From Rhizodiscina lignyota (taxonomy: Eukaryota): a stretch of 64,000 nt of DNA. The notes under the pieces were generated by a model. That model searched no databases, had not been told where the DNA came from, and saw only the letters and a list, made by a program, of their open reading frames with translations. A program made the position numbers and the translations under genes. Where the stretch lies: assembly GCA_010015805.1 (NCBI GenBank), contig ML978128.1, positions 1,240,001 to 1,304,000 on the forward strand, written 5' to 3'. Each line of letters opens with the position of its first letter. Position 1 is the stretch's first letter. Below, in pieces: positions 1 to 64,000 of the stretch.

Positions 1-231
1 TGTCATCCAGGAACGAGATTCCAGTGTCTAGTCTTACAAGTTGGAAGATATTTTTCTTCTACCTGAACTATACTAGAATTAAGGGTGCAACCACAACAGA
101 AGCCACTTTGATAGCTCTTGCCCAAGTTCGAACTGCATTGTCGACATTATAAGCTAGCGCATCAACGGCGGCCCCGCGTATTTGTTGCTGGGGTGCAGCT
201 AGACAAATCTTCACTCCAACAACAACGCGTT

Positions 232-2274
232 ATGAGAACCGTTGTTGCTCGACATTCAGCCTTTTCTTCAAGCAAGCTTCGAAATGGCCTCTCACACTCC
301 TATGGAGTCTTCTCAATCCCCTACGGAATCTTCTCGCGCTTCTATGGAGCCTTCTCCAAGCCCTCCACTCGTGGTATCGCTCAACCGGCACTTCGCGCTC
401 GGTTTTGCTCGAGTGAACGACTCCGCCTGGTGAAGTCGCATATTCGAGATGTCCAAAGGAAAGATCTTACCACACTTCGCAGTTTATCGACACCGGATCA
501 CAAGAATGAGACCATCTACGCGTTGGCCACTGCCCCAGGCACTTCGGCTATTGCAGTAGTGCGCGTATCTGGTCCTGCATGCAAGAATGTGGGTTGAGAA
601 CGCATCAAGGGTACCACTTATAGACTATCAACTAACGTATTGCACAGATATACTATCTGCTCTCCCTGCGACACACCCTTCCAAGCCCTCGGCTAGCTGT
701 CCTCCGCACGCTCTACGATCCAGCAGATGATGGCATCCTCGACCCGGGTGCATTAGTTCTCTACTTCCCAGCGCCCCACTCATTCACCGGAGAAGATGTG
801 CTCGAGCTGCACATTCATGGCGGTCCAGCAACGATCACAGCGGTGTTAGCAGCCGTACCACAGTGCGCTGCACACTTTGAATGTCCCGAATGCAAAGAAG
901 TCGGGGCCGGTCATGCAATCCGCTACGCTGAACCCGGGGAATTCACCCGTCTTGCTTTCCTCAACAAGCGTCTCTCCCTACCGCAGATCGAAGCTCTGTC
1001 AGCGACTCTCTCTGCGCAAACAGAACAACAGCGGCGCGTGGCAGCGCGAGGCTCGCGCTCGGCACTGTCAGATACGTACGAGGCATGGCGCATGAAACTT
1101 CTTCTGGCGCGCGGCGAGCTCGAAGCGATCATTGACTTTCATGAATCAGAAGACTTTGACGAAACGCCCGAACAGTTGGCGAAGAACGTTGCGCAAATGG
1201 CGCGTGGGTTGTTGGAGGAGATCAAGCTACACAGAGCGAATGCTGTCAGGGGTGAGCTGCTGCGCAGCGGCATTAGCGTCGCGTTTCTAGGAGCGCCGAA
1301 CGCGGGGAAGAGCAGTCTGCTCAACAGGGTTGTGGGCAGAGAAGCCGCAATCGTGAGCCGCGAGGCTGGCACCACGAGGGATATTGTGGACGTAAACGTG
1401 GATTTGGCTGGATGGTACGTTAAATTTGGGGACATGGCGGGACTGCGCGGCAGCAACAGTTCAGGCCACGCGACCTCTGAGAAGGATGAAGTGGGCGAGG
1501 TCGAACAGGAAGGCATCAGGCGCGCGAAGGAGCGGGCGCTGCAATCGGACGTTGTCGTCGTGATCCTCGCCGTCGAACTGGACCCCGAGAACGGCCAGCC
1601 TGTCTTACGCATCGATCCCGAAGTCGTCGCAACGGCGCACGAATGCGCGACGCAGGGCCGCGCAGTCCTCGTTGCCATTAACAAGACCGATAAGCTCGAT
1701 TCGGCCGAAGACGATAATTTTGGCCCCAAAATTATCGCAGCGTGGCGGAAGGAGGTTCAGGCTTCCCTGGGCGTCGAAGAGGGCAGGATCTTCGCTATAT
1801 CCTGCAGGTCCGAGGCAGAGCCGCAAACTAGCCCCCAAAACCAGCCCGGCGGTACAACCACACCAGACCCCGGCCACATCCAAGCCTTCCTGCACGGCCT
1901 GACGTCGACGTTTTCGTCGCTCACTCAGCCCCTGGTCCCCAATCGGGACCCTGCCAATGAAACATATCTCTCCGATATGTCGATTTGGCAGGACTCCTTG
2001 GGGGCCTCGGAGCGCCAGCGAGTGCTGCTGGAGGAGTGTATGGGCCATCTGGAGGTATTTCTGGCCCATACACTCCAACAGCAGAGCTTCGACGTCGTCG
2101 TGGCTGCGGAGAGTCTCCGGGCCGCGGCAGACTGCCTGGCCCGGGTCACCGGGCGTGGGGAAGGCGGAGATGTGGAGGAGGTTCTCGGTGTGGTGTTTGA
2201 GAAGTAAGCCGGCCCGAAGTATTACGGAAACATGAAACTGACACTAGAAGCACAGGTTCTGCGTAGGGAAGTGA
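232..2274 (+). CDS. MSS1: Mitochondrial tRNA modification GTPase (MnmE/TrmE/GTPBP3 family), 3 exons
   Basis: TIYALAT N-terminal motif, SFTGEDVLELHIHGG, GAPNAGKS P-loop, GTTRD, DMAG, NKTD. Introns 589-647 and about 2204-2255 restore the C-terminal FCVGK*. Confidence 0.95.
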
Positions 2275-3089
2275 GGGGACGGGACTGGCGGTGCGGCGGG
2301 GGGCTCTCTTTGCTCTCCGAGCACTAAGTACATACAAATGGAAAGCTCTAACTCCACTCTTCAATTGCCAGTAGAGATCCCAGATTGAATCAACGTGTTG
2401 CTCGAGTAACAAGCTGTGACCGTGCCGTCATGGAATACACAAAGCCTGTTGCCGGCTACAACACCATAAGGAAGGCAACAGAAGAATGCTCTGCCGAAGT
2501 TGGAACAATACCGACGAACAGGTATAACTCTGTAAAACTCTTCGGCGGCAGCCTCAACACATAGGATCTGGCAGATATTGAGTAATATCTCGTGCGTCAC
2601 TAACACGTTTGCAGCATAGATTTGAAGGATTGTGCATCAAGACCTGAACTCCGCTCTATTTTTCCGATCTATTGCCCGAGTACCATAGCAGGTACCATAC
2701 CAACATTCCTCGTGAGACAAGAAAGAAGAATTGGAAAGGGGGGTAGACAGAAAGAAAGACATTTGAAGAAGGATTACAATAAGTATAAAAAAGGCCCAAG
2801 CCCAGCCGGCAGAAAGAAGGAAACACCAGACGACCCGCTATGCCGAAAGAAAAGACGAAAATGAGGAAGACGAATCGAAGACGCTGAACGCAGCAACAGA
2901 AGAAGCAAACTGCAGAATCCACCGCCAACGCTCCAGGCGCCGATGCATCACGAGTCCTTCACCTCCCTCCTCCTCCTCCTCCCAGCAACCCGAGGGCGCC
3001 CGGTCCAGCCAGTGCGGAGTGTGCCATGATGAAATATGTACGCCGTAAATCCCGCCAGCCATATGTACAAATCCCACCCGTGCGCCGAC

Positions 3090-3116
3090 TTAGTTGTAGC
3101 CGCCGCGTCCAGACAT
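3090..3116 (-). CDS. Small ORF 3, predicted micropeptide MSGRGGYN
   Basis: ATG TCT GGA CGC GGC GGC TAC AAC TAA; third AUG of the putative transcript; same peptide core as sORF1 and sORF2 with synonymous differences. Confidence 0.7.
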   Translation of the reverse strand: MSGRGGYN

Positions 3117-3190
3117 CGGTGTCGCTGAAATCAGAAATGAAATTGGTGAAGTGAAGATGAAAAGGTAGATGTGTCGGAGAGGCGCAGCGT

Positions 3191-3214
3191 CTAGTTGTAT
3201 CCGCCGCGACCCAT
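3191..3214 (-). CDS. Small ORF 2, predicted micropeptide MGRGGYN
   Basis: ATG GGT CGC GGC GGA TAC AAC TAG in a strong start context (ATCACC-ATG-G). Confidence 0.75.
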   Translation of the reverse strand: MGRGGYN

Positions 3215-3403
3215 GGTGATGATGATGAAGACGTGGAAGATTATTTTTGAAATTGTGCGATTTGAAATGTTTGTTGGAGATGAGGCACAGCCGAAACCGA
3301 GGAACGTGCGTGTGTCTGTGTGGTGTTGTTGTATGTGGTGATGATCAGATGATGTGAGAGTAGATGAGATGTGTTGATGTATCCGTGCAAGCGACGACGC
3401 GTA

Positions 3404-3427
3404 TTAGTTATATCCGCCGCGACCCAT
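3404..3427 (-). CDS. Small ORF 1, predicted micropeptide MGRGGYN
   Basis: ATG GGT CGC GGC GGA TAT AAC TAA in a typical fungal start context (TTCAAA-ATG-G); first AUG downstream of the TATA box. Confidence 0.75.
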   Translation of the reverse strand: MGRGGYN

Positions 3428-3678
3428 TTTGAAGAAAGGTTGAATATAGAAAATTCGGAATTGAGAGTGTCGAGGTGATTTGTGACAAAAGAAATACGAA
3501 AAGTTGGTGCCTGAAGGAGGTCGAGGACGAAGGAAACCGGTGTATGAAGTGACTCTTTGAGAGGGTTTGCGAGGTGCAGGAAGGTGTGGATGGAGAGATG
3601 TGATTTGACTGTAGGAGAAGGGGATTGCTGTTGACTGAAATCGAAAATCGTTTGACGTTACTTGTATTGGGTCGGGGG

Positions 3679-3731
3679 CTGAGTGTCGAGGACGTGACTC
3701 TTTCTCCGTTAACGAACGAGACGCTGCGTAC
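3679..3731 (-). other. Putative 53-nt intron in the leader of the sORF transcript
   Basis: Minus-strand GTACGC donor, CGTTAAC branch-like site and CTCAG acceptor; size typical of introns in this window. Confidence 0.5.
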
Positions 3732-3964
3732 GCTCTGCAGGAATTAAGGCGCTGTCGAAGAGTGGAAAATTAGAAAAGAGGATTGAGAGTGCCAGAAAGG
3801 ACTGCCTGCGAAGGAAAGCTGTAACGAGCGGCTTGCTAGGAAAAGAAGAGAAGAGAAAACGGAGAGAACGAAGGAAACGGTTGCTGCCTGTGAGGCCGGT
3901 CGAGTGCTTTGCTGTCTGGAATTTGATGATGCTAGAACCCTGGAGAGCCGTGCGAGAGGCTCTA

Positions 3965-3970
3965 CTTATA
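3965..3970 (-). promoter_or_regulatory. Putative TATA box of the sORF transcript
   Basis: Minus-strand TATAAG followed by a CT-rich tract (about 3770-3880) typical of fungal core promoters and 5' UTRs. Confidence 0.5.
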
Positions 3971-6365
3971 TCAACAGCCCTGTGATCGCCGTGGTCAGGG
4001 CAGCAGATGCACCATTGCTGATGCCTCTCAGAACTCAAAAATAAGACAGGTGTAGTACTTCCCGGACGGGAAAGCCGCGCCACTACTGCATCGGACGTCG
4101 CAGCGCTCGAAATGGATCAGGGCCACGAGCTGCGCGTGGGGCAGCGAGCACTGAGTCGAAGACAGGCCGCATAGCCACGGGCCTTGTGCCGTCGGCCAGT
4201 GTGGGAGAGCCAAGAGGGTGTGCGATGAGTGATGATGGAGATGACAAAGGGCTGCAGGAGTAACGGTCGAGGCCTCCACTTCAGGTCTAAATGCGTGCCA
4301 TGCCCGCTCCGGCGACGGTATTGGCCAGCTCAAGGTCAGCGCGGAAAGCAAGCGAACGAAAGCCGCTGAACAGCTCTCTCCACCGCCAGCATTCGTTTAC
4401 CGCTCGTGCGCCACAGATCACACCTCGACGTTGGCTTGCTGCCCGCCATTCTGCGGCGCATGCGTGCCACGCCTTTTACCGCTCGAATGTGGCTTGAAAA
4501 TTGACCGCCCGCTGGCATCTGTAACAGGTTGATAATGATGCGGAGAGAGTCGAGTCGTCTGGATCGGGACAGTCGTCCGATGTATCTGGTCGCTAGCCCT
4601 ACGGCCTGCATTGGCGCTGAGATGGGCAGCGATCGTCATCTGGTTAGTAAGGCGTGCAGCACTGCGCACCGAAGAGGCAATCTGTGTGATTTCGAAGCAG
4701 CCTTCTGGAATTCCCGCGACTTCGCTTTCGCCATCCGTCCACTATATTCAACCCGTTACTCCAACATCGCCTGCCCCAAACGGCCGTTCTGCGAAGTCCG
4801 GCTGCAACCGTCGATCCGTTGGTAGGGCTGTTCCACCCTATGTTCCTGAAATAGCCCCCACTCCACTGCCTCGTCATCAGCACTGTGAAGCTCCTCTGTC
4901 ACGATGTAGCGAGCGCAAGGCATCGTGATTCGTATTATCGCCTGCTGGGGTTCTCCGCCTGCCGAGCACTGATGCCTATACATGACCCGGGCCGAAGATT
5001 GGTCTGTTGTCTGGCGTGGGGGATGGCAAGGCATTCTACGAAACGTCGTGCTGTTGCGCAACTAGGAGCAAGCTTCCGGCGCCTTGTCACATTATCGACA
5101 TCATCGCCCAGTTACGCGATCTGCCTCGAGAATGTTGTGTAAGCTCCGGAATCAGTTGCATTCTCACAGAACCAGGAGCGCGGTGTTCTTCGCATGCTGT
5201 GTCGGTCACGGAGCCGTGGTCGAAATGCGGGAGGTCGTACTCGCCAAAAGTTGAAAGGCAGTTCCTGCATCCATACGGTTTTCCTAGTGCGCGCGACATC
5301 GCCAAGATTGGCATTCTCAACGAAGCAGATGTCGAAATTCATTGTGGGCGGGCCGTGCTTATCCAGCTCGACCCAGTGCAGCGGCTTGGGGACGTTAGCG
5401 GCATGTAAATTTAGTTGGTGGCGCCGTAAGGCAGGCCAATAGGCTCTCGTGTGGAGTTTTGCACACCTCCACTGCCGACTGACCGATTCAAACGTGAACG
5501 CCAGGGCTGTGCCGTCCCGCATAACCACACGGAGAATGTGCGGTAGTGGCTGGAGAGAAGGTGGATGGTCGAGATACCGCTCTGCCCTAAGAAGCGGCTG
5601 AACCCCTTCTGCACGTTATAGGCCGCTCCTGTGGCTTCTGTCGCGCGAAAGCTTGTGTCCAACGAACGTGTTCAGCTCCGAAGCATAGGGAGACTTTGGG
5701 TATTCTGACACACCAATGAGTACACGCCTTGTACGCCTGTATCGGAGAATTGCCGGGCTTGGATATGGCGCAGTTTCGACGTTGCAGCCAAGTCACTGAA
5801 GTTGCAGAGGGATTCTGGTAGGACAGGCATGTGAAGGAATCCCTGAGATAAGGCACCGGTACTCATCGATCTCCCTGAGCCTTGCTTGTGCGATCGATCT
5901 CGAAGAGGCCATGCTGTTCATCTGGAATGCGCGAAATCCATCACGATCCTTCTCCCACGCCGCTGCATCATATCGGCTTGCCTAACCATTCGTGTGTTCG
6001 GAGACGACGTTTGACTCGTTGGACGGAGGCCCTTTCGGTGACTCCGAATCGCAAAGTAAGGGCCGTACATCCTCCCCGCATCTCGAGCCCATGATTCATG
6101 AAGTCAAAGTTAAGCTCGTAAATACGTGTAGTATAGATGAGGGGTTTACTCAAGGGTTCCATGCACGGTGTCTCCTGAGACGGGGTTGGAAAAGGAAGCA
6201 CCAACTCCTCCATCATACTCTTATCTCATTATTCATCAATTTCTCAAGCAATGGTATTGTCATAGTAATTCAGACATGATAGCAATTCTGCAACTTCTCC
6301 ACGTGTAGCTCGTATGTTCTCTCAACGGTGGCCCCACGCCATCGTACTGCGTCCATCGCGCTCTA

Positions 6366-7688
6366 TCAGAGGGAGTATGAGCTGATGTAGTACTGCAAGC
6401 CGTCAGCATCGAGATAGTAGCCGCGGAACAGTTGTTCAGCTCACTGTGAGGACAGAAGGGTCATCGCTATCTTCGTTGTTGCTCAGGAAGACGTAAAGTA
6501 TTAGGGCGTGATCGTCACAGAAACCTGCGCGGCATGTTAGCACAAGGGAACACCGTTACGGCAGCAGCGAGATTACAAGCAATGACTCTTCCACTGAGCC
6601 TTCCCACTGACATGACTTTGCCCCAATCTCGCCCGTCGATTCTAACAGTTGCCCACCCCTCTTCGCTCTTCCCGTCTGCACTTCCTAGCTCTCTCATTCT
6701 TGTGCTGGCATGATGACGGATGCCCTCCTCGCCTCCTTCCACTTGAGCTGGATCGAGATCTGGATTCTGAAGGCCCGTCCAGAGCGTTGAGATATTCATT
6801 GCATCTGTTCTGATACTCAGTCTCAGACAGCCGTGCATGTTCGCCGAAAGCTCCAAACGAGGAGTAGAGTTTGAGTTCCCAGACGTGCCCGACTTCGAAG
6901 CGAGTGCTAATTTCGTGAATCGGTCCGAGATGCTCTTCAACTGGATCAGAGGTGGCAGTTGGATATGCACATCTGGCTCACGACACCTCGGCTCGTGAAT
7001 GCCGTCCACGTTACTTTGGCTGAGGACACGGACGGGGATATCTTGGGTCACAATCGTCTCCCGCTCACGAGAGCTGCTGTTGAAGTCGACACTCGATGCT
7101 CGATCATCCATCGCATCTGGATCTTGTCGAGCGGAAGATGCGCCGAAGGCATCAACCCCAGTTCGATAGGAAACTGTGTTGATTGTGAGGCACAGTACAG
7201 GCAGGCTATCTTTCTTGGTGAGCCTGATGTTGGCCGATGTAGCATTCAGGGCGGATTTGAGAGCGCGCTGGAGCTGTACAACGGGTACTTCGAGGTTGAT
7301 GACATCGTTGTTGGCCGACTGAATCGTATATTGCTCGAAGATAGTGTCCTTCGACGGTCAGCTTTGCATGCGCGATGGAACTATCAAAGCGAAGATTCAA
7401 CTTACTTTCGCCAGCACGCTATATCACGACCACACGGTCAGTAGTGGGAAACTATATAGATATAGACATCACTTACGCCCAAACCTGAGTTCCTTGTTCA
7501 GGTATTATCGTGAAGCGGATTTCATTTTCGTCTAGCCGAACCCACGCCACTGCTCCCAAGGACGCTATGGAGGCAGTAAATTCTAGTCCAAGCGCATTAG
7601 CGATCTGATCTAGCTCTAAAATTTTCAAATCTTTACTACACTTACTGTTAAACGTGTTGATGTTCTGTATGGAGGCCTTGAACCGCAT
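6366..7688 (-). CDS. HUS1: 9-1-1 checkpoint clamp subunit Hus1/Mec3, multi-exon with a 13-nt micro-exon (7406-7418)
   Basis: MRFKASI start, FTIIPEQGTQVWA, ITQDIPVRVL, EPDVHIQLPPL, LELSANMHG, C-terminal LTYYISSYSL*. Confidence 0.9.
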
Positions 7689-8306
7689 CGCGACGCGTTG
7701 GACGCGCGATCATACGCGACAGTCGTGGTATCGGAACGTTGAGTAGTTTGCCTTATACATCCCCGGTCATAAAATATTTCTATTTTGAAGCTTAGGGAGA
7801 CAAGACGGAGAAGAGCGGAAGGTGTTGCGTGATGTATTGTCGAGAGAATGTTAAGCTGTGGCGGGTGAGGTTATGTATGGGACGACTTTGGAGGGACCGC
7901 GCTATGCACTACGGTCAAAGTTTACCGACCACGCTTCATAGCAAAAGTATTGCAAGCCAGAGTTTTATTACGCTAGCAGTCTCAAGTTCATTAATTGCTA
8001 TACGACAGCTTGCGAACAATTCACTGTTCTTCGAAATCTGAGTCATTAAGGTGAGAGCCATCATATGGTCGAATTATAGAAATACTGAGTGTTCAACACC
8101 AGTTCAAAGAGAAATCAACACTCTTCAAATAGCACGGGATTATCAGGGCAGCTGTGTTTATGTTCCTTGTAGAGTGTACGAGAGTTAGTCAGGCCAGATG
8201 AATTGCATTAAGTCTGAATTAATGCTATGTGTTCCTCCGATCCGATCCAACATTTGTTCCACCATCAATTATCCATTGCTTGTTTCCTCCTCGTCGCCGC
8301 CTGCCT

Positions 8307-8938
8307 CTACCGGCCATCCTCCCGTCCACCGTCCCCAGCCCCAGGCACATCCACGCTCGAGTCATCAGAGAGCACCGTCCACGGATCACCCTCCCTGCTG
8401 TCCACCAAGGTCAACTCATCACCCATGGCAGCATCCCACTGCACCGGTGGAGTAGCTGGGGGAACCACACGCGGCGCAGGCATGCCATTCTCCTGTCGAG
8501 CGAGTGCGATCGCTTCGAGTTGGCGGTGGAATGGCTCGTCGCCACGGATATCGCCAAGTCCATCTGGTAACACTGGAGCCGGCAGAGGGTGTGTTCGTGG
8601 CCGGTTTGGCGTGTTCTGGAGTATAGGTCCAGGTGTTGGGCCAGGTGTTTGCCTTGGTGTTGTGCGTGGTGTGATGTCGCTGCGCGGAACGAACACTGGT
8701 GCATCAGCTCGTAGGCGAGAGTCTCGCGCCCCTTGCGGCGGATTTTGGTGGCGGTGGCCGAGCTGCGGGTCTGGCTGTTGCTGCTGTACAGAGTGCCGGG
8801 CCGGGGCTATTGAGAGTATAATATCATATATTCATGAGAGGATTGTTGTTATTTTGACCGACCGTTCGATGTTTGTTCCTGGTGTGCACCAGAATCTCTC
8901 TGGCCGTGACCAGCGCGGCTTGGAGCAGAGTTGTCCAT
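8307..8938 (-). CDS. Small disordered hypothetical protein with a PAM2-like motif, probably 2 exons
   Basis: MDNSAPS... joins the 8307-8790 frame through an intron (GTCGGT...CAATAG); Pro/Gln/Thr-rich with TP repeats and SRLRADAPVFVP. Confidence 0.55.
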
Positions 8939-9260
8939 TGTTAATGAGATGTAGGAAGAAGAAGGAAGCAAGAGCTTGGAAATATTGACTACTAATATAC
9001 TAAATGGTCGTGTTAGCAATTGGAGTAGCATGAGTCAGAACAAACAATAATAAGTGGAGAATAAGTGTTGATATAGCCGTGAATGTGCGTGCTTTGACCC
9101 AAACGCGAGCTGAGAGTATCGTACCATACATGAAATCATTACTCTAACACCGCGGTAAACCAGTCTAGGCGTTAACCGCGTTTTCTGTTACTGTTGATTG
9201 ATCGTGGATTCTGCTTGTCCTCCTGGCAAATAATGCAAGAGGATGGACTATGTTGAGCCC

Positions 9261-10490
9261 TCACAGTTTCCATATCTTCCAGCCTCTGGAGACAACATTG
9301 AAGTTGGCAAAATAGCCACCAAGCGGCCCCTGAACTTCCCGTCCACCAATCCAGGCCTTCTTACCCGCCCAAAGATCAATAAAGCCATCTGGGCCTGAAA
9401 TTAGAATGAGTTTTGTGCCAGACTGTTGGCCGAAGTCCTCTTCTTCCTCTGCAACCCGTCTCATTTGTCTCGCAACGTCCTTCGGCTTGACGAACTTGTG
9501 GTCCTCGTCCGCAAAATACTCAGTCGTTAACCCTCCAGGTCGATCGTCCGTGCCTTGCGGTGTGCGTCTGAATTGCTTCTTCAATGCCTCAAGCTCCTTG
9601 ACAACAACGCTCTTCTCCACTTCCGCAGATTTTACTGTGCCCCGCGCAGGAGTGTGTGACGGCTTCTCGTTCTGGCCGAACCCAAACGCATTCCAGCGAC
9701 TGATCTTTGACCAGGGATCCCAGTCTGAGAGCTTCCGTCTAGTGTCCGACTTCAACGGCGGCCCTGTTGGCACATCGTTCTCCCCGCCTTGAATTTCGTC
9801 CTTCCTGCGCGTATTCCAGAGTATATGTATCCTTGTGCCAGGCCGACGAGCCAATATGTGTGCTACTTGCATCGCCGGCGCAATGCCTGTTCCACCAGCA
9901 ATGAATATGACCTCGCGAACGTCAGGTGGAAGCTCGAACTCTGGGAAGGGCCCGCGAAGAGCAACAGTTGAGGATAGAGGGAGGGAATGGAGATAATTGG
10001 AGACTTCGCCATTCTTTTCGGCGCGAATCAAAAATCGAAGGTCTCCGGGCTGTTGATTCTGCGATTCTGGTGCATGATTCTGTGCGCCGTTGGAGGAGGT
10101 AACGTTCGAGTCGCCTTCCTGTTCAACTGGAGCAGGAGGTAATGGTGTATACGACCGTGCTATCTGTAACTGAGGTTGCTTTGCTTGTACACTCCATACT
10201 CCTCGTTGCCAAATCTCTTGTAAGCTTTGGTCACTCTCTTTCTGTCTTTGTATAGCTCCGCCATGGTCAACGTCTGGACACCGTAGAGTAAAGATGCTAC
10301 TCGTAGAGGATACTGGTTGCTTCGATACGATCGTGTAAGGAGTGAAAGTTTGAGGGTTGAGGGCGTCTCCGTCTTCTAGGTCGCCTTTGGTTTGGAAATG
10401 TCGATATGTTGCACCTCCGATGACGCCGCCAGCGAGACAAATTATCAAGCCACGCGTTGGCCGAATGGACGCGAAGCGAGCTCGTGTCAT
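9261..10490 (-). CDS. CYC2: Mitochondrial FAD/NAD-binding oxidoreductase, cytochrome b5 reductase/FNR family (Cyc2-like)
   Basis: QIARSYTP flavin-binding motif, GEVSNYLH, FIAGGTGIAP, ISGPDGF; presequence-like N-terminus plus hydrophobic segment. Confidence 0.75.
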   Translation of the reverse strand: MTRARFASIRPTRGLIICLAGGVIGGATYRHFQTKGDLEDGDALNPQTFTPYTIVSKQPVSSTSSIFTLRCPDVDHGGAIQRQKESDQSLQEIWQRGVWSVQAKQPQLQIARSYTPLPPAPVEQEGDSNVTSSNGAQNHAPESQNQQPGDLRFLIRAEKNGEVSNYLHSLPLSSTVALRGPFPEFELPPDVREVIFIAGGTGIAPAMQVAHILARRPGTRIHILWNTRRKDEIQGGENDVPTGPPLKSDTRRKLSDWDPWSKISRWNAFGFGQNEKPSHTPARGTVKSAEVEKSVVVKELEALKKQFRRTPQGTDDRPGGLTTEYFADEDHKFVKPKDVARQMRRVAEEEEDFGQQSGTKLILISGPDGFIDLWAGKKAWIGGREVQGPLGGYFANFNVVSRGWKIWKL

Positions 10491-10868
10491 TCGAGGTCAA
10501 GAGAATTGTGGAATGGTCCCGCTGCCTAATTGACCTCAGAGATGTGACAAGAGGAGCTCAACAGGAACAAGTTGTGATCTGTGTAATTTGATGTGGTAGG
10601 GTAGGTCGAAGGCCATGCAAAACTTGGCTTCCGTGGGGCCGCCCCTGGACCCGGGAGGATCACCCAAGCTCGGTGTCTATCCTACCTAGGTTTAGCTACA
10701 AAGCTCCCAGAACCTGGGTGCTCCCCTCCCTGGGAGGTTGAGGAAAGAGGACGCTGATAGATATCGGGGCTAAAACTCTATTTCGACTTCACAAGTTAGT
10801 ACAGGGATGTCATTTCAAATGTCCTGACCGTTAAGATCTACAGAGTAATTCGTCCTCTAAACTATACG

Positions 10869-11973
10869 CTACAGCAAAAGTAACTTGCCCTCCTGAGCAA
10901 TGCCGCCTCGATAGAGCTCCTTAATCACTTTCCCTTGCAGTATTGTCGAAGCGACAATGCCTTCAACATGTTCTGGTCTTACTCTTCCATACCAAATGCC
11001 TGAACCAGCCAGTGGGTTCTCAGGAAAGGAAGGTGGCACGTAGATTATGACGTTGCCAGCAAACTTGTGGCCGCCAATGTGACTGATCAAACCAACCCGA
11101 GCAGTCGGCTTCTCAGAAGCTCCTCCGAAACCAAGACTTCCCACAGCTCCCTGGAGCACCTCGAAGCCTTGCATGGTGAGCTTCTCTTCGAACTCAGATC
11201 TGAATAATGGTCCCATGGTGCCACAACGAGAATCGCGACCACCGTGACCGCAGATCAAGACCAGGACTTCTTGCACGGGCCGTGATCCTTTGAACTGATC
11301 CTGCAGCGCTGTATCACGAAGCAGATTCTGCTTCTGTTGCTCCGGGAGAACCGAATGCATCTGGTGTAACTGAGTCGGCAAGACGAACGCTTTCACCATT
11401 TGTTCGAGACCTTCTGGTTTCAACGGTATATCAGGGAGGTAGCGAAAGGAGGGTAGAAGGAATACAGAGCCCTTGTTGGACGATAGTTGATGGGGAGACT
11501 CGAACGAAGAATTCGTGATCATTACATTGTGGTATGGCTACGTAACATGTCAGATCATATGCTCCAAATACACAATAAATGCGGCTGCCAGCGATTTTGG
11601 GGTAACAAGAGAGCGTAAACCCACGAACGTCACTGAATTTGCCTCCCCGACCAAGGAGGTCTTTCAATCCTCGCGCCATAACAGATACCTCATCTTCCTC
11701 AATTTTGCTTGTCCAGTCATCTTTGCCGGTACTTATCAAGACCTGTTCAGCATATGGTGCCATTAGTCCATTTATGGAATGCTCAACATCGATGTCAAGG
11801 CCCGAAGGCATTGGTCGACACGCGCATGTTGGCGAAGGACAGGTTTCAATGATTGGGAAAGGCGGTGGTATATGCGCGCGAATGCGAGAGGCGGAGCGCG
11901 TCCATGTGAGAGGCCGAAGGCGTGGCAGCTGAGATTGTGGGATAGTTCTAGGAACTCGCCATAGCCACGACAT
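10869..11973 (-). CDS. AIM32: Sucrase/ferredoxin-like [2Fe-2S] protein (Aim32/Apd1 family), 2 exons
   Basis: CGHGGRDSRCG and HIGGHKFAGN ligand motifs, GIWYGRV; the Arg-rich presequence favours Aim32 over Apd1. Confidence 0.8.
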
Positions 11974-12485
11974 TCCCGATAGATCAGGCAACAAGAAGGT
12001 TAGGCGTTAAGGAGGTGAACAGCCGGCAAAACAAAAGTCTGGTGTCAGGATCACCTCCGATCACTTCCGCCGATCGCGTGAAGCTGTTTGCTCCTCTGCT
12101 AAGCAGCGTGCGGGCGCATTCGTCAGGTCCTGTGCGTCGTGTCAAATTCACTTTTACTTGCGCCTATGCAGCTGTGAAGGAGTGAACGTGAATTTCGGGT
12201 CGCATTTTGCCTCCATGTAGGTTGAAGCTTTCCTGCTGTGGCGCGTGATCCGAGGCACCAGCCACAGTTGTCGTAATTGGGCATCCCGTGCCTTCCAGGT
12301 TCCACGTTGCCCCGCGGTTCAATTACTGAGGTCTTGGCGACGATACCTATATTACCCTCCAGACACACCGCGCTCCATCCTGAGACTTGTTCCGATTTGA
12401 CCTTCCTTTCCCCTTGACCCTTCCCTTTGTCAGCCTCAACAACACCACCCTCTGTCTGCTCAAGTCGGATTCGCGCGAGCTCGAC

Positions 12486-13517
12486 ATGGCGGATTTCGCC
12501 CCGCCTACGGTATGTAGCTCACTCAGGCGTCCCTCCACGTAAGCGTCTGCTGCGCAAAGCTAATGCCTCATAGGGCCCACCTCCTCCAAAGGTGCCCGAC
12601 GGCTGGAAAGCTCAATGGAATGGTATGTCTCTATTTTCCCGCTGTTCGTTCATTGCGTTCGAGGATCCGGTGCCTTTCGACTGTTCAAAGGCTAACTCCG
12701 CGCAGACCAGTACAAAGAATGGTTCTACGTGAACATTTACACCAAGAGGTCGCAATGGGAGAGGCCCGATGAGCCAGTCTATCCACCCCCCTCTGGCGAT
12801 CCTGACGCTCCTCCTTCTTACGATCCTCACGCTGCGCAACACCTTGGCCCGGAGAAGACTGGCCTGAGCTCGAACAATCCCTACGGTCCCGGCGGTCCGG
12901 GAAGCTCAAGCCATCAGGATATCACCGAGGATGAGAGGCTTGCACGTCAGTTGCAAGAGGAGGAGAATGCGCGCGGAGGAGGATCGGATCGTGGTGCATC
13001 GGATAGCTACTACAGCCACGGCGGCTCGTACGGTGGAAGCCCACAGCCGCAGCATTACAACGACCAGCTGCCCCCGCGTCCGGACGATACTGCACGCGGC
13101 AGCAAAGGAAAGGGTTTCCTAGGCAAGCTGCTCGGTGGCAAGAGCCCGAAGCCGCAATATGGTCAGCAGTATCCACCCCCGCAGCAGCAGTCCTACTATC
13201 AGGGAGGCCCGCCCCAAGGACAGTACGGTGGACCACCTCCGGGACAATATGGAGGCCCTCAGTACGGCGGCTACCCTCAACAAGGCTATTATCAGCAACC
13301 GCAGTATTCTCCTCCCCCACAGCAGTATGGTGGAAGACAAAGTGGTGGTGGTGGATTGGGTGTTGGTACGGCTGCAGCACTTGGTGTTGGAGGCGGCCTT
13401 TTGGGTGGTGTTCTCCTGGGTGAGGCGATTGATGGCGGCGATGGCGGTGGTGATGGTGGTGGTGATGATGGCGGCGGAGATGGTGGCGGTGGCGACTTCG
13501 GAGGAGGCGACTTCTAA
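12486..13517 (+). CDS. WWM1: WW-domain, Gly/Gln/Pro/Tyr-rich protein (Wwm1-like), 3 exons
   Basis: Spliced product PPKVPDGWKAQWNDQYKEWFYVNIYTKRSQWERP, followed by GYPQ-rich region, GLGVGTAAALGVGGGLLGG and a DFGGGDF tail. Confidence 0.8.
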
Positions 13518-14149
13518 GTCGGCCAAATTGGGTCACAATTCTTCTGTGCTACATCATGAAGAGCAAAGACAGCTTCAGACACTGAACCGGAGTTTGGCAT
13601 TCACTATCATATCCTGTTTCCAGAAGTAAGATACATCCAGAATACTTTATTTGCAAATGTGCAAGTCTTTCGGTCTACCACTTTACGCGGAGTTTGCCCG
13701 TTGACCTCAATTCGGCTCAGATACTGATATCGAACCACCTCATATGCCAATGCCTAAGTTAGATCTGCCTTAGAATAAACTCACTCTGGCTCCTGTTTCA
13801 GTCGTTGTTGCAGAGTAATTCGAATTCGAGATATCTCTATTCGATTTGGGCAGGAGTGCTGGTAAACCAGACAGCTGGATTGCTATTGGAATATCAGAGG
13901 CCTCTACAGACGTAGAAGTTAAGGAGCAGCATGAATTAAGAGCCTCCCTCTTCTACTTGGATGAGATTGGTGACCACTCTACAACTGGGTTCCCATTGGA
14001 CTATGGAACGCTTCAGCAAGCATTAAGGGCAAAGCATCAAGGTCCAGTATCCAGACTTATTACATTGCTAGTGCACCAAGTTGTACAGCATATATCGTTT
14101 CATTTCTAGTGCGTGCCCAAGCCATCTTCACCTATGCACTTATAGAGAA

Positions 14150-15297
14150 TTAAGAATCCAGAACTTCTTCGGCGACCGCTTCGGCCTCGCGGTTGCGTTC
14201 TTGAAAGTGCTTCTCCTGCGCGTTTCGCACCATCTCCCCGACCCCGTTCATGATCCACCTGGATTCATCATTGAGCATGATGCCCACATTGCAGTCTTCA
14301 TGGCCATCCAGCGTCTCAATGATGTGGCGGGCCTCGATGAAAGCATCCAGGATCCCGCTCAGCGAGCAATCGAAGTGGATACTGGCCTCTCCGTCCTTGA
14401 AACGCGCATAGATTCCAGCCGATTTAAGCTGCTTGCAGAATACCATGAAGCCCTCCCCCTGCCTGGTCCTGCAGACCTTCGACATCATACTGCGAGAACG
14501 CAGGTCATCTTCCGCCATGGCCTTGGCAATCTCACAGCCACCACCGTCGACCAAGAGAAAGCGCGCCTTTATGAGAACATCTGCTAGCTTCTCGACGATT
14601 TCCGACTGGACGTTCGCGATTGTGTCTGGGACTGTGTTAATCATAAAGCCATTGCGCTAATGGTGTGAGACAGTTTTTACGTACCAAAGATGTCTGTGGG
14701 CATGCGATTCCAATCGAACTCGTAATTGACTCGACTACCTTCCACTAACAAGCGTGCCCTGAGGCATTCCGAGATCGCGGCAGGATTGTCGGAGACTATC
14801 TTCTCGGTTACCTCCTCCCTGACGAGGGGCTCGAAGTCGAAAGGCATATTTAATAGCCACGATACGAGAAGCACTGCAGCTTTGCGCGGGTCCGGTTGGT
14901 GGGCGTTGACATAAAGCGCATCGTATATCTTGATCCAGTGGCCCTTGAAATGCCTCACAAGATGAACCATGTTGTACTTGTCGCAGAGCACGGCCACGTT
15001 GACGAGAGTGTTGAACGGGAGATGGAACGACACGTCGTCGAACTTGAGGTGCGCAATGTTGAGCAATACAACCAGCGCGTTGACATCGTCGTCGGGCATA
15101 GCTATGTCTGGGAAGAAGGAGAATTGTGTGTCGTCGGACTTGTCGTTGTCCTTCATCATCTTCGCCCATTTGCTACTTGCGAGCGACATTGCCTTTTTAG
15201 ACACCAGCATGCGGACGTGTGAGCCATCCTCTTGGAAGCCGACAAGCAGAAACAGGTTTCCAGCGGGGTCAAATGTGATGTCCTCTATGGTTGCCAT
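14150..15297 (-). CDS. Fungal BTB/POZ-domain protein, 2 exons
   Basis: ITFDPAGNLFLLV, MLVSKKAMSLASSKWAKM, MPDDDVNALVVLLNIAH, VAVLCDKY; a GTACGT...CCCAG intron joins the 14150 ORF. Confidence 0.75.
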
Positions 15298-16460
15298 GTC
15301 GATGTTTTGAATGCTGATATCCGTGTAGAGAAGGAAACTTGACAAATGGCGCCGATGTTCAATGGAAGACAGATGGGAGCGTTGTTGCAGGTTGGAAGCA
15401 TGTTTGAAAGAGAGAACGTTGTTGTGTTGTTAAATACTGCAGTCCAGCGCGGTGTTGCTCCCAGTTAGATGAAACGAGTTTTATCCCACCTTCATGTGTT
15501 GGAAACGATATAAGCTAGCTCAAGGTTGACACCGCTCTGACATCGAAAGCGATATAGACTTCTTTTCACTCAGCCTTGCTCCCTGCATTTTGAATTTTGT
15601 TGTGTGATGTGCCACACATTGAGTGGGGTATCTCAAAGTCAGACGGACAGCAGCCCAACGGTTTGCCCGCACCATACGGGAAGCCTCGTGCGAATTAAGC
15701 CCACTGGAATCTACCGATTTGTAACTACTCCAGCTGCCAGTTGTGGCCAGTCCTCTTATATCGCTCTTCGATTCAGGCGAGATCCCGACAGCTGCCCTTG
15801 ATGTCAACCTTCATTAGTGAAGCAAGTTCAGAGATTCGCAGTACCGTGACATGTCTTAACCGAATGATGTCCAGTTCAGGAAGACGATCATACTCAGCTA
15901 CCTGTTCCAATTGGTGTGTAGTGCATCACTCCGGATTCTCCTTCGCTGTTGCTTGAATAATTAAATAGAAAGGGGCCTATGAAGTTCGAGGAGACGAGCA
16001 ATGCAATGGGCATTAATGACTTAGCTGGGAGGAAGAAAGACAAGACAAGATCCTGCCAATGAAACTCTTCGAGATTTGATCAGACAGATGTATTCATCCA
16101 AAGAAGATAGTCAAATACTACCACCCACCACTTGACAGATGTCGGGTCTCTCATCAGTTCGAAGTCGAGGTCACCTAATCGGTGCGGCATCTCCGGAGAG
16201 GCCTCGGCCGCTTCGATCCTGAAAAGGACTCGAGCTTCCATAAAGAGAGCTAGTGCTCGATTGGAATGAGCTTACAACTCCTATCGGTCTTCTCATGGAC
16301 GACAAATGTCTCATGAGAAGACAGCAAGGACGCGACGAGGTCTTAGCCGGGACACCGCATAGGGTTAGGGTTATCGGAGTCTTTATCGATTAGACACCTT
16401 CGAAGCTATTCTCTTTTATCAACGTCATTAGACATGCTGCTCTCTGAAACTTTGAAATAA

Positions 16461-17783
16461 ATGCCCTCAACTTTATCCCGGCTTTCTACCATCGGCAAAC
16501 AAATCTTGAATTCAAACATGACTGTACATACCGAGCCTAAAAATATTGTGATCATTGGTGGAGGGATAATTGGGTGCACAAGCGCCTACATGATCTCACA
16601 CCATCTATCCTTCGATCCCAGCAAAACCAGCATAACTCTTCTTGAAGCGACGAAAATTGCTGGTGGTGCTTCAGGGAAAGCAGGCGGTCTTCTAGCACTA
16701 TGGGCATATCCTTCATCTATCGTGCCCTTGAGCTACCGACTCCACAAGGAATTGGCGGACAAGCATGGCGGAGCCGAGCGATGGGGTTACAGAGCAGTGT
16801 ACTGTGGACAATTAGAAACAAAAGGGCGCTCTGTCACCGGGCCAACCGTTAACGGCAAAGAAGACAGACCGACCGACGAAGCAGATGGCGGCGCCTTGAA
16901 TGAAAATGGAGCAGAGAGCGTATCATTGCAGAAACGATCAAAGGAAGCTCTCGCAATGTTACGTGCGGGAGGAGTACCGAAGGGCCTGGACTGGGTAGTA
17001 CCTAACGCTGATATGGCCTACGATGATATGGGGAATCCGACCAATACAGCGCAGGTGCATCCATATCTGTTTACGACCTCAATGGCTGAGCTGGCGCAAG
17101 AGAAAGGAGTCAAGATTGTCTATGGGGCAGCCACAAGCATAGACCATTCGTCAAATGCAGTCACGGGCGTGACTTATGAAGACAAAGAGACTGGCGAATC
17201 AAAAACTCTAGAAGCCGATACAGTTGTCCTATCAGCAGGACCTTGGACACAGCAAGTCTATCCACCAGCGCCAATTGCAGCACTTCGTGCCCACAGCGTT
17301 ACAATCCGGCCGTCACGTCCAGTATCGGCTTATGCACTGTTCACACATATCATCATGCCAGGAGACAAAAAGACCGGTAGAAAGGCCAAGGGAGTGACTC
17401 CAGAAATCTACGCACGACCCAACAATGAGGTGTATGCGTGTGGGGAAGGCGACCATCTCGTGCCTCTGCCAGCAACGACGGATCTTGTTTCTGTGGATCA
17501 GCAACGGTGTCAGGACATTGTCGACCAAGTCTCTAGTATCAGCGATGAGCTGCGCGATGGAGAAGTCACTGCGAGACAGGCCTGCTATCTGCCGAATGTG
17601 AGCGCCGGCGGAGGACCACTGATCGGAGAGACAGGTATCAAAGGCTTCATCATGGCAGCTGGACATACATGCTGGGGCATACAGAATGGACCTGGCACTG
17701 GTAAGCTCGTGAGCGAATTTGTGTGGGAGGGTAAGGCGAAGAGTGCAAAGATTGGCTCATTAGATCCGAGGAGTTATATGTGA
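16461..17783 (+). CDS. TDA3: FAD-dependent oxidoreductase, DAO family (Tda3-like); start may be Met at 16518
   Basis: IVIIGGGIIG Rossmann motif, GASGKAGGLLA, TAQVHP, PEIYARP, GHTCWGIQNGPGTG. Confidence 0.85.
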   Translation: MPSTLSRLSTIGKQILNSNMTVHTEPKNIVIIGGGIIGCTSAYMISHHLSFDPSKTSITLLEATKIAGGASGKAGGLLALWAYPSSIVPLSYRLHKELADKHGGAERWGYRAVYCGQLETKGRSVTGPTVNGKEDRPTDEADGGALNENGAESVSLQKRSKEALAMLRAGGVPKGLDWVVPNADMAYDDMGNPTNTAQVHPYLFTTSMAELAQEKGVKIVYGAATSIDHSSNAVTGVTYEDKETGESKTLEADTVVLSAGPWTQQVYPPAPIAALRAHSVTIRPSRPVSAYALFTHIIMPGDKKTGRKAKGVTPEIYARPNNEVYACGEGDHLVPLPATTDLVSVDQQRCQDIVDQVSSISDELRDGEVTARQACYLPNVSAGGGPLIGETGIKGFIMAAGHTCWGIQNGPGTGKLVSEFVWEGKAKSAKIGSLDPRSYM

Positions 17784-17823
17784 GAGAATGCAAGTCTGCG
17801 TTGCCACATTCCGTCGCTGCAGC

Positions 17824-20800
17824 TTATTCTACTATTTCCTCAAGCACCCACCCTCGCCCGACTAACCGTTTTTGTTTCACTTTCCAGCTCCTCAGTGGCC
17901 ATGGTGTGCTCCCCTTATCTCCAATTAAGCTGACGACACACTCGCATATCCGCCTGTCTTGTCCGATCATCTCAATTTTCCCTACTGGCTTTCCCCATTC
18001 CAGCAAGGGTGTCTCTCGCGCAAGTACAGCCAACTGTGCCCCTGAAACAGGCGTCAAGGGATGCATGCGCACTTTGCCCGTGCTGTTCTTTTGGAGATGA
18101 GAATAGACTACGTATTGCGGAAGCTTTGCCGCGGACCGATGGGCGAGCAAAGAGTTTGGATGCAAGTACACGAATTTTTGAGAAGGATCCGTTCCAGTCC
18201 CGCCCATATATGAGGATTGGGAGGAGAATAAGGTGATGTAAGGTACATCTGTGGCACGGCTTGGTTTCCTTGACATTTCTGGAGGGACTGGTGCCAGATC
18301 CGCTCGGATTGCCACCTGGTCAATGAAACCCGCGGCCGTTGTCGTTCGTAGAAGATGTACTTCCGCATCTGATGGGGTAGGGACCTTCATACTGAAGGGT
18401 CCAACAGACCCGGGATGGTTTCGGCGGCTAATGGTTGTCAATTGCTCTCGTAGTTGCGTTGCCTCTTTCATCGCCTTGCCGCGGAGGAAGTTTGAAGAGC
18501 AAAAATCTTCTATATCTCTTTCGCTCTGGCGACCTGCAGCCTCCCAAGAGTAGGCACATAGAGCCGTGAAGAATTTGATAGCGTCTGAAGCAGCATCGAG
18601 GTTTGAAAACTGCGCTTGGACTCTATTGTAAGCCTTTCGTCGCGCTTCTCTTGCCGCCTTTTCCTCGTCAGACTCGTCGTCAGACACATTTTGTTCTCGG
18701 ATGTGGCCTGTCTGATTCTGAGGAATAAACATCTCTGGGGCAGAGAGAGCCGATACCAATGCAATGGTTAGAGACATGCATCCTTTGTCTTGACCAATGA
18801 GCAGCATACGCGAGAAGCGAGGGCTCAAAGGGAAACTTGACAGTCTCTTGCCCATAGGTGTAACATTGCCTTCCAGTGAGATTGCACCGAGGCACTGCAG
18901 CAGTCTTTCAGCCTTCTCGAGGTTCTTCCGATCCGGAGCTGTCGGAAATGGAAAGTTGATAATATTGGGCAGTCCCATGCCTTTCAGCTGCAAGACAACT
19001 TCTTCCATAGGCGTCCTTAGGATCTCGGGCTCAGTGTGTTTCGCAAAATGTGCCTCATATAGTGCACTAGAGTACAACCTGTAGCAGTGGCCGGGTCCCG
19101 TACGTCCAGCTCTACCAGCTCGCTGTGAGGCGCTCGCTTTGCTAATCCAATCAATCTCGAAGCTCTGGACACCGCTCCGCAGGTCATACTTCTTCTCTTT
19201 TGCGCGTCCGCAATCAAAGACGTATCGAATACCCGCAATGGTAAGACTGGTCTCTGCAATGTTGGTAGCGAGGACAATGAGACGAGAGCCATCCGGTGGA
19301 GGCTCAAATATTCGTAACTGATCTTTCGTGGGGAGCTGAGAGTAAAGCGGAAGCACGTGGACTTTTAGATCGGATGATGCTTGAATATCCTCAGCTGTCT
19401 GACCAACATCGAATTCTTCCTCGTCTTCGTTGTCGTCTTCATTCTCCTCGTCGAGGCCGTGAATATCTAAGTCGTCCTCAGATTCATCGTCTTCTAAACC
19501 TCTGTTCCTCCCGATGACCATATCTTCAGCCTCTAGAGGAGCTGATCAATGTTAGCAGTGTTTCGCGTAGTTATAGTAAATAATCTTACCATCAACCGCA
19601 GAAACTGTAGCATTCACAGCCTTGACAGCGCCAGTATTAGCGGTGGTCAGAGATTGCTTCAGTCTCTTCTCAAGAGCTACAATCTCATTCTGGCCAGTCA
19701 AGAAAACAAGCATTCCGCCAGGAGGTAGTTTTTTGTGTCCACGGCTGACTTTCTTGAACGCCTCCTCCACATAGTCCGACTGCGTTTTACGTGAAAAATG
19801 TATTGTGACAGGATACTGTCTGCCTTCCGCCTGAACAAGTGGTGGGGGCCCTTGTGGGAAGAGTCTCTGATTCTCGATGAAGTCTTTGATACGAAGCGTG
19901 GCTGACATGATGATCAACTTCAATGGTTTTCGAGACACATCTCTTTGCGCATTCTCAGCTCGAACGTTGAGTACGACTCGGCTGAGCATGCCTATGAGAA
20001 TGTCGGTATTGACACTTCGCTCGTGAGCTTCGTCGATAATGACCGCAGAGTACTTCTCCAATGAGATGTCTTGAGAAATCTCTCGCAATAAAATGCCATC
20101 AGTCATGAATTTGATTGCAGTCTCTTGACTGACATTTGAGTGATCGAAGCGAATCTGCGTAGAGTTAGGGACTGGAAATGGAACTACCGACTATGTAACG
20201 TACCTGATATGACACTTTTCGCTTGAATGAGCCCAGTTCGTTACCCACTCTCTCAGCCATACTGACAGCAGCAACTCTCCGAGGCTGAGTCACACCTATC
20301 ATGCCAGGCGTTGGACCAGACTTGTCGCCATAGCCAGCTTCAAAGAGAAATTGGGGGACTTGGGTCGTCTTGCCACTACCTGTCGCGCCCCAGATAACGA
20401 CAACATCGTTATTGTGGATGGCTTCCATTATCTTCTGCTCTTCAGCGACAACGGGCAGCGCTAGTCGAGCCTCTTGGATCTTGGAACTGCGCTCGACGTA
20501 CACGCTGTATGCTTTTCGAGAGCTTCCCTTCTCTGAAACTTCCAGCTCCGGTGGTAATGGATCGGATTCAGCAGGACGCGGCTCGAAATTAATGTTCTGT
20601 GGTAATTTAGGCACATCCATTACGGTGTCAGCGGATGGTGTAAAACCCAAGGCAGCATTTCGTTGTTGCGTCGCCCAAGCCTTGAATCCAGAGATGCCTT
20701 CAGAAGAGCTCTCATCGTCTTCGTCGGTATGTTCTTCTTCATCGCTTGAAGAAGAAGAATCACCTTCACTTGCTTCTTCGTCCGAATCATCTGATTGCAT

Positions 20801-21606
20801 CTCATTTCCAGACTCCTCGCTGCCTTTATCGTCGTCGGAGAAACCTTCCCACTCGGACTCAGAGCCATCGAGAGGTTTTAGGTGCTCATTCAGAATGATT
20901 ATCTGAGGCTTAGGCTGCATCACTCGCTGCCGCTTCTTAATAACTGGCCTTCTATCCTCTCCTAATTCCAAGGGCCGTTTCAGGCCGCCACCGAAAGAGG
21001 CTGCTTCTGGCCTGGAAATGGTCGGTCCAGTGGACTCCTGCTCGTCACCCATAGAAATGGCGGCATCGTCTGCTGTGCTGGTATTGGGCTCATCGTCGCT
21101 TAGTGGCCCGTTGAACGCGTCGCCGTTTGTATCGCCACGAGCACTTAACAAGATGGCATCATTGTCGGCAGAGTTAATGCCAGCTTCGCGTTCATGATAA
21201 GCTCTTGACAATGCGTCCCTCTTGGAATCCGTCACGGCGCCTAGTTTGCGAGAGCTGTGCAACAAGCTCGTATCGACTTTGGTTTGTGCGAGCTTCTTGA
21301 TTAATTCGAGGTTTTCCTCTTTTCGTAATTTCGTCTCCTGTAAGTCGTGAGAATACGCACACTCAAAACACCTTCATATAATCCTACAATGTACTTGTCA
21401 AGCCGCTTCTTCTTTTTGCTTGATATTTTCGGTTGTTGCGCCTGTAATTCTTTTCTTAATTGCTGCCGTCGCTCTTCCTTCTCTTTCTTCGAAGTTGGTA
21501 ACAGCTCCACGGTATTTGAATCGCCATTTTGGACAGCAGAGTTTCCTGTTGCCTTTTGACGTGCTAGTACCCTATGCTTCCTCTGCCGCGGCACAAATTT
21601 CGGCAT
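17824..21606 (-). CDS. DHR1: DEAH-box RNA helicase Dhr1/Ecm16 (DHX37), 4 exons
   Basis: MPKFVPRQRK start, GATGSGKTTQVPQFLFEAG, TQPRRVAA, DEAHER, MSATL, TNIAETSLTI, QRAGRAGR. Confidence 0.95.
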
Positions 21607-21802
21607 ATTCGTGTCATTGGAAAAAGTTCGTGATGGCGGCAGAACTGGGGAATTAAATTCGTTCTCGGAGCGAGCCGAGAGCGGCGAGAGCTTGTTCGCG
21701 CATCTCATTGGCCAGTCCTTAAGGTCTCTTTTGGAGACCGCATGTAGATGTCCACATTCTCAAGAGTCTATACAAGCGCAACTCTACTACACTATTGCTG
21801 AT

Positions 21803-22325
21803 ATGGCTTCCAGAGCCACCTTCGAGGTTCAGCTGGAGCCTTTTCCTGCTCGCTCAAGAACTGCGGCTGGAAAAGTGAACGGACTCGACACCGAAATTAT
21901 GTCAATGTCTTTCGCCGACAAGATCCTCATTACAATTTCACAAGGAGGTCGATTGGCCCACTGGGTAGACTATTCTTGCTATCTATTCTTGATCAGGCGC
22001 TTATATTTTACAGATACATGTTCCTCTTGATACAACATCTCCGGACCCTACCACCTCTGCCAGCGCGAATTTCAGCGATGACCCAGACGCTATGTCCTCA
22101 GACCTCCTACCTCGAGTTGATTTGACTGCTACGACCGTACTCGGAGGAACAGTACCAGAGCGTAACACAGTAGGACAATTAGTCGCAACGCAGACAGCTA
22201 GCGCGATTACCACGAAGAACCCGGACGAGAAGCGGCTTCTCGTTATGGGCCTGGGTCTTGAGAAGGCTGAGCTTGACAGAGCTGCCTTTATGGATTTGCT
22301 GGAGCTTGTTCTGGGGATTGTTTGA
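21803..22325 (+). CDS. Proteasome assembly chaperone 3 (PAC3/PSMG3-like), 2 exons
   Basis: FADKILITISQGGRLAHW|IHVPL, LTATTVLGG, RLLVMGLGL. Confidence 0.7.
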
Positions 22326-23290
22326 CCCCCTCTACATGCACCCAAGCATCCTACAATCACATTCACCATGATAAACTCGACACAGGGAGGACTGGCGAAA
22401 GCGATAGGCCGGGATGCGCAAGGAGACGGCTTGGTTCAGCCCCAAGATCATACCTCGCTCTTACATAGCGGTCCACTCGTCTTGTAACTGTGCTGGTTAC
22501 GGGTGTGACATGGCGTCTGACCTTCATGGGACAAGTGCGAGTAGGGGAAGGCGATTGCAACTCTTGTGAGTCTGTTGCCTGATGAGCTGGCCAAGACAAA
22601 AGGGAAACTTGTGAGCTATGACATGGTGCAGAGGACAGAGTGTAACTACTAAGCTATAGTGTAGGACAAGAAGTATTCGTTGACTGAGGGCACATTGAGG
22701 GAATGTCTCAGCTTAAACTTTCCCTCAAATGAATAATGTAGTGTTCCTTCTTCATGTTTGATGTCAGATGTGGGACTCGAACTCCCAATATTGCACTTTG
22801 GACTAAAGGCAGATCGGAATGATACATTTCTGGCAGAAGCATGAGGACACAGCGCATTCCGGCCATAATCACAGCACTTGGGGCGCATCACTCTAAGACC
22901 ATAAACTTCGTATTTCGATCGATCGGGAGTAAAAGGTAAGACGAAAGGGGCCAATTGCATATGAAAAAGGAGCATGTCTAGGCTACAATCTTTTCAGATA
23001 ATCTGCCATTGGGTTTCACAGAAGATCCCCCCAACTTTTATCGCCCGCCTACTACGCTTAACAACCTGAAGCACCCATCATTCCAAATGATCCGTTGCCT
23101 GACACTCGCAATTGTAATTCGAAGGGGAAACTTGACCGTAATATCTGTGTGAATCCCGGCGACGCCGCAGGGATAGCTACACGAGGCTGCGTCGGTGGGC
23201 TTGCGCTGGCTCGATTCTGTTTGACTACTTGATCCAGACCTGCTCACTGTTAGGAATTCGTTTGAGCATCAAGGGACGTTAAACATACCT

Positions 23291-24858
<1,568 letters not shown>

Positions 24859-25817
24859 TATTGCGACTTTACGGAATGTGGGGCGGTGAAAAGATGGTGG
24901 TGTCGGTGACTAGAGGAAAGCGAGTCGCAATGTCAATGTTTTGAAGAAGGGAGAGCTCGAGAGCCGCAGTGTGCAAAGCTGGTGCTTTGGAGAATGGTGT
25001 TTGCGACTTGGTGGTTGTGGTGTGAAAGTTCTTGCTAGGTGGTCGATGTGGTGCTTTGTGGGAACTCGGGTCTCTTGGCACAGTTAATCAGCGCTCGTTC
25101 CTACCCAATTTAGCGGGGAGGCTGGAGAGCGCGCCCACCTGCGTATCCGTACTTACTGATGAACGCTTACGCCGCTGATAGCAACCACTCTAAGCTCAAT
25201 TGAAGTTGGTTCTTGCACTGAGGGTTCAGCTCCGGCCCAAATGATATCTAATCTAATACTATATGTAACTTGGGAGCCTGGCGTTCCGTAAGCCAGAGCA
25301 AGAGCAGAGCCTTCCGCGTCATCACCCGCCACAGCACGCCTCTATTCCCGCGAAACAGTTTCTTTCAGCCTTCTTGGCAATCGCCTCGCTGACGTATACT
25401 CAAAAAATGCTGCCTAACAAGATCCGTGGTGTCTGCTCTCAGTAGCCTCTACGGACTCGATTGATGACCCTTTTCCGCCGGTCCTAAGGCCGTTTATCAG
25501 GGCCTCGGATCCGCCTCGTGGGGAGAGCTGACTGCAGATACGAAACGGAGGAAGCTCCAACGGAGGAGGGGTCATTGCGGAAGAGGAGCGGGGCGGGGAG
25601 GAGCGGAATGACGCGCCTCGAAGTCTCTGGAGGTTACTCGAAACAAAACGAATACTCGCGAAACCTCCGCGACACGTCCCTGCGGTCGTGTCAGTTGCAT
25701 GCTCAAGTCAAAAACAACACGGACTGCTTTTTCTTCAGACTAAGTAAACTATTTTTCTTAGGCGCTTTTTATACCAACTTCTGATTTCCACGATTCTCAC
25801 TCCAATCTCAATTCAAG

Positions 25818-26527
25818 ATGGATGACCAAGGACACCTCAACAATCTCCTTAAGTGGGGTATCGAAAATTCAGCTGCGTCTCGCGATGATTCTTCTGCGCG
25901 TGTAAACACCGATCCACCACGAACCGCTGGTTCTGGCCTATCCCCCGAAGCTTTGGCAGCGTTGCTAGGAGGGCCGTCGGACGCCGACCGCATGCGAGAC
26001 GCCATGGTAGCAATACTCAGCCCAGAAGTAGATCTGGAGAACAAGCTCACTGCTTGGGACAACTTCGAACAGCTCATCGAGAACATTGATAATGCAAACA
26101 ATATGGAGCAGTTGGGCATGTGGACGCCGCTGGTCAAGGAATTAGATAATACTGAAGCAGAATGCCGGAGGATGGCATGCTGGTGCATTGGGACCGCAGT
26201 ACAGAACAATATCAAGGCACAGGAAAGAGTAAGTTTGTGGCCCTATTCTCAAGTCGATATGGACGCTAACGGAGACCCCAGTTGCAGGCCCACGACGCCA
26301 TCCCTAAGCTAGTCGAGCTCTCTATCGAAGACGAAACGCAGGCCGTACGGAAGAAAGCCATCCTCGCACTGTCATCTGGCATAAGAAACTGCCAGCCGAA
26401 CCTTGACGCTGCTGTTAAAGCATTGCCCGAGAACGAGAAACCTAAGAGTTCCATCGACGCAGCCGATATGGGCGCAATAGACACAATAATACAAAAGCTG
26501 CGGGACGACTCGCAGCAAAGGGGGTAA
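25818..26527 (+). CDS. FES1: Hsp70 nucleotide exchange factor Fes1, 2 exons
   Basis: [56 protein letters not shown]. Confidence 0.92.
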
Positions 26528-26639
26528 AGATGCTGCGACAATTGCATCAAGACAAGACAAAAATAGCATTTGCAGGCGTTTGGCTCAAAAAGAGAGGCTT
26601 TCTACGGCAATGCATGGGTTTGCCGTCCTATCTTTTTCT

Positions 26640-27563
26640 CTATTCAGGTTTACAATATTTCCGCCAATCGTGCTCGTCTTTGAACCCGAGCACTTCTCTG
26701 ATTTTTCTATTGCTCAGTGGTGCCTCCCATTCTCCCATCTTCCTTGTGATCGGCACATTCGGACAAGCCTCCTTCAAGAACTGCTCAGTTGGTACTTTCG
26801 TAGTGATTGTGTCATTCGTCGCATTGAATACTTGGTATCCAAGCCCGCTCTTTTGTATGCACAGATCGCAAATCTGCCCGAGGTCCCTCGCGTCGATATA
26901 GCTCCAAGCATTGCGCTTCCTTGTCATGGGCTCGTTCACAAACTTGTGAAACTTGGTTTCGTACTCGTCTGGCTCGATGACGTTGCCAATGCGCAGGGCG
27001 TAGATGTCGACATCGAATCGCCTGGCAAATGTGCGAGCTATCCTTTCACCACACAGCTTCGACAGAGCGTAGCTGTCCATTGGATCGTTATCATAATCCT
27101 CTTCAAGTGGGAAGGCATGATAATCTGTGTCTCCCTGCGCAAAACAGACACCATATGTCGTCTCGCTGCTTGCGATGATGATCTTCTTTACTCCGAGCTT
27201 GCAAGCTGCCTCGATAACATTGTACGTGGATGCAGTATTAGCCTGGAAGCATTCGTTGTCTGGCACCAGCATGTTACGCGCATAAGCAGCGAAATGGATA
27301 ACAACGTCAGGAGCTGAAGGAATCTCCTTGTCTGCGTAATGGTCGTAGTTGAAATGCGTCGTCAGGGCATTGAAGACCTGGCCTTGATTTGTGATGTCGG
27401 TCTTGAGCGTATAGACATCAGGGTTGTCCAGGGGAATAAGGTCAAGGTTCAGAACTGTGTGTCCGCGCTTAAGCAACTCTGGAATTACATGCTTTCCAGC
27501 TTTTCCTGAGCCACCAGTGAAGACGATACGTTTGCCCATGGTAGCGATTCTGGTAGCGGCCAT
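26640..27563 (-). CDS. NAD-dependent epimerase/dehydratase (extended SDR), intronless; start may be the MGKR Met at about 27539
   Basis: TGGSGKAG cofactor motif, ASSETTYG, YALSK catalytic YxxxK, WSYIDARD. Confidence 0.88.
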   Translation of the reverse strand: MAATRIATMGKRIVFTGGSGKAGKHVIPELLKRGHTVLNLDLIPLDNPDVYTLKTDITNQGQVFNALTTHFNYDHYADKEIPSAPDVVIHFAAYARNMLVPDNECFQANTASTYNVIEAACKLGVKKIIIASSETTYGVCFAQGDTDYHAFPLEEDYDNDPMDSYALSKLCGERIARTFARRFDVDIYALRIGNVIEPDEYETKFHKFVNEPMTRKRNAWSYIDARDLGQICDLCIQKSGLGYQVFNATNDTITTKVPTEQFLKEACPNVPITRKMGEWEAPLSNRKIREVLGFKDEHDWRKYCKPE

Positions 27564-27966
27564 GCAAGGAGGTCAAGAAATGAGTTCGGAAAAGGGACAA
27601 GAGGAATTGGCCTCAGCAAGGACGGGGAGCTCCATTTTATGTGCATCTTGGCGGATAAATGTAAGATGCAAAAATGCAAGTGTCATGTCTGCCCTCTTCT
27701 CGGTGAAGCTTCCGTAGTGGAGCTTTGAGAGCTGGGTCACCGTTGGAGCTCGGCAGCCAATCATAGGCGACGACGTCATCCGTGGCGTTATCGATACCAC
27801 ACCTTGCCGCAGGCTCGGGTCGAGAAAACGCTTTCTTTGCTTCTGTAACGACAAACAGCGTTCCGCTCACCACAAGGGCACTTCTAACCCCTCCTCTACT
27901 ACATGATCGAAATGTGATCTTTTCATATCCATGCCTTGGATACACTTCTTATGACCAGTGAGCTCC

Positions 27967-28934
27967 ATGCGTGGAGTCAAAAGAACAGCGTTCCTCCGCG
28001 CAGGCGTGCTTAAGCCGAAGAAACCTCTGTTATTTTTCAATTCCATCCCACCAATTGCTCGGGGCCTCGCAAATGTTCGAGACATAGAAGGCACTTTCTC
28101 ACATGTTTGGTTCAATACTACTCCACGATGTCCTCTGCCGCTCCCCTCACAAGGTCAATTCCAGGATCATGAGCCACCCGACGAACGTACTCTGAAGCTC
28201 GGGAAGAGTAAGGCAACCCGCCCATTGTTTGCAAGGACATGCTAATGTATGTAGCTGTACGCATCTTACATGAACGACTACCAGATCTTCTCGCTTCTCC
28301 TCTCCCACAAGAGATACTCTCTCCACAGATTACTCTTCACCTCTTCCCTTCGACACATCCACATCTTCCTACGGTTACGGGTAAGATTGCGTATACTGCG
28401 GCACTTTGGACTGCGCCTGTAGCATGGGGACGCTTCCCAGTCGTCGGCAATGTTAAACTTATAATCCTCTCAGAGCGCATGGTGCGCAATGGCGGCTCAC
28501 AGTCGCCTTACGGCTATCGGAGTGAGCGACTGATCGTACGTTGGAAAACACGCGGCAAGACAAAAGGCAAAGGCGTCGGTGCACTATATCGCGGCATATC
28601 CGGGTCTGAGAGCAAAAATGGCAGTGTCGACAAGATCACAGAGTTCATAGGAGACGATCCTCGAGTACCTGACGACAAGGAGTTTTGCGGCTTGTTCCTG
28701 TTCGAATTCGACGAAGAGGGCAGGATTGTTAGCCACACTATCGAACATGCGGAAGAAGGCGGCAATTGGGAGAAGATGCCTATGGTAATCAATGTAACCG
28801 ATTGGCTTCTGGGACGAGCTTGGGGAAAGAATAAAGAAGACGAGGTTCCGCCCGGCGTGGTTTTGAACTACCTCGAAACGAGTGGTTCGAGGCGTTCACA
28901 GAAGCACACGAGAGACAGACTCGTTTCGAGGTAG
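27967..28934 (+). CDS. Conserved fungal hypothetical protein, possibly mitochondrial (C6orf136/DUF2358-like), 2 exons
   Basis: DERTLKLGK|TVRILHERLP, LFPSTHPHLPTV, FCGLFLFEFDEEGRIVSHTIE; basic presequence-like N-terminus. Confidence 0.7.
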
Positions 28935-28958
28935 TTCACAGAAGCACACGAGAGACAG
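28864..28958. repeat. 25-bp direct repeat (28894-28918 and 28934-28958) interleaved with a 20-bp perfect inverted repeat (28864-28883 and 28919-28938)
   Basis: GTTCACAGAAGCACACGAGAGACAG twice; TGAACTACCTCGAAACGAGT and its reverse complement ACTCGTTTCGAGGTAGTTCA. Confidence 0.9.
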
Positions 28959-29693
28959 CAGATGAGTCTCGAATGAACGCTGGAATGATAATTGATATGG
29001 TACTCCCGTTTGAAAGCTGGGCGTTATGTTGGATTGGTTCATCCTGTTGACAGCGAGGAAGGATGCAAGTCGTGTTCCCGTTTGAACAGCCTGTACATAT
29101 ACCTTTTAACTATCAATATCCACCCCACTCCCTTGCTGTCAAATATGGCTCTGTTACAGTAATACTGCCGCACGTCATAACGTGATCGTACTATGGTCTG
29201 GAACGGAAAGTGAGGCGGGATGCAATTCTCTCATCAGCTCCAATGGACACCCATGACCGGAAACGGTGGGTTTTTCTCACGGAGCGCGAAGAATCGATTG
29301 GCCTTGCATACCCGTCACCTGCGGAGAAGGAGGCTTGCCTCTGCAGCTCGTTGTCGTGTTCGCCGTTGCGTCGACGAATGGGCGCACGGTTGCTGCAGCT
29401 TCGTGGATGAGATGCACGGCCCTCTCCCGGACCGTTCCAAAGCAGAGAGCTTCATCACCTGGGCATGACAGAGCACGACAGCCTTTGCTCGTCTCTTCCA
29501 GCCTCCGCGGCTTCCCTTTGACGCAGTTCTTAAACCGAACAACACCAGGCAGAGCTCCAAGAGCAGACAGTATAGCTATCTACCCCGCGCTCCTCCCTTG
29601 AGAGCAGACCGATCGAGCTGCGCAAAAGCTGCCGGCTGCCTGCCGTCTCCACCAGCCTCTTACATGTGCACAAGACTGCAGCTGTAGAACAGC

Positions 29694-32600
29694 ATGGCAG
29701 ATACCGGTGGTGTCTCATTCGGTGAGTATCGTGCCTCGACGAGTGTCCTTGCATGTTAGACTGACACCTCCTTACCCAGAACACCTCGACATCCTAAATC
29801 TCACAGCGGAGGAGAAGCGCGCTTATAAGCAGCTCTTCACGCAGGCAGACAACGACAGCTCAGGTATAATAACCGGCGAAGTAGCCGTAAAGTTTTTAGA
29901 AAGGACCCTGGTGCCTGGTGCGATATTGGGAGAGGTATAAGGAACTCCGCAAGCCTAGCCGCCGAGGAGATTTTCACTGACAACAACCTGGAAAACAGAT
30001 ATGGCAGATTGCAGATCAAGAGAATCGGGGCTTTCTCACACCAGCGGGCTTTGCTGTGTGCTTGAGACTAATAGGACATTACCAAGCTGGCAAGGACCCT
30101 GATTCGAAGCTTGCTTTTCAGCGTATGGCGCCCAGACAACCGCACCACTGTCGAACCTGAAGCTGATGGTTAATTTGGACAATAGCTGGACCCCTTCCAA
30201 AATTCGATGGCATATCTGTCGCTGCTGGCGCTCCCCCACCATCCGGACCGCCTCCAGGAATTCAACCTCAATTGAGCGGGTCAGCTGGAGGTCCGATCAG
30301 GGTGCCTCCACTGACGCCCGAGAAGGCCGCCGATTATGCGGGACTGTTCGAACGGTCCGGGGCACATAATGGCATAATGTCTGGTAGGTGCATGGACCCA
30401 ATGGCCCTTTTCTGGTGAAGCTAATACTGTGAAGGCGATGCTGCCAAGCAGATATTCGAGAAGGCAAGGCTTCCGAACGACGTGCTCGGTCGTATCTGGA
30501 ACCTCTCAGATACGGAACAAAGAGGGGCTCTGAGTGTCACCGAATTCATCATTGCTATGCATTTACTAGCATCGTTCAAGAGCCGTGCGATGGCCGGCGT
30601 GCCTGCTACCCTTCCGGCTGGTTTGTACGAGGCTGCCGCTCGACGAGGCCCTGTTGCTCGTGGTCCTGGTGGCCCTCCGCCTGGCGGCCCTGGCCCCGGT
30701 CCGATCCCCCGCCAATTTAGTGGAGCGCAGCCTGGGAGAACTTCAAGCCCGCTTGCCCGTACCCCTTATGGAGTTTCTTCGCCTACAACAGCAGCTCCAA
30801 GACAAGATTGGGACTGGGATGTCACTCCGCAAGAGAAGCAACAATATGATGGACTGTTCGATAAGGTTGATATTGCACGCAATGGTTTCATCACTGGAGA
30901 ACAGGCTGTTGTTTTCTTCAGTGAATCCGGTCTTTCTGAAGACTATCTTGCTACGATCTGGGATCTTTCCGACATTCTTTCAGAAGGCAAACTTAACCGG
31001 GACGAGTTCGCCGTGGCCATGTATCTCATCAGGCTTCAACGAGGCAAACCAACGTCAGTGCTACCAACCAGCTTGCCTGAACGTCTGATACCTCCAAGTA
31101 TGCGAAATCAGAGACCAGTATCACAGACCACGGCACCTGCTTTCGACAATGCTGCGCATGCGACAGGGATCTCCAAATCCGCTTCTGAAGATCTCTTCGG
31201 ACTGGATGCCCTGACGTCCTCGCCAACCTCGGCCCAGATCCCTCAGATCCCTCAGATCCCGCAGTCCACTGGCGGCTCTGCTGCTCCTGTAAGAGCAAGT
31301 GCTGATCCATTTGGCAGCCAGCCGAGCTCGCCCAAGTCACCGACTAGCTCGCAGTTCTTCGCTGGCCCCAGCGCTGGAGGCTTCAAACCGTTTAAGCCGA
31401 CTTCAGCCTTCGGCCAAGGTTTGCAGACTCAGAATACTGGAGCATCTGCGGGCTCTGCTGGGAGTGCTCCACGTCAGCCGCAGACGCCAAATTTCGATGA
31501 TCTCCTTGGTGACAACGATCCGGAGATTAGCAAGAAGCTCACGAAGGAAACGACCGAACTTGCCAATATGTCCAACCAGATCGGCACTCTGCGAACTCAG
31601 ATGGAGGAAGTCCAGTCGAAGAAAGTTACCACGGAAAATGACTTGAACAGAACTAGTACCCAAAAGCGTGATCTCGAGCTCAGACTGTCTCAGTTCAGAT
31701 CCCAATACGAGAATGAAATCCGAAATGTGAAGGCTCTTGAAGAGCGCTTGAACGCCTCACGTGCCGATACGGAGAAGCTGAGGAGGGATTATGCAATGGT
31801 TGAAGGATCATTCCAGGATCTGCAAAATCAACACAGACAAGTTGCGGACGCCCTCTCCACCGATCAACGGGAGAATGCTAGCCTTAAGCAGAAGATTAGC
31901 GAGATGAACACCGAGATCAACCAGCTGAAGCCGCAACTTGAGAAGATGAGATCTGACGCGCGACAGCAGAAAGGCTTGGTCGCGATTAATAAGAAGCAGC
32001 TCTCAACTAGCGAAGGCGAGCGTGACAAGATCAAGAATGAAATGAGTGATCTCTCCAAGGCGGCCGAGGAGAGAGCAAGAGCGTCTCCAGCACCGGATAC
32101 CTCATCAGTTATCAGCCCTGCAATCTCAACAGCAAGTCAGAGCACGAATCCATTCTTCCGGCGCACACCACAACAGTCATTCAGCGATTCGAGATCTCCT
32201 GGACCACCTTCTCGTGCAGGTACTGGGACGCAGGAGAACTATGATAATTTCTTCGGCCCATCTTCCTTCACATCACAAGGTGCAGCACCACCGCAGACAA
32301 CTTTCCGTTCCGAATCGAATGTGCCAGCCTTCTCCACCCAAGCCGGATCTTCCGTGATCTCCTCAGAACCTGGTGTCCCAACTCCTTCAACATCCCCGCC
32401 GCTTTCATCGTACCACGAGTCGCCTCAGCCTCCTGCACCACCAGAATCAACGCAGATGACTAGCAAGCAGTTGCCACTTCGTGAACCTGTCGCGCTCACA
32501 GAGTCGCTAGGCTCTTCTGTGCGAGTTGGCACTCCTGGAAGCAGACAAGGTGGCCCAGGGACAGATACGCCTACCAACCTGGCTGCATCGCCTGCCCCAG

Positions 32601-34395
32601 CATCTATCAGCAGCAGAGGTCTCGAAAGAAATGACTCAAACAGGACGGAAACTTTCAATGCCTTCGATCGCGCTTCTAATGCCTCGCCTGCTTCTGGTTC
32701 TGCCGCTATTCCTGGGGCGTTCCCCGATCCATCCCCGGCACAGCGAAGCACAACTGTGGACAGCAAATCGGATTTCGATGCTGCATTTGCCAACTACCCC
32801 AGCACGAAGCAACCACAGGAGAGACAACACACTGGATCATCGCTCAATGGCTCAGTAGCATCAGGGCCTCCATTGAGATTCCACCAAGAATTTCCTCCAA
32901 TTGAGGATGTTGGTCAGGATGATGATAGCGATACAAGCGAAGATCAAGGGTTTGCCGACAATTTCGGATCGCCGGGGCGTAAGAAGGAGGCTGACGCTCC
33001 TCCCGCAGAACCCACAGAACCCTCCGAGTCTAAGTCAAATGATGACACGGACGATCTGTACACGCCGCGGCCAACAATGCAACACCTCGGCTCAAGTGCC
33101 TTGTCTGATCTTCCAGGTCCAAATGCGCAGAAGTCGCCGCCTTCGTACGGCGAGACACTTGCCCTGGAACACAGCCATGGATCGGGGTCGAATTCGTTCC
33201 CTCCAGAATTTGGAGGTCTGCTCCCGAGTCGCGAGGACCCTACAGTCAACACGAGTCCTCCTCCACCGCAAGAGGCGAGGGCGCAGTCACCGGAGGATCG
33301 CTTCGGGGGTCCAGTCGGTGGTGGAGGTGGTCAAGGTCATGCCCTGTTCGGTGGGGGCCCTTCTTCATCGGCCAAGGCATCTAGCCCTCCCCCAGCTCAG
33401 GAGAGCTCGGGCAGCACAGCTAGCGACGCATACCAGTCCGCAGTGTCCTATCCCAGTACACAGAACAAAAGCCCCTCAGGATCACAGCCACCGCAAATCT
33501 CCAAGACAGCCTTTGGTGACGACTTTGATACTGGATTCGATGATCTAGCAGAGGCAAAAGAGGATGAACAAGATGATGGTGACGAATTTATGCCTGCCAG
33601 TCAGCATCATGATGCTTTCGATGAGTTCAATCCTGTCTTCGACAGCCCAGCCGCAAGCAAGACCAACACGATGGCCAGCCTAGCTACTCCCACTGGGAAA
33701 GCTACTACGAGTCAACCTATGGACAATTCATTCGGTGACTTCGAACAAGATATTGAAAATGCTTTTGGCAGCAGCTCAACTTCTGCAGCCAAGTCCGGAG
33801 GTCAGGACACGGGTGCTGGCTCTACCAACTGGGACGATATCTTTGGCAGTGTGGACAAGCACCCCGCCGAATCCAAGCCAGATGTATCTGCCGCTAACAC
33901 TGGCTTCTCCTTCCCCGAGCCTCCTTCCAAGTCCAAGTCCAACTCCCAAGACGATGCTGCCACTTTAACACCTCTAGCAGCAGCGTCAGAGGCAGACAAG
34001 GGTCAGATGCCGCAACTTGGTCGTGCATTGAGCGCTGGAACTGAACACGACGATCCAATCCTTAAGCAGCTGACCGCCAAGGGATATCCACGCACGGAAG
34101 CCCTGAACACTCTTGAGAAGTACGACTATGATTACAACAAGGTATGTCGCGAGTCCTTACCTGCCTTAACCATTGTAAAGAGTCTGTGCTGATCATGTTC
34201 GCTACAGGCCCTCGATGAACTTTCCCAAGGAGATGTCACCCAATTGACGAACATGGGCTTCTCAAAATCCGATGCTGTTAAGGCGCTCCAGGCATACGAC
34301 TACGACCTCAACAAGGTAAGGCACTCCATTTACCCCCACAGAAGTCCCCCAGTACTAATACTCAATAGGCTGCAAACTACTTGACTTCAAAGTAA
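29694..34395 (+). CDS. EDE1: EH-domain endocytic scaffold Ede1/Eps15-like with coiled coil, NPF motif and two C-terminal UBA domains
   Basis: Three EH domains (LGEIWQIAD, LGRIWNLSD, LATIWDLSD), coiled coil, STNPFF, UBA-type KGY/MGF motifs; multiple GT-AG introns. Confidence 0.92.
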
Positions 34396-35497
34396 TTAAT
34401 ACCTTTTCTTATTTCTGAGTAGCTTGCTGACTATTTGACTCCGAAGTAATATTTCCGCAATTCGCTGAGTGGCATCATTGAATTTCGATACACAAAATTG
34501 AGCTGGTGGTAATACGTGCAGAGGTACGGGAAGGATACATAACAAACGTTCGGTAATCGGATCTGAGAGCGTTTGAGCGGATACCTCACATAGCGAGCAT
34601 GTGGGTCGGTCATTTGAAGCGGCTGGCACCTGTGGTTTTCTTTCCATTCGATCCTTCGCCTGTATAGCTTGGACTTTGAATAATGTAACACCAATGCTTT
34701 TCCAAACTGTGATCAATTTACTTTCAATGGTTGTAATTATATTCGCTTGTTCTAACTTTAGTGGAGCTATTGCGGTCAGACTTTTCGTCTCACCAGATCG
34801 TTTTCCCAGCTGTTGAATCCGATCTCAGTACGGGCGCTTAACCCTTGCAATATTCGTAATGTCGAGATACAACCTCACAGAGGTCGTTCAGATCTGGCTT
34901 GAGAAACTAGTTATAGAACTTAGATCTTCACACGAGTGTGTACAGGTGCCTCGGTGATGGCTCGAGAGTTTTCGAGCCTCCATTAACCTAGCAACTTGCA
35001 CAATTGTATCCTCATAGTTATAAACGTCGAGATTTCAGCTACGGATATCGGCAGAGCACTAGCTGGCTCGACAGTATAACATGATCCGGTAATACCGAGC
35101 AACCCGTTCATGCCAAGCTTTTCCGAAGTTTAAAGGGCTTGGGACGCGGCTTATCTTGATAGACTCTCCTTTCTGCTCCACCCGTCCATCGTCAATTCGA
35201 CTCGAGCTTTCAAGGTCTTTCTTGAGTCTGGTCTCGCAAATTGTCAATATTTCGTTGAATTCAAAGTGGCTGCGTCTACGCGTGCCCTTTCTGCTACACT
35301 ACATCCAAATGATTCAATAACACGTGCTAAAAGGTCTTCTGTGAGACGAATCTCTGTGAAGAGGCGGCAGAAGTCGGCAGAGGCACCTGACTGACGTTTG
35401 GAGAAATTGGCGTCAGGCCATAGTCCTATCTTATCCATCAGTCATTCGAAATTTTCTCACCGGTCAAACTTGGTGGCGATCCATAGTACATTACGAC

Positions 35498-37459
35498 ATG
35501 CCTACTCTAAGTGTCGTCAACTTTAACATCGTCTGCGCCACACTTGGAGGATTCATTGCTCTCTTTGGACTCGTATCATTTCTGTGCAAGGAGAAATTCT
35601 ATCTCTCGGAAGCCTGTGTGTACATCAAAGTCGTTTTCGCGGAGAGTGCTGATTTTTGAAACAGTGATATCAACCATTGCTGGAGTCATTTTCTCGCCAT
35701 CGGCAGCGAACCTTATCAGGCCGCTCGAATATGCTCTCGGAAATCAAGAAACACTTGGTACCATCACGCTTTACTTCACCCGACTGGTACTCGGAGTGCA
35801 ACTTGTCATTGCAGGAATCCAGTTACCGAGCAAGTATCTGAAGAAGGAATGGAAGGCCTTGGCCTTGCTTCTCGGTCCTGGAATGGCCTTTATGTGGATC
35901 GCGACGAGTCTTCTTGTCTGGGCTTTCGTCCCGAACCTTAAGTTCGTGTATGCCCTTGCCATTGGTGCATGCGTTACACCTACCGATCCGGTGCTCTCAA
36001 ATTCAATTGTCAAGGGCAAATTTGCCGACAAGAACATCCCCAAAGACTTGCAGCGAATCGTGATTGCGGAGTCTGGGGCAAATGATGGTCTCGGCTACCC
36101 GTTCCTCTTTCTCCCATTGTACCTCATCAAGTTCACCCTGGAGCATGGCGCAGGCTCTCATGGCAATGGAGGTACAGCCGTTGCAATGTGGTTCTACGAA
36201 ACTTGGGTGTATCAGATTATTTTAGGGGTGGTATACGGTGCCACAGTTGGATGGGTCGCAAAAGAGCTCCTGCATTGGGCCGAGGATAGGAAATATGTGG
36301 ACCGAGAAAGCTTTTTGGTGTTCGCCATAGCGCTTGCTGTGAGTGGTCCTCGATGGAGTCAAGCATCTTCCATCAAGCTAACTTAGTTCCACTAGCTCTT
36401 TATCACTGGAACAGTCGGGATGATTGGGAGCGACGATGTACTTGCCTGCTTCATTGCTGGCAATACATTTACTTGGGAGTAAGTTGTGCTGCGACGAAAT
36501 CGCAACAGCGCTAATCAAAGCAGTGACTGGTTCCGAATTGAGACACAGGACGACTCCCTGCAACCAACCGTTGACATGCTGTTGAACGTCTCGGTTTTTA
36601 TCTGGTTCGGTGCAGTCTGTCCATGGAATATGTTTGCCCACAATAACGTCATCCCGGTCTACAGACTAATCTTCCTGGGCATTCTTGTGCTGCTTCTTCG
36701 GCGACCCCCGATAGTGTTCGCCATGCACACTAAAATCCGCCAAATTGAACAATGGCAACAAGCACTATTTGTCGGCTTCTTCGGACCGATTGGTGTGAGC
36801 GCGATCTTCTATCTTTACCTTACGCTCGATTTTCTGCGGACTCAGATAGTCGTTGATGGAAAAGAACGAGACGACGCTGAGAGACTGGGCGAGATTATGT
36901 ATATCGTCATCTGGTTCATTGTGATTTGCAGTATTGTAAGTGTACTTCTTTGAAGGGTTTGACCACTAGCTGACATTGGAAGATTGTGCATGGACTCAGT
37001 GTTCCTCTTGGAAAGTTTGGATGGTATCTCCCCAGAACCATTTCAGCGGCACTGAGCGATACGAGGGACAACGATCCTGCTCCATTCCATATTCGTGAAA
37101 GCGAACGCACATCACAGGAGGGTACTTCCGGAGTAGAATCTCTGGTAGACAATCACCAGATTCAAGCACCGCGACCACTCTATCGCATCGGTCGTTCTGT
37201 GGTTCGTGGACGCAACTCAAGAGGCACATCAGCGGCAGCGACGCCACATACCGTATCCCCACGCGCAGGTACTCCTACCAAAGACATTGAAAGCGGCTCT
37301 CCGGGAGAGTTTAACTCGGCGACTTCGTTACCTCCTGCATCTGGTGTGCTTGAGTCGAGGACTATCCGCTTTCGCGATGAGAGGCCTCATGGAACGGCGA
37401 ATTTTGAACGCGAGACAGAGGCTGGACAGGAGAGAGATATTGAAATTTCGAACACGTGA
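35498..37459 (+). CDS. Na+(K+)/H+ antiporter, fungal Nha1/CPA1 family, multi-exon
   Basis: LFGLVSFLCKEKFYLSE, ACVTPTDPVLS, AESGANDGLG, SDDVLACF, GFFGPIGV; many transmembrane segments. Confidence 0.9.
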
Positions 37460-37910
37460 AAGATGGAAAGGGGGAAGAAAGGAACATATAATTGTTGAGA
37501 TTTGTGGTGTCTTTTTCCCATTTTAAAAGACATTCATATTCTGCTGGCGTTGCGGAACAATCTCCACTTTAATGATATGATATTAATAACGGCTCCGGAG
37601 GATGCGCTAGGGGGCCGAGCCTTTAAGGATCCTTAGTAGTTTCTTGGGCCCTGCATTCGTAAGAAAAACACATGCCTTAATCAGCTACGTGCGCCTATCA
37701 CAAGCGCGGCCAAGAACGTGCGGCAAGCCACAAAAGGCCCTTTTTAACATTTCGAAGGCGCTTTTAGGCTGACAAGACTGCCCCAAGAAATACATTGTCG
37801 TGTTTGACTTTGCCATTTTGCGCGTGGACAATTTGATTTTGCCGAACATATCAGGTTGACTCGTCCCTTCTTTCTAAAAACATGTTCCGCTGAAGCATCG
37901 TCGTCAGGAG

Positions 37911-40083
37911 ATGGAGGATCCACTAAGAGAAACCCCAGCTTCAGGGACTGTTACCCCCGCTCACCATTACCCTCATATCGGCCATCATTCGGGGAGGCGC
38001 CTGAGACAGTTCTTCACGCCGGATGGACGCAGAGTTCACGTCGCTACATCACCAGATGAGTTTGAACATCATAAGAGGAGACTGTCGTCCATCGTGGAAG
38101 AGAAAGACCAGTTCGACATTGTGCTTCACGGCAGTCAGGAACACGTGGAAGCTCTCCGAGAAACACATGCACACCATGAGCGTTCGCGAGAACAACTTCG
38201 CGCGAAACACGGCGACTTGATTGACGAGTTTGAGCGCATCCATAGAGACCTAGATGCGCTTTCTAACGAGCTGCATAACATCTCGGATCACGCAGTTCAG
38301 CTTGATGCTAACTTTAGCAAATATGGATACTCTGCCCATCTCCGTAAGCGACGGCTGGTCTCTGTGACGTTATAGACTCTAACGGGAATTATCTAGGTAC
38401 TCGGGATAGCCCGAATGCCTCGTCTGCGAACTCGCTAATGGAGCCGGCTGATGATTCGTCAAGCCAGCGCGACTGGGACGCTGAAAGGCGCCAGGGCCAG
38501 ACCATGCAGTTCTTCAGGAAGCCAATCCTTCGGCAGTATTTCCACAAGGGCCTTCTTTGGAGAGCACAAGAAACGTACGAAGTCGCTAGCTACGAGCTCT
38601 TCGTAGATCTCTTCTACGTCGGTATCATTGCGATCTCTGGAGACGGAGCTGCCGAAGAAGCCACCGGACAAGCTTTGCTCAGATTTGCAGTTACTTTTGT
38701 TATGAGTTGGAAGTTCTGGAGCGACATCTCGACCGCCATTGCGTGGTTCGATGCGGACGATATTCTGCGGAGGCTCTCGGTGCTCTTCATCCTGACGTGC
38801 CTACTCGGCTTGACAATTAACATGGCGGCATCTTGGGACACGACATGGACTCCACTTGTCGCTTTCTATATTGCGGGACGATGGTTTGGTTCATTGTATT
38901 ACCTCTGGATGGCATACTTGGTCCCGATGGCCCGGTCCTCGATGATCGGAATTGCGATGTGTAACTTTCTCCCTGGCTTCCTCTGGGTAGGCTCCATCTA
39001 TGTTGACGAGCCCAACCGGGAGGCTCTAATATGGCTTGGCCTGACAGTCGACATGTTTGGGATAATGACGCTAATGATGATATTTCGCGGTTGGTCCTTC
39101 ATGCCACTGTGGTTCCGTGACTGGTCCAAAAAACACGTCGAGTTCTACCCTGGAGCGAACATTGAACACAAGATTGAGAGGACGGGCGCGTTTGTCACTC
39201 TCGTTTTTGGCTACTCGGTCGTTGCGCTGCTCTACCAAAGCAGCGCAAAGGTTGGAATCAACGCCTTCTTCGGAAAGGCAGTTCTTGGACTTGTACAAGC
39301 TTTCGCTTTCAACTGGCTATACTTCGAGGTTGACTCGTTCAATTTGCACACCCATGCTATTAGACGTCACGTCTTTTCCGGTAAGCCATGGTTCAAAGCG
39401 GACTTCTCGAGTACCACTAACATGATCAAAAGCGATGATATGGGGAAGCTCCCATCTACCTTTCACAATGGCTTTCGTGCTTGCTGGTGCGGCTCTCTCA
39501 AAGCTTGTGCTGGCACACGATAATCCAAATGCGGACCCGCATGACCTCTTTGGGTCATATGAGGAACGCTCTTTGCCGGAAATCAGTAACGGCCTTCGCT
39601 GGTATTACTGTGCCGGTCTTGCGATTGCCTTAGCGTGCATGAGTAAGCCTCATTTCACTTCAGTGTGTAAGAGTGATGATGCTTTAAACTAACTCTGTTC
39701 GTCTCGTAGGCTTCATATCTTTAGCCCACATCTATAAGGAGATTCCGAATCAGCGGCTATCAAAACCATGGCGAACTGTGGTTCGGCTCGCCATTGCTGT
39801 TGTCATTCTCCTTCTACCGCTAACTCACCGCCTCAATTCCTTGGAACTTATTGCGATTACGACGTCTCTTGTTGTATTCGCTCTTGTGGTAGAGCTCGTG
39901 GGCGCAAGCTGTGTCCATGATCCATTCTGGATGGAGACAAAGAGGCATTGTACTTATGCTGCTCGATGTCATATCAGCAAAAAAGAGCTGGCGGCAAGGA
40001 CCAAGGGCGGCAAGCTCATAGATGTCGAAGAGCTGGCAAGGGACGGAAAGGGAGAGAAAGGCGGATATCAGGAAATCTTATAG
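37911..40083 (+). CDS. LtrA (low temperature requirement A) family membrane protein, multi-exon
   Basis: ELFVDLFYVG, NIEHKIERTGAFVTLVFG, WLYFEVD, HTHAIRRH, HLPF; multi-pass hydrophobic pattern. Confidence 0.85.
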
Positions 40084-40663
40084 TCAATGTGAATCCTATA
40101 AATGGATATAGACTGGCTTTGCACGATAGCAAACTTACCTCGTACGTACCGCGTGTGCTGCATTATCTTACTATTAATGCGTCCAGCTCTGGTAATGATA
40201 CCTGCCATGTGCACCTTTCATGTCTACGTATCGGGTGCTTAGAAAAGATCTATTTGATGCTGAGGTGAATTCGCACTATCCAATATTTCCTTTTAGACGG
40301 ATCACATGAAACGCGGTTGCGTATCGTTACTTGCGGTTCTGCTTTTCCGTCGCCTCCTCTTCTCACAAGTGGTGTCACCACCGATCAAATTCGGCGAACT
40401 GCCGCCGGAGGTGTACCCTTGCTCCGCTTCCCGTATCCTTAGCACTGCATATACTGACAAGACATGGGTTGCCCGTTGTTAGACTGCGGGGAAGGCGTAG
40501 TGCTTCATGGGTGTCTTGAATTTCCGTGGGATGAAGGATAGCGACGTCGTGATGTAGATCACTGGGTATAGTGTATAAGAACAACGTTTCACCAATTCGG
40601 CGGTGAATTTGAGACACTCTGTTACAATCCATCTCGTACGAAACTTGATAATTATTCATCACC

Positions 40664-42441
40664 ATGACAGTATCCCTAGGTACTGTCGGCGAAGCAGGGT
40701 TTGCACATGTTACCGTTCGGAACTGTATGCTGACCTTCGTTGGAATTATTGTATACAAGATCCTTAGTCAAATAATCTACTATCGCTTCTTCCATCCACT
40801 CGCCAAATTCCCGGGTCCTTTCTGGGCGAGTGTGACGCGGCTGTGGATTGCATACCACAACATAAAGGAGGATGAGGTCTATCTCGAGCTTGAAATGCAT
40901 AAGAAGCTTGGTAAGAGTTTCCCATGAAAGGTATGCCTTACGAATCCCGGCATTCTTGACCGTTCCAAAGGACCTGTCCTCCGCATTACTCCAACCCTCT
41001 TGCTAGTTAGCGATGCGACGCAACTACCCAACATCTACAATCGCCAAGCGAACAAGACTCCGCATTACGTGACAGGCTCGTTCGGAGAGACTGAGAGCCT
41101 CTTCAATATGCGCGAACATCGAATTCATGCCCACTTCCGGAAAATCGCTGCAGGACCGTATGCGTTCTCAAATATCAAGAAGATGGAGCCTCTGGTAGAT
41201 GAGAACATGAGAAAGTGGATAGAAAAGATGGATACAATATTTGCACAGAGTGGAAAGGAATTCGAATTTGCGGACTGGGCGGTGTAAGCTCCTCTCAGAA
41301 TGGAACCAGATTTCGCGTCTTAACGGCTCGCAGATATATGGCATACGATATAGTCTCAGAAATCGGCTTTGGAGCTCCTTTTGGATTCATTGATTCCGGA
41401 TCTGATGTCGGGGGCCTGATCCAAGGATTCCATGATGGTTTGCTCCCATTTGGGCTCATGGCACGTTTATGGCCTGCGACAGAATTCATCAAGAAAACTC
41501 CTTTTGGCAAGGCATTCGTAGCTTCCCCAGACCAGGACACTGGCATCGGTGCATTGATGCGATATCGAGACAAACTCATTGCACAACGACAGAAGGATTT
41601 GGAAGCTGGACTTTTGGGCAGAGTTGATCTGTTGCAGACGTGAGTGTACCAGCCTCGCTGTTATAATAGAGGATATCGATATATCTGACACGGAATTCAA
41701 GCTTCCTCGACGCTCGAGATGACAAGGGAGAGCCGCTGGATATGGATTACATCAGAGCGGAAATCCTCCTGATCCTGCTTGCTGGCGCTGACACTACCGG
41801 CACCGCGTTCCAGGGGATGATGTTCCACGTCTTGACATCCGAAGGTGTATATGAGAAGCTGATGAAGGAGATCGATGACGCAACTCGCAGTGGCCATCTT
41901 AGTGCCATGCCTCAATATGATGAGGTCTTGAAGTGCTGCCCATACTACGTCGCCTGCGTGAAGGAAACTATGCGACTGAATCCCAGCGCTCCAAATATAT
42001 TCCCCAGATTGGTCAGTAAAGGTGGGATACAGCTCGAAGGGAAGTTCGTGCCGGAAGGCACAGAAATAACCTGCAATCCGTTCTTGGTTCACCGTGATGA
42101 GAATATATACGGTCCTGATGCTGGAGATTTCAGACCAGAGCGCTGGCTCGAAGATGAGGAGAAGGCAAAACTGTACGAGAAGTACAATTTCACGTTCGGA
42201 TATGGAGCAAGAGTCTGTCTGGGAAAAGACATCGCACTAATGGAATTGTACAAAGGCCCTCTACAGGTGAGTTGAAACCCTCCAATACGATATAGGTTCA
42301 CTGACGATGGCTGAGTTCTTTCGGACATTCCGGCCCCAATTCGTGGATCTTGAAAGGCCGGGTCGATATGTAATCAGAGGTGGTGTGTCATTCTGGAAGG
42401 ACATGTACATGAAGATTGAGAGACGAGCGTCTGTAGTTTAA
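40664..42441 (+). CDS. Cytochrome P450 monooxygenase, 5 exons
   Basis: [16 protein letters not shown]-helix, ETMR (ExxR), [14 protein letters not shown] heme motif. Confidence 0.95.
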
Positions 42442-42578
42442 AGGTTTCGAAGTTACAATTGCGTCGCCTTGACGTAGCAATCTTGATCTTGGAAGTTATT
42501 GAGAGATCCAGTCGTGCCTGTTGTACCCGTGGCGGCTTGTGGCACCTGTGTCGCAAAAGCGGCAAATATGTTACTCTC

Positions 42579-43173
42579 TCAACCAGTTGATGGTGTAGTA
42601 GACGCATCCGACTCTGTTCTTTCGGGCTTGTCCGACTCTATCTCCGTATGGACTTCCTCTTGATCTCCTGAATCACCCTCGAGACGCACTTTCTTCTCTT
42701 CATCTAGCTTTCGGTATTTTCGCCTCGACTTCTTTGCCTTGCTAGCCTTCTTCTTGGCCGCCGCTTGTCTCTTGAGGGCTGTCCTGCTCTGATCGCCTTT
42801 CTCTATCTCTTCTAGCCTCTCACCAAGGATTCTGCGCGCGATTTTGCGGTTTTGACTGCGAGAGCGTGTCTCCTGGCATTTTACGACAAGACCGGACGGA
42901 AGATGCTTCAACTGGACTGCGGAGTTCGTTTTGTTCTGCCTGGCTGTTAGGATAGCCTTAAGTATGAGTGAACTTTTGGTTGCTTACGATTTTCTGACCT
43001 CCCGGGCCAGTCCCCTTTAGAAAATTCTCTTCGATATCCTCATCCTGCACTTGGATTCGAGGTGGAAGAGGCTTTGCGGCAGGTCGATGTGTCTGTGTAA
43101 GCCATCTCGAAGAGAAGAATATTTGATTTGTTCGTCTCCAATTCTGTAATGGAAGTGCTATCCTGCGTAGCAT
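42579..43173 (-). CDS. Mitochondrial codon-independent peptide release factor (C12orf65/MTRFR-like), 2 exons
   Basis: FLKGTGPGGQKI|NKTNSAVQLKHLPSGLVVKCQETRSRSQNR with GGQ motif, basic tail and presequence. Confidence 0.9.
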
Positions 43174-43411
43174 ATCAAATAATGCAATACCATTCTGAGG
43201 AGAGGCGACTCAAATGAGGATTGTGAGTTTTGCGGATGGATTGACCGCGTTGCGGAGCTTGATATCCGAAAACTCCCTACTGCTAAGTCTCTCTAGTAGT
43301 GCTACCCTGGCGGGTTATCCGGAAAGTTCAGGAGAACGCTTTACGCGTCCGCTACACGCATCTTCTTTCGAAATCCCGAACCACTCTCTACAGCCTGCTC
43401 TGCAACTCACA

Positions 43412-43850
43412 ATGGCGGAAATACTCAGCAATGCGTACTTTGGCATATACGTTGGAGCAATCGCTATCCTTGTTGGGGCCCTTCTACTGTACCCTTCGAC
43501 CATCATGCGTTGGGTGGACCGCAAACGATATCAGTACGAAGTCAGTTTTGCATTGTATATGCTAACATCGACGGAGAAGTTCATATTCAGTAAGCTTTCC
43601 TTCTTCCATCGAATCGCAGAGACAGGCCACACACTGAGACCTCTGCTCAACCTTGGGGACGTCAGCTAATTGCACCGTCTTCGTAGACTCCTTCATCTTC
43701 CTGTTCGCTGCAATGATCATCATTGCTACATCTCTATACCTTCCGGAACACCTCTCTATCGTTGTCAGGCGCGCATTCTACTATCTCGCTGGTGACGATG
43801 GAAGTGTTAGCCAGCCTCCTCTCGAGAGCGCAATCGCGAATGGCAGATAG
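43412..43850 (+). CDS. Serine palmitoyltransferase small subunit-like protein, 2 exons
   Basis: KRYQYEVSFALYMLTSTEKFIF|NSFIFLF...LYLPEH, the SPTss family pattern. Confidence 0.75.
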
Positions 43851-44546
43851 TGGAAGCACAATCATTCCGTTACGACCTGGATATGGAGTTGCGGCCGCAT
43901 AGGGTTCAATGGATGGCGATCATAACAATGGCGGGTTCAGTCTCCACTGAATGTCATGCTACTTCAAGGTCATAGCGGGCAGTTGAGCGTCCAGTTCGAT
44001 GGCCATAACTCCACATGACTGAAAGAGTATGTGGGGAGAATATCTCCCGTCTAGTTCGTCCGAGGTGCTGCATCAACTCAAATGTGACATGTCACATTCT
44101 TCACAATGCAGCATGGGGCAAGGGGAAGGCGGAATCTCTATTTCCGATTCGTGGACTGGGTCCGGATAGTCATCAGCTCCTGCACTTGGGCTTAGCTGCA
44201 ATTACGAAACGCAACGTTGCCCTATGTCGTTCGAAAGTTCTCGAGCTGATCGCTTATCAACACATGCTGTGAGAGGGTTGGGTTGTGTTCGATGCTGCCT
44301 TCCAATTGATTGCCGCGTCATTTGTATTTATTATAGGTCATGAAAGGCCCCAGCCGTGTGCATAGTGACATCAACATGTATCCTCCCAGAAATGCTGCAA
44401 AGAAACCTGCTGTCGCTCTGCGACTTTGTTCGAGAAATTCACGCCGCTAAAACCGTCAGAGCTCCCTATGACACACGATGCCTTCGAAATCTCAGGATTC
44501 TCCAAGACCTTGCAGAGAGCTATTGCCTAGACGGCATAGATCAGTC

Positions 44547-45158
44547 TCACATGCCTTCATGCTCGAATATAGCAGCCGCCAGCCTCTGCAGTTGCTCCTT
44601 CCCGTAGTCTGTCGCAGAGATCACCACGCCAAAGCCGCCGCCCTTGATCTTCGTCTTGGACGTAGATTCCGAGATAATAATAAGAATGGCTGGCACATCT
44701 TTAGCGATGATTTTAGGCGTAAAGTTCTTCAGGTACTTCGCCTGGGTTTTCAAAGACTCCTTCGAGGAGCTCGTTCTGGGATCCGGCTCAGCCAAAACAA
44801 GGATGACAGCGGATGCGTGAGGCAGGAATGCATCGTGATAGTCCGTGAATCCTTGGCTGGGCAAATATGGAATGTGTTTGACGCCTTTGTGGTATTGGCT
44901 CAAAGCGATACCGAAGGATTCGAATGGGTCCACATCTTCAGGCGAACCCTGAAGGGTTGGAATCGCTGGTGTGAAGAGCATGATGTTCTCTCCCTCTCCA
45001 AGGCTGGTGAAGTCGTGCAGAGTGTTCTGGTCGATGCGAATATATGAAACCTTAGTGTCGTCCCTCATGTTTGAATGCTGGAGTAGATATGCCAAATTGG
45101 TAATGTCTGAGGTCGAATTCGAGGCAGTGGGCGGAAGGCGATGTTTTGATCTTCCCAT
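44547..45158 (-). CDS. Conserved hypothetical protein resembling an accessory domain of fungal GH3 N-acetylglucosaminidases
   Basis: MLFTPAIP...DPFESFGIALSQYHKGVKHIPYLP...VILVL; 203-codon open frame. Confidence 0.55.
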   Translation of the reverse strand: MGRSKHRLPPTASNSTSDITNLAYLLQHSNMRDDTKVSYIRIDQNTLHDFTSLGEGENIMLFTPAIPTLQGSPEDVDPFESFGIALSQYHKGVKHIPYLPSQGFTDYHDAFLPHASAVILVLAEPDPRTSSSKESLKTQAKYLKNFTPKIIAKDVPAILIIISESTSKTKIKGGGFGVVISATDYGKEQLQRLAAAIFEHEGM

Positions 45159-46877
45159 GACTTGACAATATATAGTGATCGTAACGAAAAAGTACCAGTC
45201 TCTGCGAATTTCTGGTGTTGGTGATTGGCTAATTGCTCCAGCTCCAAGTCTTGCGCTCCTTTGTGTACGATGTTTGAGGCAGGTTGTATCACAGGGCTTA
45301 GTCGGCACGTTAAATGAGGCCTGCACATCGGACGACAAATTTGATCGCGTGATCAATAGTGTCAAGGTGCTATAGAATGTGCTGGAGAAAGATTCGTGCG
45401 GGATTATATGTAGCCTTGAGGAAAAGAAAGCGAACTGAAATGGACTGCGACCACCAATACAACCTCAAACGGGACTACCAAATGAAAGGGACAATTAAAG
45501 AATGCGCGTTGAATATATGTAGATGACAATATCGAAAATCAGCCGTCGCATACAGGGAACATCGACAATGGTTTGGACGATCAATCATTGGTTGTGGGTA
45601 GATGGTTTATTCCAGCTGACAGCGAGTGGTTGTGTCACAGTGAAATTCTCAAAGTTGTGTATGACAACACTCCGGGCACCAGCCGCCTCTCAAGCGGCCA
45701 AAAGCATGGTAAGGGAAACAACCAGTAAGAAATACGACGACTGTGCCAATGAGCGGAAGTCCCGAGACCAGCCTTGAGGTCGCTGAGCCTGCCAAAGCGT
45801 GCAACGCACGAGTGTGTGAGTTACACAGTGAAGACAGAATCAGAAACAGTTGCATGAGATACGGAAATCGACGCAATGGTGATGCTGGAAGGATTCCTGA
45901 CACCATCACTTTGTTCAAGTACTGGCACTGGCACTGCAGAGCTAAGGAGATGATGGCCAGAGTGTGGGGGTCTGAATTCAATGCCAGCCCGCCATGTTGA
46001 CGCAAATGGCTCTATGCCTCTGGCTAAAACGTAGCTCAAAAGAAAGAGTCGCTGCGCAGCAGTCCTTGACCTCAAATGCAATGCAGGGATGGCGGTCCGC
46101 CCAACCGCTCCATTGCAGGTTGCAGATCGTGGAAACGGCCGGTTCGCAGATCCACTAGGTAGAGATGTTGAGGCGTCGGTATCGAAGTCTTGGGTGCCCG
46201 TGCAGTACGTAGTTGCTTTACGGGGTAAAGTCCTCCATTTCAAATGTGTATTCCTAACAATAGCATGGGGAAGATCATGCGTAACATCTCATACGAGGAA
46301 TTGGAAAGTGGTATATCGGCTTGAGGCGATTCATCGACATGTGAGGTGGTTGCTTCGGCAGCGGGTTGTGAGCGGACGCATCACGCGCATTCGTGCCAGA
46401 ATCTTCATTGTATTAGATCCGTGTAACCTGGAGTTCGATAAAGACGTCGTAAATGGCGGGCTCGCTCAACGAATGAGGCAAAGGCCTGCAAAGTGACTGC
46501 TGCACGCCTTCAAGTCGCCACAGACGCGGTCGGTAATTGGGTCGCCACGCCCGCCCAGTGAATCTGCACCTTTCAAAGAAAGCGAATGGTCACGCTGTCT
46601 TGTTGTAGGAAGCGTGCAGCTGTGTGCCCGAGCAAAGACCAAGGTGGAGAGGGAAATAGGAAAGCGAAAAGAAGAAACGAGGAAGGACAATGTGGGAGTG
46701 AAGAAACCAGCCAATCGGATCAAGCCGAGCTAAGTTCAATGCACGTGAACGCGCGTCTGCTTCTACGCGTCGAGTTAAGCACGACACCTTTTTCATTGAT
46801 GTCTTGCAGCGGCAAACGGTTACAAGCATATGAAGCGGCCTCTCTCGACCTCGCCACACGGGCATTGAAATTTCCTA

Positions 46878-49353
46878 ATGGAAGATAGTGAGGACAACGT
46901 AGCCCGGCGCGGGAGCGTGGAAGCAAGCATCGGAGCATTAGCTGCAGGTACGAGTGAAAATGACGTGTTGATATGGAGCTTCTGATCATATTTGCAGCTT
47001 CAAAATTGTCTCCTAGACTCAGAACAGTCAATATCTCCGATCTGACGAATGAAATATGCTCCGAAAGCTACGAAAATGGCTTCGACGTATCTAACTTGGA
47101 AGCAATTGTCAACTTGGTCACTGTGAAGTCGGAACTAGACCAGACTAGCGTTGCGACACTTATCAAGCACCTGTTTCCAGCGGGAAGCGTCCCAAATTCT
47201 GTCGTCTTAACGATCGTCGGCTGTCTCGGACAAGGACAGCTGAAGCCGACTCCTTCGGCTCAAGCCCTTCTTGTGAGATGGCTATCCAATGTGTACTCTT
47301 GCATGGTCGAGCCGTCGATGTTGTCCAAGGTGTACGGCGTCTTATTTGGCCTCTTGGATATGATAAGCTTGAGGTAGGTATAATGTTTCTTGTTCCTGCT
47401 TCACCCATTTGTAACGTCCGTAGGGCTGCCTTGTGTCACCTGCTCGCGCTGATTACTCGCCGTAAGCATGTGCGACCGTTCAGGATACAACAGCTGTATG
47501 TTTCCACTGCCATCATGTCACAAGCCTATAGCTGCTTACCTAGTTTTGACCGGCAAGGCTCGAGCTCACTCACGTGGCCGGGAATGAGCCGTCCTTACTC
47601 GAGCTTCTACGAGTTTACAAAGGCTATTATCCCGATATTATTCTTGGAAATATCGGCACAGGTCGATCTGGTGTCTCCTTGGTATGCAATTCTACTTTCT
47701 CTTACGTCTTTCTTTACTGCGGAGAATCATTTCTAACAAGCTCACAGAAAGCCGATGCGGAATGGAGAACCAGACTTGTCGTCATTCAGAATGCAAATCT
47801 CGGACAAGTACAGCAACATAGCTACAGCAATGGATTCAAGATCAAGAGACACATGCATGTAAAAAACGTTCCGTCTGTCGTGCCACGAGTCCATACTCTG
47901 CGCGCTTTTGAGGTAAGGGACATAACAGCGGCATTTGCAGATGTTGGGGACTAACTCGTCTTTGCATCTGTAGTCTTCCGTGACGCTTGAAGAGGTCGAT
48001 AGCATGGAAGACCTAATTGACGGCCTTGAGAAGATTGAACCTCCAAGTCAACTTGCGTCCGTTGTCGGAGATTCGCTTTTGCACAAGTACTTGCTTCTCA
48101 AACCCAAGGAAGCAACAACAAATCGGTTAGAGCTATGGTTAGCACGATGTTTCGATGAGATTCTCGAGGAAGCCTCGTATGAAGAGAATAAATCCGGCGC
48201 TTTCGAAAAAGAACTTTTGGAGGCTCTGCTAGTCTACGCTAAGATCAACAAGGTACGTTGTTGCGAAAGTTGTGGAACACGCAAACTCACATGAAAAAGA
48301 CGCTCCTTCCTGTAATCGAAGATTTCCTGCGTAACCTTCTAAGGGAACGGGGAGGCACATCTCACATTCCTATTCTTCTCAGTCTACTCACCTTTCTGCG
48401 ACCGCAGGACTTTGGAGGTAAGTGCTATCGATCGTTGCTGGAGTATGTCAGCTCACCCTGTAGTCTTGCACCATGAATTCCTGCAGTATGTAGAGACTCC
48501 CGCAATGCTCAGGGACCCTGGCGCACTGGAAAGGCTTGTGGACTTCTACACGGTCCTGCTACGGCGCTGGACAGTCATACGATCTCACGATCCAACTTCC
48601 TCGATTGTCGATGAACGCATAATTCGAGAACTAAGCCGCCATGTCTCCACGCTGCATGTCTCCGCACTCGCTTCCTCTGCGGCGGAGTCTTCCGTCCTTC
48701 GATATTACGAGCAACTCCCATCCCTTTTCAGATCTTGGGACTCTTCATCCGGCCAAGCTCCCTTGCTGATCCTTCCGCCGCCACAGACTGTCTATCTGTT
48801 AGGCTTTAGTTTTGCGCTCGATAACCTCTCTCGGATCTGCGCGATACTGGCCACATACAAAGTTGCCTTCGAGGAAGGCATCAAGGCCTCGGTACGGTTC
48901 CCATCCGAGACCACTGCCCGGTTCAATGGCTATCTGATGGACTTCTGCAATCTACTTTGGCGGTCTCGCGCGTTCACAACCGCGGATACAAACTCAGCAG
49001 GGTGCCTTTGTCCTGAAGCTCTTGTAGCTTCCCTGAGGACATATGTCGCTGCCGTGGATCCAGAATACAGCATATCCGCCATGTTTGGACTGCCGCACAA
49101 TGCTCTCATCTGCGCTCTGTCCCTGAAAGTTCTTCAGGAGAGTGAAGATGAAGCCGCAGCAAGTGGGATGCCGGAGTTGGCCCGTCATGTTGGTCCAGCC
49201 AGCCAGAGAACTCTGGCAGCTTTAACGAAAGAAGGAGGCTTGACTATCTCGTGGAAAGAATACCGGGTTCAGGTGTTGCAATGGCTTGGTAGGAATGGCA
49301 TTGGGGGCATCATGGAGCTCATGTTTGTCACAATGAAAGACCTTATGAAATGA
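46878..49353 (+). CDS. MIS6: Kinetochore protein CENP-I (Mis6/Ctf3), multi-exon
   Basis: ELDQTSVATLIKHLFP, IVGCLGQG, LLDMISLRAALCHLLALITRRKHVRPFRIQ, FNGYLMDFCNLLWRSRAF. Confidence 0.88.
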
Positions 49354-49709
49354 ACGTAGAACCCCGCAAGATGGCATTCTAAAACCTTTGAACGATGTAT
49401 GATAATGCACAACAAAACCAAGTAACTTCTTACGTGTTGAATAATTCCCCTCTATGAGAGTACAGAGGACGCGGGATACTCTGTGCAGTCCCGGGCTTGG
49501 CACTTCAACTGAGAGAAACGTCATGTCGGCCTCGTGCTTTAACCATCACCTGTACCGTATTTTCTCTTGACTTGAAACTGACATCCGGAATGATCAAAGT
49601 ATACCCAACAGTGCCATATTCAAGATTGGGCAGCGATTTCTCTTGATATAGTCGAACGGAGTTTGGCCACGAGGCCCTGTCATAGTATCATTACTCTCGC
49701 ACAACCACC

Positions 49710-52035
49710 ATGTCGGAACGCGCATTCAAAGAAATCCCAGTGGCCTTTACATCGGCTCAGCCATCTTCAGAGAGGGTAAGAGGTCGAGCATTTTCTTTTC
49801 TCACTCATACGGAGCTCGCTCTCCGTGTCGAGCTTCGCAGTTTCATAGTCTCGACCCCATCCAAGACAACCTCAATCAATCTATTCTGCTGCGGTCATGT
49901 CTAACATGTGAATAGTTTAACTCGTAAGTCGAAAATGAGCTGCATCATTACTGGTGTATGTTCTGATAAATGTAAAGAGGCTTCTTGGAAGACAACCCCA
50001 GCTTTCGAATATCCAAATGGCGAGCCAACTTGGTCAGCCCCCACCCAATCGTCTCCTCTCAGTGCCTTCAACTCTTATACTCATTTACCATAGAGTGCCC
50101 TATCGCAGGTTTACAACCTCTACTTCATATGCTGTGGCTCCAACATCCAGGTCTATGAGCCTTCATTCCCAAAACAGAAGCTCTCCGACACGCCCGTCCT
50201 GATACTTCAGCCGGAGCCTTCAGCTCCTAACCTGAGCGGCTATATCGACCGCCACAACTCACATAGCATCACGCGCCTGCTCGTCGATTTCTTAGGCAGT
50301 GAAGAGATTGTGCTCGTCACCTGTGATGATGGCGATGTCATCGGTTATCGCACTGCGGCTATTAAGCGTGCGATTGAGCGCCGCTCGCAGCCAGACTGCG
50401 AGAAGTCGAATGTTGGCGATGAGGTGAAACCGTTCTGGCAGAAGAACATGGGGATCAGTGCATGGGGCCTATCTGTTCACAGGGAGGCAAGAATGATCGC
50501 AGTGAGTGCGAATACTCGACAAGTCACGGTCTTCGCCTTTGCGCTTGTAGAAGATGTCATGTCAGTCTCCTCCATCTGCGATTGAATCATCAGTTCCATG
50601 CCATAAAGTGACACCTAACATGCTTCAGGTTCCTTGGCGAGGCTCCGGATTGGCCCCACAAGAGACAGTATGACCACACGATACGGCTGCCTCAGGTCCA
50701 AGATAACATACCGAGTGTGGCATTTTGCAACACAGGGGACGATACATTGGGGCAGTTCCTTCTTGCAACAGACATCGAAGGCAACCTGCATCTGTTCGAC
50801 GTGCACAACCAGCTGCTGGTCAGGACCGTCAAATGCGCATTTTGCGCGTTGGTGAATCACAGATGCCTCTGTGATGGAAACTCGGTGTATCGGTCCTTTC
50901 CCCACGCACGTGAGTATCTCTCTGCCAAAGAAGATCCCTATCTCTCGGTGCGTGGGTAAATGAATCAATTCACTAACGCAACCTCCCAGTGTGGGGCGCT
51001 ATATGGCTCGATCGTCGCTCGTTCAGCAAGCAACCTGACATCCGAACTGCAACCGGTTCACGCAACCTGTCCGACGAGGAGCTGAACAAGCACTGGATCC
51101 TCGACATCAGCAGAACGGCCGGCGAGGTGAGGGACGCCTCTCTCGAGTACATCCCCGGTCAAAGGCCAACCACCCCCAGGAGGGAGAACAACGACATCTC
51201 CGACCGAAGCAGCAACACTTCCACACCACAGTCACTACCACAAGATAACAACCACATCCCCGCAATCGCCGACCTCGCCCTCTCCGCCACCTTCCAGAAC
51301 CCCTGGGGCGACGACGCCCTAGGGGTACCCGTGTCCGACGACGACGAAGACGAAGACGACGACGAAGAAGAAGAAGACGATTCAGACTCCGACCCTCCCC
51401 TCCGCCAACGCCTCCACTACCTCCCCTACATGGAGCCTTCAATGGCCCCAATCTTCGCGCAGTCCCCCTCCTGCCCCATCATGCAGCTCTCGCTCCGCGA
51501 AATCACCCTCTTCCAACCCCACACCATGACCCCAGACTCCGACGGCGATGCCACGCCCGCAGCGCAGGCCCACCCGCCAGAGGTGTACCTGCGCCGGCCG
51601 CTGTACCAGCACGTGCCGTCCATGCCGGCGCGGCCCTTCTTCAACTCGGACAGCATGTCGCACTTCGCGCGCCTCTCGCTGACCGCCTACATCCCGGACA
51701 TCGGCGTCGTGCTGGCGGGCAGCCCGGAGGGGCGCGTCGCCGTGCTGTCGCTGACGCAGACGCAGGTCGAGGTGGAGGCCCGCCTGACGCCCTTTTTTAG
51801 CATGCGCCTGGACTGGATCCTGCCGCTGCGCAGCCAGGAGAGGAGCGGGCAGCGGCCGGAGCAGTTGCTGCTGGGCCTGGCGGTGGGGCCGGTGCAGGGC
51901 ATGTTGGGGCGCGGGGGGAAGGTGAGGAGGTGGAGGGTTCTGCTGACGTATGAGGGGCATAATGTGCTGGCTTATGAGATTGCGAGGCCGCGGGCGAGGG
52001 ATGGGAAGGAGAGGGCGAGTGTGTTGGTTGTTTGA
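49710..52035 (+). CDS. CRT10: CRT10-family WD40-like protein, multi-exon
   Basis: Spliced KWRANL|SALSQVYNLYF, HSITRLLVDFLGSEEIVLVTCDDGDV, SAWGLSVH, DNIPSVAF, IPDIGVVLAGSPEGRV. Confidence 0.8.
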
Positions 52036-53018
52036 CGGAGGTTGCTGGGGATGTTCGCGGAGCTTTTCGGTTGGACGGTCTGGAGGGTCTTTGAGATTCA
52101 ACTTTCGATGCTTCGTTCTCTGAATGGACGTGTTAATAGCCCTTGGCACGAATATGAATGACGAACGAGAACACCATGAACCAATTCAAACTTGGTAACG
52201 ATCGAACAATCTCATTTGACTCGACTCTTTTGACAATCCTACTGTATGTTCACGATAGCCAACCTTTCAAACCCATACCCCCCATATTGATCACAAGCCC
52301 CCTCCCCTCCTTCACATCCATTTCGTTCCTCATATGGACCCCTACCCTCGAGCCTCCCGAGTCGTACCCTACGTAGAGTGTCGAAGAGACATCAAAATCT
52401 CTCCGATGCAGAAATTAAGCCCGATAAACAAGTTCCACAACACTGAAAATTAACGCCGGGAGAATGGAGGGGATGGTTTTTCCTTCCGGACTTTTTGTTT
52501 CGCGCGGGAAGAAAAAATAAGAAATTAAGTTTCGGTTTTCTGTCGAGGGAAGGGTAAAAACGGACAAAGACAAACAGGCCAGGAGGCATAAAACAGGGGG
52601 AATAGAGCCTCTGCACAAAAAAAAGAAGAAAAGGCAAGTGCAAATGGAAGCCAACGCCGTGGACATGGATATAATCACAATTCGCAGCGTGAGAAACAAA
52701 ACATCGAGAAAAGCTTCATTCAAATCCATCAATGGGGAAGACCACCCGTCATACCCTTCAGCCGTGAGTTCGCCGTTCGCCGTTCATGCTCTGTACATAT
52801 GTCTGCCTCGATCGTTCGTTCATGCTGCTCTTGCCACTTTGCTCGTCCTTGCCCCGTCAGACCGACCTCCCCGTGCAATCATCGAAGCGCTATGCTCCAG
52901 CGCTGACGGAAGCGTTGACATACTTGGTGCTAGTTGCGTGTAGCAGCGTCCTTCAACTTCTGACGTCATCCCCAGCTCATGCCATTAAATCTCAAACCGA
53001 ATCATTGGTTGGCCCTTT

Positions 53019-54557
53019 TCAAGAGTGGAAGAGATCCCAAGCCCGACCACAAAGCGAGATGAATTCCTCCTTTTTTCTCTGCCTCGTCTCCGGGCTGTCC
53101 CTCTCCCACCGGCCTTCCGCCCATCTGGCTTCCCGGTCCTCGCGTCTCTCGGCCATCAGAGCCTCACCAGTCCGTCGGCGACCGAGTGCAGGCGGCGACA
53201 TGTCCCTTTCGAATTCATCGCGGTCGCGTCGCCGACTCATTCTATCCGCGCTCGAACCGGGGGCAGAGCCAGAGGGGACTGGGAGACCGTCCCGCTTTTG
53301 GTGTGGCATGGGCGAGGGTGGCGTGGGCGGTTGGTGGCCACCGTAGTGAACGATGCGGGGGAGGAGCTCTTCACGGCCGCCAGCGAGATTGTTCAGCGCC
53401 TCTTCGGCAGACTTGTATTCGCGAGGTCGACCAGCAGATGCTGGCGGAGGTTGAGAAAACTGGCCCTGTGATACGGGAGTGAAGGCTTGATGTTGCTGTT
53501 GCTGAGGTGGAGGAAGACCTGGTGACGGTAGAGGTGGTTGGACGTTGCTGTGGCTCGAATGGCCAGGACTGTTGTTATGTGGGAAGGCGGCAGCGCGGCT
53601 CGATTGCGGGCCGTTCTGGAAGCTGTCGCCGGGGAAGACGTCAGAGATTGGAGGGAGCCGATTGTTCGTCTGTGTGGCGGGGACATGGTGGATGTGCGAG
53701 GTGTTGGAGAGGCCGGATGGTTGGTTCGCAACCTGTCGTGTAAGTGGATGGATACTGCGATTTAGACCAGTGAAGGTCTGGTTCAGAGGGGCGGATTGGA
53801 TGACTCGCTCATTTGCAAATTGTTCATGAGAAGGAGCGTTGATGGACAAGCCAGGCGGTGGGCCTTTGCGCCGCGATGTGCCGGGCGGCTTTGTGGGTCG
53901 AAAAAGGCCACTTGGACCGTCGCCGGTTTGATCTGGTGGAGTGGACTTGTTGCCGGTAGAGGTGCCTTTCTGGCGCGCTTCGATGATTAGCCGTTGCTGC
54001 TCTCGCACATTCATGCTCCTCTGTAATTGTTCCCTCATGCCCGGGTCCTGCGTGTGGAATCCAGGCGACAGGCATGCCAGGCCAACATCTTGAATTGCCA
54101 AGCCAGCACTCTCTTTCGACGTGCGAGGACCAGCGGAGGGTTGGCCGTTCGTGCTGTTGGCGCCCTTGGATAAATCCAAGCGACGAGGGCGATGTCTCGA
54201 ATTTGCCATCTCTGGCGAAGATGGTTCCTTCTTCACGATAACTTTCGGCGGTGGTGCAGCTCTGCTCCTAGTTAAGAGGCGTCAGTCCAACCATTCACAT
54301 GTCAGCATTATTAAGACAGGTTGCACGCACGAGATGGGCGAACTCTTCCCGTCTGACGGAGTTCTCTGCGGTGGACTCTCGTGGTTCGAAGAGGGACTGT
54401 GGCCATTTGAAGGCCGGTTACTTCGAGTCGCTGGTGTGCCTGCGGGCGTGGAGTTCGATGGAGCGATTGCCGGGTATGATCTCGAGCCAGCGGACTGTTC
54501 GATGGACGGCGGCGCCAGGGCCGAAGACGACGGCGGAGGGGCGATGGCAGTGGTCAT
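53019..54557 (-). CDS. Disordered Pro/Ser-rich protein, possibly a Dig1/Dig2-like regulator, 2 exons
   Basis: An intron at about 54269-54330 joins MTTAIAPPP... to the 405-aa ORF; ordered-looking blocks CLSPGF...MREQLQRS and KKEEFISLCGRAWDLFHS. Confidence 0.75.
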
Positions 54558-57500
54558 TGTGTGTGGAGAGGATGGAGATGTTGGGAGAATGGTGTTTGTG
54601 CGGCGAGGTGCGTGGAGAGAGTCGAGGTGGCTCCTCGCAACCGTGAGCGGCGAGTGCAGCAGAGGCTTCGAGGATGAAACCGAGGGGTCCAGTGGCCGCT
54701 GCGGGCGCGGATAAGTGTTGCGTGTGGAGAGGCAAAACGAGCGGCCGGTTCTAGCAGAGCAAACTGCCAGTTCCTGTTGGTGAGGAATAAAGGTGCGTGA
54801 GTGGAGGAAGAGGGGACGGCGTGAGCTGCGAGAGGGAGAGCAGCGCTTGACGGGGACGATTGAGTATTAGGTGGTTGTAGTCAGTATTACCTGCGTGCAG
54901 GGTTGGGTATTATTGGCGTGCTGCAGATTTGGCGGGACAGGCAGGGAGGGAAGGGGGGAGGGTCGAAGGCTCCTGGTACATAGAGCAGAGAGAGCGAGGG
55001 GCTAGAGAGCCGTCTGGCTTGTGCTCCGCTCAGCAGCGATTCCCGCCATCCATCTGGCTGGCGCATTCTAGCCACTCCGGCCTGGCGTGTATCAGGTCAT
55101 GGATCCCCAACCGCTAGGAGCAAACAAGAAACACCCGACGCTCCTGGTAATGAACATCACTTGCCCGACCTGCGCGCAATTACGCTCGACACTTACGAGA
55201 ATGCGGCGAGCTGTTGGACAGCGTGCGACGCCGCGACGGCCAGGCAGGCCGGCCGCTGCATCGGGCAAGAGGCAGCACAGCAGCGAGTACAGCTGCTTGC
55301 AACTCCCTTAGCCCTTGTTTCAGCACGAACGCCATCAACGGCCCGCCGCAGCCAATCACGCCCGCCCGCTGCTTGGCCGGCGCGTGAGCCTCTGCGACGC
55401 GCTGCTGCTGCGCGACCGGCGCGGGTGGCTGCCCCTTCCGCCCACGGCGCTACTCGACAGCGCAGGCTCTGTAACGCAGTTGCAGCCATCACGGCGCGAC
55501 TGTCTCATCGCGCACCTCGTCGCCGAGCGTGCAACGCACCCACTGTTGCCGGCGGAGAGGAGTGCGAGGGGCGAGTCAAACAAGTCAGCGGAGCACGCCT
55601 CAAACATCCAGCGCATCTGCCTGCCCGGCCACTCACCACCGTCCAATCTCGCCGCCGATCAGAACGTTTCCGCCGCAGACGCAAGTTTCTTCTGCAGCGG
55701 GGAGATTGGCTCAATACATTACGGACCGTCATCTGCAACACGCCAGATGCCCGCTGGGATGCAGCTCCGCAGCCGGAAGCGGACGAGCATGCTCGCCCAA
55801 GAGAGACAGCTGCTGCACCTCTCCTCGTGACAAGCCCGTCGCGCCTGCCCATTCGCTCGACAGCCGCCACCCTCAATTGCACGTCCAGGGGCGCGCCCGT
55901 CACTTGCTGCGCTGCTGTGCCATCGCGTCGCTGGAAGCGTTCGCAGCTGTCTGCCCGTCTGCTCCAGCGCTTGACCCGCCAACCGAACGCACGCTATGCA
56001 GCTCCTCTTGCGTGCTTTTCTCTCCTCAACCGCGACGCTGACCATGCACGCCATCCTTGCTAGCGAGCCCATTCTTTTCGCCTTACGAACCTTGGCAGTC
56101 ATCCAATACGCCTGCACGCTGAACAGCTCGCCCGCACTGGAATTTCCACCTATCGCCGTCGCCGGATCTTCATTCCTTCGATCAGCACCCGCGATCTTCC
56201 CGCCCATTGCGTTCTTGCGTCTAATTTTAATCCATCTATATCGTATGCGAGAGCCGTATAAATCAAACGACAATTGCAAACGTCCCGCAAGGATTCATTT
56301 CCTCGATTTTCGGCTGTCGTCTCGACTTTCCAGGCATGTCCATTATTAAGCTTCTCATGACTCCATCGCGCAGTAGGCTCGACACCCCCGCCAATCATAC
56401 AATGTAAGTGATTTGTACCTCGAGCATTGCTCGGGTCATCATACTTTTTCGATATAAACTTCAAACTACGACCAATCATATCGGCTCAACCATGTCTCGT
56501 ATTCTCTCACGGTCAGTCACCAGGAAGAAGAAGACTTGCTACGCTCTTTACGCGAAGAGTGCCTCTCGTCCAGAGGCGACGCATCATTGCCAGACACACC
56601 GCCATCTACGTCAAACGCATTGGAACGTCCACGCCACTTCGAAACATAAACAACCTCTAGCGAGCCCTCGCCTTCACGGCGTCGCCGCATGTCTTGCACC
56701 ATGCAACCACATGCGGCTGGGTATTCTGATCTTAACCAATGACGCGTATTTCCATCTGCTGTAGCGAAGACACGTGAAAGTCAAGAGCAATGGAAGCATG
56801 ACCTCGAATCATTAGCAAACGCCAGACATCGCCACCTGCACATGCGACACCGCACCAAATTCGTCAACAACCAAAACCCGGAAAAACCCAGAGCGCACTG
56901 TTTCGAAAGTGCCGCACGATGCTCTGTGCGACCTGCGCCACATTCCTGTCTCGGGTATCCGTTCTGGCCAAAAAGGTCCAAAGCTTCCGGAAGATCAATC
57001 AGACACCGCCTCAGCGACCTCTCGCTAAGCTCTCAACCTCTCTTTGTACACTTCCCCTCTATCGGAGTGCTCAGACTGAGGTATGCTACGCCTTCCCCGG
57101 CCTCTAAGCCCCTCTTGTCGCACCAGCTGCTTCATACTCGGCGAACAGAAGTGTAAGCGACATAGCGCAGAGCGTCTTCATTTCTCAATATCCGCATTCA
57201 AAACCTGTAGTTGTTACCTGGAGTGCAGCGTGTTACTGCCTTTGCGATTTGGCCGAAACTACATCGAGCCACCCCCACGAGGATGATAGTGAACACGCTA
57301 ACTGAAGCGGCGAACAGACTGTCTTGATGACTATCGCGTCCTAGTTCCCTTATGTCTCATACCCATATAAGTCCATCGTCATTATTTCTATTTCTATTTA
57401 AACGTCGAGGTCTTCTGCGTCTCAATCCGTCTCATACCAAATAAGGTTAGTGTAGCGGTTTATGCTTAAATCTTTATTGAGCCTCAACTGTAGTTGCTAT

Positions 57501-57756
57501 CTTTATATAGTAAGCCAGCAGTCAGAGGGAGGGTCTGTAGCCCCAGTCATCTATTACACGAAGCAGATTCGATAGTTCGAAAATATTGTATATACATTTC
57601 CGAGTCCGCTCGCAGAGTGGACTTTCGCTATGCTACGCTATAAGCCAAACTACCATCACAATGTAATGCGTAAGAACATCCTGGATCTTATACGCACGCA
57701 ATTATAGCTTTGTTCAGATCAATCTGAACCCCTCACATCAGGCCCCTTAAAAACTC

Positions 57757-60063
57757 TCAATCCTCTCCTCCACCGCCACGTGGGGATTTCCCTTCCGTAA
57801 CCGGCCACTTCGGCCCCCAGCTCCCGTCCCGACTCCCCAAACCGCTGTTGCCGAACGGGTCGTCGCTGTCTGTCTCATTCTCGGACCGCGCTTGCGGGCT
57901 CGGGCTCGGCCCGTTCAGCTCCACGTCGCGCGCCACCTCCTCGATACGTCGCGCGATGCTGTCCCTTCTGCTCGTGCTGGGGACGGTGATGCCCAGCCCA
58001 ATAGCTGGACTGCTTGGTCGCGTTGACAATCCGGGGCTTGGAGAGGTCTGCCGTGTGGGTGTGCCCGTGGACTGGCGAAAGGGACTCCGCGTGGGCAGAG
58101 GCGGCGGCGTAAGCGCGTACTCTGGAGTCCTAGGCGAGGGGGTGGGCGTCTTTTCGCGCTCGAGCCGCTGCGCCGTTTGCGCGATCATCCGCTGGCGCTC
58201 TCTGTCGCGACGCAGCTGCGCGCGCTGGGCGAGAGTGAGATTCGCCAGCGGTGCTGCTGTGCTGGGCTCGGCCTCAGTCGCCGATGCTGGTGATGGCGTT
58301 TCTATCTGTCCTTCTATCCCTCTCGCTGTGCTGGGGAGGCTCTTTCGCCTTACAGACGGATACCGCGCGAGAACTCGGCGCGCTTGTGGACCTAGGGGAG
58401 CACGTGGAGCGTCTGGGGCCGACCCTATGCCGGCAATTACAGGTACTGAATGGAATATGCTGCTACGGCTTCCGCTGGACGCTGATTCTGATTCTAGTAC
58501 TGGTTCGAGTTCTGGTTGCTGTTGAACTTGTGCTTGGGGTACTGCTAGATCGGAGAATGGATTCGTGGGTACAGCCGCATCAGAGAATGGATTCTGGCTC
58601 GAGATCTGTCCAGCCGGGCCTGCGACTGCAGACCTGTACCTCTGGTTTGTTGTATACGTGAGCGTGGGCTCGCCAATCTGCATGTCCAAGTTCTTGCTTC
58701 GGAACGAGCGTCTCAGTGAATTGCCAACTTGGCGGAACAGTGGGGCAGCTAAAATTCCGTATACGACATTTCCAGCCTCAGCCTTTTCCACATCGCTTGC
58801 CGGAGTGAACTTCTCCTTGGCTCTGTAGAACGCCTTTGCGACGCGTTTCCGGAAGAAGAGCAAAAGTGCGGCGAGGACAAGGAAAGCTTTAAGATATGTA
58901 AGACGACCTGATCAATGGTTAAGAAACTGTAGAGTTTCTCACCTAGGACGCCCAATACGATCAAGGCGATCTCCGCTCCTTGGCTAAGGCCACCTGAACT
59001 ATCCGATGTTCCTGATTGGGATAACGCAGATTGCGAGGGACTATTGGTCGAAGAGCTTGGCCGTGTCGAAATTGTGCTCAGAAATGTTGGCTCTGTCGTG
59101 TGGGCGTTAGAAAAAGTTCTAGTGGGAGCACCGTCGGACGACTGGAGTAGCGTAGTGCTGGTGGATGTTGGGGCGATGAGTGGAGCTTCCAACGACGAGT
59201 GAGACCCTGGTAGTTGAAATTGGATGGAGAGCTATCTCACCTGAAGTACTGGTTGTAGATATTGGTATCTATACTATGTTAGTAGATAAGTTTAAGGTGA
59301 TGATAGTATCACTTGCCGTTAGAGGTGTTTCTGGATTTGATGTGGAGGAAGAGGGATCAGAGCTCCCTAATGAAGCAGAAGAGCTGAGCGTTGAAGAAGC
59401 AAGAGAAGTTGTTGTAGATGCCGCTGGCTGATAAGTGCTCGATAAAGCTGGAGAGGTCGAGGCTGATTGCGATTGCTTTGGCAAAGACGAAGGTTGTGTT
59501 GGAAGAGGTGGTGGTAGTAGAGATGCAGAAGATGGTGCAGGCATCATTGTAGGAGTTTGCGCCGAAGCAGTTGTAGAGCAGATCGACGGTAGTACTATAG
59601 GTGGACCCGGGCCTCCGTCAGGTGAACGTGCAAGTACGTTTGGGCCCAGGAGTGCTGCAAGTGTTCCGCATTCACAATTCGGTGCGGGTAGCGTGGGTAC
59701 AAGCAGAGGAGAGCCTAGTTGAGCAGCGCGTTGCGCGAGAGAGTCGTCATCTCCGTCGTCGTCATCATCGCTATCATCGCTATCGTCCCCGTCTCCGTCA
59801 CCATCAAGCGTTGGTAAGGGTGCCTGTCCAGTTGAACATTGGCCCCCCGCTGGTGCGGCCGCAGGACTCTGCGAGTCGTTGCCATCATCAGGCTCTGGAG
59901 CTCGGTTTTCCACGTCTCGTCGCAGTCGCTTTGCAGCTCGATTCTCAGAATCTTCTCGTCGTTCGAGTAATTGGGTCCACCGCGAACCGCGTGTCTTCAG
60001 CCTTGATCTTCTTTCTCCGACCAAGCCGGAGCTCGGTAGCTGCCTTGCAATACTCATGCTCAT
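57757..60063 (-). CDS. Ser/Thr-rich single-pass membrane protein; exon structure uncertain
   Basis: S/T-rich region, spliced TM segment IALIVLGVL|AFLVLAALLLFF-RKR, cytoplasmic tail with NPFSD twice. Confidence 0.6.
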
Positions 60064-60804
60064 GAGTCCACGAGTCTTGAAAAAAGAACAAAGAGAGTTA
60101 AGAAGGAAAGACAGACAAGTTACAGCGGAAGTGATTCTGAAAAATGCTGCAGCATGTAGTGAGTACTACATTGAGAGGTAGAAGCCATGATCAAGAACGT
60201 GAGAAAGGAAGAAAAACACATCTGGAGCTTGACGTGCGGAGTTGAACGGATTAGACCTGCAACAGCAGGCAGCCCTTCCCTCCCCACGCCCCAAGCGAAG
60301 CTTGTTTCGTGGTTGACTGCGCCTCATTACCTTGGATATAAGATCAGAATCGAAGTGTACAGGCGTGGAACATACTTGCGGACTCGATTCCGCTAGTTGG
60401 AAAGCCCTTGGCGTGTATCAAACAGTGTCTCCAGAGTTGAACGAGCCAACCACCATTTTGCCAGGCGTCTCAGGCCGCGCGGGCCAACCGATGCCGAGCG
60501 CTTTCACCCATATTATTGTAGAACGATCGTTCGGATGTTCGCCGGTATTCGCTTCCAGCTGCAATAATAATATACATATTGCAGCCTATTCACAGAAGAG
60601 GAAGGAGTCCAAGTCTCACCCCTGTGAAGTTCGATCGCTCGGATCTCAAAGAGCCATTCGTCAAATAGTTTTGCCGGCCGGGAGCCAATCGTTGGAACCT
60701 CTATGAAGCTTTGATCTTGCTGGAACTGCCAGAAGCCCGGTTCGAGGTTCAACAATCTAATTAATTCCATACTGACTGTACAAGCCCGGCAGTTGGTTCC
60801 GAAC

Positions 60805-61567
60805 ATGCTCAAACTCTTCACCCTCCTCTCCGTGCTCCCGGTCTCCCTGGCCGCGTTGATCACCGTCTCGATTCCGAACACACCTCTCGTCAATCCGTCC
60901 TCCCTCCCGGCTTCGACACATGCGACGCTCGACGAACATGGTGTAAAGCTTGACGCCCCAATCACACGCGCAAACACTTTCGTCTTCCACAATGTCAGTT
61001 CCGGAAGCTACTTGCTTTCCGTGTTCTGCAAGGACTACGCCTTTGAGAACCTGCGGATAGACGTCACAGGCGAAGAAGAGAGGATTGAAGCATGGCAGAC
61101 GTTCCGTGGGAATGAATGGGACAACAAAGGGGAAAGCAGAGCCGGCGTGGTGCCAGGACAGGTTGAGGTTCGACCTGTTGTTGCGAAGGACTACTATCAA
61201 CAAAGAAGCGGCTGTAAGTTGAGACTCAAATATGCATTTCCTATCGACCCGCTAACCAGTTTCAACTCGTGCAGTCTCCGTCCTCTCCTTCCTCAAGAGT
61301 CCTATGATCTTGATGGCGCTATTTTCCCTCGTCATGATCGTCGGAATGCCAAAACTCCTTGAGAACATGGATCCAGAGGCACGCGCCGAGTTTGATGAGA
61401 TGCAGAAGACCACCGGCCTTGGAGCTGCCAGCAATCCCGCTAGCGCAATGCAAAACTTTGACCTTGCAGGTTGGATGGCTGGAGCGACTTCTGGTAGTGG
61501 AAGTAACACTCCCGCACAACAGCCAGAAGAAAGAGGTGGAAAAGGTGGGCAGCGGAGACGAGGGTGA
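60805..61567 (+). CDS. EMC7: ER membrane protein complex subunit 7, 2 exons
   Basis: Signal peptide, FVFHNVSSGSYLLSV, WQTFRGNEWDNKGE, PMILMAL...GMPKLLENMDPE. Confidence 0.88.
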
Positions 61568-61618
61568 AAGCCATTGGGGCAATAGACATATCTACTCTGT
61601 AAACATTGCAATCCACGT

Positions 61619-62794
61619 TCATCCAGATGTCCCTCTTCGCGCAGCCGGCATGGCCCTTCGCTCCCGTACAGCAATCTTCTTGCGTCGTCTATCAATTGCC
61701 CTATCGCGCTGTTTCCCCTTCATGCCCTCGAACTTGTCGATGAGTGCCAGCTTCTTCTGCTCCGACTTCTTGAGGAAGAATGCCTTCTTGCCTTCCGCCA
61801 CCTTCTCCTTCTCCTCACGCTTGTGCTTCTTCGCCACATCCTCCAGCCTCTGCTTCTCCCGCCGCGCCTGCTCTTGGCTTTCCATCCGCGTCAACTCTTT
61901 CTTAAGCCTATCCTTCTCCTCTGCAGAGAGCTTCTCGCCCTTTGACTTCCGCTTCTGGTCCTTCTTCTTGCCCTTGCCCGCCTCCCCTAGCCTTCCCTTC
62001 AGGTCAGCAATTTCGGACTGTCGGTAGTCGTTCAAGAATTCGTAGTTCTTCGCAACTTTGTCTTGTGTGGGCTTTGGTCCTGTTATAGGCATGAACCGTG
62101 GATCCCGTGGGCGAGAGGAAGCTGGTCTATCCGAAGACACGACACTGCGCTTGCGTGAGACTGCCTTATTTGAAGGCATTGCCATGGGTGCATGCTTGGA
62201 CCGTTTCGCGAACTGAGACGTTGGAGCGGCGTCTGGCTCTGAATCGGACTCAGAATCCTCGGAGCTTGTCTCTGAATCTTGCCCAAGACGTGATTGACCG
62301 ACATTTTTAGAGAATCCTTCCTCTTTCTTGTCCAAGGTCTTGGGGACTCTTTGAGCTGGGACTTCATCATGGCCACGCTTTGTCCCACGCAGCTCCCTCA
62401 ACCGCTCTCGCAGGGCCTCCAGCTTTGCTTCTGTGTCCCCTGAAGTGAGATCGCCTCGTTTGCGCTTCCTACTCGCCTCCTCGTCCCTCTCGATTTTGGT
62501 TTGTGCCTTTGCCAATGCGCCAAAAGGCACTTTCCTCAATTGTGCTTGGATGTCGTCGCCTTTACTGCCATCCACCCCCGAGTTGTCCGACTCATCAGAG
62601 GAATTGTCTTCTCCTCCTGTATCCTCTTGGCCTTCTGCTTCCTCCAACTCTTCATCTGACTCCTCAATGGCATCGGCATCACCAGTGTCGAGGATGGAGG
62701 GCGATGAGCCTTCTAGCTCATCAGAGTACGGGTCTGAGGCCGAGTCATCATCTCGTGCGCGCAGATAGCGTGAAAGTGTTTTTAGAAGCGGCAT
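61619..62794 (-). CDS. RRP36: rRNA biogenesis protein Rrp36
   Basis: VPFGALAKAQ, KRSKHAPM, RDPRF, YEFLNDYR, FFLKKSEQKK. Confidence 0.92.
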   Translation of the reverse strand: MPLLKTLSRYLRARDDDSASDPYSDELEGSSPSILDTGDADAIEESDEELEEAEGQEDTGGEDNSSDESDNSGVDGSKGDDIQAQLRKVPFGALAKAQTKIERDEEASRKRKRGDLTSGDTEAKLEALRERLRELRGTKRGHDEVPAQRVPKTLDKKEEGFSKNVGQSRLGQDSETSSEDSESDSEPDAAPTSQFAKRSKHAPMAMPSNKAVSRKRSVVSSDRPASSRPRDPRFMPITGPKPTQDKVAKNYEFLNDYRQSEIADLKGRLGEAGKGKKKDQKRKSKGEKLSAEEKDRLKKELTRMESQEQARREKQRLEDVAKKHKREEKEKVAEGKKAFFLKKSEQKKLALIDKFEGMKGKQRDRAIDRRRKKIAVRERRAMPAARRGTSG

Positions 62795-63149
62795 ATTCGG
62801 TAAGAATTATCTCTGGCTCGTTGTGTTCACTGTTGTGGAATGGTAGGTTAAATATTCATTGCCAAGATTTCGAAGTTCCCCACTCGCCAGGTTCTACAGC
62901 GGAGATTTCCGCTCCGCCCCAGGAAAGGGTGATGCGACGCTAGGTCGGATAGCACACGGAAGGCGAGTTTATTCTCTTGTTCAAGTATGATACAAGTCTA
63001 TTCTCCTATTGACGTGTTTTTCGCCTACCTAGCACTCATCTAAACGACGCTTTTGCCCTCCAGTATGCATTGGAAATGCCGAAAAGTGGTATCAAGTTAC
63101 ATCCCCGGCTTGTCCTCAAACCCCTAAAGAACAAGAAAAGACCGCCGAA

Positions 63150-64000
63150 TCAACCCTGTAGAACCAGTTGCAGCGCGGATTTCGCCTCATCACTCAGCCT
63201 CTCTTGGACGTAGTTCGTGATCTTGCCGCTGTGACGGCTATCCGCCTCCCGAAGATACTGGCCCACCCAAACCTTCACATCCGGGATCTGAGGGAAAGGA
63301 TCTTTCACGACCGGCTTGATGGACTGCAGCTGCGTGAAAGTTACGCCGAAGCCCACGTCATCCGTGTCGTCGTTAACCAGGATGTCGTCGTGTTGCGCGG
63401 TTGTGAGCTGGGGCGGGTTGATGAGGAGCTTGAGCAGGGCCTGACAAGTGAGCGCCCATCCCTTCTTGTAGCGCTCGATGAAGGCTTCGCTATCCGCGAG
63501 AATCTTGGTGAATGACACGACGGCGATTTTGCGATCCGAAGGTCGGGTTAGCTTCTGTGTGTCCGGAAGGATGATGCTCGTGTAGATCGGGCGAAAGACG
63601 CTACGTAATTATGTCAGCTTGACGCTTCATTCACCTTCAGGGAACTTACTCGTTCTGAATCTGATCCGTAGTTTTGATGAAGAAGTCGCAACCTAGGCCC
63701 TGTTCATCCCTCGCAGACACGAAATGGAAAAAGCGCGCGAAGCGTAGACTGAAGTTCTCAGTCTTCATCTTTGGATCAGACAGCCTCGTCAACATGATTT
63801 GCAGGATCGAAACGAAGTACGGCTGCAGTGCTGAAACTGGGACAGCTTGAATCAGAGCCTCGAGTAGATCGAATCCTTGATTCTCGCTGATTTTGCTTGA
63901 CGCAAGCTTTTGGAACACACCCAAGATCGGCTCGATTTGACCGTTCTTGACGACAACTTCGGCTCCTCGAGGCATGATTGAGGAGAGGAGACGGACCAAT
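63150..64000 (-). CDS. CSE1: Importin-alpha export receptor Cse1 (exportin-2), 3' part only
   Basis: PILGVFQKL, GFDLLEAL, IILPDTQKL, GFGVTFTQL...DPFPQI; runs off the window end. Confidence 0.9.

Follow-up and report, generated by a model that had tools for sequence, protein, structure and literature searches.

A candidate micropeptide gene with repeated GRGGYN ORFs, placed tail-to-tail with MSS1 in filamentous fungi

Three GRGGYN micro-ORFs between HUS1 and MSS1

The window, by which we mean the whole 64-kb stretch of DNA analysed, carries three very short ORFs on its minus strand. The first, sORF1 (3404-3427; ATGGGTCGCGGCGGATATAACTAA), codes for MGRGGYN and ends in TAA; sORF2 (3191-3214; ATGGGTCGCGGCGGATACAACTAG, with the start context ATCACCATGG) codes for the same peptide and ends in TAG; and sORF3 (3090-3116; ATGTCTGGACGCGGCGGCTACAACTAA) codes for MSGRGGYN followed by TAA. 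A sequence-only reading had pointed to this trio, and all three are seen on reading the minus strand. It had also remarked that, aside from the extra Ser codon, the copies differ only by synonymous changes or by one stop codon for another, and this is so (GGT/GGA, GGA/GGC, TAT/TAC, and TAA/TAG). A degenerate pattern for GRGGYN plus its stop, GGNCGNGGNGGNTAYAAYTRR, allowed up to one mismatch, matches three sites in the 64-kb window, which are the three sORFs and no others; 100 dinucleotide shuffles give no match. sORF1 and sORF2 lie in one shared frame, and the minus strand around the sORFs is rich in C, T, and A and poor in G. Only one public sequencing run contains this stretch; it is a DNA assembly, in which cover is flat and no joints are seen.

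Upstream of sORF1 on the same strand there is no ATG within 500 nt. The putative 5′ leader (3428-3631, minus strand) is C/T-rich, G-poor, and AUG-free, and it is preceded by an initiator-like TCAGTCA (3632-3638, minus strand), which lies 211 nt ahead of the first ATG and may mark where transcription starts. The two spacers on this strand are likewise AUG-free, as had been claimed: spacer 1 (3215-3403; 189 nt), which cannot be aligned between lineages, has no ATG against 1.44 expected, and spacer 2 (3117-3190; 74 nt) has none against 0.5 expected. The first AUG after sORF3 opens ORF-C (2838-3062, minus strand), a 74-codon frame that contains RRLERWR at 2942-2922 and for which no Pfam family was matched. 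Also downstream of sORF3 is a block conserved at the nucleotide level (3034-3069, minus strand), with TGTACATA at 3069-3062 and, after a gap of ~20 nt, GTACATAT at 3041-3034.

On the sORF strand the upstream neighbour is HUS1 (6515-7709, minus strand; Pfam Hus1 PF04005, 2.1e-62). Between it and sORF1 lie ~3.1 kb without a recognisable gene, and a Pfam search of seven ORFs between 3709 and 5615 returned zero matches. Beyond ORF-C and on the plus strand is MSS1, a TrmE/MnmE-type mitochondrial tRNA-modification GTPase whose main exon spans 636-2207, as identified by PF10396, PF01926, and PF12631 and by named fungal homologues. Its product is 49-56% identical to most of the listed named ascomycete homologues, which are mostly from Dothideomycetes and Eurotiomycetes; the neighbours thus mark the window as filamentous ascomycete DNA, and the protein collection contains no close relative. 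The three ORFs seem to be part of an unannotated gene common to very distant filamentous fungi.

Recurrence of the locus and selection on the peptide

Metagenome contigs were scanned with a 24-nt pattern (ATG-GGN-CGN-GGN-GGN-TAY-AAY-TAR), and matches were taken with 2-kb flanks. The scan yielded 62 loci, a set defined by the peptide pattern, among which lineages with a changed or lost peptide cannot show up. Two or three exact matches, 80-280 nt apart, lie on the same strand in 25 of the 62, and a peptide-level scan of the flanks finds two or three GRGGYN-stop ORFs, always on one strand, in 36 of them, so the clustered homologues expected in other fungi do occur. The MSGRGGYN form of sORF3 is also present in one metagenome locus, L032. 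As a control, the same pattern was run on 596 Gb of bacterial and archaeal genomes, where it matched three times, at a single site in each of L063-L065; these matches are likely chance. L022 and L048 are likely chance matches too and were rejected as true members; their G+C content is 0.59-0.60, the motif ends an ORF of ~160 codons, and there is no MSS1 within ~2 kb downstream. No poly(A) was found at the ends of the metagenome contigs, and hence no metatranscript contig was recognised.

A tblastn search with the window MSS1 places MSS1 downstream and on the opposite strand, convergent as in the window, in 34 of the 62 loci, at 460-1450 nt past the last ORF as read from the coordinates. Among the 28 loci without MSS1, 25 have <1,250 nt of downstream sequence, and L062 has the same core as L001, whose MSS1 starts ~1,450 nt downstream. 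Because most of the MSS1-less loci are too short downstream, we regard the tail-to-tail arrangement as the rule, and the predicted synteny with MSS1 is thus kept. HUS1, whose synteny had been proposed alongside, was not seen within the 2-kb flanks of other loci, and across loci no conserved protein-coding neighbour was found within 2 kb upstream. The MSS1 sequences also supply lineage labels, which rest on the likeness of this one protein. L055 MSS1 is 91% identical to that of Parastagonospora nodorum and the locus is therefore Pleosporales-like, as are L002, L006, L007, L025, and L054 (72-74% to Dothideomycetes versus 45-55% to Eurotiomycetes); L009 and L013 are Eurotiomycetes-like (66% versus 54% for L009). 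In further loci, the window included, MSS1 is about equally far from Dothideomycetes and Eurotiomycetes.

Substitutions were counted among paralogous copies in 45 loci, chosen to represent each distinct core once after removal of truncated duplicates. Because the anchor copy of each locus is synonymous by construction of the scan, secondary copies were sought without regard to coding, accepting every 24-mer between -600 and +900 nt with no more than 7/24 mismatches to the locus's own first copy; these secondary copies are the only unbiased sample for such counts. The search found 46 of them in the 45 loci, and none with shuffled anchors. In their 18-nt core, 119 of 126 mismatches fall on codon position 3 (binomial P ~1e-47), and the codon differences comprise 117 synonymous and six non-synonymous changes, confirming across loci that divergence is nearly all synonymous, with ATG, frame, and stop kept. 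All four GGN codons are used for Gly, and Arg is encoded by CGC, CGT, CGA, and AGA, with AGG in L026; Tyr is TAC or TAT, and Asn is AAC or AAT. A stop directly follows the motif in 80 of the 92 motif ORFs counted (TAA in 60, TAG in 16, and TGA in four). Altered copies are MGRDGYN in L030 and L060, EGRGDYN in L047, and TGRGGHS in L057, and one copy in L056 is broken by a TGA. Among 153 pairs drawn from 18 diverse loci, motif identity is 0.83, and first-spacer identity is 0.50 against a shuffled baseline of 0.49; conservation is therefore confined to ATG-to-stop, and the dissimilarity of the flanks noted in the window holds generally. Judged from these alignments, the peptide motif GRGGYN itself is under selection, which is what had been proposed in place of selection on a DNA repeat; the third-position bias and the interchange of CGN, AGA, and AGG codons for Arg carry this conclusion.

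Six loci (L005, L010, L011, L012, L026, and L059) carry an intron within the motif, with donor GTAAGY, GTACGT, or GTAAAG, branch site CTAAC or CTGAC, and acceptor CAG; it is 54-61 nt long in the five loci measured. The intron interrupts the third motif codon in phase 2, and its removal is predicted to restore GRGGYN in frame. The interrupted ORF comes after the first MGRGGYN and consists of an ATG, 8-19 codons ending in acidic residues, G-R-G, and the donor; the exon past the intron encodes G-Y-N (G-H-N in L010), followed by a stop or by three to four more codons. Intronless relatives such as L034/L050, L037, and L045 keep the acidic pre-motif residues in one piece.

These observations bear on whether the repeat could be a non-coding element with incidental ORFs, be it DNA bound by a transcription factor, RNA bound by a protein, or RNA that folds into a structure. 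The core CGCGGCGG is G+C-rich within a G-poor region, and the locus has other blocks conserved at the nucleotide level, both of which favour such an element. However, variation is at synonymous sites, including the change from CGN to AGA/AGG, and ATG and stop are kept; the intron splits the DNA motif in six loci, which a DNA-motif reading cannot explain; the element is read after splicing and on this strand. An Rfam search of 2200-6500 gave no matches at E up to 1, and the folding energy of 3085-3440 on the minus strand shows no excess over shuffles (z = +0.26). We consider a non-coding element highly improbable and close to refuted.

GRGGYN also occurs in longer ORFs. Double-motif ORFs, 19-45 codons long and bearing GRGGYN at each end, are present in five of the 45 loci (L009, L013, L028, L038, and L041), and in L047 an ORF of 25 codons pairs an exact motif with an altered one. 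A search of a 5.8-billion-protein collection with the L013 double-motif ORF returned a single 65-residue relative, P0002, with two motifs. The motif is not always C-terminal in the longer ORFs (APH, TPAQ, or SP... come after it), and the residues that follow it are a small residue and then Pro (N-A-P, N-G-P, N-S-P, N-V-P, or N-T-P), a pattern that may mark processing.

In the ribosomal peptide precursors of fungi the core is typically repeated, and the ORFs might encode a precursor that is processed or chemically modified into a small molecule: a signal for secretion, a peptide made cyclic or methylated, or a cofactor derived from a peptide. The small residue plus Pro could then be where cleavage occurs, leaving the C-terminal Asn that the 7-codon ORFs also have. 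Against this, every ORF stands apart with an ATG and a stop of its own, and the peptides have no signal peptide, no leader, and no Kex2-type dibasic (KR) sites. No RiPP tailoring-enzyme gene was found in the 2-kb flanks; there is no conserved gene within 2 kb upstream, and MSS1 is alone downstream, so that no linked tailoring enzyme is seen. We therefore think a precursor role improbable.

Leader, spacers, and the region toward MSS1

Depletion of ATG upstream of and between the motif ORFs is general. At least 150 nt free of ATG precede the first ORF in 35 of the 38 loci with enough sequence, where shuffles give a probability of 0.33 per locus, and 38 spacers between motif ORFs (11-209 nt long; G = 10%) contain one ATG against 28.3 expected. 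As these spacers leave no room for separate promoters, a single mRNA for all of the ORFs is the economical reading, and one that we infer here. Start-to-start spacings of the motif ORFs range from 81 to 281 nt and are multiples of three in 13 of 38 instances, which is the chance level and indicates that the ORFs are independent. Readthrough linking the copies was rejected on these spacings, despite the frame shared by sORF1 and sORF2.

Strong start contexts had been reported for two of the window copies, which does not hold generally: among first copies, 11 of 43 have A at -3, a background level, against 19 of 30 among second copies. This difference would suit leaky scanning past the first ORF together with reinitiation. 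The AUG-free spacers and the intron add support to the view that the locus would be expressed as one translated multi-cistron mRNA.

Other parts of the locus are conserved as nucleotides. In most of 29 loci, TCAGTCA or TGAGTCA is found again at 95-390 nt before the first ORF, and a Pleosporales-like subset has ordered upstream blocks: CCAAT, TATAAAG followed by GGATGCCTGG, a second CATATAAG, and next TTGAGTCA and TCAGTCATCC, 95-260 nt before the first ATG. From their consensus sequences, we take these blocks and TCAGTCA to be a candidate core promoter and start site or initiator. At the other end, the series TGTACATA ... GTACATAT ... ATGTACGA is found in the window and in L004, L015, L017, L035, and L057, beginning 20-23 nt after the last sORF stop. 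The frame across this 3′ block differs between loci, and its conservation is therefore at the nucleotide level. To our eye the block presumably resembles UGUAHAUA-type protein-binding sites and yeast-type 3′-end efficiency elements, and it is a candidate 3′-end or RNA-binding-protein element.

The earlier statement that no convincing long ORF follows the motif ORFs is correct in that there is no long main ORF before MSS1, but it overlooked the 74-codon ORF-C with its conserved RRLERWR. A motif (L)RK(R/Q/K)RxERWR is present in the window and 11 loci, 132-215 nt past the last GRGGYN ORF, and the Arg codons of the ERWR frame vary synonymously (CGN, AGG, and AGA). Past the last GRGGYN ORF, the next ATG is the start of the ERWR frame in the window and in 10 of the 11 others, hence in 11 of the 12, and ORF-C is 34-74 codons long in the window and one clade. 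A homologue of the L007 ORF-C was not found in the 5.8-billion-protein collection. In all, ERWR is present in 17 of the 62 loci plus the window, and ORF-C is there the only downstream ORF; elsewhere MSS1 is what follows, within 460-1450 nt.

This arrangement raises the main rival explanation, in which the GRGGYN ORFs are cis-acting uORFs that meter the ribosomes reaching ORF-C, or that control the stability or extent of a transcript antisense to the MSS1 3′ end, possibly by a nascent-peptide effect in the ribosome and with a peptide that has no life of its own. Tiny conserved uORFs do exist in fungi; the accessible text of PMC5640933 describes 6- and 8-codon ORFs with the amd motif. Such a role would also fit the near-constant opening of ORF-C by the next AUG, the stop placed directly after most copies of the motif, and the nearness of MSS1 past the last ORF. 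That this adjacency is kept across distant lineages suggests coupling, and because the tail-to-tail pairing is so deeply conserved, this rival stays alive in either of its two forms. Yet GRGGYN is present in all of the loci and ERWR in fewer than a third; the stalling uORFs known so far come singly, in contrast to the two to three identical copies and the double-motif ORFs of these loci; and the six spliced and five double-motif ORFs have residues after the motif, unlike termination-linked arrest. On this evidence we judge a purely cis-acting role unlikely, if far from negligible.

Proposed mode of action and relation to known systems

We propose that filamentous ascomycetes (Pezizomycotina) have at this locus a protein-coding gene that annotation has missed, lying tail-to-tail with MSS1. 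It would be expressed as a short Pol II transcript, sometimes spliced, with two to four cistrons: between one and three ORFs of 7-8 codons (GRGGYN and a stop, headed by M, MS, MA, or ME); in many lineages an additional longer ORF with an acidic N-terminal extension or two GRGGYN motifs; and in the window and one clade a further ORF of 34-74 codons that contains (L)RK(R)RxERWR, a basic motif. Ribosomes would scan the AUG-free, G-poor leader and spacers to successive AUGs, passing the first ORF by leaky scanning and reinitiating after the very short ORFs. Several copies of GRGGYN would thus be made per mRNA, most likely acting as a free ligand or competitor of 6-8 residues in trans. The repeated ORFs, the double-motif ORFs, and the varying copy number look like a dosage device, an argument that has been made for tal/pri. 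Weighing against action in trans, peptides of 6-8 residues usually do not last long when free in the cytosol.

These elements of the proposal differ in strength. The sequences themselves show the conservation, the selection at the peptide level, the intron, the ATG depletion, and the synteny; that there is one transcript, that it is translated, and that the peptide works in trans is inferred. That the locus codes for peptide and is polycistronic we hold to be very likely, and that the peptide acts in trans we see as evenly poised. The statement as a whole, namely an unannotated polycistronic Pezizomycotina gene read by leaky scanning and reinitiation, whose GRGGYN peptide is selected and trans-acting, is in our estimation somewhat probable. 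Only tentatively do we go further and suggest that it is an independent fungal counterpart of tal/pri, older than the split between Dothideomycetes-like and Eurotiomycetes-like lineages, in which free GRGGYN acts in trans by mimicking RGG-type motifs or through cross-talk with MSS1. The targets of such a mimic might be an import receptor, an arginine methyltransferase, or a 3′-end factor; cross-talk would instead involve the mitochondrial tRNA-modification gene to which the locus is physically tied. GRGGYN occurs verbatim in the RGG/PY nuclear-import signal of yeast Hrp1, according to the accessible part of PMC8140498; this likeness is a six-residue match in a low-complexity region and may serve as a lead, not as evidence of mimicry. 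As far as the accessible text of the sources goes, GRGGYN appears in the literature also as a synthetic RGG peptide, unrelated to this gene.

The sequence-only reading knew of no described gene with this structure, and none was found in the openly accessible papers searched. The gene goes unmentioned in the accessible text of a 2024 review on hidden elements in fungal genomes and of two surveys in fungi, one of small ORFs and one of RNA motifs. As far as the searches reach, the kind of gene is known from arthropods, and the family, the kingdom, the 7-codon size, and the linkage to MSS1 are new. If transcription and translation are confirmed, a 7-codon ORF would be under purifying selection across fungal classes, which would bring the smallest size known for a functional peptide with an ORF of its own below the 11 residues of tal; should the peptide indeed act in trans, no functional peptide that eukaryotes encode independently would be shorter than GRGGYN. 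Confirmation would also provide a small gene in tractable fungi, including relatives of plant pathogens, with the fixed MSS1 link as a concrete hypothesis. The locus would then also illustrate an annotation blind spot, in that a collection of 5.8 billion proteins holds no ORF-C homologue and just one homologue of the double-motif ORF.

Several known systems share parts of this design. Conserved-peptide uORFs other than amd include the arginine attenuator peptide of arg-2/CPA1 and the MAGDIS uORF of AdoMetDC. The fungal locus resembles the amd uORFs (PMC5640933, in its accessible text), the arginine attenuator, and MAGDIS in having a very short ORF with a conserved peptide in an AUG-poor leader. 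Those uORFs, however, are single, act in cis, and stand before a long main ORF; here the ORFs are repeated, no long ORF fits before MSS1, and GRGGYN is also found internally in longer ORFs. Leaders of the GCN4/cpc-1 type have serial short ORFs that are read by reinitiation, but in contrast to the fungal locus, their uORF peptides are unconserved and serve a long downstream ORF. Ustiloxin-type, Kex2-processed repeat precursors yield many copies of a short peptide, and Cryptococcus Qsp1 is a peptide signal; they are made from a single ORF with a signal peptide and dibasic sites, or from a 24-residue precursor, with linked or dedicated enzymes for processing, none of which is seen here.

The closest parallel is tal (tarsal-less/polished rice/mille-pattes). 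In the accessible text of Galindo et al. 2007 (PMC1852585), one tal mRNA has three 11-codon ORFs, an ORF AA of 32 aa with the motif at both ends, and a weakly conserved, Arg-rich ORF-B of 49 aa, with a spacing of 40-200 bp. The likeness in layout that had been drawn from the window extends to the wider set, with tandem motif ORFs in 36 of the 62 loci, spacings of 81-281 nt, AUG-free spacers, and no long ORF. Both have very short ORFs with the same motif (three of 11 codons in tal and one to three of 7-8 codons here), a two-motif ORF (32 aa and 19-45 aa), an Arg-rich last ORF (ORF-B and ORF-C), spacing compatible with reinitiation, and a copy number that varies between lineages. They are unlike in the peptide, which is LDPTGXY in tal and GRGGYN in all of the fungal ORFs, where the LDPTGXY core is absent; the fungal peptides are also shorter, one lineage has an intron in the motif, and synteny with MSS1 is fixed. 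Translation and function of tal were shown experimentally (PMC1852585, in its accessible text), whereas for the fungal locus both are proposed from its sequence. Because the peptides are unrelated and the kingdoms differ, the resemblance would be convergent and not a sign of homology, and if the gene is confirmed, a polycistronic design of repeated micropeptides would have evolved independently outside animals.

ORFs and nucleotide blocks downstream of the GRGGYN cluster

Downstream of the last of the three minus-strand GRGGYN micro-ORFs (sORF1-3) lies a small ORF, ORF-C (window 2838-3062, minus strand), with the basic motif (L)RK(R/Q/K)RxERWR. An ORF with this motif is also present at ten of the metagenome loci matching the degenerate GRGGYN pattern (L002, L003, L006, L007, L025, L032, L037, L044, L046, and L055), ranging from 34 to 74 codons across loci, and in 11 of 12 loci no other AUG intervenes between the last GRGGYN ORF and the one that opens it. 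Searches with the basic-motif ORF returned no database relatives and no Pfam families.

A conserved nucleotide block, TGTACATA..GTACATAT..ATGTACGA, occupies 3034-3069 (minus strand) in the window and recurs at L004, L015, L016, L017, L035, L049, L056, and L057. It begins 20-23 nt past the last micro-ORF stop in six loci and farther downstream in others, the reading frame across it is not conserved, and it may represent a 3′-end or RNA-binding-protein site.

Altered and single copies of the motif

Four loci carry an altered motif copy embedded in an otherwise intact cluster. MGRDGYN occurs in two unrelated loci, L030 (oriented 1020-1043) and L060 (569-592); L047 has EGRGDYN (938-961), and one copy in L056 (1281-1304) has TGA as its Arg codon.

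L018 and L061 each have only one MGRGGYN ORF, and the ORF that comes after it is a different one, of 36 codons. No MSS1, the convergent neighbor gene in the window, was found within 1.2 kb downstream in L061; the two loci may be a second locus type or a paralogue. The three prokaryote matches (L063-L065) are likewise single; each comes from a gut MAG record of Oscillospiraceae type (Subdoligranulum, Gemmiger, and Acutalibacteraceae), and together they may reflect the end of one conserved protein rather than independent chance matches.

The upstream region and a putative promoter

About 3.1 kb separates sORF1 from the upstream gene HUS1 in the window (3428-6514). This interval contains no ORF longer than 167 codons, and seven ORFs tested from it had no Pfam matches; nor was a conserved protein gene found in the 2 kb upstream in the other loci. 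At ten loci (L002, L006, L007, L016, L025, L029, L032, L046, L054, and L055), blocks located 100-700 nt before the first micro-ORF follow a fixed order: CCAAT, TGCGGCTC, CACTGCCAC, GCTGCGCAGT, GATGACTAGATGCC, TATAAAG with GGATGCCTGG after it, CATATAAG, TTGAGTCA, and TCAGTCATCC. Judged by sequence, these blocks constitute an unusually strongly conserved putative promoter. TGAGTCA, one of the conserved upstream blocks, is also the consensus for Gcn4/CpcA-type factors.
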